Below the pieces are notes generated by a model. It did no database searches. It saw nothing but the letters and a program-made list of their open reading frames with translations, and was not told the origin of the DNA. The translations under genes were made by a program, and so were the position numbers. This document shows, one piece after another, positions 1 through 41,272 of a stretch of 41,272 bases of DNA; positions within the stretch are counted from its first letter, which is position 1, and every line of letters starts with the position of its first letter. This DNA comes from Licmophora abbreviata (taxonomy: Eukaryota), in assembly GCA_900291995.1 (NCBI GenBank), contig OLMU01000948.1, forward strand, positions 1 to 41,272. The letters run 5' to 3'.

Positions 1-163
1 AAAACTGGGAACGGCTCGCCAAGGAGTTCGACATTGCGTAAACGAATTAGGCTTAAAAGGCGATCACGCACTCACTTATCAATGTTTAGTTTCCGCATAA
101 AATGTAGCAAAGGTTCGGTTAGCAGATCTAAGTAAAGTGTTTAGCTTTCCATCGCAACAACCA

Positions 164-2182
164 TTAACCCAACTGTATGGTTGTTAGTATAAGAGTCAAA
201 ATTGAGGCACTGGCGGAGAAGACCGTCCAAGCCGCACTCGAAAATGTATTTCGTTCTATAGAGTCAACCGGTGCAATCACCAAAGTCAAAGGCACTATTG
301 TATACCAGTCCAAACGCCCTTGGACGACCATGCCAGCGCTCTGGTGATACCAGCCTGGGTCCGTTCGCGCTCTGACGATGTGAGACTGGGGGGAGATGCG
401 TGGCCTGAAGAGGTCGTCCTCCAGCGGTTCCGCCCAAGACTGGTCAACTCGTGCTCGCGCTACCACAAATATCTCATCACCGTTGGAAAATGATGTCAAA
501 TCGATAGATGATTCAAACACTGGGCCTAACGCTTCCCCGGGAGAGCCTGGGGGTGATGCGCCTGCCTCGGAAAAGTAGCCCGATCCGTTAAGGGCGCTCT
601 GACCACTGCCTCTCGTAAGGAACGACGAGAAGAAGGAGGACGCGCGTGCATCCGCCTGTTCCATGCAGCTCCAAGCTGCTCGAGGAATAATGTCCCATTT
701 TCCGTACCACAAGGAAGTTTCGTCAATCTCCAGAGATCCTCCGACGGTCCATCGAATCGCGACCGAGCTTGTCGTATTGGGTACCGTCACACGCTTCATC
801 CGTTGGCAATCGAGTCGATCGTGTGGAGGTTGTCTTGAGGTTATGTCGTCCGTCGTGCTGACGTGATCGACAGCAAGAATCGAAACGTACGGTTCCAACA
901 AGTCGACCGCAGAAATAGCGAGCCGCACGTTCCTCGAGACGTGTCCATTGTCGGCTGCGTCCTTATTCAGGACGTCGAATCCAGTCCCTAGCTCCTCAAT
1001 CGGCTGACCACGCAAACTAGTTTCCACCAGCATGGTAAAGGAACGGAGCGTGGAGTTGTTGTAGATCGTCTTAGCCGCTGGATATCCGCCGTATGTAGTC
1101 ACATTGCACTGTGTGACGAGCGGTTCGTCAAAGGAAGCCGCGTATGCCCAGTCCTCCATGGCGCCGTTCAACCAAAGGTTTTCTGAGTTCATCGTAGTGT
1201 ACATGTAGTTCGGAGTGTCACCAAAGGATCCTCCATAGCGACTGTAGGCAGCCGCAATCATTTGTTGTGCTGTGTGATCCGGAGAAAGGTAACCGAGATA
1301 GGAAGGATTGCCCCATTCAAAGCCTATCAAGGGGCCAACACCAGCATGGAAGGTCAATCCAATCTGGAACAAGTGATCTCTGTACACCTCGTTGATAGCT
1401 CTAGCAGTGATCGATCGCATACAGTCAGTCGGGGCGCGTTCACTGGTATCATAAGGAAAGTCAGTGTTGGGGTCCAAAGAAATAAATGCTGGATCTCCAT
1501 CCTCGTCAAGGTATTCAATCGTCTCGACACGCTCGTTGCGAGCGAAGCCCATGATGTTGGCACTGGGCAGGTACACAATACGTCGTGTCGATACCAACCT
1601 TGAGAGCCAGCGACGCTGCACATCGTCCACACCTTGCGCTAATAACGCCTGTCGACAGTCTTGGCTAGTGTCGGCATCACTCTCTTGCTGGTGCGATCGA
1701 TTGATTGCTCCCTGACAGGATGCGGCTTGTAGAAGGAGCGATGCCGCATGAATCGTCGCCGTCGGTCCGACTCGTTCCTTGCCATGGACTGTCCCCGACC
1801 AGAATACTTCGGGAAGTCGACTGGACGAGTCTGAGTCCTCTGGATGCAGTGTATAGTCCTGGATAGTAACCATGTAGACGAGACAGCCGTCTCCCTCGTC
1901 AAAGGGACAATCTTCGGGCGCACCAGGACGAGGCAGGTCGTATTCATCGTGAACGGTCGTGACTCTCACGAACTCCGAGTACTCTACTTTCCATCGTGAC
2001 ATGAGCTCTGCTATCTCTTGCGGAAGCAAAAGGCGATCATACACGGGATAAGGGGGGTTCTCCCCGCCTTGGAGCCGTCGACGTTCGTCGTGCGCGAAGC
2101 GTACCGGCACTTGGACCAAGATCAGGACTGACAGAGACGCTGCCGCCAATAGGAGCAAGAACCTGACCCCCGTTTCTTCCAT
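164..2182 (-). CDS. Secreted or membrane-anchored M14 zinc carboxypeptidase-like protein
   Basis: Uninterrupted ORF, first ATG at 2182 (MEETGVRFLLLLAAASLSVLIL, signal/anchor). Zinc motifs HGKE and TFHAG, plus AMEDWAY and a candidate catalytic Glu in LVET. Hydrophobic C-terminus (TM or GPI-like). Confidence 0.8.
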   Translation of the reverse strand: MEETGVRFLLLLAAASLSVLILVQVPVRFAHDERRRLQGGENPPYPVYDRLLLPQEIAELMSRWKVEYSEFVRVTTVHDEYDLPRPGAPEDCPFDEGDGCLVYMVTIQDYTLHPEDSDSSSRLPEVFWSGTVHGKERVGPTATIHAASLLLQAASCQGAINRSHQQESDADTSQDCRQALLAQGVDDVQRRWLSRLVSTRRIVYLPSANIMGFARNERVETIEYLDEDGDPAFISLDPNTDFPYDTSERAPTDCMRSITARAINEVYRDHLFQIGLTFHAGVGPLIGFEWGNPSYLGYLSPDHTAQQMIAAAYSRYGGSFGDTPNYMYTTMNSENLWLNGAMEDWAYAASFDEPLVTQCNVTTYGGYPAAKTIYNNSTLRSFTMLVETSLRGQPIEELGTGFDVLNKDAADNGHVSRNVRLAISAVDLLEPYVSILAVDHVSTTDDITSRQPPHDRLDCQRMKRVTVPNTTSSVAIRWTVGGSLEIDETSLWYGKWDIIPRAAWSCMEQADARASSFFSSFLTRGSGQSALNGSGYFSEAGASPPGSPGEALGPVFESSIDLTSFSNGDEIFVVARARVDQSWAEPLEDDLFRPRISPQSHIVRARTDPGWYHQSAGMVVQGRLDWYTIVPLTLVIAPVDSIERNTFSSAAWTVFSASASILTLILTTIQLG

Positions 2183-2783
2183 GGTGGCTGCTAGCACTGC
2201 AGCCAATCGCTCTAAGCCTCACTTCAGCTGGAAAGTGGCCTTCAGACTGTGCGTTTGTCATTTTTTGTCATGGCTATGGCTCATGGCTCATTGTGTGGTC
2301 GCGTGGCGGTCGGTTGTTCGCGAAGTCACAAAATACAAAATACACTGCAAGAGGACTGGCGCGCGCGAGTGACACTATGTTTCCAATCGAGTTGACATTT
2401 TCAAAATGTTATAATAGCTTCAACTCTGAAGATATTTTTTTCAGTGAGGGAGCGGCGCGCCAAACGGAGGCTATGGCGAGAAAGAGCCTGGAGCAAACTA
2501 CACGTTTTAGAAGTGATGCACCTATTAGCCGGTGCTCGCGATTGTCAGTGACATATTTTACTTGTAGGCTACGACGAAGCGAGATATTTTCGAAAGCTAT
2601 CGGTGCGGTCATCGATATTTGGAAGGGGACACCACTGGGATGCAAGAGATCCGACTTGTGCGGGTGAAGTCTAGGCAATACAAATTTGCAATTGCTAGCT
2701 AGTACCACTTCTAAGAGATTTCGTATCTGTGCATCTCCCCAAACCTGTCCAAGGGGAAACTCGCAAAACCGCAATGTCTCGCA

Positions 2784-3992
2784 TCAAGATTCATAGCCAA
2801 CAAAGTACGATCCGTCCTCGCCGAAATCAATAAAATTCAGATAGTGCTTGTCGTCCAACAGCTCTTCCAAGACAGCGTCCAGTTCTTCACCGATACCACC
2901 AAACCACATGCGTCCATTTCGGGCTCGCAAGAACCACTCACCTCTCGGTCCCAACGTACAGCACTTCAAGTCGGGACGTTCCGACCTATCCTGCAGTTTG
3001 CTCTCCAGATCATTGGGTATTCCCTTTCCATGCCATTCCCAAGACCCGTCATGGTGCACTATAAAGAAAGTATCATACGTTGAACCAAATGCCACAGATC
3101 GCGGTTGCTTCTTAGGTGGTTGGTTCTTCATGACCTTGTCAAAGGCTTTGGGCCCCTTCCAGTCGGCAGACCCATCCTGGTACCCGACAAAGTAACGATC
3201 CTTCGATCCCAACGCGACATACGAGGGACGCGTGATAGTTCGATTCTGTCTTTTGAGTTGCTTGAGCTGTTGAACGAGTGCCTTAGGAATGTCAGGGGTG
3301 TATGCTACGCCTCCGTTCCCATAGAGCAGTACCGCACCTTTGTTGATGCCAACGCTCGTAACGTGCTTTCCCAAAGCGCCAATGTCGCGCAGGCACTGAT
3401 CCACTTGTTCGACGACGTCTTCGGGGAATCCAAACTCAAATTCCATGGCCGAGGCATCGTTAGGATTCTCAGGAGTTGTGGTTGACGAAGTGTCGTCGTT
3501 GTCGTCTTCCTGAGTGGCATGTTGGAGTGCTTCCAGGTGCTTCTCTAGCCGCTGTTGCTCTCCCATGAGAATTGCCAGTCCCAGATCGGCCAATTCCATC
3601 TGCACGGACAAAGATTGTTGTGTCACTAAATCTGTACTCGACTGGTGGGTGTCATCAGTCACTGAATAGCCGGTACCGACGACGCTATCGTCGATTAGAG
3701 TTAGATCAGGCGGCTGCTGTAGCATCTTCTTGAGCATTTGGAGGGAAGTCACGTTTCGTCGAAAGACTTCTCGCACTTGGCCATTCATGACTCGACAAGT
3801 CCCAATTGTAGCCGTTTGTGTGTACACATTCACACGCGCTAATGAATCTTTGTCTCCGGGGCGATCGACTCCCACAAGAAAAGACAAAACGGAGGACTCT
3901 CCCACAATGGCTAGTTCGCGACAGTTGCCTCCGAGACTCTTGGCGCATTCTCGGACATCCTCGGCAGAAAGCGTTCCAGATTTCGACGGCAT
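2784..3992 (-). CDS. Uncharacterised protein with a coiled-coil linker and C-terminal beta-rich tandem repeats
   Basis: 402-aa ATG-initiated ORF. Repeats include VALGSKDRYFVGYQDGSADW, VAFGSTYDTFFIVHHDGSWEW, CTLGPRGEWFLRARNGRMW and IDFGEDGSYFV. Confidence 0.7.
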   Translation of the reverse strand: MPSKSGTLSAEDVRECAKSLGGNCRELAIVGESSVLSFLVGVDRPGDKDSLARVNVYTQTATIGTCRVMNGQVREVFRRNVTSLQMLKKMLQQPPDLTLIDDSVVGTGYSVTDDTHQSSTDLVTQQSLSVQMELADLGLAILMGEQQRLEKHLEALQHATQEDDNDDTSSTTTPENPNDASAMEFEFGFPEDVVEQVDQCLRDIGALGKHVTSVGINKGAVLLYGNGGVAYTPDIPKALVQQLKQLKRQNRTITRPSYVALGSKDRYFVGYQDGSADWKGPKAFDKVMKNQPPKKQPRSVAFGSTYDTFFIVHHDGSWEWHGKGIPNDLESKLQDRSERPDLKCCTLGPRGEWFLRARNGRMWFGGIGEELDAVLEELLDDKHYLNFIDFGEDGSYFVGYES

Positions 3993-4420
3993 GGCTTCTG
4001 AAGAAGAAGGGCACGCATAGGAGTGAGATTGTAGAGAGAGAGAGACGGTATCGACGTCTAAAGGTACCAGTTACAAGCGCGGGTCGACGTCGTGGTACCG
4101 CGGTAGCATGGTGGTAGCATAAAAATTCTTTGTGTTGCAACTCAATTTTGCGTCGCGCGCGACGCACCGTTGAAGAAGGATCGCGGAAGAAGCAGAGGGT
4201 TGTTGCTGTTGGACGTTTGTATGATACCAGGTACACGGCACCTGATAATACGAAACTAGCCTTCTAGTCTAGTGTTCAGAGGGGCTTCTTTCTTTGTCCT
4301 ATGTAGTCGCATTATGCGAAAGCCTATCAAAAATAACGACTCGACTCCCACAAAGCAGTGGATCTGGTCTCAGGTACATACTAACGTAGGTCTATCGCGG
4401 GGCGTTCGTTTGCAGGAAGC

Positions 4421-5462
4421 TCACATGATAGGACCTTCCGACCGACACCCAAAGATTCCCCACGCAAAGACACCGTGATTCCTTTGAATATCAACCCGAC
4501 TCGTTAGCGACTCCATCCACTTGGCCAAGTATGCCTCTTCGACTCCTTCGTTGAGCATATCGTCACGATGCTTTTCGATCTGATCAATCATACTCTGAAA
4601 GTAGTACTCCAAATGGGGAGAAAAGTCACTGAACGACGCGTTGTGAAAGCCGGCATCCTTGAGAAGGTCAAGATACTCACTGGGTCGTGCCATCTTAGTG
4701 GTGGCATTCCGGTCGGTAAAGTCCTTGAGGACCTTTTCGTCGGCTCCATCGGCACCCATAATGTCGGTAAAGCAGAACGACGCTCCGGGCTTCATGACGC
4801 GCTGAAGGTCTTTGAAGAGCTGAGGCTTATCGGCAGCATGACAAAGAACCTCGCATGACATGACATGAGTAAACTTGTCGGTCCATTCCTGCGGCAATCC
4901 TTCATTGAAATTGCAGAGCTTCACGTCCACCAGTTCACCGACTCCCATGCGCGCCGCTTCCGCGAGGTTCATTTTGTTCTGTTCCGGCGAAATGTTGGCT
5001 CCAATGACCTTGCACCCGAATCGTTCGGCCAGCTCATGCGACAATCCACCATGTCCGCTGCCGAGGTCCAAGACGAGACTGTCCTTGGTGACGGGACGGA
5101 ACCAGTCGAGGGTGGTGAGCAAGCGCTTGTTGGTTTCCTTGCTGCTCTCGTACACGGTATCAGTCGGCTTGACGAAGCATCCATAGTGAATATCGAATCC
5201 TCCTCCGCCCTGCGCGAGTGAAAATAGGACCGAGGGTGAGGGACGAGTGTGTCGCTCTAGGTTCAGTGTCGTCTACTGCGCGTTGCAACTAGATCTACTA
5301 GGATTTCGCGAAAAGTGGAGAGTTGAAACACATTGGACGTACCATGACGTATTTGTAAAAGATTCGAGCGTGGGCTTCGTCATACTGCTCAACAACCTTG
5401 TCGGCGACCTCGGTCTTCTCGAACTGCTGGTCTTTGAAGTCTCCAGTGGTAGAAGTTGTCAT
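4421..5462 (-). CDS. Class I SAM-dependent methyltransferase, sarcosine/dimethylglycine-MT-like group, candidate MTHB S-methyltransferase; 2 exons (5462-5343, 5209-4421), ~302 aa
   Basis: Exon 1 reads MTTSTTGDFKDQQFEKTEVADKVVEQYDEAHARIFYKYVM. A phase-0 GTACGT...CAG intron (5342-5210) joins it in frame to GGGGFDIHYG. SAM motif I VLDLGSGHGG, then NISPEQN, SCEVLCHA and MKPGASFCFTD. Substrate is inferred only. Confidence 0.85.
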
Positions 5463-5583
5463 GGTACAATGGTGCTAGTCGTCGTGTCGTACGTCTCGAT
5501 CGCTCAGTCTGTGAGTGTTCACCAAGATCAGACTTGAAATGGCGCCATCGTCATTTTTCCGGGCACCGACTTCCCCGCCACTC

Positions 5584-5595
5584 TGACGTACGTCA
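5584..5595. promoter_or_regulatory. Perfect palindrome TGACGTACGTCA (two inverted TGACGT bZIP-type sites) in the divergent promoter
   Basis: Seen directly in the ~350-bp intergenic region between the ATGs at 5462(-) and 5815(+). Confidence 0.35.
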
Positions 5596-5814
5596 TCCAC
5601 AACGCACGTACTTCTCGGCCAATCGGAATTCAGCATTGCCGTGTAGACCTCGCTGTAGAAAATGTACCACACGCAACAGATTGACTTTTCTTCCCGCCAA
5701 ACTGAGTTTGCTTCACAAAATGGCGACCTCGAAGACACCAAGACGCCACAGCAGTCCACAACTTGTACAACGTTCTACAATCAGACCAGTTTACTCCCTC
5801 CCAAGTCCTTCATC

Positions 5815-8800
5815 ATGCTTCGCGTCGAGTCTAACGCGGACATGCTCAATGCCCCTGACCACAGCAACCCTTCCAAGGTTGCGGAATTCACCGTTCCAGA
5901 ACTCGGAGGCGGCTACATCGTGGTGAACCTCTACGGCGAGTACCTGGTTTCCGTGGGTCGTGTCGATGTGGGGGTTCTCGGCGAAACCTGGACGGACGCA
6001 GAGGCCGCTCTCGACATGCTCTGCTACAGGGCCAACAATATGAACGACAAGTGCATTGTAACTGATCTCAAGGTCGGCGGCTGCGGCGTACTCCTCTACT
6101 TTTCGGCCAGCGCACTCGATACCCCCTCCAACCGACGTCGTCTGGCTTCAGCGCTTGTCAGGGAGCTCCCCTCCTTTGTCAGCACCAACATTCTATGTAT
6201 TCCTGGAGAGGGATGCACCATGACGGACATGCTCAACATCTACAAGGCGAACGAGGCTCTGACGAACTTCCCCAGGAGTCCGGCAAGAAACTCAGACGAC
6301 GAAGATGAAAACAAGAGCGACAAAGATCTGGAACGGACCACCAAAATGGTTCGCAGTACATCCTTTTCTCATGCCTCTGCTGAGTTTGAATTTCCAGTTC
6401 CATCGGCCATGATCTCTGCCGAGTCTCTCCGTGACGATCCCCTCGTCAAGGCTGCAGCGCTCAGTGTCTTCGGTTCCATTTCTACCCTTACCAAGGCAAA
6501 GCAGTGGGCCATTCCCAAGATCGTATTGATGGGATTTTCTCAACTTGCTCGAGAGTTATTCTGGCTACTTGCCAAGGAAGGCATCGATGTCTTTGTCGCT
6601 GATCCTAAGTCGGATTTCGTGGGCACGAAGATTCCCGACAAGAACATTGTCGCCTGGGACAAGGCGCCTTCGATCGGCTGCGACGTGCTAGTCTTTTGCT
6701 CGTCCGACTGTCCGGTACTATCGGAAACTATCGTAGAGTCGTTACATTGTCGCTCAGTCGTAAGTGCGTCTGACTTCTTCCTGCCTCGTGCGGAAGAGGA
6801 AGTGGAGCATGTACGCATCGCGTTGGAGAGGCAGAGCATTTTCGAGTTTGCCGACGGACTCTGTGATCTCGGAGCCATCGCCAAGGGGTACTCACTGTCC
6901 AACTCCAAGCATGCATTCTCCAAGAAAGAAATTATGGAACTTGGTGCACGTGTTATGCACAAGAGACTCCATCTCGATGGGATCGTCAAGCAGTATGACA
7001 CGGAAGACAAGCGAAAGTTCTATTCCATGGTGCTGGCGGACGAGGTGGACGAGATTGGAGGACTTAAGCTGGGCTTGGGTACCATTATCCACAATTCATC
7101 TGATAGCATGACCCAGTGGATGTGGACCCGAGCTCGAAGTCTTTGCCCTGCTTTTCGTACCTTGAATACGGCGGGTCCCAAGAAGGACATTCACTACATA
7201 GACCTTGGTGCAGGAAACGGTTCCGCCGCGCGGTGGATCTGCAAGCAAGACACACACATCCACGTTTGGTGTATCAATATCAGTCCTCAGCAAAATGCAG
7301 AGAATCGCCATTTAAGTGACGAACAAGGTCTCGGGGGACAGGTCACTGTCGAGACAACTAGCTTTGAGCAGCTGCCGTCTGAGTACAGCTCTTTGTTCGA
7401 TGGTTGCATTTCGCAAGACGCATTCATCCACGCGTTTAGCAAGCTTCATGCGTTGTCCGAAGCATTCCGTGTCACTAAGGGTGGCGGGTGGCTGATGGTG
7501 TCGGACTTGATGTGTGGCGAGAAGCAAGATACTCTGGAGCTGCAGTCTTTTGCCGAGAAGAACAACGTCCAGAACTGGGTGACGCCATCCCAGTATGTGT
7601 CGTTGGCGGAAGAGGCAGGCTGGTCAGAAGTGCAGTTTATCGACTGCACCTCACAGATTAAGGTGTCGCTGCAGCACTTACTCAACAAAATCAAAAACAT
7701 CATCTCGTCAGGAGCACACAAAGGGCTCAATCTCAAGCTCTTGCAGACACATCGACTCAGTCTCGCCAACCGTATTGGACAGATCGATCGGGGTATCTTC
7801 AAATGGGGCATTATTGCCGCACGGAGGCCATACGATGTTCTCTTTATGACGACGGCACCAGCAACGCCAGATAATCATCCCATGATGTCGTATTCAACGA
7901 ACAACATCGATGGAAGTCTCAAGTTTGGCACAGATGTCGTGGTGCTCAATATCAAGGACCAGATGCCGCGATCCAAAATCATGGAGTTGCCAAGTACGAC
8001 TCGCCTTATTGTGACCATGTCGGCAGGTCTGGATCACATCGACATGGATGCCGCCGAGGAGCGAGGCATTCGTGTTCGTCGAGCTGCTCGATACGCTATT
8101 GTCAAATCCGTTGCAGACTACCTCTTGTCCAATATTATTTTTGGACTCCGAAATGGCTACCAGAATGTCGGTAAGTGAAGAAACTGCAGTTTGCGTTTGT
8201 GCCTTTTAGGAAAATGGCTTGTAATTTGCTCACCCGCCTTGCCAACGTACCACGCTTTAAGGTGTTCCGTTTCCCGGAAAATTGTGGGACTTATCGTGGA
8301 ACTCAGACGGAGTGGATCTCGACCGAAGCAAGATCGGCTTCATTGGTATGGGTGCAATTGCCCAAGAAACATGTCGTCGTATTCGAGCATTGTCTACCGA
8401 ATGTGAGCTCGTTTACCACATTCCGGAAGGAATCAGGTCCAGGTTCGAAGAGGGGACGTATCGAATGTCGCATGTCGGCATTGCGGACTTGTACAGTACG
8501 TGCGATGTTGTCATCCCTCTGGTGCCGCTCACTCCGCAAACGACGAATCTAGTCGACTATGCCGCCTTTACTATGATGAAAAAGACTTGCATTTTCATCA
8601 ACATGGCGCGTGGTATGGTTGTGGATACGGCTGGAATGCTGCGTGCTCTCAAGGAAGGGGTCGTGCGTCATGCTATTCTTGACACGACGGAACCGGAACC
8701 GTTGCCTGAGGACCACGAGCTGTGGACAATGCGGAATTGTACGATCACTCCTCACTTCGCTACCAATACTACTTATGTCCGAAAGGAGCTAGTTGAGGAC

Positions 8801-9526
8801 ATTCCAAACGAGATTGAAGATACGCTAGACGAACGAGGTATTCTGCGTCTTGAAGAAGAGCGCTTGCGAAAGGAACTTAGTGAGGCGTACCGCATAACTC
8901 GCGATTTTGGCATGGATGAGCTTGTGTGGAACCATATTTCCGTTCTGTTGTCGGACGGAAGCTACCTCATCACACCAGGAAGCCGTATGTTTGATGATAT
9001 TGCGCCGCAGGACCTGGTCAAGAGTTCCGGTAACGTTACGGCCGACATAATTCATGATGCGGTCTACAAGGCTCGGGACGACGTCAAGGCGATTGTCCAC
9101 CTGCATACCCCTGCAACGGTGGCAATCTCGTGTTTAGAGATGGGATTTGTTCCGCTTGCTCAGGAAGCCGCTCCCTTCGTCGGCCGCGTTGTGCGCCATC
9201 CCTGGCACGGTGTTTCCAACGATTGGGAGGAGCAGGCTCTGCTCGGCGATGCCGTGAAGAGCAAGAACGTGAACACGCTACTAATGGAAAACCACGGATT
9301 CTGCACGTTCGGAAAGACTCTAGGCGAGGCGTGGGTGCTGGCTTACTACTTCGATAAGGCATGTCAGACCCAGCTGAACTGCCTCCAGACCGGTGTAAAG
9401 ATCAACTTCCCCGACGAGAAGGTCCTCCAGCACGCAGCAGAACAGTCCGTTCTTCCAGAGTTTCTGCCCGGTAATTGTGAATGGGAAGCTCTCCGCAAAA
9501 TGTTGACACGAAAATCGCGTCGTTAG
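5815..9526 (+). CDS. Four-domain fusion: degenerate Glu/Leu/Phe/Val dehydrogenase-like + SAM methyltransferase + D-isomer 2-hydroxyacid dehydrogenase + class II aldolase/adducin; 2 exons (5815-8170, 8262-9526), ~1206 aa
   Basis: ORFs 5662..8178 and 8282..9526 are joined in frame by a phase-1 intron G|GTAAGT...TTTAAG|GT (8171-8261), giving QNVGVPFPGKLWD. Motifs: ANNMNDK..LKVGGCG and VLMGFSQLA (ELFV-like); IDLGAGNG, NISPQQN, QDAFIH (MT); SAGLDHID, GFIGMGAIA, INMARG, EPEP, TPHFA (2-HADH); WNHIS, HLHTP, LMENHG (aldolase II). Start could be the upstream in-frame ATG at 5662. Confidence 0.88.
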
Positions 9527-9885
9527 AAGCCATGTTGTTGCCTTTTCTCCTATCGCCCTTATCACATCATTGTCTGTGCATCGGTACGTCAGTACACAAT
9601 GAAATCTTTGGACTTGGTAACTGAGAGCCGTGTTTTATACTGTAGACTAAAATAGTTAGTCGCCCCTTCCTTTCGTTGATCCAAATCACATAAATCGTCC
9701 CATTCCGCCTTCAACGACTCGTTGTGCGGCCGTCATTGAATGAACTAAATTGGCGCAAACGATCGAAACGTCACTGCACGTTGCCTTCATGATAGTTGAT
9801 ACTAAAGATTCCATGCGCCCGCGTCTCCTTGCTCCGATGTCCAACCGTACGAAATTGAGCCGTCTGCGAAGATTACGTACCCAGA

Positions 9886-12800
9886 TCAATCGCGCCCCGC
9901 ACCTGGCACCACCCTTCGTAGAAAGCCGGTTGCTCCGTAATTCTTCTTAGAAGGAGTCTCGTCGCCGCCCACCAGGACGGAGGTTTCGTCTTCTGATCGA
10001 GTCTTGCGGTTGGCTTCCCTATCTGGAATCATGGCCCCCTCCAGATGCTGGCCGAAGAAGCAGGCTGAATTATGTTCAGCTGAGGTAGAAACGTGCGGTT
10101 CCGCGTGCGAGGCAAACTGAGGTTTGTCCACCCATCGAGCCTCCTTAAATCGCGGAACAGAAATCAAGAAATTTCCGAACATGTAACGCTTCATATGCTT
10201 CAACTTCTTCGCGTCTTCGCGGTTGATCTGCCGCCAGCGTCTCGCTTCGACGAGTTCTTGATATTTGAGCTGCATTTTTTCATGTTCTTCCTTCTTAAGT
10301 TGATCTCTAGTCCTTCCCTTGACAAAGAAAATATCCACCAATTTCATCCACGGACCAAAGATAACCCAAACGAAGATACGGAAGACCCAGTGAATCAGGA
10401 AGCCCCATGGCATCCCCAACAGTAAGAGCCCAGCTACAATGCAGCCGTTCGTGAGCCAGAACGCTGAATGAGAGTCTTGCCAGGTCACGATACTCCTAGT
10501 AATGCGTACAACAATTACCGCAATACCGAGATGCTGCTGCAAAGGGTAGAGAAAGGGTTTCAACGGCTGAACAGACACTCCCCATCTTCCCTTCTTCGTC
10601 TCAATATCTTCTTCTTCGGTAGCCTCCTCGGCCAGCTCCTTTTCCAATTCAGCCGCTTCTTTCTCGGCAGCTTGTGCTCGCTTCTGCGATTCCTCTTTCC
10701 GTTGTTCAGCGAGCGCCTTTTCTGCCGCAAGAAACTTCTCGACCTCTACCTTCTGCTCGTTCGGGCCGATAGTATCGGTGAATGTTCGATTGAACAGAAG
10801 TACCTGCCATAGCTCCCCAAATGACCTTATCTTCTCCCAGGGAGAAGGGTTACGACGTTGATACTCCATGCTGGCGATGAGCGCCCAAGAGATGCCAAAC
10901 AACAAGAAAGAAGGGAAAAAGTTGTAGTTCTCTGCGAGAATAATGCCACCAATGAACGCTATCGCAGAATGAAGCGGAAGCTTGGCATTCACGGGCTTGA
11001 CAGAGCGACGAAGAAAACTCTTCGGGTGCTCAGGGTCGACGGGTTGGAGAGGGATCGACGGCACCCAAAATGTGACAGGAAAATGACCGCGCCACAACAA
11101 TAGCGTAAAAGCGGCCTCCCTTAGCACGTGCTGCAGGCTTTGATATTCTTGTAGCTCATCGATGTAGGAGGTGAGAGTGTCCATGTCGTATGCTTTGACG
11201 TTGTACTGAGTTTGATGGGATGGAAATTCCGGAGTGAGTGAGCTAGCTTGTAGCTACAGACAGTAGGCTCACCAGTTGAGTGCATCCCTTACCTTGCCAA
11301 CGGTCGTGTAGTGAGCGCAGAGGAAGTCCTTCTTTTTAGATACGTTAACGAAAATGTCCGGGGGGAGCATTGCTGACGCTAGAAGCGCCTTCCTTTCATT
11401 CTCCCATTCAACTCGTACACGGACGGTCACTGATCCTTTTGATTTGCGTTTCGTGACCAGCGCCGAAGTGTACAGGTGGAATTGCATCGTGTAGTCAGTC
11501 GAGGGACGCAGGGTCGATACATCGATCGTTGCTCTTCCTATCGGGTCGTGTGAGTCCAACCCAGTAGCAGAGTCGAAATCAAACAACCCGATGAGCACCT
11601 GTGACGCTGGATGAATCATATTGAACATGAACGCTCGCTGAGTCCACGGTAACCAGCGCGGACGCAGTGTGTCGTTGATGACATCTGTATTGACAATCGA
11701 GTCTTCAAAGATGATTGATGCGAACGCATCCGTCTTTCCTCCCAACATAGGACCTTGGTCGAGATTGGGGAGACCATCGCACGCAATCAACTCAAAGTAT
11801 ATTTTCCCCAATTGCCCTGACCCGACTTCAATCCAATTCTTGGATGGCTTGTGCGCCTCGTCGTCAATCTGCTTCTCAGTCATCCACTTGGTCTCTTCCG
11901 GGCGATCCGGGTCGGCTTCAGGCTTTACGCGGAACTGGATTGTACAAGTCAGTCATGACAGTGTGTTAACAAAAAAAACACACACACACACACATCACAC
12001 ACACACACAATTCCGGTCGTTCTTACGAATTGAGCAACACAACACGCCACGCTTCATCCTTACCTCTCGACCGGCGCCCTTGACCTTTCGCGACTCGCGC
12101 TTGAGAACGCCCACTGCATGGGATCGGATCGGAACCTGCCCAGCACCACAGCAACCAGAGTTAGCAAAAGACAAAACAATGATAAATACAAACCACTTCC
12201 ATTGCTTACATAGGCCTCGTTGGCGTAAGCGCCAGTGACATTCTTCTTCTTCTGAGCTGCAAAGATTCTCATAAACTCCATGTCTTCCGGTGTGGCACGA
12301 CGGTAGCGCAGCACCAAAACGGCGTCCTTGGCGTCTTTGTGATTCTTGTCGAGTGCCAGAGGGTACTCGACACGCTCTCCGGTTCCATCCATGAGTTCTT
12401 CCTGCTGGACATTCACCTTTCCGAGAACGTCATTTGCTCCCAGGGCGTCGTAGTCGCGAACGGAGAACGTGAGCCCGCTGCTGCTACCAAAGAACACTTC
12501 CGGGGTCGTCTGAAGTAGAAAGAGCGAGCCGTTGTCGATGGTCCAGATGGGATTGATGCTGCATTGTGAACAAAGCGATGCGAAATGAATGTGAGTCGGT
12601 GATGGTAAAGCACTGCTCAATCGTCATAAATAGCGCGATTGCCAATCAAAATGCATACTCACGTATTTGGCAATTGTTTGGTCCTATGCACTTCTTCTTT
12701 TCCAAGGTAGACGACCACGTACGCGTCGGTGCTCGACAAGTCGGCCACAGGTAGTCGCACGCCCGAGACAATTTCAACCAGAAGGTTAACGTCTTCACCG

Positions 12801-13757
12801 GCCTCAAAATCGCGACTCTTGCTGGTAGGACTCGTATCCGATCTAAACTTGTCAAGCTTGCGTTGGGCTCGTTTCGCCTCGAGTTTGCGCAAAGAGTCAA
12901 GAATACGCCAAAATGACTGCGCTTCCGTTTCGTTGACAAAGTTCACCTGGCGTACCTGCGTTTCAGCGCCCCGCCCAAGCTTGAGATCGGCGTGGTTGCG
13001 CCTGTGAGAAAGCAGCTCGACGTCGTCTAGATCAAAGTGATATTCCTCCGACCACTTTCCGTCTTCGAGTTCCTCGTCGGCGCCATGAGCACCCAGAGTG
13101 GACACTGTGTTATCGTCGTCTATGCGCAAGGAGAATGAAAACAATGAAACCAATTAAAGTTAGACAGAATCTGTAGGAAGCACATAGTTTTTACCTTCAC
13201 TTTGACAAATGAGTGTCGTACTCACCGTCATCGTCACTATCATCATCATCCTTGCCCTTTCGCGACGGCCTCAAGATGCGCAAAACGACAGTTTCCCCGT
13301 CGTGCAGTTCTTCATTGGCGGGATGGACTGTAGATTGACCGCGCAGCAGTCCCCGTTGCAAGCTTTCCGTCTTCTGTGCCGACCGAGGAAGCAGCGGTGA
13401 GGCAGTCGAAGATCCGGGACCAGCGACACTGTCGGTGTTCTGTTCGGAGTGAATTTCAATGACAAGGCGACTTGTTTTCTTACGAAGTCTTCCACCCAGA
13501 TTCCCAGTAACGGAGGGAACTAACTTTCCGTGCAACATGGTCTTCTTGGGAGGGGGCATTTTGACATCCCAAGCGCGATACGAACGAGCTCCCAGATGAT
13601 GTTCTGCGCTGGGAGTACTAGGTGGTGCCCTATGTTTTCGTGGCGTTCCCAGCGACGGCGTCATTCTTCCCAGCAGCGACCGCTGTTCTTCTTCTTGCGC
13701 TTCAGCATCCTTCTTTTCCTTCTTGGGACTTACGAGAGTCGAGAAGGGATTCGTCAT
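9886..13757 (-). CDS. Multi-C2-domain and transmembrane protein (MCTP-like); 6 exons (13757-13226, 13119-12663, 12558-12210, 12135-12064, 11934-11293, 11205-9886), ~1123 aa
   Basis: Two C2 domains: LVEIVSGVRLPVADLSSTDAYV..INPIW..VRDYDALGANDVLG and ELIACDGLPNLD..KTDAF..LRPRW..LFDFD..HDPIG. C-terminal hydrophobic hairpins. All five GT-AG introns preserve the frame. Confidence 0.8.
11971..12009 (+). repeat. A-tract plus interrupted (CA)n microsatellite inside an intron
   Basis: aaaaaaaacacacacacacacacatcacacacacacaca, seen directly. Confidence 0.9.
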
Positions 13758-14228
13758 GGCGAAAAGGGTATGTTTAACGGCAATCAATGTAAGCAAAGGG
13801 CGAACCGTGAACCCACCACGAATTGAATCTTCGTATAGTAAGTTCGGAAACGAAAAAAGAAGTAAAAGTGCGTCAACAGATAAAAGATACGGATCTTCCT
13901 ATCATTCTGACTCGTTCGACTTGAATGACTCGACTCGTTCGACTATTTTCTTTTTGAAATTATTCTACGAGGTCTCGCTCCCGTTAAATGCCTCTCACGT
14001 CGGAGTCACGTTTGGTCCCGCGCGGTCCAGCACACGGATTTGCAGCGAAAGCCTTGGAAGGAGCTGTGTTCTTTTTTCGATTGAGGCCTGAGAGAGCCGT
14101 GTTGTGTCGGGCACATTTTCATTTCACAGTGAACGTCGCATCCAAGCTTGTCGTGATTGACGTCGACAGTCCGTTTTGTGACCCCACTCCCACTGAATCT
14201 CTGGACTACAGCGCTTGCACTTGTCAGA

Positions 14229-15993
14229 ATGATGATGTCTCGGCCCCAGAGCAAGGAGCAGGCGGCTCCTTCGTCGAAACAAGTCGCTCCGACCGAAGAG
14301 AACTCAAACAAGACTACGAACCAAGCCGTTCTCGATCTCGAGAGACGTCTGGCGCTCCTGGGAGACGAAACAAAGGAGGAAACGCCCAAGATAGAAGACG
14401 TTTCCACGGCCCCTGCGCCCCCGCAGCAAACAGCCCCCGTCAAGGGCGGAAAGAACGCGTTGCTGGTGAGTTTGGCGGTGAAGTTCGGAACCGAGCCACG
14501 GCTTCACGTCAAGGCCGGTCATCGACCAGAATTTCATTCGTGACTCTTCCTTTTGCCTTCTTACACTCCTCGTCTTTTATGTTCACTTTCTATAGGCGAG
14601 AATCATGGCAGCGCAGGAACGAGCCAAAATGGCAGGAGAAAAGAAGGAAGACAAGCCTGCGGAACAGAATCATCCACCGGACCTGCTGTCGGAACCCACC
14701 ACAGAGGACCACCCACCTCCACCGTCGTTTGATCAAGCCTTTCCTTTAGTCGAACAAACTGCTCCGCCTCCTCCATCGTTCGATATGCTTGAACTGCAGC
14801 AGAAACAAGAAGCTTCGCCGCCTGCCTTCGATGCCATTGAGCACCAGGTGACTCCTCCACCGGCATACGCAGGACCTACCGTCGTCGCTCCGCCTCCCAT
14901 GTCGGCTCCATCCTACGAGGACTTGCTCGATCACTCGTCTCATCAACACTCTCTGGAAGGAATCGAGCCTCTTCAAGCGCCTGCTTCTAATGATATCAGT
15001 GATGAGATTCTCAACATCCCGGGTCTCTCCGATGCCGAACGCCAAGCTCTCATGGATGAACAACGTGGTATCATGGAACAGATTGAACAAGAAAAAGCGG
15101 CCAATGACAAAGCCATCGCCGCTGCACGGGCCGAGTCCTTTGATCAGCGCAGCAATACTAGAGTCGCGCGAGCTGCCTCCGATACGGTCGGTGGCCGCAC
15201 GGAAGCGGCCGATGCTAGCAATGTTGCGGACGCGGCGCGTACGGTGTATCTTGGCGATGGACAGGAGGTGGCTTTACATGGACAGGAACGGACGCGTGCC
15301 GCAATCAAGGCAGGAACTGCGATTCTAGTGCAGTGTGTTCATTGTCAAAATTGGATGCAGGTCACGGACACGGCCACGCTTATGTATTGTCCCGTCTGCA
15401 GTGTTGTGAGTCCTGTGGAACGACAGACGGCTGTGCTCACGCAGGAAGAGGCGCGGCAGATGAGCGCAGATCGTCGACTGGCAGAGCAGTTGCAGAATGA
15501 AGAATATGATGAAGGAGAGGAAGAAGAGGAAGAGACGTGGTATGATTCTATCTCGAGCTTTTTTGGCTCGAAGAAGACGCAGCCAGAGCGTCCGCAAGCT
15601 GCCGAGGTTCGTCCTCCGGCGCGTGGAGAGGTGGGGGTGACGCGTCCTCCCGGATCACCGCCACGATCGGGACTGATGCCAGCGCAGACTGGAGAAGAGA
15701 GCACGGAAACAATCACCTTCGGCCGATCGTATGATGATGAGCAGGAAGGACTCTTGTCAGGAGGACGGCAGTTGCAGCCGGCCCGTGTCGCGGAGCAGAA
15801 GCCCTTGTTCTCCTGCATGGTGGACAGTGTGTCGAGCGCGGCATCGTCGCTGGGTACTGCCTTGACGTCGCAGACGCTGGAGGAAGATAGAGAAGGGAAT
15901 GTTCATGGAGTCGATGCAAGCTCCCTGTTGGCCGTATCGCAGGTTGGGCGAGGTACCGAGTACGAGCCGCTTCGTGACAATCAAGAGTCGTAG
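14229..15993 (+). CDS. Proline-rich protein with a CxxC-CxxC zinc ribbon and a ubiquitin-binding-like helix; 2 exons (14229-14465, 14596-15993)
   Basis: Phase-0 intron GTGAGT...TATAG (14466-14595). Motifs CVHC..(15 aa)..CPVC, ADRRLAEQLQNEE, and PPPSF/PPAY/APSY. Confidence 0.72.
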
Positions 15994-16168
15994 TAAAGTA
16001 GCACTGCATGGAACTGATGCGAACGTGCAAATGACTGGACTTCCATTCTGAATAGTTGGCAGGCAAATCGTTAACATGTCGCTAACTTTTAATCGGAATG
16101 TATCAACACTTGATACTCGCATACTATGCCCACGACTTTTCCGGACTAATACCGATAGACAGGCGTTC

Positions 16169-18384
16169 CTACCCCAGACCGTCGTTGCGGACAATATCCA
16201 TGAGCAGGGTGCGCACGGACAGTAGCTCACTGGACACTAGATCGTCGAGACCGACCGCGCCAGGGTCTAACTTTGCACCAAGGAGCTCCGTCCGCGCTTG
16301 CGCGAATGCGTCATCCTGCAGCATCGGGTCGTCCTCGTCCATCGACGACAGCAACTTGATCAGTAGGTCGAAACTTTTGTTGTCGAGCAAGTCTTGCAAG
16401 ACGCAATATTCATCGTTGTGCCCCATTAAACCACACGAATAGACATCCAAGACACCGGCGCCTCCCGAGTAGACCAGGATCGGGAGACTAGACATGCCTG
16501 TCGTCGTCTTTCCGATCGGGACGGCAACGTTGCCCGCCACGAATCCGTGAAGGTACCTGTCAGCTGACTCCATTGTTTCTTCTTCCGGAGGCAAAAACAC
16601 AGAAGCGGGGCGTACGTGTGCCTCATCCTCACTGATAAGCGGCAGGACGTAGACTGTGCCACCTCGAAGGCAGCACGCTACATGGGGCTCGCCATTTAAT
16701 TCTATCGAGGAAAGCCCGATGACAGGGTACGACGCGATGATCTGGTTGACATCGCGTGTGACCCCCCAGTTTAAAGCGTGATCACTGGTGCTGGCATCCA
16801 ACAAGGCTATCGTTCCATCGGAAAGAGCGCTAATAACGCAGGGGCCAGGTCCTCGACAAGCGCCTGTATCGAGTTTTAAAAAGAGCAACACAGAGACACA
16901 GTGTATCAGAGCGAGTGGTCGGCACCGAAAAATTGAGTTTCCTTATACTTACATATCTTGTCGCTTCCAATTGACGCCTGTGCTAGCGAACGTCGGCCAT
17001 GCCCATGCACATCATTTGACGGATACGTGGATGAGCCCTGCAACTCCATCCCTACCTGGGGCCAGACACAATAGTCAGAGAGGACCAAAGGAGCGCCCCC
17101 GTCGCCGTCTCCTCGTATCATGAATTGAGATTTTGTTGCTACTGCATGTAATGCCTTCCAGTCACGCTCCAGGTCAACCACATTCACTACTTCTATTGTG
17201 GATGAAGGGCAGTGGGAGCCAAGACGCTCGTCCGCGACATGATGTGGCGCGTGGATCACGGCGGCGAGAAAGTCGCTCAAATGTAGCTGATCCTCTTGGG
17301 GCTCCGCTTCATCAACGTCGCTTCCGTCGTCTTCGTCATCCGGTGGAGAACCATTGGATCGGCGTCTTGGGGGAGCAGTCGGCATTCCAAGTGTCGCTAT
17401 TGAGCGAACCTGAGCTTCAAAGCACCCTCTCCAGCACAAATTCACAGGCGACGTCTCATCCTTGGTGTTCCTACTGGAATCGACTTCGGTGGTCGTGTAA
17501 TCCGTGAGATGCGATGCACCGCTAGTTGGTCTTGCGTCCTCCGCACCTCCGGCGCTAGGTCCTCCGATCTGCCCTGGTTGCGGCGTCAGCGATTGCCTCG
17601 CGTGCCATTCTTCCATGCACCCAGATTCGTACCCGATACATATACGCCACTGCCCATGGTCAGTGCTATATCGAAAAGAAACGCACTTTGGATTGCAGAG
17701 GCGAGTATTCCAAGAAAATACTGTGCGAACGGTCAATGGCGACGACGATTTCACTTGTTTTGAGCAGTCGAGCAAGAATCCATCGCCCTCTGACGTGAGT
17801 GCGACGACTTGCCCCACAAAGTCTAAAGGCGCAGGATCTTGACAAGCGGTATCAAGAATCGATACTCCTTTAGGAGCTGCCGCCATACTGACTATTCTAG
17901 CATCCCGTCGGCACAAACATATGGCAATGGGAGACAACGGCCGTCGTCTTGTCGACAGCTTTCGGGCGACTTCACCCTCAAGGCCTTCCTTTTGTTCTGG
18001 AATTACGATCCCTTCTCGGAAGTCAGGAGGGACTACTTGGTAGAAGCACACTCGGCCGTCATCCGTCGCCGAAACGACGTACCGATCAAAGGCAACAACA
18101 GGGTCGCAGGGTGCTGTCCCGGCCGGAACGACGAGGTCAGCCAGCTGGGGGAACTCTTCTTGAAGCGGTGGAGGATGTTGCAAAGCACACAGCGGTTGCG
18201 AAGTCCTCGTACGCAATGAACGAGATCTCCATTGCCCATTCGAGGGCGACAACAAGGGGGGAGCAAGGTCAAGACCAGAGTTGACGGCCGGCGACAGAGC
18301 ACGATGTCGACGACGACGACGGCTCTGTCGAGGCGGCGATGGAATCACTGGCGTACTCTCGGGTGGGCGTCCTCCAGCTCCCAT
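16169..18384 (-). CDS. Uncharacterised protein, possibly a degenerate beta-propeller; 2 exons (18384-16953, 16863-16169)
   Basis: Long ORFs 16906..18579 and 16169..16891 are joined by a phase-1 GTAAGT...ACAG intron (16952-16864). First ATG at 18384. WD-like strand motifs VVSATDDGRVCFY, ICIGYESGCMEEW, ISALSDGTIALL. Confidence 0.6.
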
Positions 18385-18495
18385 AGTCGTAGTGCGTACA
18401 GCAAAAGCAACAGAACTGTCAAACGTGACAGCGTTGGGACGACGAGTTACTTGTGGTCGATTGTTCTCTTGTTCAGTGATGGGGTGGAAAAGCGA

Positions 18496-18516
18496 CCAAA
18501 AACAAAAATTGAAAAA
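18496..18516 (-). terminator. RNA polymerase III oligo-T terminator of the tRNA-Gln gene
   Basis: On the minus strand TTTTTCAATTTTTGTTTT begins a few nt after the tRNA 3' end. Confidence 0.7.
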
Positions 18517-18521
18517 GTTGC

Positions 18522-18594
18522 AGGTCCCACCGAGATTCGAACTCGGGTTGCAAGAATCAGAACCTTGGGTGATAACCAACTACACTATGGGACC
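18522..18594 (-). tRNA. tRNA-Gln, anticodon CTG
   Basis: GGTCCCATAGTGTAGTTGGTTATCACCCAAGGTTCTGATTCTTGCAACCCGAGTTCGAATCTCGGTGGGACCT. Acceptor stem GGTCCCA/TGGGACC, anticodon arm CAAGG-TTCTGAT-TCTTG, T-loop GTTCGAAT. Confidence 0.96.
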
Positions 18595-19114
18595 GCTACC
18601 GATGCGGGGGTATTAGCAAATTATAAACTTTGAGCGTTTTGTCTTTCAGGACTCTTAACGGAGAAACCGTCATCTACAGAGTGCCAATATGGACAATAAT
18701 GAAGAGTCGTCTAGAGAGGGTGCAGGCACGTCGATAGGTAGTGGTGCGTCCTATGCACCTCCAACACTAAGCACAACAAGCGACTACACGTACCAGTTAG
18801 TAGAACGACCAGGATTAACTACAAGCTATAATGTTTATGATTCCTACCTAACATGAATCTCAGTCGTGGCCGCGAGATGGGCTTGCGCCCTTGGAGTGGC
18901 GTAATCTTATGCAGTTGACACGGTTTGAGTTGACTTTCGACCATATTTGGAAACGCCCAGCATTGATGTATCGTCCGCTCCAAGCTTCGCTGCACTAAGC
19001 AATTTCAATGTGCGTAGTCTATAGTGGCTTACACATGATACTTCCTCAAGATATCATAGCTCTGCCGAGAAACCTAGGCCAGTTGTGTGCACTCGCCGTC
19101 TTCGCATTCTACAG

Positions 19115-21346
19115 CTAGTCATCTTTCTCAAGCGCCTCCAAATGTGGGAACGCCTTGAATGCACCGACTGCCGTAATGGTCACAATCAGCCCCATCGAAA
19201 CGAAAATATGGTTTAGCAAAGTTTCGATACCACCAAGGCCGCACCACGTAATGAGAACGTCGCCGACCGAGCGACCAAGATTCCCAGCCTCGGTTGCCAG
19301 AAGTCCAACATTGAGGAATCCCCTAGCCCAACTCGTTGGTATTGTTTTCGACAGCAAACTCATATTCGGCCCCTCTAGAGCGTTTGTACCGACGAAGATT
19401 ATTACACTGGCGGCAATGTATTGTAGTATCGAGTAGTGGTCGGCACTTCCATAGTTGACAATACACCACACGCCAACCGCCATCACAAGAAGGGTCACCA
19501 TGATGAGTTCCCGGTCGTCGTGACGCCGACTAAAGTAAGCCACCATTAGGTTTGCCGGAAACATGAGCAGGCCCAAGATTGCTAGATAAATTCCAGTTTC
19601 GGTTGCACCCCAATCAAAATAGAATCCCGTCAGTGTTGCAGTTGAGCTCAGACAGACCTCCAGCACCATCTTGAGAACAAAGCAGATGAGTAACGTCGCC
19701 ATCACGGGGATGTTTTTCCATAGCGGCGGCGAGGCTGATTCTGCCCGATCGACTCCGTTGGTCGTTGACAACAGCGCCTTCCTTTCGCCGACGAGCTCGA
19801 CGTCCATATCCTTTGGCGCTGCGTTGTGTGTAGGAGGATCTTGAAAGTAAGCGACTAAAGCGACAAGGTAAATCATCCAGAGGGTAAACATGAGCCAGCC
19901 TGAAGCGTTCTCGACACTCAAGTACGTATCGCCGGGAGGAAGAAAGTCTAGCAGGGCCGCCAGAGCAGGACCCGCTGCCATACCGAGCGAGCCCGCAGTA
20001 ACGAAAGCCGCTGACGCTGCTGTCCGCTCATCCCTTGAGTACGAGTCTGCAATATATCGTCGATTGATTGACCGACAGCTACCGAAGCCGATCAGAAGAC
20101 GACCGATTAAAACCAACGTAAAACTTTGGAATGGAAGTCCGAGAGCGTACAATACGTTCCCAAGCAGTGCACTGGAAGCCGCGAAGAACAGTGCAGCCTT
20201 GTAGGAGTAACTAGTCCACCAGCTGTAGAGAAACGTGGATGCCAAAGCGGCGATCGGCGTCATCCCAATGACCAGTCCAGCAAGAGTCTCGTTACCCCCC
20301 AGCTTGGCAGCGTAGGCACCACTCGTGGGCGCCGCTATGTAGTAATTCGTCAAGAATAGAAATGTACTCATCAAGTTGAGAAAGTTTGATAGACGCGACG
20401 GCTTGGAGCGCGGCAGCGGTGCCATATCCTCTAGAAGAAACGTATCACTCGGCTGGTGCTCCAGAACCATGGCTGGGGCGGCCAAGAAACTGACCAAGTT
20501 GGACGACTCGTACAGGCGACGTCGCGCCGCGTCAATCCGAAATAAGACAGGCTCTTCATCGGGTGAAGCACTGGCTTGCCAGTCTTCAAGGTTGTCCAGC
20601 GTCGTTGTTCGAGTGTGTCCTTTGCTAGAGCTCGATAGAGCCTGTTTCCATTCATCGTCCAGTGACGGACCCACCAAATCGGGCGCAGTGTTATTTCTTC
20701 GGTGCATGCCGCCGCCGATAACAATATCTGAACCACTATTCATCTGCAGAGCGTCTTCGCACTTTCGTAGTTCTGCCAATGAGTGTTGCAGGGTCGTAAC
20801 GAGTGCCCCGATGCCCTCGTAGTGGAGTAGCTGTTTTAAGTGTGAGTCTTGCTGGCTCTCAAAGTAATTCTCTGATAGATACTGACCCGAGAGCTTGTTT
20901 GCCGTGTAAATTTTGTCGTGCTTCTTTAGAATCTTTCGTACTCCCGTCACCGTTAGTTCGACGAAGCGAATGAGGCGTACCACATCGTCTCCGATGTCTC
21001 GGTAAGCTCGTAAAAGCTCCCCAATCTGAGCACGTACAGGTACCATGGTCTCCGCTCCATTCTGAATTCCAGTTGCGACGAGCTCTTTGACTTCTGAGAC
21101 ACTGGTGCGCGAATCTTGCCTCAACAAGGATATCTTCGACGCAAGTCTGCCTTGTTCCTGAAGAAAGAACAAGACGGCTTTTTCTATGTCGATGTCAAGA
21201 AGATGAATGAATTCTCGCTCGCGAAACGCATCCGACTCGTCCGCGTTTTGGAACTCGAGAATCCTCTTCAACCTTGTGTAATCCAGATAGTACTCCTTCC
21301 ATGGACCGTATTCTAATGCCATAAGGCGCTTTCCAAAGTGCACCAT
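19115..21346 (-). CDS. SPX-MFS protein (vacuolar phosphate transporter, VPT/PHT5-like), copy 1, intact
   Basis: MVHFGKRL..YLDYTRLKR and TGVRKILKKHDK SPX motifs, then a multi-TM MFS domain (TNYYIAAPT, IGRLLIGFGS, INRRYIAD, EGPNMSLLSK). Confidence 0.9.
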   Translation of the reverse strand: MVHFGKRLMALEYGPWKEYYLDYTRLKRILEFQNADESDAFREREFIHLLDIDIEKAVLFFLQEQGRLASKISLLRQDSRTSVSEVKELVATGIQNGAETMVPVRAQIGELLRAYRDIGDDVVRLIRFVELTVTGVRKILKKHDKIYTANKLSGQYLSENYFESQQDSHLKQLLHYEGIGALVTTLQHSLAELRKCEDALQMNSGSDIVIGGGMHRRNNTAPDLVGPSLDDEWKQALSSSSKGHTRTTTLDNLEDWQASASPDEEPVLFRIDAARRRLYESSNLVSFLAAPAMVLEHQPSDTFLLEDMAPLPRSKPSRLSNFLNLMSTFLFLTNYYIAAPTSGAYAAKLGGNETLAGLVIGMTPIAALASTFLYSWWTSYSYKAALFFAASSALLGNVLYALGLPFQSFTLVLIGRLLIGFGSCRSINRRYIADSYSRDERTAASAAFVTAGSLGMAAGPALAALLDFLPPGDTYLSVENASGWLMFTLWMIYLVALVAYFQDPPTHNAAPKDMDVELVGERKALLSTTNGVDRAESASPPLWKNIPVMATLLICFVLKMVLEVCLSSTATLTGFYFDWGATETGIYLAILGLLMFPANLMVAYFSRRHDDRELIMVTLLVMAVGVWCIVNYGSADHYSILQYIAASVIIFVGTNALEGPNMSLLSKTIPTSWARGFLNVGLLATEAGNLGRSVGDVLITWCGLGGIETLLNHIFVSMGLIVTITAVGAFKAFPHLEALEKDD

Positions 21347-21761
21347 GGGAATCGGATATTTTACCGTGTTGTCCAAAGTATCTTCATTGTGATTCTCGCC
21401 GCGGCGAATCCGCGAGCGAATCTTTGAAAAAGATTTCGCGCGACGACAGTGTGGTCTGGCCGCCCGATGACAACTCGACTGCCTCAACTTTACTCGACTT
21501 TCTCACTCATCAAATCTCTCTCACTCGATAGCCCGACAAAAGTGTTGCTAGATGACTTCGTACGAATAGAACGCCTCCAGGATAATAACTCCAATCTCCT
21601 GTTTTAGTGTTTGCTACTTGCTACTGGCAGTATCGATTGCACAGCGGGAGCAGAACGCTGTCCGAACACTGACTTCCGAGCGAAAAAAATGTAACAGGCC
21701 ATAGCACGGCGGAAGCTGAGTGAAAGCAAATGTAGCAGAGCTGTTTCTTCAATCTCCGTTC

Positions 21762-23992
21762 CTAGTCGTCCTTATCGTCTTGCGGTTCCAACGATGGATA
21801 CACTTCGTACGTTGCCACAACAGTCACTCCCACAAGTATTCCCAGAGATATAAACATGTGATTCAGCAACTTTCCGATACCGCTCAAGCCGCACCAAGTT
21901 ATGAACACATCGCCTGTCGCCCGTCCAAGGGTACCTGCTTCAGTGGATAACAGGCCCACATTGAAAAGACCCTTCGCCCAACTCTTTGGTATCGTCTTGG
22001 ACAACAACGACATATTGGGCCCCTCCACTGCGTTCGCGCCGACAAAGACGACAATCCCAAAGAATATATACTGAGCCAGCGAGTATGAGTCGCATGCCCG
22101 TAGTCCACGATTCCCCACAATCCGACAAGCAACAAGATCAGAGTGTATATGATGAGCTCACGGTCTTCGTATATCCTACTGTAGTAGGCAACCAATAGAT
22201 TGGCAGGGAACATGAGAAGTCCAAGCACAGCCAAGTACAGTCCGGATGCCTGGGGCCCCCAGTTGAAGTAGAACGACGTCAGCGTTGCGGTGGAGCTCAG
22301 TGCACATTCCAATGCAAGCTTGATGACAAAGTAGACCAAAAGCGTTGCGATCACGGGAATATTCTGCCAGAGGGGTCGCGACACGCGTTCAATTTGCTCC
22401 TGCCTACCACCGGTCGACAACAAGCCCATGCTTTCTCCGGTTAGTTCAATATCGGCAGTCTCCGTTCTAGATTCCATCAATTCATCGTGTTTGGGCGGAT
22501 CTTGAAAGAAAACTACCAATGCGAAAAGGTATACAAGCCAGACCATAGACATGATCCATCCAGAGGCGTTTTCGGCACTCCAGTATGTGCTGCCTGATGG
22601 TGACAAGTCGAGCAATGCAGCCATCGCCGGTCCTGCGCTCATGCCGAGTGCACCGGCCGTCACGAATGCCGCTGACGCTGCCGTACGGTCCTGCCTCGAG
22701 AATGAATCAGCAATGTATCGACGGTTGATCGATCGGGCGCTACCGAACCCATTCAGGAGCCGACCGATTGTGACCAACGTGAGGCTGCGATACGGAAGGC
22801 CGAGTGCATAGAGAATGTTTCCAATAACGGAACAAGCCGATGCGAAGACCAATGCCGCCTTATAGGAGCGACTCGTCCACCAGCTATATAGTATTGTAGA
22901 CACTAGTGCGGCAATCGGGGTCATGCCAATAATGATGCCGGACAATGCTTCGTGACCGCCCAGTTTGGCGGCGTACGCTCCACTTGTGGGAGCGACGATA
23001 TAGTAGTTCGTCATGTACAAGAACGTACTCAGGAGATTCAACAAGCTGGAAATGGATGATACTTCCGGACGACAATAAGGCAGAATCTCCGATAAATCAT
23101 CCTCACTAGTACTTTGGTCCATCATGGCGGAAGCCGCCAGCAAGCTGACGAAACCGGAAGATTCGCGCAGGCGTCGTCGAGCCGCATCAATCTTGAATAG
23201 CACGGACTCTGCAAGTGCACTCACGTTTTCGTCCCAATATTCTGGACCTTCTGTGCTCGCTTTTCGGCTCCGACTGGGCCCTGGTGTAAGTCTAACTGGC
23301 TCAAGTGACGACGGGCCGACCAAGTTTGGTTCCGTCATTGTCCGACGATGTCGATTGACGCCGGCTGCGTCTTTCGGGACGCTGTTGAACAAGATGTGTT
23401 CAATTACCTTCAGTTCCAAGAAAGCCTCCTGTAGTGATGCGACAAGGGCACCAACACCTTCATAATGGAAAAGCTGTCTCAGATGCGAGTCCTCAGTATT
23501 GTGAAAGTGATCCGACAGATATCGATCCAATAGCTTGTTTCCTTTGAAGCGTTTGTCATGTTTCTTGAGGATCTTTCGCAAACCTGTTACTGTCAGCTCG
23601 ACAAAACGAACCAGATGGACGATAGTCTCTCCGACATCCTTGTAGGAGTGCGCCAGCTCCTGTAGCCGCCTTCGAACTGCCGCTTGCTGGGCGTCATTGC
23701 TTCTGTTCCCAACAACATCCTGTGCATCCATTGCGCACCTACGTTCGTCATCTCGCAAGACCGAGAGCGTCTTGGCAATATGTCCTTGTATTTGTAGAAA
23801 GAACAAGACTGATTTTTCAATTTCTTGGTTCAGTTGCCTCTCAAACTCACGTTCCCGGCGCGCAGCAGGTAGCTTGGCCGTAATGCTACCGTCTGTGTTT
23901 TCGAGAACTCTTTTTAGTCGGCCGTAATCTAGATAGGAGGACTGCCATGGCTCATGCTGAAGCGCCAAGAGACGCTTTCCGAACTGTACCAT
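21762..23992 (-). CDS. SPX-MFS protein, tandem copy 2, with an apparent 1-nt frameshift at ~22097-22099 (sequencing error or pseudogenising lesion)
   Basis: MVQFGKRL..YLDYGRLKR..TGLRKILKKHDK. Homology to copy 1 switches from ORF 21899..23992 to ORF 21762..22118 at DYG/ACDSYS. Confidence 0.85.
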
Positions 23993-24370
23993 AGCGCAAG
24001 AGGGAGTACTTGGTGAGCGCTGCCGTGAATGATCTCAATCAATGTGCCCTGCCGCAGGTTTCCCGTGGAGGAAACAATGAGCCTTAACGAAAAAGGGCGG
24101 TCGTGTGTGGTCGTCATCAGTGTGGTCTAGCAGTCCTTGCTCCTTGAATCGAATCAATCCCTTGCACTCTGTTACGCCGCCACCCACCACTGCCACGCGT
24201 GAAGATGAAAGAATCTTGAACGAATCTTCAATAGTCACGAGTACCGCGTCACCACGAGTCTTGGATATGAGATGGATTAGGCCCATAACCCTCTTCACAG
24301 CCGCACAAATGACAAAAATGAAAAGAACAAATTCATCAGAATCTTTGCCTGTATCCCTCCCACAAAGACA

Positions 24371-26806
24371 ATGACGACGGCTGACGCAACAAGGAACCAG
24401 GAACAGAGCTCTCGCCATTTTGACGAGGGATCTCAACCTTATGACGACACAGATCATGACCCGCTACTGCGGTTCCTTCCAGACACGTCACCCCTGGCGC
24501 ATGTAAGGCATGCCCTCCATTCGGATGGGTACTGCATCTTGAAGTCGGTTCTGACTTCCGATGAATGTGATCACGCCATTGACTCCATCTGGAACTTTGT
24601 GGAGGACACAAGCAGTGGAGCTGTCTGTCGTTCAGATCCGTCCTCTTGGTATCCGCAGTATGAACAGACGCGCGAGTCGGCCGCGGACGAAGATCCCTGG
24701 CCGCACACTGGCTACAAATCCTTTCCCGATATGTTTCAGTCGAATGGAGCGGGATGGGTGCTGGGCTCTGCCAGAGAAGCATTGGCGGAACGTGTATTTG
24801 AACCCCTGTATCAAACCAAAAAGTTACATTCGTCCAAGGAGGGATTCACATTTCATCGACCTACTCTCAATGCCCCGGAACAGTGGACTCGACACGTTCA
24901 GTCCTCCGAGAGGCACATAGTCTGCGGTCAGCGACAGAAAAGGTGCGTCGGGGAACATTATGATCAATCCCATTCCTCTCGTGGTCTGCATACTATTCAG
25001 TCGCTCGTGTCGTTGGAGAATCAAGAGGAGGGCGTGGATGGATGCTTTCTCTGCTACCCTCGCTCGCACGGTGTTGTTCACCAAGCTCTCACTAAGAATA
25101 TCTACCGAGGAAAGTTTGCGTGGGTACCGCTGACCGATGCTGACATAGGGCGTCTACAGAACGACTTTAGACTACAGCCACAAAGAATATACCTGAGCAA
25201 GGGAGATTTGCTGTTGTGGCGGTCCGACCTGGTACACGCGGCACTTTCGCCTTGCGGCTTGACGGAGCGCTTTCGTGCCGTGGCTTACACAAGCATGCTG
25301 CCGGCTCACTTGACTCCTAATGCCTTGTACACCGAGAAAATAAAGGCCTATAAGCAACGACGGACGGGTGACCACCGTCCGAATATGGAGAGCTGGCATA
25401 CACACCGTCAACTGAACCCCTATCACCGCCCAGCGTTTCGGACTAGCCCACCGCTTGTGACTCGTCGACTGGCGGAATTATACGGTTTGATGCCGTACGT
25501 CGAGACGGACAAGGAATTCTCACTGGAAGAGAACCGAGCGACAGTTCGCGGTGTGCGGTTTCTGCCCTCGACTATGCCGACTCAGCCATCAGTGAGAGCC
25601 TGTCCTGCCCGTCTGGAGTTCATTTCGGCAAAGACTGACTGTTCTGACTTTCTGGCTGGACAAGACAAGTATATGGGCGGGATGCCATCGCCATGTGGCC
25701 GTTTTATTTACGGAGTTCCCGGCACTGCACGCCGTGTCATGCGCATCTTTACACAAACAAATGAGATGGACTTCATCGGTCCGGAGTTTCCGGGCAAGTT
25801 CAAGTGGCTTCGTGGTGTCGAACTTCCTCCAGATGTCATGGGGCCTGAAGCATATCCGAGAGGATGCTGTTTGGCTCTTCCCAGTAATGCATGTCATGTG
25901 CTTATGGTGGATCCCGAGACGAGCATAGTGACTGCATTCGGCGAGAGCGTTGTGCGTAGCTCGGGTAACAGCGGTTGGTACTACCACGGAGGCGCGATCG
26001 GCTGCAACGGAATGGTGTACGCCATTCCCGCAAACGCGGATCGTGTGTTGAAAGTAGATCCGAGAACAAAAGACTGTTGGTTGATTGGTCCTCATTTTCC
26101 AGGTGGTCAAAAGTGGTTTGGGGGCATTGTAGGAAGCGACAATTGCATCTACGGCATTCCTCACAATGCGAGGGGGGTCCTCAAGATTGATCCGAGAACA
26201 GACGAATGTACCGTTATGTTCCGATCTGACGACAACCCTCTCCCTGCAGGCAAGTGGAAGTACCATGGTGGCTTAGCTGCGGGCAACAAGATTTATGGGT
26301 ACCCGAACAATGCCGACGACGTTCTAGTCGTCGACGTCAAAGAGAACCGTGTCTATACTGTTGGAGATAAGTCAATCCTCCAGAGCGGCCGTCATCGGAT
26401 CCCTCAGGATGGCCGCTACAAGTACCTTGGGGGAGCTCTATCTGTAGATCTGAGGTCTTTGTACCTGTTTCCATGTGATGCAGAGCGCGTTCTAAAAATC
26501 AACACAAATACAGACGAGCTTGAGCTCATTGGTCCGCTCCTCCTCGACGGAGAGAATAAGTACCAGAATGGTTTTGTCGCACGCGACGGGTGTATCTACG
26601 CTATCCCACAGAGAGCGACGGGGATACTCTGTATTGATCCCAGCAAAAGCGACCATGTTGACGTTCTTTCCTGTGGGGAAGACATGATCGGCACAAAAGA
26701 TAAGTTCGAAGGAGGAGTAATCTCGACTGACGGCTCTTCGATTTTCTGTATTCCTCTTCGAGCTCGAAGCTGTGTAAAGATCATAACAGAAAACCCTGGT
26801 GTATAG
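24371..26806 (+). CDS. PhyH-like 2OG/Fe(II) dioxygenase fused to C-terminal beta-propeller-like repeats
   Basis: 811-aa ORF with DGYCILKSVL, HYDQ..IQSLV, GDLLLWRSDLVH and R-AVAY. Repeats of the form W/YxGG..IYxIPxxAxRVLK[V/I]DP follow. Confidence 0.78.
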   Translation: MTTADATRNQEQSSRHFDEGSQPYDDTDHDPLLRFLPDTSPLAHVRHALHSDGYCILKSVLTSDECDHAIDSIWNFVEDTSSGAVCRSDPSSWYPQYEQTRESAADEDPWPHTGYKSFPDMFQSNGAGWVLGSAREALAERVFEPLYQTKKLHSSKEGFTFHRPTLNAPEQWTRHVQSSERHIVCGQRQKRCVGEHYDQSHSSRGLHTIQSLVSLENQEEGVDGCFLCYPRSHGVVHQALTKNIYRGKFAWVPLTDADIGRLQNDFRLQPQRIYLSKGDLLLWRSDLVHAALSPCGLTERFRAVAYTSMLPAHLTPNALYTEKIKAYKQRRTGDHRPNMESWHTHRQLNPYHRPAFRTSPPLVTRRLAELYGLMPYVETDKEFSLEENRATVRGVRFLPSTMPTQPSVRACPARLEFISAKTDCSDFLAGQDKYMGGMPSPCGRFIYGVPGTARRVMRIFTQTNEMDFIGPEFPGKFKWLRGVELPPDVMGPEAYPRGCCLALPSNACHVLMVDPETSIVTAFGESVVRSSGNSGWYYHGGAIGCNGMVYAIPANADRVLKVDPRTKDCWLIGPHFPGGQKWFGGIVGSDNCIYGIPHNARGVLKIDPRTDECTVMFRSDDNPLPAGKWKYHGGLAAGNKIYGYPNNADDVLVVDVKENRVYTVGDKSILQSGRHRIPQDGRYKYLGGALSVDLRSLYLFPCDAERVLKINTNTDELELIGPLLLDGENKYQNGFVARDGCIYAIPQRATGILCIDPSKSDHVDVLSCGEDMIGTKDKFEGGVISTDGSSIFCIPLRARSCVKIITENPGV

Positions 26807-27388
26807 CCTGGTTTGTGTTGGCTTTAATAGTCGAGAGGACCCCAGGAGGAGTGTGCGAGCAGTGACGACTGCCCTGTCGTCGATGAGACAACTGAGCCTG
26901 ATTTTCTGCATACCAGCGATCGCAAACGAGCGGCGGTCCTTTCAAGACACAATAACACTAAATTTAAGTTCGTCGTGGCTAAAAGCTAGAAATTGGTTCG
27001 CTTAGTCTACGGCTTGATACGCCGCGACTATATATATCGTTTCTCGATGCTGGGTGCTCGTCGAGTATCATACCCTACAGTACTTGAGAGAGCCAGGTGG
27101 GAGCTCACGAGAAGACTCCCACCTTCAGTGTATCGAGCAATTCAGGTTATGTACGGTACTGTAGTCTAGCACAAGTACTCAGGGATCAAATATAAGTCGA
27201 TCGACGAGGTTGTACTCATAGACAATAATACTTCTTGTTGAGGGTACCTGGTAGCAAGACAGTGAGTTGTGCGCGGCGTCGGAAGATTGCGCGCCGTACA
27301 AAATCGCGTAGGTCGACGAGCTCACAATTATTCACGTAACGCTACACAACACAGTCAAGTACCGTTAGTGAAAAGAGCCACAGTGACC

Positions 27389-27824
27389 ATGTCGAGCGGT
27401 TGGGGACTTCGTGGCGGCATTGGACGGTGTTTTCCGTTCTGGGCCAAGTACAAGGAGTGCTTGGTGAGTATTAAAGTACGGATTGGAAGAACAGAAAGTA
27501 TTAGAATGAAAATCATGAGGAACGAACGATCGTTTGTTCGGGGGGTGTCGGCACAGTGAAGCGATGGCAGCAGCAGTGTCGGGCGTCGCACTGGGCCTTT
27601 TTCTGTTTTTACTTGTCGTTATCCCATTACTGATTATTTCTGTTTCTCGTGCCGATCAACAGCAAAACAGGGAGACCAGTCCGGATGGTCTCGTTTGCTT
27701 TCACTCTCGGGAGGACTACTTTGAGTGCCTTCACAGCCGGAAGGAACACGAAGTGGTCAGGAGGGTTAACGAACAGCAGAAGATCAACGAGCGTGGAGGA
27801 GACGAGGTCGGCGACGGCCATTGA
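27389..27824 (+). CDS. NDUFS5: Mitochondrial complex I 15-kDa subunit (NDUFS5-like); 2 exons (27389-27463, 27663-27824), ~78 aa
   Basis: MSSGWGLRGGIGRCFPFWAKYKECL|QNRETSPDGLVCFHSREDYFECLH, a twin CX9C pattern. Phase-0 GTGAGT...CAG intron. Confidence 0.88.
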
Positions 27825-28057
27825 TTGCTATCGTGGAATTGTCTGTTGCGCTCGAGAACAATTGCAGACGATTGCACGCGGCGATTCAGCCACCTCTACC
27901 GATGTTTAGTATTAGCGGCTAAACGATGATGTACGCGCATGTCACATGCAGAAGTAGTACCTCCTTGTGACTTGTCTTGAGCCATTTGTGTAGACACGCT
28001 TCAATTGGTCAACTTGTATCACAAGTCGCCGTCGAGGCCTTTCGGCGGATGGGTCGC

Positions 28058-29489
28058 TCAGACCTTCTCCTGCTCGTTCGCAATAGCCATACGCAGCGTG
28101 TCGTAGCTCTCGCACCCAGTAATCGGCAATACGACCTCCTCCCACTTGGCTACTATCTTCGATTGCAAATTTTTTGACAGTTTCCGTTTACCCAATCCAC
28201 TTTGCCCGCGATGTACTTTGCCCTTCTTTTGACCTGCACTCGTCGGTAGACCACAGGCGCCATTTCGTGCCAACTTGCTGAGCCTCTCGTCGAAATGCGA
28301 CTTGTGCGCGGACATGAATTCAAACGACGATCGATGTACAGTGCCTAGCACTATCTCCTCCGTTGTAAAATCATGCTGTGACAAAAGATGGGACGGAATC
28401 GTGTGGTGGCGTGAGTCATCCGTTGACAACAACATGAATTGTCAGCAAAAATATTCGATGTTCGACACTGACCTTGGCAGTGCTAATGAATTCTGCTATC
28501 CGACGAACTTCCCGCTCTAGATTCTCCTTCAGCTCTTCATAAAACAGCAGGAGTACTTCTGAATCATTGCGTCTTTGGAACCACGACACTAAGTGGACAA
28601 AGTAGGAAGCGTTGTTCATGCGCGAAGTGGGAACACCCCGAGCGAGCCAAAACTCGTCGGCAAACTCGTCCATGCCGACTGAATCTCCTTCGAAGAACCA
28701 GTCTTGAAAAAAGTCATAAAAGGAAGTCAACACATCCATCGGATCACGCAATACAACAATCACCTTGCATCCAGATGGACAATGTTGTTGCCAGGCGTGC
28801 GTCTTGAACAATCGAGGTAGACCTTCTGACTCGCCGAACTGTTCTTCATACAAGTCCTGTCCCTGGTCATGGGCCAGCTCTAGCCAAGGAACAACCTAAC
28901 AGAAGTGGATCGTTGGCATCATGGATCGTCAGCAGATCGCAGTCTGTGTTGATGATGCGATGATACGCTTCGAGTGACATGATTCTCGATCGATGGTACC
29001 TGCTAGCAGCTATTTCCACTCACCTCGCTAATTTCCTGAAATGACATATCTCCTCCCTTCGACCCAGACCGCAGCTGATGGCATATCTGGTCGAGTCGAG
29101 GAGGCGAGATCGTTAGATAAAGCTCGGAATAAGCGGTCCTCAGTCCCCCTACTGTGAAATCGTTTGTCGGACCACAACACACTCTGGCGAAACAAGTCGA
29201 GCTTCTCATCGTACCTGTTGAACCCACGTCGTTCCTGATGTGATAAGCCATTATAGCAAAGACGGAATGAGCCTACGCTCTTTCATGAAGGCATATCCAG
29301 CCCATGCGAATCGAATCGTCATGTCTACTTACCCGCTTTCGGTGTCGTCGTGATGATGACTTCATCTGAGCTCTTCGGCTCGTACGAAAGACCTGCCAAT
29401 CTTCCTTTTTCCGTCTCAAACTTGGAAAGTCTCGTTTTGAGCAGTGTCATGGCCTCCGACGAGGACTTGGTCGACTCTTCGAACGGCAT
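28058..29489 (-). CDS. PAPS-dependent sulfotransferase (Sulfotransfer_1-like); 5 exons (29489-29333, 29234-29215, 29086-29024, 28895-28473, 28375-28058), ~326 aa
   Basis: Spliced 5'-PSB motif TTPKAGTTWVQQI, then VPWLE, PRLFKTH, 3'-PB motif VLRDPMDVLTSFY, YEELK and KVHRG. Confidence 0.85.
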
Positions 29490-29819
29490 ACTAGGGAAAA
29501 ATCGACAATCGACGGCTGTTTGTCATCCTTTGCCCATGGGCCATGGTGAATGCTGATGTGCAACAACTTCGAAACGTCGCAACATCGAAACTTGCACCGT
29601 CATAATTACATCGCACATTGCGTTCATCGAATCAATCTCGACTAGCTCGACTCACTCTTGACTGATGACTGACTCACTCTCCATTCCCGAGTGACGTCAG
29701 TCAAGTTCGCACAAGGCACATAACCCATTCTGAGGAAGACTGTGTGCCACCGCACATCACGCCCCTTTCCCCACCCACCCTCTAGCACACAGTCTCAAAG
29801 CACGCCCATCACGCCCATC

Positions 29820-30473
29820 ATGAAGTCGATCCTGTCCGTCCTTATTTTGGCGCTCCTGGTCTCGTCCACCGCCGCCTTTGGTGGATACACACCTGTCTTT
29901 GCTTCTCCCAAAGCTGTAAGTTGACGGAAGGAATAAAATCGATAGAAACGAGCGCGAGATAAGATTCCTGTCATGGCGAGTTCTGTTCTCTGTTCTGCAG
30001 TGCCCGCTAGTGCGTACTTCTATATGATACAGAAATTGCGCAGTGGAATACGTATTTTGCTTCCATCTGGAATAGGTCCGCTTTTCGGCACGCCGTGTAT
30101 GATAACGCCACACCGGCATCTCTGAACAAAAATCACTCTGACTCACTTTCCTTCTGATCATTTGCTATTCTTCTCCGTGCGCTAGGCGGTGGCTCCTCCA
30201 CGAAACAATGGCGCGAGTTCCATGGTGATGCGTGCGCGTGTCTGTGATTTGCTGGGAAAGAAGCCCAATCGCCAAGCTCGTGTCGTGACGTTTTCCCATC
30301 GCCGGATCAAGAAGGTCCAACAGGTCAATCTTCAATGGAAGCGATACTTCTCTGATGAACTGGGGCGCACTGTGCGACTTCGTTTGTCGACAAAGGGAAT
30401 CAAGACGGTTAACAAGTATGGAAGTATCGATGCTGCGGCGCGAAAGTTCGAAGTGAATCTTGCTCGGTTCTAA
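29820..30473 (+). CDS. rpl28: Nucleus-encoded plastid ribosomal protein bL28; 2 exons (29820-29915, 30186-30473)
   Basis: Signal peptide ending STAA|FG (ASAFAP-like) plus a transit peptide. Mature part ARVCDLLGK..FSHRRIKKVQQVNLQWKR..RLSTKGIKT. Confidence 0.88.
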
Positions 30474-31406
30474 ATTCTTAGCCTGCGGTGCGGGCGGGTG
30501 GATGAAGGCGTCATGCTGGATATCGATGGCATTAGCTGAAAGAGCTTTCGAACATCAAACTAGGACAGTAAGAAAGACTGATTTGAGATGAGAATTGTTT
30601 GACTTTTGAGAGTTGGCTCGTCCCGTACCCGTATGTCGTATGAGTCGCAGTATGGTGTCGGTGCGAAAGAGTATTCGGAACCTTGTGGTGCTGTGTAACT
30701 ACGGGGAGCACTGAGCTGCGCGCAGCAGAATCCATGTCGTTATTTCGTGCATCGTCGGGTGTTGCAACGGGATGATGTCCTTTATCAGATGACTGCGGAA
30801 CACTCCTCCTAGAGACTGTCTCACTCGTCACTGGCCGGTTCGAGCGTCTCCACCGACTTGGTTTGCACACGCCATGAGCTGTACGAATATTCTAGCTAGT
30901 TTAGGCTGTGTCTGCATGTTATGCCAAAGGAATGCGACACACCTACTTTTCATCCAATCTCCTTCAAAACGAATGCTCGCGCACTCCCTCTCGCTTCCGC
31001 GCTTCTACCAGTGCAAAGCGGTGCCGTTCTCCTGAACTTCGCTCTATTGACGAGTCCAGGGTTCCTGTCCATCTTCACTCCGCACGAGTATGATACCAGG
31101 TACCTGCCTATCCTGCTTGGTCACTCACGGAGCACCACCGGCCCATCCAATGAGGTCACTTAGTCTACTGAAACAGGCTACCCGGCATGCGGTACGGGGC
31201 TCCCTTTCTTTAGAATATGATATTAAGCCATTTGCATATTTTAAAATAAAAAGGAGCACGAAAGGGCCTTTTGGATCTTTCTCAATTGCTTGCAACAGGA
31301 TTTGGATCCGTTTTCAGCCTGACACGTCGACACGTCTTTGATGATGCCATAATTCCTCCGCCCCCACCTCGATACCTCGAGGCTGCCTCGCTGCACGTTA
31401 ATCATC

Positions 31407-32525
31407 ATGTCTGAGTCTCGCCCCAACCCAACCACTATGGAAGGCATGATCTGGAATTGTAAGCAGTGCGCGATTTGAGAGAGGCTGAAGTTGCGCAAAC
31501 TAGGGTGCGGCCTGACTGCTGACCTCGGTTGGGTTCGCATTGACGAAGCGTTGCTTCCACAGACTTATCTCTCAAGTCTCCTTCTCTGCCTTTCTCGCCT
31601 TCTCTAGCCAATCATGTCCTTGAGCAAGCTTTGAAAAAGGTACATGTCGCCGTGCGCTTGAAAGTGCCGGCAGAGCGTGTGTTATGATGGTCCCGCCTTG
31701 CCGAATAGGGTATTGGTGCAGATACCGCCGCGTTACAATATGAATATTGAACCGGTACGATAGCTTCCCATGATTATACTCAGCCATATCCTCTTTCTCC
31801 TCTTTGTTTTGCAGGGAATCAATGGAATGCCTAAGGGTCTCTTCGAAAAGTCGAAAGGAATCGTGTTTCTCAACACCGTCAAGGTTGGGTTTTTATTCTC
31901 TGGAACAATCGGCAGCGGTATCGCTCTCAAGAAGACCGCGGATGGATGGTCCCCGCCTTGCGCTGTCGGAATCTCAGGATTGGGATTCGGGCTCCTTTTG
32001 GGTGTCTCTGCCAGTGATCTGATTGTCTTCATCTTTGACGACGAAACCTTGAAATCAATCGGGGCAAAGCATGGTGGCACGCTTGGCGCGCAGGTTGAGC
32101 TCACAGTCGGTCCTTTTGGACGCGAAGCCAAACTCATCGACAGCGTCGGTGGGGGCAATCTGGGAGCCAGTTTCGCTATTGCCTACTCCAAGGGAGTCTT
32201 TGGAGGATTCGCCGCTGAAGGTGCCAATATTGGTGTTCGCGAATTTGTCAACAACAAGTTCTACAGCTCCGTCACCACCGGCGAAGACATTCTCTTCAAA
32301 CCCGGCAGTGTCAAGGTGCCTGACCACAAGATGACAATGCTGAACGAGGTGTACGACAAGCTCGACAAGGCTGCAGCAGGCGTTACCGGCGAGCCTGACG
32401 CCGTCGAAGAATCCAAGAAGCAGACTGCCAAGGAAGCTGCCGACAAGGAAGAGGAACAAGTCAAGACGACGCCGGAAGCCGAAGTCGTCGCGGTGGATGC
32501 CGCCGCTGCCGTTGCTACGGAATGA
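31407..32525 (+). CDS. SYLF/Ysc84 lipid/actin-binding domain protein; 3 exons (31407-31458, 31608-31639, 31815-32525)
   Basis: Spliced N-terminus MSESRPNPTTMEGMIWNSNHVLEQALKK|GING. Domain motifs KVGFLFSGTIGSG, WSPPCA, LTVGPFGR, YSKGVFGG. Confidence 0.82.
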
Positions 32526-32733
32526 TACATCCCTTTTTCCATGGCGAGGGGATTCTCTATGACAAGTAGCCGAAAATGAATAATTCCAAAGACATTGTAG
32601 CGCAATCGTTATTGTTATGATTCGTATTCTTGACCGGTGCGAGCAGCTCATTCTGTTTCCCAAAAAAAGCCAAAGATCGGCAATACGGCTGTCTTTCGAT
32701 GTGTACTCGCTACGGCTATAAACGAAACCCAAC

Positions 32734-35690
32734 CTAGGCTTGGCAGCTCCAGCAAATGTCGTCTCGATCGTTGCCTGCTGGCCCGCTCGACTGCACCGAG
32801 GTCTTATTCACCGTGTACTGTATCGCATTCACGGCTGGTTTGGTTCGAAGGTAGTACATACCCGTCTATGGTTTCGCATTGATAGCGACGCGACGAGATG
32901 AGACGATGATGAGAATCTGCGCTCCTGTTCTGCTTTACGGTCACCCGACACGCGAACGTACCTTAAGACCCTTTTTCCAAGCGTAAAAGTGCATCGATGT
33001 CAATCGCTCGACCGTTGGATCGGCAATGAAAAGATTTAGGCTCTGGCTTTGATCTACAAATCTCCCTCGATCGGCAGCCATGTCAATAATGTCTTTCATT
33101 TTGATCTCCCACACCGTCCTGTACAGCTCCTTAAGTCGTTTGGGAATACATTCGATATTAGCTACCGATCCTCCATCGCGCATCAGCTGGTTCCGGACGT
33201 CAGGGGTCCAAAGACCTCGGTCCGTCAAATCTTGGAGCAGGTGAGGATTAGCCATGATGAACTCGCCCGCTTTGACGCGACGCAGATAGAGGTTCGAGCT
33301 AAAGGGTTCGAAGCACTCGTTGACCCCCAGAATCTGAGACGTCGACGCCGTTGGCATAGGAGCGACGAGCAGCGAGTTCCGGAGCCCTCCGATCTTGATG
33401 CGTTCTCGTAGTCGATCCCAGTCGTATCCCCCATTCTTGTATGTAGATGCGTAGTGCTGAGGCGGATTCAACGTGACACCCCCTCGGCACTGTCGTTGAC
33501 TGGGAGTCTCATCGTCGGATATTCCCCAAAGATCAAACTGCAATTTTCCTTCGCTGGCAGGACTACCAGCAAATGTGTCATATGGACCTTTCATCTCCGC
33601 TAGCTCAAGACTAGCCTCGAGAGCTGCATGGTATATCGTTTCAAAGATGGCTTCATTTAATAGCTTTGCTTCGTTCGACGTAAACGGCAAGCCTAGCCTT
33701 AGAAACGCATCCGCGAGTCCAGATACCCCAAGCCCAATTGGTCGGTGGCGACGATTCGAACTTTCCGCCTCAGGTACGGGGTAGCGATTGACGTCAATCA
33801 CTTTGTTAAGATTTCGGGTCAATATCTTGGTGGCGCAATGCAAAGCGTCATGGTCAAAATATGCCATCCCGGACGACGGGTTAGCAGAACCAAAAGGCCC
33901 GCGACGCGATACAACAAATCTCGATAGACAGCTGAGCAGCGCGAAGCAAGAAAAGGTGAGCAACACCGACCTCGCATTTTGTGCGCCAGCAACGTCAACA
34001 CAGTCTCAGTTGAACTTACAGGCTCGCGAGATTGCAGACGGCGACCTCGTCTCGGGATGTGTACTGAATGATTTCTGTGCAAAGATTGCTGCTCTGGATC
34101 GTCCCGAGATTCATCTGATTGCTTTTGGCATTGCATGCGTCCTTATATAGCATATAGGGAGTCCCCGTTTCAATCTGCGCGTCGAGAATGGCGCCCCAGA
34201 CGTCACGGGCTCGTACTTGTCGAACGAAACGCCCGTCCTGCTCGTACTGCTCATACAGATCCCGAAACTCTTCTCCATATTTCTCAGACAAACCGGGACA
34301 TTGGTGGGGACACATAAGGCTCCACATGCCGTCCTCTTGAACCCTTTGCATAAACAAATCGGGGATGAACAAACCATAGAATAGATCCCTCGCCCTCTGT
34401 TCGTCTTTCCCATGATTCTTTTTGAGATTCAATACATCAATAATGTCAGCGTGCCACGGTTCGACGTAGACTGCAAATGCTCCAGGACGCTTTCCACCGC
34501 CTTGGTCGACATATCTAGAAGTAACATCGAATACGCGGAGCATCGGGACCAGTCCGTTGGAAACCCCTCTTGTCCCTTTGATAATCGTCCCTCGGGCACG
34601 AATGTTGTGCACCGAAAGACCGATCCCGCCGGCGGCCTTGGAAATCACGGCACAGCGCTTCAGTGTATCGTAAATACCATTGATGGAATCTTCCGACATT
34701 TGCACCAAGAAGCAACTACTAAGCTGAGGGTGTGTCGTTCCAGAATGAAAGAGCGTTGGGCTGGCATGCGTAAAGTATCCCTGACTCATCATGTCATATG
34801 TCTCAAATGCGGCCTCCAACTGTGCGTCCTCTGATGTGCTATCATCAGGGTTACAACAATGAATTCCAAGGGCGACTCTCATAAACAGATATTGCGGTCG
34901 TTCAACTGGAGTTCCATCGTCGGTCTTGAGGAGATAAGCTCGCTCCAACGTCTTGTACCCAAAGTAGGTCATGTTCATATCTCGTTCGTGCCGAATACGT
35001 TCATCGATTTCCGGGCCTCGTCTGCTTACTAGTTCGGCTAGTCGGGAGTGAATGAAGCCTTTCGCATTGTCGCACAATATCTCCATCGCGCTCGAAAAGG
35101 TATCAGGAGTCGCCTTTCTCAACTGAGAAATGCATATTCGTGCCGCTAACCGTGCGTAATCTGGATGTTGTGTCGACATGGACGCCGACGTCTCGGCTGC
35201 CAAGACATCGATCTCCCCCGTTGTCACATTAGGATAAATGCCACGCAGTACCGATTCCGCCAGTCCCTTTACCGATAAGAAACGACTGTCCAAGCCGTCG
35301 GACAGCTTTTGCAGCCTGGACACGATCTGTGCAACGAGGAAAGAGGAAAGACGTTTCAATACATTGAGCAAGGCTATCCTTAGTGGACAACAGAAAAAAT
35401 TGTGCTGTCCCGTTTTTTACCTTGACTTCGTTGAGAGCTTCTCGTCGCCCATCGCGCTTGGTAATAAGGAAGTTGCCAGTACGTCTCCCCTGCTCTGCAT
35501 CAAGAATCCCTTCGGGCCCATTTAACAACGAAGAGCCCTCGGATACTTCTGAGATCTGCAAAGGCGAAACTGATCCTCCCCTCGTCAAATGGGGCCCGGA
35601 ATCTGAAGGTGACGGTGCCGTAGCATCTGCTGAACGAACACGAACTGCTAGCACAAGCAAAAAGCGAAGAAAAAGGTATCCGATCGGCAT
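32734..35690 (-). CDS. RNR1: Class Ia ribonucleoside-diphosphate reductase large subunit with an N-terminal signal-like extension; 4 exons (35690-35421, 35326-34020, 33931-32962, 32865-32734)
   Basis: ATP cone [66 protein letters not shown] and a C-terminal CWSCQA redox pair. Introns preserve the frame. Confidence 0.95.
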
Positions 35691-36411
35691 GATTCGGGAT
35701 CCTCGCAGTCTCAGATTTCCCGATTTACGTTTTCGCTGCTCTCCAATTGATCATGTAGTCTACGAAATACACTCAGAAAAGGGTCAAGAACAAACAGTGA
35801 TTTGCCCGCTTTGGACGTCCCTCTCGATCAATCTGAAATCGCCGGGATGGTGCCATCGTCCGCCAGATGCTTTAATTAGTCACGACGGCCAGACATTCTT
35901 TTGCTCGTCAGTCTGCTCCTCGTACGGCGTAGTAAGAGGTAAGCAATATCGCTACGAGAGTGTAGGTAACAATTGTACATACATGGTTCACGTACTATAG
36001 CGTACGGACACCCTCACGACCTACCACAGCCGTACGTAACCTCCCCACTCTCCCGCTATGAAGTGCAAGGTAAGGTTGACGATGGTGGTGGACACGGCGT
36101 CTTGTTCGGTCTCACCGCTGTTTTCTGCTGCTCTGGTTCCATGACAATGGCTTAGACCTCTCGTAGAAGAGATGGGCCATTGGAAGGCACCAGGAACAGT
36201 GGCAAAAGAGCCGAACAGAAGACGACCTTATGGAAGTCGACGGTGGGCGGGTCTCTTTCATTGGAGTAGAGACCGGTGCCATTCGCTCGACGGGTCTTAT
36301 CCCACCCTTTTTTGCCTGGCGTTACGTGCGAGAGCTCTAACATGATCTCGCTGTAACTGCTCACAGGATTCGATTTCATTAGAATTAGATTAGTTAGTTC
36401 CGAGTACAATC

Positions 36412-36756
36412 ATGGTCAAAGGCAAGAAGCAGCCGGATCTCGTCACGAGGGACTATACAATCCATCTCTCCAAGAGAACCCACAAGATTCAGTTCAAGCG
36501 ACGTGCACCCCGTGCCATCAAGGAAATCCGAAAGTTCGCTGAGAAGGCTATGGGAACCAAGGATGTTCGTATCGACTCCAGCTTGAACAAGAAGGTGTGG
36601 GCCACGGGAATCAAGAACCCACCCACTCGAGTCCGTGTTCGTCTCAGTCGCAAGCGCAACGAAGACGAAGAGGCCGAGGAGAAACTTTACACTTTTGCCC
36701 AGCTGGTAGAGGTTTCCAGCTTCAAGGGACTTCAAACGGAGACTATTGACGCCTAG
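36412..36756 (+). CDS. RPL31: 60S ribosomal protein L31 (eL31)
   Basis: [60 protein letters not shown]. Confidence 0.96.
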
Positions 36757-37027
36757 ACACATGCTGTATTTGACGTGTAAGAAATAGAACCTACTAGTGC
36801 CCGATCAAAGCTATCTACAGTACCGTAATTGTCCTGTACGACTGTAGTCTACATTCTTACCGGCGAGAGATGCGATGATAGTAGCACCGATAGACAGACT
36901 CGTTTCTACCAAGCTCTGCAGCTGTGTGCTGTGCGATTGGCCCTATCGGTACCCATGTCTGGATTGTCTTGTCTATTATTGTACGTATGGTAGCGGGTAT
37001 ATCACCTATTCCGTACCGCACTGTACT

Positions 37028-39553
37028 CTAGGGTTCGTTTCTTACTACTTCTACTTCCAGGGCGTCTTTGCCGACTGGAGCCGTGCTACGTGCATCGCCT
37101 TCGTTCGACGGCAGGCAATTCTCGAGTACAACTTCCTTCATTACTCGGTATGGCGCGGTTCTCTCAGTCCATAGCTCAAACTGACCCACGCCCTGCTCCC
37201 ACAACATTTCCGATCCCCGAACGACCTCACATCCTGCCTTTTCGGCTTGTAATAGCAGCTTCGTATGGAAAGGTTTATAGTTCACATCAAAGACAATGGG
37301 CAGAGAGGCTCTTTCGGATGAAATCATCCAGTCTGGTAGCTCAAACTCTGCGGCTGCCGGCAATGTACTTATTACGACACGCACAGCACTGCCTGACTCT
37401 CGCAGTACACTTGCCAGTGACTGGTCGTTTTCACTTTCAAGGTCCGACACGACGGTTCCCCCGAAACTTTCCGCCAGACCAGCTGCTTTCGCCGGAGTGC
37501 GATTGAAGTAGATCTGGTCCAATCCCAGCTTTTCGGCGGCAAAGGCTGCTGCTCTCGCCGTTCCACCAGCTCCCAGAATTAGCGCACAGTCACCGGGAGA
37601 CGTCAGTCCAAGCTTGCGTTTCAACGGATTGTAGATCCCTTTCCAGTCGGTGTTGTCGCCGTAGATAACGCGCTCGAAATTCTCGGTGCCGACTTCCTCT
37701 CTTACTACCAACGTGTTGACGCTCCCAATTTCCTTGGCAGCGTGGCTCATGACGTCCACGAATGGAATGATAGACTGCTTGTGGGGAATCGTTACACTGC
37801 ACCCACCGAAATTGTGTGCTCTGAAGAAGTCTGATTCGACAAACTCCTTGACGGTTTCAACGTCGGCGCGGTAGTACTCATGTGGCAGCCGCGCCGCTGC
37901 AAAAGCCGAGCCATGCATCTGGGGACTCACAGAGTAGGCAATATTGTGTCCGAGAATCGCGTATCGTCTCGGTTGCATGATCTTTGTCAGCAGGCGTGTC
38001 GTCATGATCTCGTTCGATGTCATCTGGCCAGGCGCTGCCTTGAAAGGCAGAGACTCATGCGTAACGGGGGTAAAGGGGATATTTATCACTCGCGAAAACT
38101 GGCCAACTTCGCCTAGAATGAGCGAAATGTTCGGAATCACCGGATCGCCGTCTTCTGCCGCCAAACTAGAAGTAATGATAGCAGCTTCGTACGCCATGCG
38201 ATCTTGCTCATCGTCGGTGATCGTAAGGACCACTTTCGCACCATGTGCTCGACCGTTCAGTGTGCACTGCTGAAAGAGCACGACGGCGTCTTCGAGAGTG
38301 ACCACTTCTCCCACTACATGGTGACTGCCCAGTATCTGGCTCGAATATCGCGTCTCTGCGAGATGAAGAAGATCACTCGTTTTCTTATAGTCCCAGGCAC
38401 TCTCTACGTCCAAAACCTCCACCCCTGATCTTAGTCCCCACTTCAGAAGATCAAACATTTGTTCAATTCCGGCTTGGTCGTCGGGATATGTTCCTGCTTG
38501 GTTCATTGTTCGCACGGTGTACACCGTAGGCATCGCGTCATCGATAATCTTGCCTCCAAACGGAAGCCCAGGAGCTCTAACAGCAAAGGGACGGCAAAAC
38601 CTACGCAGTAGCTGTTGTCCATAGATCAAGTCAAAACGGTTGTCCCTGCAGTCAAGAAGGTCCGCTCGGTACTCCATCGCATCGACATCGCGGCACATTT
38701 GTTGAACGTATGGCTCGACTTGCGTCACGTCGGGGAAGCTGAGCGAAAGGAAGAATGTGTGCTTTCCCATGGTGAGATGAGCTGTATTGGTAGTTTGTGT
38801 CTCGTCGCCCGGAATGGCTGGCTGTAGAGTTGCTCGCGCTACCAACCGACTGAGCTCCCATTGTATGTGCGACCAATCGTTCGACTCAGAATCAGTTGGC
38901 AATCCCTCGCCACGGATACAAAGCTCGTAATCTGAATAGCTAACAAGCACGTCCTCTTCCAGATTCATTTTGAGCTTTTTATCCGATTCGCTCATAACGG
39001 CCTCGTCTGGGTGTACATTCACAAAGATACTCAGCAACCCGGCGTCGTAGAGCGCTTTGGCGTATTTCGAGTGGTCGTCGCCACCTGCAAAGTCGACAAC
39101 AAGAACGCTCGGGTATTTGACCTTTGAGGTCTCAATGTCGCGCAACAGTGCGTCAACAGATTCGACATCGGATACGTTAATCACTCCTTCAGTGTTCCCT
39201 GATGCATCCAACTCGTTTCTCAGGGATTCTGCCAATCGAGGGATCTCTTGTCCAGAACCCGAGACTCCCAGCAAGACGATAGGCTTGGAGTAGCGACTGG
39301 ACTGAAACATGTTTCTTTCTAAACCGTCCTCAATAGCTTTTGACGCAGTTGACATTCTTCGAGAGTCGATTTTTGGTTCGGATCGACCGATTTGATCATT
39401 TCGAGCTGAACGAGGATTGGAACTAAGTTTCCCACCAAATCTGAGCGGAAAACCGGAGAAGGCTCGGACTTGCGTCGACAGCAGAGAAATGAACAGCACA
39501 AGGGTCGCCAACAAAGACCGCATTCGTCTCGATAAAACCATTGTCACGTGCAT
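37028..39553 (-). CDS. Plastid-targeted type I 3-dehydroquinate dehydratase / shikimate dehydrogenase with a degenerate shikimate-kinase-like N-terminal region
   Basis: Signal ending VRA|FS. DHQase motifs [31 protein letters not shown] motifs [50 protein letters not shown]. Start may be the ATG at 39553 or 39541. Confidence 0.9.
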
Positions 39554-39830
39554 TTCGGTTGTTGCGCCGGCGCCGACACCAAGATCCGGTGTGTGATGGC
39601 GGACAAGAGATGAAGATTTCGAGATTTCGAGATTTTAGATTTTAGATTTGCGCGCGAAAACTTCAAAACGGGACTTGCCACCAACACACGTACGCACGCA
39701 CGTGCGAAGTCGATGTCTACAATCTTGTGATCCATTGCAATCCACGTTGAACGTCGGGAATGGTGTCGTAAGCTACTTTGCTGCACATCACACACTGGAC
39801 TAGAGCTAATACAAACCAGCCTACAGAGAA

Positions 39831-41143
39831 ATGGCTTCCCTTATCCCTCCTAAAGACGGAATCAACTTTGAAGAGCTTCCCTGGAACTTGAACGTCCCGG
39901 AAGAGCACAGCTACGTCCACGTTACGACCAAGTCTGACTGGACCAGCGAACACTACGATCCCGCCTCCGATACTGGTTTGGTCTTGAGCAGCGTAAAGAA
40001 GTATTCGACGTCCCCGCTTCCACTTTATCCATCGACTACATCGCTAAACTACGGAACGACAATTTGGGAAGGCCTCAAGTGTTTCCGTGACAAGGATGGA
40101 CAAGCTGTCGTCTTTCGACCTGATCGAAACTTCGCTCGTTTCGCCAAGGGCGCCGAAGCGATGTGTCTGCCCGTCGTTCCCAAGGAGCTGTTTCTGCGTG
40201 GTATCCAAACGGCCGTCCAAGCCAATGCACATCTAATCCCCCCGCAAGGAGCTGGGATGAAACTCTATGTGCGACCCATGCTGTTGGGGTCAGGACAGCA
40301 GCTGGGATTGTATCCAAGGTATGTAATGTATGCATGCTTGTGCTTGGGTGGCGACAAATAGACGCCAGGTCCATTCACAGCTTGTACTCATCGTCCCAAT
40401 GTCCCTAATCGCTTCGTCGAAGTCCCGAGTTCAGCTTGCTCTTCTTTGTGAGTCCGACTGGGAACTACTTCAAGGGAAACGCGAGTGGATTGAACCTCCA
40501 TCTCGAGACGAAACGATCGCGCGCGGCCGTTGGTGGGCTCGGAAACGTCAAGTGCAGTGGAAACTATGCGATTGCCATGAAGCCTTTGATGGATGCTAAA
40601 AAGCAAAAATTCCACGACAATCTCTTCCTCGAGTTGGAGACGTACGAGACTGGAAAGCTTCATCATGCAGTCCTCCAGGAGATGAGCGCCGCTAACGTGT
40701 TTCTCGTGCTCAAGTCGGGAGAGATTGTAACTCCAAGCTTGGACCGTGGTACAATTCTCCCCGGCGTCACACGAGAGTCTGTTGTTTCTTTGATTGAAAA
40801 GTATGCTGGAGAACTAAAGTCGGCAATGGCGGAAAGTACCGGCAAACCAGATGCAACCGTATCGGTGTCGGAACGAGACGTCACAGTCGGCGAATTGAAA
40901 GATGCTACGGAGGTTTTTGCGACAGGAACAGCCGCCGAGCTAGTCCACATTGCACGTTTGGCTACTGGTGAAGGCGAAGAAGATTTTGATGTATCCTTCC
41001 CTCATGGACAAGAGTCGCCTGGCCCCGTGACGACCAGGCTGTTGGAGCTGATCCGAGATGTCATGATGAGAAACGTAACAAGTGACGAGACGGACTCCTG
41101 GTTGCGCGATCCATTTGCCTCTCCTTCTGAGTTCTGCATGTAG
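39831..41143 (+). CDS. BCAT: Branched-chain amino acid aminotransferase (class IV PLP); 2 exons (39831-40318, 40423-41143)
   Basis: LNYGTTIWEGLK, FRPDRN, LYVRP, PLP lysine in NVKCSGNY, EMSAANVF, ILPGVTR, EVFATGTAA. Phase-2 intron 40319-40422. Confidence 0.92.
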
Positions 41144-41272
41144 CTTGAGGCTTATAGGCAAGTTTTTGAATAGCTTGACGGAACTACAAGTAAGTCTAAA
41201 GTCTACCTCTACCGGTGTAACGTTCCAGGACGCGGCGGATGAAGGCCAGACTTTGCGTTTTCAACCTGCGGT

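Follow-up and report, generated by a model that had tools for sequence, protein, structure and literature searches.

A single spliced gene in the diatom Licmophora abbreviata, encoding a protein of 1206 aa with four domains and paired head to head with a clade E DSYE gene, is on the strength of its sequence a strong candidate for two activities still missing from algal DMSP synthesis, the reductase and the oxidative decarboxylase. The gene lies in a 41,272-nucleotide stretch of contig OLMU01000948.1, hereafter the window. Its pairing with DSYE is newly seen here, and recurs in three of the four related loci for which upstream DNA was available.

Dimethylsulfide is formed from DMSP, itself one of the major sulfur compounds of the sea. 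To our knowledge, genes of the algal transamination route are known for the methyltransferase step only (DSYB, TpMMT and DSYE). According to PMC5395565, the established algal route depends on a reductase linked to NADPH and on an oxidative decarboxylase; the 2024 paper on DsyGD and DSYE (PMC11306096) states that the decarboxylase step is not yet known. In this regard, a dehydrogenase and a NovR/TqaM-like domain encoded beside DSYE represent a concrete candidate for the two missing steps, with candidate roles that are testable by existing assays. If true, this would provide new marker genes for diatom DMSP production and a new substrate class for the recently recognised oxygenase group of the NovR/TqaM type. 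A full-text search of a PMC and bioRxiv library found no paper describing the four-domain protein, and the main text and 7 supplement files of PMC11306096 mention neither the four-domain neighbour nor its accessions, nor, in the supplement, the word 'aldolase'.

Gene model and the neighbouring DSYE gene

The sequence-only reading had proposed one spliced open reading frame of about 1206 aa with a 91-nt intron and a four-domain architecture, and both proposals are borne out (Table 1). Two plus-strand open frames of the ORF listing are joined across canonical borders (GT at 8171-8172, AG at 8260-8261) into a predicted coding sequence of 3621 nt (5815-8170 joined to 8262-9526), comprising 1206 codons and a stop codon without internal stops. 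The start codon at 5815 is consistent with the N-termini of the homologues, and the homologue alignments continue across the 8170/8262 junction. Fourteen full-length homologues share the architecture at 44-71% identity, as do three others with 21-29% identity in the N-terminal domain (N-domain).

Table 1. Features of the four-domain gene and its surroundings in the window
Feature	Position	Strand	Description and basis
DSYE orthologue	4421..5462	-	302 aa; exon 1 5462..5343, intron 5342..5210, exon 2 5209..4424, stop 4423..4421
Intergenic region	5463..5814	.	352 bp separating two divergent start codons
Four-domain gene, exon 1	5815..8170	+	Start codon at 5815; final base opens split codon; ORF 5659..8178
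N-domain	5815..6969	+	Residues 1-385; Leu/Phe-dehydrogenase-like fold with substituted catalytic positions; AlphaFold, Foldseek, PDB profile
SAM-dependent methyltransferase domain	6994..7668	+	Residues about 394-618; sarcosine/dimethylglycine-MT-like family; Pfam, NCBIfam, BLASTP
D-isomer-specific 2-hydroxyacid dehydrogenase domain	7891..8833 (7891-8170 + 8262-8833)	+	Interrupted by the intron; Pfam, PDB alignments
Four-domain gene, intron	8171..8261	+	91 nt, GT..AG, phase 1; sequence reading, open spliced CDS, colinear homologues
Four-domain gene, exon 2	8262..9526	+	Includes stop codon 9524-9526; ORF 8261..9526; Pfam 2-Hacid_dh_C and Aldolase_II
Class II aldolase/adducin-fold domain	8846..9517	+	Three conserved His (H-x-H and one further on); candidate non-haem iron oxidative decarboxylase

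Pfam places the 2-Hacid_dh catalytic domain (PF00389) at exon-1 residues 706-769 with 38 bits and 2-Hacid_dh_C (PF02826) at exon-2 residues 14-166 with 141 bits, so that the intron cuts through the dehydrogenase. That the model is an artefact, with two separate unspliced genes at 5815-8178 and downstream, is extremely improbable. An in-frame TGA does stand inside the intron (8176-8178), and split or partial models are common in the databases, OEU16655.1 and OEU16656.1 of F. cylindrus being an example. Two genes would, however, sever the dehydrogenase between its catalytic and NAD-binding parts, whereas the GT..AG borders recover a reading frame along which the homologues align colinearly. Further, two related loci (L001 and L004) carry unbroken four-domain frames of 1244 and 1246 codons, and P0043, a protein known from a transcriptome, aligns in one piece with residues 114-1205 at 63% identity, covering all three downstream domains.

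Judged by its sequence, the gene next door (4421-5462) belongs to clade E of DSYE and is the divergent partner of the four-domain gene, and the region between them is presumed to be a putative promoter shared by both. The encoded protein is 75.6% identical over 295 of its 302 aa to KAG7362955.1 of N. inconspicua (P0191), which exceeds the minimum thresholds by which PMC11306096 recognises a DSYE (40% identity and 70% coverage relative to a ratified enzyme). In that paper, KAG7362955.1 is listed as a functional clade E DSYE that S-methylates MTHB but does not decarboxylate DMSHB, and Table 1 of PMC11306096 credits diatom clade E DSYE proteins with S-methylation of MTHB in two hosts.

Among the four related loci with upstream DNA, DSYE stands directly upstream of the four-domain gene in a divergent arrangement in L001 and L004 and in tandem in L005. 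The fourth locus, L003, has no DSYE in its 3.2 kb of upstream sequence; there the four-domain gene diverges from one for pyrroline-5-carboxylate reductase, and an MFS transporter is also present. In F. cylindrus, OEU16654.1 is DSYE, and the two models named above are pieces of a four-domain homologue. Through contigs of equal length, a DSYE match is putatively linked to a four-domain match in seven further cases and in one more (P0242 and P0148). Other pathway genes were not found in the flanks of the window, and no relative emerged when bacterial and archaeal genomes were scanned with the DSYE alignment. The pairing with clade E DSYE, divergent here and conserved among relatives, which the sequence-only reading had not mentioned, is the strongest evidence for its general idea of a multi-enzyme protein of the DMSP pathway.

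The three downstream domains

The internal methyltransferase is assigned to the class I SAM-dependent methyltransferases by Pfam (Methyltransf_11/31 at exon-1 residues 447-604; Methyltransf_11 with 41.8 bits against a cut-off of 21.2) and by its SAM motif D-x-G-x-G-x-G, which is retained in 17 of 17 full-length homologues. It scores 69.8 bits against NCBIfam NF041675, far under the cut-off of 550, and an ESM Atlas search with exon 1 was uninformative, returning nothing but generic methyltransferase clusters (score 0.76). It belongs to the same broad family as DSYE, yet BLASTP gives just 29% identity both to the neighbouring DSYE and to KAG7362955.1, below the identity threshold of PMC11306096. 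DSYE itself stands alone at about 300 aa, and the four-domain protein is not a DSYE. With a stand-alone DSYE adjoining, the internal methyltransferase would be either redundant or differently used.

The dehydrogenase carries both Pfam domains of the D-isomer-specific 2-hydroxyacid dehydrogenases together with the Arg/Glu/His catalytic columns, which PDB alignments to glyoxylate/hydroxypyruvate reductases place at R902, E931 and H950. These residues are retained in 16 of 17 homologues and lost in the distant relative P0237. The likeness to glyoxylate/hydroxypyruvate reductases reaches E values down to 1e-46 with the family profile, but the domain differs from them in being fused and in falling under every NCBIfam equivalog cut-off.

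The C-terminal domain matches Aldolase_II (PF00596) at exon-2 residues 204-371 with 113.7 bits and belongs to the class II aldolase/adducin superfamily, with its three putative metal-binding histidines (H1065, H1067 and H1130) retained in 17/17 homologues and Z values of 22-28 to structures of the family. Its model has a pLDDT of 93.2. The best NCBIfam score is 151.6 bits to PRK07044, an uncharacterised subfamily, and lies under the cut-off of that family; the best sequence match is adducin, a non-enzyme. Curated equivalogs for sugar-phosphate enzymes (the FucA, AraD, RhaD and MtnB class) were unmatched, with 25.5 bits against 400 for fucA and 18.5 against 257 for AraD. An identity as MtnB of methionine salvage was rejected (23.4 bits against a cut-off of 137; Z of 18.1 to the MtnB homologue APIP).

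Structural neighbours of the modelled domain in Foldseek and VIA-align include NovR, TqaM and POD, all O2-using non-haem iron enzymes, of which NovR and TqaM decarboxylate 2-hydroxy acids oxidatively. NovR has the highest query TM-score among the Foldseek neighbours (0.88) and aligns to the model with Z 27.5 and an rmsd of 2.0 over 222 residues (sequence E 2.6e-11), while TqaM and POD give Z 26.0 each. By Z, the modelled domain is nearer to these three than to FucA of E. coli (about 22-23), AraD (20.7) or APIP, and its three-His site and closest structural similarity would place it with the NovR/CloR/TqaM type. As described in the literature, TqaM accepts 2R-hydroxy acids only and removes CO2 in an O2-dependent reaction at a three-His iron site, and NovR/CloR perform the same O2-dependent oxidative decarboxylation on mandelate-type acids. 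This chemistry is formally that of DMSHB to DMSP, and the fold and the three histidines are alike. In contrast, sequence identity to the aldolase domain is just 20-26%, and NovR/CloR and TqaM are stand-alone proteins of bacterial or fungal secondary metabolism with aromatic or beta-amino acid substrates rather than a sulfonium.

Scanning bacterial and archaeal genomes with the aldolase-domain alignment gave six loci at 28-37% identity. The neighbours in the four annotated loci (acyl-CoA dehydrogenase, MOSC, GntR, HAD, Fe-ADH, CoA ligase, peptidases and transporters) include no methyltransferase, 2-hydroxyacid dehydrogenase or DMSP link, and the bacterial relatives reside in unrelated contexts.

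It is improbable that the protein is a general-purpose fusion outside DMSP metabolism, made up of a glyoxylate/hydroxypyruvate reductase, a generic methyltransferase and an adducin-like non-catalytic domain, with DSYE adjacent by accident. Such a reading agrees with glyoxylate/hydroxypyruvate reductases being what the dehydrogenase matches best in PDB and NCBIfam, with adducin as the top sequence match of the aldolase domain and with the automatic, generic annotation of the homologues in public sources. However, the pairing with DSYE is kept in two orientations between four-domain proteins that are merely about 50-77% identical, and the three histidines and the SAM motif are conserved throughout and Arg/Glu/His nearly so. 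The aldolase domain is moreover the most conserved part of the protein, at 49-90% identity across all homologues and 75-90% among those of the diatom type.

The N-terminal domain

For the N-domain, the sequence-only reading had proposed a fold like that of the ELFV dehydrogenases, and structure models and profile searches agree. The AlphaFold model (pLDDT 85.9) resembles the two-domain ELFV fold, with a substrate domain and a Rossmann domain, and its best Foldseek matches are Leu/Phe/Glu dehydrogenases (E 4e-16, TM 0.66/0.74). Searched against PDB sequences, a profile of the N-domain only (A4) ranked leucine dehydrogenase first and second with E values of 9e-4 and 3e-3; it was used instead of an earlier profile (A3) that was swamped by the other domains. 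A single-sequence PDB search gave one chance match (E 1.1). The N-domain was found in no more than 23 representatives among 1.84 billion proteins.

Of the Pfam families that the sequence-only reading had listed as a check, Methyltransf_11, 2-Hacid_dh_C and Aldolase_II were matched and ELFV_dehydrog was not. Pfam and NCBIfam give no match for the N-domain, ELFV is absent from the window's protein at E <= 0.01, and neither PF00208 nor PF02812 exceeds its gathering score. Compared with leucine dehydrogenase, to which identity is about 15%, the Lys and Asp columns, which we take to be the catalytic residues of the ELFV family, hold G91 and G131, and the dinucleotide loop reads G240-x-S-x-x-A instead of the canonical GxGxxG/A. 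Lysine occupies the catalytic column in one of 17 full-length homologues, P0232. The first conserved Lys of leucine dehydrogenase, on the other hand, is retained as K79, which is invariant in the A1 and A2 alignments, although the column is a gap for P0237 in the table of sites for the 17 homologues; in the same table, the Asp following the second Rossmann strand is mostly retained.

Because the catalytic Lys, the Asp and the glycine-rich loop are substituted, the N-domain of the window's protein is probably not an active methionine dehydrogenase, and the claim that each domain corresponds to one step fails at this point. Four catalytic domains in a lone polypeptide that takes methionine to DMSP therefore seem quite improbable, a shade more so than the general-purpose fusion. 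The Leu/Phe dehydrogenase fold, the invariant K79 and the retained Asp would fit such a protein, as would P0232, a distant four-domain relative with a significant PF00208 match (50.7 bits) and canonical Lys, Asp and GxGxxG motifs that looks like an intact dehydrogenase. Against it stand the Gly residues at both catalytic columns, the degenerate loop, the lack of a Pfam or NCBIfam match and the fastest evolution of any domain (21-60% identity). The motifs of P0232 fit a four-domain cassette that may once have started from an amino acid.

Candidate roles in DMSP synthesis

We lean, by a little, towards a four-domain protein that combines an MTOB reductase and a DMSHB oxidative decarboxylase with a second methyltransferase of unexplained role. 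The multifunctional enzyme would act alongside the divergently transcribed DSYE in the transamination route. Its dehydrogenase domain would reduce 4-methylthio-2-oxobutyrate (MTOB) to D-MTHB, S-methylation of MTHB to DMSHB would be performed by DSYE and/or the internal methyltransferase, and the aldolase-fold domain, with its NovR/TqaM-type three-His metal site, would convert DMSHB and O2 to DMSP by oxidative decarboxylation. Without the catalytic Lys/Asp and a canonical loop, the N-domain would be a relic amino-acid dehydrogenase, now probably a scaffold or ligand-binding module in the lineage of the window, and MTOB would then be supplied from elsewhere, by an aminotransferase or methionine salvage. 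These assignments are inferred from the domain families, folds, conserved residues and synteny that are shown here together with the gene model. The chances are even that the four-domain gene and DSYE form a conserved two-gene diatom DMSP locus encoding the missing algal MTOB reductase and DMSHB oxidative decarboxylase, the latter being the first three-His oxygenase of class II aldolase fold (NovR/TqaM type) to act on a sulfonium.

The same chemistry could also serve another substrate, and we consider this rather unlikely. An amino or 2-oxo acid would be turned into a D-2-hydroxy acid, methylated and shortened by one carbon, yielding another methylated osmolyte or metabolite such as a sulfonium or betaine-type compound, with DSYE as the second methyltransferase of the pathway and MTHB turnover as a side activity. 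Two adjoining sarcosine/dimethylglycine-MT-like methyltransferases suggest more than one methylation, the proline-synthesis gene and MFS transporter that replace DSYE in L003 fit a general osmolyte role, and the residues give no pointer to methylthio substrates; the substrate of the four-domain protein is not readable from sequences alone. In contrast, the reported activity of clade E diatom DSYE on MTHB in two hosts (PMC11306096, as cited above) argues for the DMSP route, reduction of MTOB by a D-2-hydroxyacid dehydrogenase gives exactly the substrate of DSYE, and an alternative product is nowhere indicated in the present analysis.

The sequence-only reading had named DsyGD as precedent for a class II aldolase-type decarboxylase, which is false, as DsyD is a PF04115 ureidoglycolate-lyase-like domain according to PMC11306096, and PF04115 is absent from the Pfam matches of both exon products. 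By analogy of fold and reaction, NovR/CloR and TqaM are the better precedents. DsyGD, a bifunctional DMSP synthase of Gynuella sunshinyii, is similar in other respects: as presented in that paper, it likewise joins successive reactions of the transamination route in one polypeptide, its methyltransferase is sarcosine/dimethylglycine-MT-like and of the DsyG/DSYE kind, and it is encoded next to a putative MTOB reductase gene. The window's protein differs from it in having a class II aldolase-fold domain in place of PF04115 and in carrying, fused to the rest, a 2-hydroxyacid dehydrogenase and an N-domain that resembles a dehydrogenase, and its gene is eukaryotic and spliced, with the internal methyltransferase only distantly related to the adjoining DSYE (29% identity).

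The route needs one S-methylation, yet two methyltransferases are present, and the scheme of one domain for one step leaves the second, beside a stand-alone DSYE, unaccounted for. It is very improbable, though conceivable, that this methyltransferase converts a 4-mercapto-2-hydroxy acid to MTHB, which would constitute a route to DMSP that bypasses methionine.

Gene model of the four-domain fusion

The plus strand of the window holds two long open frames which, when joined as 5815-8170 and 8262-9526 across a predicted intron, form a coding sequence of 3621 nt (1206 codons) without an internal stop. The proposed intron interrupts the 2-hydroxyacid dehydrogenase domain, which argues for a single gene. 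Exon 1, searched against 5.8 billion protein clusters, gave 29 relatives, 14 of which carry the same Pfam set in proteins of 1145-1272 aa, and the long homologues align colinearly with the window protein through the 8170/8262 junction. The start ATG at 5815, and not the upstream ATG at 5662, agrees with the N-termini of the homologues. In two metagenome loci (L001 and L004) the entire protein is matched by one tblastn segment, within unbroken ORFs of 1244 and 1246 codons, and residues 114-1205 are matched at 63% identity in a single alignment with P0043, a protein derived from an MMETSP transcriptome. In two other related loci, L005 and L006, the tblastn match is interrupted at positions other than the window's, which suggests that the introns of the four-domain gene are lineage-specific. 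The splice junction itself is predicted and rests on homology.

Two separate genes, as the frames would read on their own, are exceedingly improbable given the open spliced sequence, the dehydrogenase split by the intron, the unbroken ORFs and the colinear homologues, all of which bear out the fused and spliced model of the sequence-only reading. Its expectation that ORF-only annotation would divide the gene is borne out in Fragilariopsis cylindrus, where the annotation splits the copy into the partial proteins OEU16655.1 and OEU16656.1. Named sources of four-domain members are F. cylindrus and Bacillariaceae MAGs, and those of aldolase-domain fragments include Cyclophora tenuis, Cyclotella meneghiniana and the parmalean Tetraparma gracilis.

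Features of the window and of related loci
Feature	Position	Strand	Remarks
Open frame 1	5659..8178	+	
Open frame 2	8261..9526	+	
Predicted intron	8171..8261	+	91 nt; GT at 8171, AG at 8261; in-frame TGA 8176-8178
Class I SAM methyltransferase	exon-1 residues 447-604	+	Pfam
D-isomer-specific 2-hydroxyacid dehydrogenase, catalytic part	exon-1 residues 706-769	+	Pfam
D-isomer-specific 2-hydroxyacid dehydrogenase, NAD-binding part	exon-2 residues 14-166	+	Pfam, 141 bits
Class II aldolase/adducin domain	exon-2 residues 204-371	+	Pfam, 114 bits
DSYE neighbour, two exons	5462..5343 and 5209..4424	-	352 bp from the four-domain start codon; encodes a 302-aa methyltransferase
SPX/MFS gene 1	19115-21502	-	SPX match sub-threshold
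SPX/MFS gene 2	21899-24034	-	SPX match sub-threshold
Ribonucleotide reductase, large subunit	32941-35416	-	adjacent frames 32941-34005 and 34016-35416
3-Dehydroquinase/shikimate dehydrogenase	37028-39634	-	bifunctional
MFS transporter	L003:265-1881	+	
Pyrroline-5-carboxylate reductase	L003:2113-3213	-	proline synthesis
Putative 2OG-Fe(II) oxygenase	L004:2999-3925	-	
Class IV aminotransferase fragment	L005:70-963	-	branched-chain/D-amino-acid type; 32 bits

Catalytic state of the domains

Pfam recovered the methyltransferase, 2-hydroxyacid dehydrogenase and class II aldolase domains named in the sequence-only reading, and the N-domain (residues 1-385) had no match in Pfam, NCBIfam or a single-sequence PDB search. 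This domain is rare, with only 23 representatives among 1.84 billion proteins, and is the least conserved part of the protein, at 21-60% identity to the window as against 49-90% for the aldolase domain. The best Foldseek matches of its AlphaFold model (26 input sequences; pLDDT 85.9, pTM 0.82) are leucine, phenylalanine and glutamate dehydrogenases (E 4e-16, TM 0.66/0.74, ~375 columns), and a profile of the N-domain only, run against the PDB, places leucine dehydrogenase at ranks 1 and 2 (E 9e-4 and 3e-3). As a statement about fold, the earlier label 'ELFV-like' was thus correct.

Sites in the N-domain were read from a leucine dehydrogenase profile alignment and from a MAFFT alignment with distant relatives. 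K79 pairs with the first of the conserved leucine dehydrogenase lysines; the columns of the catalytic Lys (GG-x-K motif) and the catalytic Asp (A-E-D-V-G stretch) are occupied by G91 and G131, and the position of the GxGxxA loop reads G-x-S-x-x-A. With both columns Gly and the glycine-rich loop altered, the working dehydrogenase proposed earlier is unlikely in the window protein, and a single polypeptide catalysing all four steps from Met to DMSP, which the four-domain composition had seemed to offer, is very doubtful. Among 17 full-length homologues, Lys stands at the GG-x-K column in P0232 alone, a protein of 1131 aa with the same four domains, a PF00208 match at 50.7 bits, and canonical Lys, Asp, GxGxxG and N-x-G-G-V stretches in its N-domain. 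We read the ancestral cassette as having begun with a working amino-acid dehydrogenase whose activity was lost in the window's lineage, where the domain is conserved yet degenerate.

All 17 full-length homologues retain the SAM motif and the aldolase-fold His triplet, and 16 retain the Arg/Glu/His of the 2-hydroxyacid dehydrogenase; these columns were verified against glyoxylate reductase and NovR alignments, and all three domains look catalytically intact. The exception, P0237 (1183 aa), is a distant four-domain relative in which Gly/Asp/Gln replaces the dehydrogenase triad; its methyltransferase motif and aldolase-domain His triplet are intact. The domain of the fusion that has degenerated seems to differ from one lineage to another. 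The internal methyltransferase is only 29% identical to the adjoining DSYE, a predicted clade E MTHB S-methyltransferase.

The aldolase-fold domain and a proposed route to DMSP

By sequence, the aldolase domain is nearest to adducin and the uncharacterised Pseudomonas protein 3ocr, followed by 4xxf (deposited as a fuculose-phosphate aldolase) and 'Decarboxylase NovR' (E 2.6e-11). In NCBIfam it lies nearest the uncharacterised PRK07044 subfamily, under that subfamily's cut-off, and far from FucA, AraD, RhaD and MtnB. Its predicted model (pLDDT 93.2) is most similar to 3ocr (Z 27.7) and NovR (Z 27.5, rmsd 2.0 over 222 residues, highest query TM 0.88), then to TqaM and pyruvic oxime dioxygenase (both Z 26.0), pyridine-dicarboxylate decarboxylase (25.1), E. 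coli FucA (about 22-23), AraD (20.7), RhaD (18.4) and the MtnB homologue APIP (18.1).

According to PMC13111500, NovR/CloR are three-His non-haem iron enzymes that use O2 to convert a mandelate-type 2-hydroxy acid to the acid one carbon shorter by oxidative decarboxylation. TqaM, as described in PMC13351049, shares this fold and a three-His site whose metal is bound by the carboxylate and 2-hydroxyl of the substrate, consumes one O2 and takes only 2R substrates, including (R)-3-phenyllactate. Formally, the conversion of DMSHB to DMSP is of the same reaction type, and a review (PMC5395565) places an oxidative decarboxylase at the end of the algal route, after an NADPH-linked reductase. The fusion of a D-specific 2-hydroxyacid dehydrogenase to a member of a group acting on 2R-hydroxy acids makes chemical sense. 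DsyGD, the Gynuella sunshinyii bifunctional DMSP synthase previously cited as a class II aldolase precedent, does not serve as one: DsyD is a PF04115 ureidoglycolate-lyase-like domain (PMC11306096), and Pfam found no PF04115 in the window protein.

We infer, with slightly better than even confidence, that the fusion acts with DSYE in MTOB reduction, MTHB S-methylation and DMSHB oxidative decarboxylation. The dehydrogenase domain would reduce MTOB, supplied by an aminotransferase or methionine salvage, to D-MTHB; DSYE and/or the internal methyltransferase would S-methylate MTHB to DMSHB, which the aldolase-fold domain would convert to DMSP by oxidative decarboxylation.

A full-text literature search found no paper on the four-domain protein, an algal MTOB reductase gene or an algal DMSHB decarboxylase gene; for the transamination route, the accessible part of a 2026 review gives only methyltransferases and DsyGD. 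The gene adjoining DSYE is absent from the main text of PMC11306096 and from the seven supplement files searched. What is new is the combination of domains and the enzyme identities proposed for them; the family of each domain and the pathway were already known.

The DSYE neighbour and other genes

The DSYE neighbour, unmentioned in the sequence-only reading, is the strongest evidence for a link to DMSP. Over 295 residues it shares 75.6% identity with P0191 (KAG7362955.1, Nitzschia inconspicua), well within the limits by which PMC11306096 counts a protein as DSYE (identity of 40% or more, coverage of 70% or more). Table 1 of that paper assigns KAG7362955.1 and OEU16654.1 of F. cylindrus to clade E of DSYE, both with MTHB S-methyltransferase activity and without detectable DMSHB decarboxylase activity. 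One host in that paper was Ruegeria pomeroyi DSS-3, chosen for its inability to convert DMSHB to DMSP. DSYE lies directly upstream of the four-domain gene in divergent orientation in L001 and L004 and in tandem in L005; the sequences of L002 and L006 include no upstream DNA. In F. cylindrus the accessions are consecutive (OEU16654 for DSYE, OEU16655 and OEU16656 for the fusion fragments), and from this numbering we infer that the two genes adjoin. Eight further pairs of a DSYE hit and a four-domain hit, linked by equal longest-contig values, are suggestive only.

In the more distantly related L003, no DSYE was found within the 3.2 kb of upstream DNA. A pyrroline-5-carboxylate reductase gene stands head-to-head with the four-domain gene in its place, with an MFS transporter beyond, a neighbourhood that hints at an osmolyte-related setting. 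A fusion without relation to DMSP, to which the DSYE pairing is opposed, is quite doubtful; the same chemistry on another substrate, yielding a different methylated osmolyte, is somewhat unlikely beside the DMSP route proposed here.

The L005 aminotransferase fragment, ~3 kb upstream of DSYE and found only this once, could belong to an MTOB supplier. In L004 the putative oxygenase gene directly adjoins DSYE. P0198 and P0043 both come from MMETSP1066, labelled Coscinodiscus wailesii; its DSYE shares a 90%-identity cluster with that of N. inconspicua, an unexpected placement for a centric diatom; the culture may be mislabelled or mixed.

Elsewhere in the window, a tandem pair of genes probably encodes phosphate-related transporters: in each, an MFS transporter domain is preceded by a weak SPX match, at 24-26 bits where the cut-off is 27.8. 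A short intron or a frame change may account for the break in the ribonucleotide reductase gene, and the 3-dehydroquinase/shikimate dehydrogenase carries an N-terminal extension of ~300 aa with no Pfam match.

Follow-up and report, generated by a model that had tools for sequence, protein, structure and literature searches.

A four-domain diatom fusion protein with a C-terminal aldolase/adducin-fold domain, a candidate DMSHB decarboxylase, in Licmophora abbreviata

Organization of the locus

The analyzed window comprises 41,272 nucleotides of Licmophora abbreviata DNA (assembly GCA_900291995.1, contig OLMU01000948.1, positions 1 to 41,272 of the forward strand). Two genes encoding methyltransferases are placed head-to-head within it (Table 1). 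The larger is a two-exon gene, overlooked in a preliminary description of this DNA, whose C-terminal part encodes a class II aldolase/adducin-fold domain; this domain does not form a stand-alone gene. The encoded protein has ~1,206–1,257 residues, depending on the start Met. Homologues begin at the equivalent of the second Met, which, as residue 52 of the window protein, is their consensus start, and residues 1–68 have AlphaFold2 (AF2) pLDDT values below 50. In the splice model, as read from the sequence and supported by homology, the fusion product contains a single, terminal stop codon, the junction (QNVG/VPFPG) agrees with the homologue consensus, and the spliced gene is colinear with its intron-less relative L001.

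The fusion protein consists of (i) a degenerate Leu/Phe-dehydrogenase-like domain, (ii) a SAM-dependent methyltransferase domain of the TpMMT type, (iii) a D-2-hydroxyacid dehydrogenase, and (iv) the aldolase-fold domain. This four-domain architecture was found repeatedly across diatoms. Methyltransferase, 2-Hacid_dh_C and Aldolase_II domains occur together in 65 of 102 tabulated homologues, among whose named sources are Nitzschia, Cyclotella, Skeletonema, Seminavis, Amphora, Thalassiosira and Chromera. Other combinations are a methyltransferase-aldolase fusion lacking the reductase (P0058) and a reductase-aldolase fusion (P0115).

The second gene, located 200 bp upstream of the fusion, encodes a stand-alone methyltransferase of 302 aa, and its spliced junction reproduces the intron-less orthologues found at loci L004 and L005.

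Table 1. Features of the Licmophora abbreviata locus (positions within the window)
Feature	Position	Strand	Basis or remark
DsyG-like (DSYE-like) methyltransferase, exon 2	4421..5209	−	stop codon 4421-4423
DsyG-like (DSYE-like) methyltransferase, exon 1	5343..5462	−	ATG at 5462; intron 5210-5342
Shared divergent intergenic region	5463..5661 (to 5814 if the second Met is used)		between the two start codons
Fusion gene, exon 1	5662 or 5815..8170	+	open frame; first ATG at 5662, second Met at 5815; GT donor at 8171
Degenerate Leu/Phe-dehydrogenase-like (ELFV-fold) domain, probably non-catalytic	5866..6978	+	alignment with P0049; AF2 and Foldseek
SAM-dependent methyltransferase domain, TpMMT type	6979..7776	+	Pfam PF08241 and related families
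D-2-hydroxyacid dehydrogenase, substrate-binding part (resumes past the intron)	7777..8170	+	PF00389, E 1.9e-9
Intron, 91 bp, phase-1, GTAAGT...AG	8171..8261	+	read from the sequence; colinearity of homologues
Fusion gene, exon 2	8262..9526	+	stop codon 9524-9526
D-2-hydroxyacid dehydrogenase, NAD(P)-binding part and linker	8262..8860	+	PF02826, E 2.9e-41
Class II aldolase/adducin-fold domain, candidate Fe(II)/O2 oxidative decarboxylase	8861..9523	+	profile, motif and structure comparisons
WNHIS	8927..8941	+	conserved His/Asn; possible carboxylate-binding site by analogy with TqaM
IIHDAVY	9047..9067	+	translation
HLHTP	9098..9112	+	two of the three metal-binding His; 38/38 long-form proteins; aligned with NovR HLH
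LMENHG	9281..9298	+	third metal-binding His; aligned with NovR

The C-terminal aldolase-fold domain

The preliminary description had recognized a class II aldolase/adducin domain at 8860..9526. The domain is there, although the frame begins one base later, at 8861, from which 221 stop-free residues are read. These match the Pfam profile PF00596 (Aldolase_II) with 113.8 bits against a cut-off of 22.2 (E 1.2e-32) and cover positions 2–183 of its 183; given this score and the full profile coverage, the match is far beyond chance. All four motifs pointed out earlier (WNHIS, IIHDAVY, HLHTP and LMENHG) were found in the translation from 8861. The metal-binding histidines, likewise correctly described as intact, are H80, H82 and H145; the HxH pair and the NHG His are kept in all 38 aligned long-form proteins and are present in at least 90% of 106 wider relatives. 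In an alignment with NovR, N58, H65, H80, H82, Q101 and H145 match identical residues, and these six positions, as well as H25, are invariant in 34 fusion proteins whose identity to the window protein, over the compared part, goes down to 47%. The AF2 model of the domain has a mean pLDDT of 97.7. PF02826 and PF00596 were the only Pfam families detected in exon 2, with no match to PF04115. A protein atlas search of the domain returned generic class II aldolase clusters only.

The N-terminal and reductase domains

The N-terminal domain gave no match in Pfam or PDB sequence searches, and its fold was recognized solely because of the homologue P0049 and the predicted structure. P0049, which carries PF00208, aligns to it with 23% identity over 353 residues (E 6e-21), and the AF2 model of the domain matches leucine dehydrogenase 7vid (Foldseek E 4.9e-15). 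The domain has the Glu/Leu/Phe/Val dehydrogenase (ELFV) fold and has lost its key residues: of the aligned rows, 1 of 37 keeps the loop lysine, which we take to be catalytic, and 1 of 38 the glycine-rich nucleotide loop, P0049 being the row concerned each time. Judged from these losses, the N-terminal domain is probably non-catalytic.

The reductase domain is a D-isomer-specific 2-hydroxyacid dehydrogenase by its matches to PF02826 (141.2 bits) and PF00389 (37.8 bits), a D-specific, i.e. (R)-forming, family. The motifs with Arg, Glu/Asp and His, presumably the catalytic triad, are conserved in 38 rows. The best matches of the domain are glyoxylate/hydroxypyruvate reductases. A motif common to the diatom and Gynuella reductases, DTTEPEPLP, was considered as a subfamily signature and dropped, since a nearly identical motif is present in human-type glyoxylate/hydroxypyruvate reductases.

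The two methyltransferases

Thalassiosira pseudonana makes DMSP with TpMMT. Over 195 aa, the fused methyltransferase domain shares 42% identity (E 2e-51) with P0330, the probable TpMMT of this diatom. With this identity and as part of a multi-domain protein, it lies outside TpMMT as delimited by Li et al. (2022), i.e. by at least 70% identity and a single-domain structure. The neighbouring methyltransferase shares 40% identity (253 aa, E 6e-61) with the methyltransferase half of a Gynuella protein with the DsyGD architecture. By the measure given for DSYE by Wang et al. (2024), namely a single-domain algal protein strongly similar to the DsyG domain (E 1e-55, coverage of at least 70%), it is DSYE/DsyG-like, the reference here being a protein from a Gynuella MAG and the E-value scale differing from that of the paper. 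In a 35-row ML tree, built without unrelated methyltransferases as an outgroup, the TpMMT family nests inside the methyltransferase domains of the fusion proteins (support 100/100), while DsyG and the neighbouring gene form the other clade (100/100).

Both families, TpMMT and DsyG/DSYE, have been reported to be MTHB S-methyltransferases. The best NCBIfam match of every methyltransferase at this locus is a sarcosine/dimethylglycine N-methyltransferase model, far below its cut-off. The DsyG domain of Gynuella gives the same best match, and therefore this result carries no weight as an indication of N-methylation. That one locus holds two methyltransferases is a point against reading the aldolase-fold domain as a DMSHB decarboxylase.

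Conservation of gene adjacency

Adjacency was counted at those loci where the available sequence extends at least 2 kb upstream. The DsyG-like gene adjoins the long fusion in the window and at four of five related loci, in two different orientations, the pairing being kept in 5/6 distinct lineages. A shorter paralogous fusion stands head-to-head with TpMMT-like genes at 10 of 13 loci, or in seven of nine lineages once near-identical loci are merged. The neighbouring gene is absent at one long-form locus (L007) and in two distinct short-form lineages. The TpMMT-like genes and the short fusions are mutual closest paralogues (46–56% identical), and the adjacency of these two could therefore be a relic of local duplication. 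The neighbourhoods of stand-alone relatives, inspected at 11 other loci, were uninformative with respect to function.

Nearest relatives of the aldolase-fold domain

HMM scores, PDB E-values and structural Z-scores were used as stand-ins for a labelled tree. The nearest NCBIfam model was PRK07044, "aldolase II superfamily protein" (148.3 bits), of which the domain is not a member, its score being below the cut-off of 207; it was followed by PRK06661 (128 bits, cut-off 339). Weak matches were obtained to 3-oxo-tetronate 4-phosphate decarboxylase (48 bits) and 3,4-dihydroxyphthalate decarboxylase (29 bits). The MtnB model TIGR03328 scored 23.5 bits, over 30 residues only, against a cut-off of 137.05, and FucA scores ranged from 25.5 to 38.6 bits (TIGR01086: 25.5 bits, cut-off 400.25).

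In the PDB sequence search, adducin was at the top (E 9e-25), followed by 3ocr (1e-19), a protein of unassigned function. Apart from these two, the closest named enzyme was NovR (2.4e-11), with 4xxf, deposited as fuculose-1-phosphate aldolase, nearly level (3.9e-11). Pyruvic oxime dioxygenase entries (8ix6, 8iqa and 8il8) appeared at 7.4e-10 to 3.2e-9 and TqaM at 4.6e-8, while the remaining FucA entries were at 4.5e-5 or weaker. The structural comparison gave the highest Z-scores for NovR (28.0; PDB 9ryg, rmsd 1.7 over 216 residues), with which 3ocr is level, for pyruvic oxime dioxygenase (26.6–27.0) and for TqaM (26.2–26.4; PDB 9m09, 9m0a and 9n43). HMPDdc (2z7b, 24.8), YgbL (23.2), FucA (~22–23) and AraD (20.5) were lower; MtnB and FucA/AraD/RhaD, which share the superfamily and the three-histidine site, have Z-scores of 18–23, compared to 26–28 for the iron oxygenases. 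By both sequence and structure, the closest characterized enzymes are of the NovR/CloR/TqaM type, ~4–5 Z units above FucA. Grouping with MtnB or the sugar-phosphate aldolases, named in the preliminary description as part of the outcome that would speak against its proposal, is not what this ranking gives.

NovR and CloR are bifunctional non-haem iron oxygenases of novobiocin and clorobiocin biosynthesis. Their iron is held by three His, and O2 is used to turn a mandelate, an alpha-hydroxy acid, into an acid shorter by one carbon (PMC13111500). NovR is ~25% identical to the window domain and differs from it in being a stand-alone bacterial enzyme, whereas a methyltransferase and a reductase precede the diatom domain in one fusion protein; NovR acts on a prenylated aromatic keto/hydroxy acid and additionally carries out a first step on the 2-oxo acid. 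TqaM (~20% identical) is a fungal non-haem iron oxidative decarboxylase acting on an alpha-hydroxy-beta-amino acid. It is described as having the class II aldolase fold and three His, consuming one O2 per substrate, and decarboxylating (2R)-alpha-hydroxy acids that are bound to the metal via the carboxylate and 2-OH; it works as a homotetramer, and TqaM variants accept varied alpha-hydroxy acids (PMC13351049). By analogy rather than by residue-level alignment, TqaM H74, N123 and Q166 may correspond to H25, N58 and Q101 of the window domain. The earlier statement that this fold includes decarboxylases is borne out by NovR/CloR and TqaM, which oxidatively decarboxylate alpha-hydroxy acids.

The domain could, alternatively, catalyze a conventional class II aldolase-family reaction (aldol cleavage, epimerization, dehydration or non-oxidative decarboxylation) with Zn, Mn or Co, without O2, on an unrelated substrate in another pathway. 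The three histidines are shared throughout the superfamily, some decarboxylases of this fold are non-oxidative, and the weak NCBIfam decarboxylase matches and the Z-scores of HMPDdc and YgbL can be cited in its favour. However, in the sequence as well as the structure comparison these enzymes rank under NovR, pyruvic oxime dioxygenase and TqaM, the scores for MtnB and FucA do not come near the model cut-offs, and a sugar-phosphate substrate would be ill-suited to methyltransferase and 2-ketoacid reductase partners. We regard such a reaction as rather unlikely.

Adducin, a protein of the cytoskeleton that is not known to be an enzyme, has retained the histidines as well. Adducin heads, 3ocr, PRK07044 and PRK06661 are closest to the window domain in sequence and have extra C-terminal helices in common with it. 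That the best sequence match is adducin is a point against the DMSHB reading. An adducin-like, non-catalytic domain that only oligomerizes or scaffolds the methyltransferase and the reductase would suit this top match, the homotetrameric state reported for TqaM, and the apparent loss of catalysis already seen in the N-terminal domain of the same protein. Against this, the three His, N58, H65 and Q101 are invariant in the 34 fusion proteins despite the divergence of these and align with the same residues of NovR, whereas the N-terminal domain, from which the key residues are visibly gone, illustrates how decay manifests itself in this protein. A purely structural role is thus considered improbable, more so than a conventional aldolase-type reaction.

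The residue preceding NHG is Arg in 83 of 106 relatives, and Glu or His/Asn/Tyr in the diatom fusions. An Arg-to-Glu change at this position was rejected as a sign of a cationic substrate, because Chromera has Arg, P0049 Lys, and the short fusions His/Asn/Tyr.

Comparison with DsyD

DsyD is part of DsyGD, found in Gynuella sunshinyii and some Oscillatoriales, and its reaction, DMSHB to DMSP, is the one proposed here for the window domain. The preliminary description placed DsyD in the aldolase fold and labelled the window domain "DsyD-like". Neither statement can be maintained: DsyD is a PF04115 ureidoglycolate-lyase-like domain (Wang et al., 2024; PMC11306096), also carried by the 494-aa Gynuella protein recovered here with the DsyGD architecture, whereas the window domain belongs to PF00596, and BLASTP against the Gynuella DsyD domain gave E 12. 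Because of the different families and this E-value the label fails as homology, and the folds are unrelated, with no sequence similarity. A reading of the window domain as a DsyD homologue, sharing with DsyD only the idea of a decarboxylase fused to or adjoining a DsyG-type methyltransferase, is refuted in this sense and retains practically no probability.

The resemblance is an analogy, with no shared membership. Like the window domain, DsyD is physically coupled to a methyltransferase of the DsyG/TpMMT type, and a D-2-hydroxyacid dehydrogenase is at hand in both systems, as a domain of the diatom fusion and as an adjacent gene in the case of DsyD. At the Gynuella locus the protein with the DsyGD architecture is followed by a D-2-hydroxyacid dehydrogenase, an arrangement also given by Wang et al. 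(2024; PMC11306096). The parts list of the diatom locus is that of Gynuella, with the aldolase-fold domain in the place of DsyD.

A candidate for the decarboxylation step of DMSP synthesis

DMSP is a climate-relevant sulfur compound and, to our knowledge, genes of the algal DMSP pathway are known for the methyltransferase step only. The preliminary description considered the algal DMSHB decarboxylase as not firmly identified, in agreement with Wang et al. (2024; PMC11306096), according to whom knowledge of the decarboxylase step "is still lacking", and with the accessible parts of a June 2026 review, which name no further decarboxylase. In the portions of the literature available to us, PMC13280387 included, nothing relevant was found linking DMSHB or DMSP with aldolase/adducin proteins or a multi-domain diatom enzyme. 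Diatoms have been described as low DMSP accumulators, which is a point against the reading proposed below.

The relatives and gene neighbours of the aldolase-fold domain make it a credible candidate for the missing enzyme that completes algal DMSP synthesis. We propose, with a probability of roughly 0.45, that it is a DMSHB decarboxylase, dependent on Fe(II) and O2, of the NovR/CloR/TqaM kind. The conversion of DMSHB to DMSP is described as an oxidative decarboxylation (PMC10989797), and it fits the chemistry of NovR/CloR and TqaM, as these enzymes carry out the same type of reaction, oxidative decarboxylation of an alpha-hydroxy acid, in TqaM with 2R specificity. The support is circumstantial and comes from the fusion partners, the conserved adjacency and the kinship with iron enzymes.

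In the proposed scheme, the fusion would be a multi-domain enzyme with which diatoms make DMSP from methionine by the transamination route. The D-2-hydroxyacid dehydrogenase domain would reduce MTOB to (R)-MTHB, which the TpMMT-type domain and/or the adjacent DsyG-like enzyme would S-methylate to DMSHB. The carboxylate and 2-hydroxyl of (R)-DMSHB would then chelate the three-histidine metal, presumably iron, the C2 hydrogen would be removed in an O2-driven reaction yielding a 2-oxo/peroxide intermediate, and loss of CO2 from this intermediate would give DMSP. The N-terminal Leu/Phe-dehydrogenase-like domain would be a catalytically dead relic.

A wider reading, which we hold more tentatively, is that of a two-gene diatom DMSP module, in which an MTHB S-methyltransferase of a validated type (DSYE-like or TpMMT-like) stands head-to-head with a fusion. 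The latter would supply both an MTOB reductase and an oxidative decarboxylase for DMSHB whose fold is unrelated to that of DsyD. P0049, in which the N-terminal amino-acid dehydrogenase has its key residues, would represent an ancestral form that united the whole series of four steps leading from methionine to DMSP on a single polypeptide.

The same class of Fe/O2 oxidative decarboxylase might also act on the 2-hydroxy acid of the reductase with another substrate or order of steps, e.g. converting MTHB to 3-methylthiopropionate, which is S-methylated afterwards, or serving the synthesis of another methylated osmolyte or sulfonium compound. Fold and chemistry say nothing about the side chain, variants of TqaM are reported to take varied alpha-hydroxy acids, two methyltransferases leave room for a second methylation target, and the sub-threshold sarcosine/dimethylglycine N-methyltransferase matches would point in this direction. 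On the other hand, the fused domain is related to the probable TpMMT and the neighbour to the DsyG domain at the identities given above, both families reportedly S-methylate MTHB, and the Gynuella DsyG domain has the sarcosine model as its best match too. This version is less probable than the DMSHB reading, but the most plausible of the alternatives considered here.

Inferring a pathway step from a fusion has failed once already in DMSP synthesis: a Porphyra fusion of a DsyG-like protein with a member of the aspartate-decarboxylase family "seemed a good candidate" and had neither activity (Wang et al., 2024; PMC11306096). The DMSHB decarboxylase assignment is cheap to test, since assays and host strains exist. 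If it is true, the diatom DMSP pathway gains its last step, and probably the reductase as well, environmental surveys gain new marker genes, and the recently recognized aldolase-fold iron oxygenases a third natural substrate class.

Larger TpMMT-like diatom proteins, including T. oceanica EJK59074 and F. solaris GAX25165, were set aside by Li et al. (2022), with their function unassigned. According to that paper, their methyltransferase domain is less than 50% identical to TpMMT and they have extra domains; by this description only, they fit the fusion family.

Structure of the fusion gene

A class II aldolase/adducin domain with four motifs had been placed at 8860..9526 in the preliminary description. 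The domain and all four motifs are real, far beyond chance: the translation contains them, and Aldolase_II (PF00596) is matched in Pfam with E 1.2e-32 (113.8 bits vs a cut-off of 22.2; profile positions 2-183 of 183). The domain does lie in this span, but position 8860 is one base out of frame, since the reading frame opens at 8861. Nor is the segment a unit of its own, as it forms the C-terminal part of a larger two-exon gene.

Features of the window
Feature	Position	Strand	Remarks
Neighbour methyltransferase gene	5462-5343 and 5209-4421	-	two exons; 302 residues, single-domain; 200 bp upstream of fusion gene, head-to-head with it
Fusion gene, exon-1 open frame	5662-8178	+	838 codons; ends just within GTAAGT donor
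Fusion gene, phase-1 intron	8171-8261	+	91 bp; joins the 838-codon frame to the frame with stop at 9524-9526
N-terminal domain	residues ~69-439		fold via homologue P0049 and predicted structure
Aldolase-fold domain	frame from 8861	+	221 residues; stop-free translation
WNHIS	8927-8941	+	translation
IIHDAVY	9047-9067	+	translation
HLHTP	9098-9112	+	translation
LMENHG	9281-9298	+	translation
SPX-domain + major-facilitator transporter genes	19115-21484; 21899-23989	-	two, in tandem
Ribonucleotide reductase large subunit	32941-35368	-	two ORFs; intron near 33964-34015 presumed
3-Dehydroquinase / shikimate dehydrogenase gene	37028-39550	-	bifunctional
Class IV aminotransferase ORF	40436-41140	+	PF01063, E 2.9e-15

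The window has the look of diatom nuclear DNA, judging by its GC content (~0.51), short spliceosomal introns and best named relatives, which are Nitzschia, Pseudo-nitzschia and other diatoms. The spliced product has only one stop, the terminal one, its splice junction (between QNVG and VPFPG) is the same as in the homologue consensus, and it is colinear with an 88%-identical, intron-less metagenome relative (L001). In homologues the protein starts where this one has its second methionine (5815), and disorder is predicted for residues 1-68; the protein is therefore given as 1,257 or ~1,206 residues.

Four domains follow one another: the N-terminal domain, a SAM methyltransferase (PF08241 and relatives in Pfam), a D-isomer-specific 2-hydroxyacid dehydrogenase (PF00389 and PF02826, E 2.9e-41; nearest to glyoxylate/hydroxypyruvate reductases), and the aldolase-fold domain. 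No sequence match to the N-terminal domain was found in Pfam or PDB. It aligns over 353 residues (E 6e-21) with the N-terminus of P0049, a homologue of 1131 aa carrying PF00208, and the structure predicted for it is similar to those of leucine and phenylalanine dehydrogenases (7vid, Foldseek E 4.9e-15). In an alignment of the window protein with 37 long-form homologues, every row keeps the methyltransferase and reductase motifs. The loop lysine of the N-terminal domain, which we take to be the catalytic one, occurs in 1/37 rows and the glycine-rich nucleotide loop of this domain in 1/38, in both cases in P0049 only. Because of these losses, the domain reads as a catalytically dead relic. P0049, the sole long-form homologue with both features and a PF00208 score, may have four active domains.

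Distribution of the architecture

Searches returned 102 homologues, 74 of them with Aldolase_II (count of the Pfam column). A methyltransferase family, 2-Hacid_dh_C and Aldolase_II occur together in 65/102, and the 28 proteins without Aldolase_II are shorter gene calls (459-867 residues), many on short contigs. Named sources of the long form (~1,200 aa, with the N-terminal domain) include Nitzschia inconspicua (P0016) and a Bacillariaceae MAG; in Pseudo-nitzschia, partial gene calls cover the N-terminal and methyltransferase parts. The short form (~870-910 aa, without that domain) occurs in Cyclotella, Skeletonema, Thalassiosira sp., Seminavis and Amphora, and the form in Chromera velia has 839 aa. 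A complete MMETSP transcript (P0058) encodes a methyltransferase-aldolase fusion without the reductase, and P0115 is a reductase-aldolase fusion.

Relatives of the aldolase-fold domain are also present in unrelated fusions. The top match in the representative library, P0104 (475 aa), has two tandem copies of the domain and is 55% identical to that of the window. In P0135 (763 aa) and P0158 (1121 aa) the relatives are fused to TauD/TfdA-type Fe/2-oxoglutarate dioxygenase domains, reminiscent of TqaL/TqaM, where an oxygenase is likewise paired with an aldolase-fold decarboxylase. A relative in bacteria (31% identical; L051:5019-12242) lies amid CoA-transferases, an AMP-binding acyl-CoA ligase and a GCV_T-family aminomethyltransferase, neighbours that may be similar in type to enzymes for the demethylation of DMSP or betaine.

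The fusion protein family already has database entries and has been remarked on in print, without an explanation. Li et al. 2022 (PMC10989797) describe much larger 'TpMMT-like' proteins from T. oceanica and F. solaris that carry additional domains, and set them aside as of unknown function; these proteins probably belong to the family.

Placement of the aldolase-fold domain

Neither of the two nearest NCBIfam models is characterised: PRK07044 scored 148 bits, short of its cut-off of 207, and PRK06661 scored 128 bits. The MtnB model scored 23.5 bits vs a cut-off of 137, over 30 residues only, and the FucA models 25.5-38.6 bits. The AlphaFold2 model of the domain (106-row alignment; mean pLDDT 97.7) was compared with known structures.

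Matches of the aldolase-fold domain in the PDB sequence search and in VIA-align structure comparison (chains less than 1 Z unit apart count as ties)
Entry	E (sequence)	Z (structure)
NovR	2.4e-11	28.0 (rmsd 1.7 over 216 residues)
3ocr (unknown function)	1e-19	27.7
Pyruvic oxime dioxygenase (title of 8ix6, 8iqa, 8il8)	7.4e-10 to 3.2e-9	26.6-27.0
TqaM	4.6e-8	26.2-26.4
4xxf (deposited as fuculose-1-phosphate aldolase)	3.9e-11	25.7
HMPDdc (2z7b)	2.9e-6	24.8
Adducin (Adducin-1 head in sequence search)	9e-25	23.9
YgbL		23.2
FucA (other entries in sequence search)	4.5e-5 or weaker	about 22-23
AraD		20.5
RhaD		about 18.5

Foldseek ordered the chains similarly. MtnB is not among the best 50 VIA-align matches listed, which by itself carries no weight. 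The domain is thus a member of the adducin-like branch of the superfamily, and its nearest characterised enzymes are all O2-using non-haem iron proteins, with 4xxf set aside, an entry scoring close to NovR and deposited as an aldolase. Clustering with MtnB or sugar-phosphate aldolases, named beforehand as an outcome that would speak against a DMSHB decarboxylase, was seen in neither the NCBIfam and PDB sequence scores nor the structure scores.

The metal-binding histidines, described as intact, are so throughout: the HxH and NHG motifs are kept in every row of the alignment of the window protein and 37 long-form homologues. N58, H65, H80, H82, Q101 and H145 are identical in NovR (HMMER alignment) and, together with H25, do not vary among 34 fusion proteins of both the long and the short form. 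By an inferred mapping, H25, N58 and Q101 are probably the counterparts of H74, N123 and Q166 of TqaM, which bind carboxylate and hydroxyl. The residue preceding NHG (9287-9289) is mostly Arg in relatives (83/106), Glu in long diatom fusions and His, Asn or Tyr in short ones; the H116 position (9206-9208) is Glu in 67/106 relatives, mostly His in long diatom fusions and Asp in short ones. The site close to the metal may have been remodelled in the diatom fusions.

Methyltransferases of the fusion gene and its neighbour

Single-domain diatom methyltransferases of ~300 aa share 36-40% identity with the fused methyltransferase domain, across 99-100% of the latter. One of these, P0261 of Cyclotella atomus, retrieved a tight diatom family including P0330 of T. 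pseudonana (76% identity; annotated 'methyl transferase-like protein'), to which the fused domain is 42% identical (E 2e-51). P0330 is probably TpMMT, given the published id Tp23128, its 32% identity to a Gynuella DsyG domain (31% reported for TpMMT by Wang et al. 2024, PMC11306096) and the fit of the family to the published description of single-domain homologues with ~70% identity (Li et al. 2022, PMC10989797).

The neighbour shares no more than 28-31% identity with the TpMMT family. When 185,579 prokaryotic species genomes were scanned with an alignment of the neighbour and three orthologues, one locus was confirmed, in a Gynuella sp. MAG, encoding a protein of 494 residues (PF08241 at 76-175, PF04115 at 302-455) followed by a 345-residue D-2-hydroxyacid dehydrogenase. 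This layout matches the DsyGD architecture with adjacent 'predicted MTOB reductase' described by Wang et al. 2024 (PMC11306096). The neighbour is 40% identical to the DsyG half over 253 residues (E 6e-61), which makes it a DsyG-like algal protein, as DSYE is defined (PMC11306096). It is probably a clade E DSYE; that clade is exclusive to diatoms, including Nitzschia inconspicua and Pseudo-nitzschia (PMC11306096), both also among the window's best named relatives.

In a maximum-likelihood tree (35 rows, three of them long-branch; LG+C20+F+G4; midpoint root, no unrelated methyltransferase), DsyG, the neighbour and its orthologues formed one group (100/100), and all fusion-protein methyltransferase domains plus the TpMMT family the other (100/100). 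Within the latter, the domains of the short fusions join the TpMMT family in a clade (100/100) nested inside the remaining fusion domains, first those of Chromera and P0058, next that of P0049 and finally those of the long diatom forms. If the root lies on the DsyG side, the assayed MTHB S-methyltransferases would bracket the fusion domains, and TpMMT would resemble a single-domain offshoot of a fusion protein.

Conserved gene adjacency

Gene neighbourhoods were searched by tblastn in 55 metagenome-scan loci, merging those with 97% or higher identity in the aldolase part. Of eight long-form loci, five extend 2 kb or more upstream of the fusion, and four of these five carry an orthologue of the DsyG-like neighbour (63-83% identical) directly upstream. 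The two genes are head-to-head in L001 and L003, whereas L004 and L005 have them in tandem; in L007, no such gene is present within 7.6 kb. With the window counted, the pair is found in 5/6 distinct lineages. Among 13 short-form loci with at least 2 kb upstream, ten carry a gene of TpMMT type (58-77% identical to P0261) in opposite orientation ~0.8-1.8 kb upstream, and L020, L021 and L033 have none; merging near-identical loci leaves 7/9 lineages. Independently of these loci, a TpMMT-like gene and a short fusion adjoin in Thalassiosira sp. AJA248-18 (ACHAXR_013457 and _013456; NCBI locus tags), and in Seminavis robusta each of the two proteins comes from a contig of 98,698 bp, equal in length.

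These data fit two modules, DSYE with the long fusion and TpMMT with the short one, in agreement with the published absence of TpMMT from diatoms with DSYE (PMC11306096). In the short form, the TpMMT-like gene shares 46-56% identity with the methyltransferase domain of the fusion itself, so their proximity may be what remains of a local duplication. The long-form adjacency escapes this objection, as identity is 23-31% and the pairing survived a change of orientation.

The aldolase-fold domain as a candidate DMSHB decarboxylase

The bacterial locus of Gynuella comprises DsyG, DsyD and a D-2-hydroxyacid dehydrogenase; the diatom locus comprises a DsyG-like gene, a TpMMT-type domain, a D-2-hydroxyacid dehydrogenase domain and the aldolase-fold domain. 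The decarboxylase is the sole part without a counterpart on either side, and the aldolase-fold domain, from an enzyme group performing such reactions, would fill this role in diatoms. The domain directly upstream belongs to a D-specific, (R)-forming 2-hydroxyacid dehydrogenase family. The algal pathway reportedly proceeds via D-MTHB (Summers et al. 1998), and the primary work on the oxidative decarboxylation of DMSHB to DMSP is said to be that of Gage et al.

This last step of the transamination route is described as oxidative decarboxylation of a 2-hydroxy acid (PMC10989797). CloR and NovR, with a three-histidine iron site, are reported to carry out two O2-using oxidative decarboxylations, the second converting a mandelate (an alpha-hydroxy acid) to a benzoate one carbon shorter (PMC13111500). 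TqaM, a homotetramer of class II aldolase fold with three histidines, is reviewed as consuming one O2 per substrate and accepting only (2R)-alpha-hydroxy acids, which chelate the metal via carboxylate and 2-hydroxyl (PMC13351049).

From the matching locus parts and the NovR/TqaM-type kinship, all of it circumstantial evidence, we put the probability that the aldolase-fold domain is the DMSHB decarboxylase completing DMSP synthesis at roughly 45%. It would then be a NovR/TqaM-like enzyme in a new, fused, eukaryotic setting. The label 'DsyD-like' has to be dropped, as the domain is analogous and not homologous to DsyD: the DsyGD-type protein of Gynuella carries PF04115. Several points count against a decarboxylase: the second methyltransferase at the locus, the lineages lacking the neighbour (loci L007, L020, L021, L033), and the best sequence match, histidines kept, being adducin, presumably a non-enzyme. 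So do the reported inactivity of a Porphyra DsyG-like protein fused to an aspartate-decarboxylase-family domain and of two DsyD-like algal proteins tested by Wang et al. (PMC11306096), and the fact that Li et al. left the larger proteins aside.

The algal DMSHB decarboxylase gene had been called not firmly identified, which still holds: where a June 2026 review treats this step, DsyD is the only enzyme listed (PMC13360808). In the literature searched, no class II aldolase or adducin domain is connected with DMSHB or DMSP and no multi-domain diatom DMSP enzyme is described; the decarboxylase reading of the family appears to be new.

Some class IV aminotransferases interconvert methionine and its 2-oxo acid; the ORF of this class in the window, ~31 kb from the fusion gene, is too distant for linkage. 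The bifunctional 3-dehydroquinase/shikimate dehydrogenase has an N-terminal extension of ~268 residues without a Pfam match; other genes in the window encode the ribonucleotide reductase large subunit and the two SPX-domain transporters.
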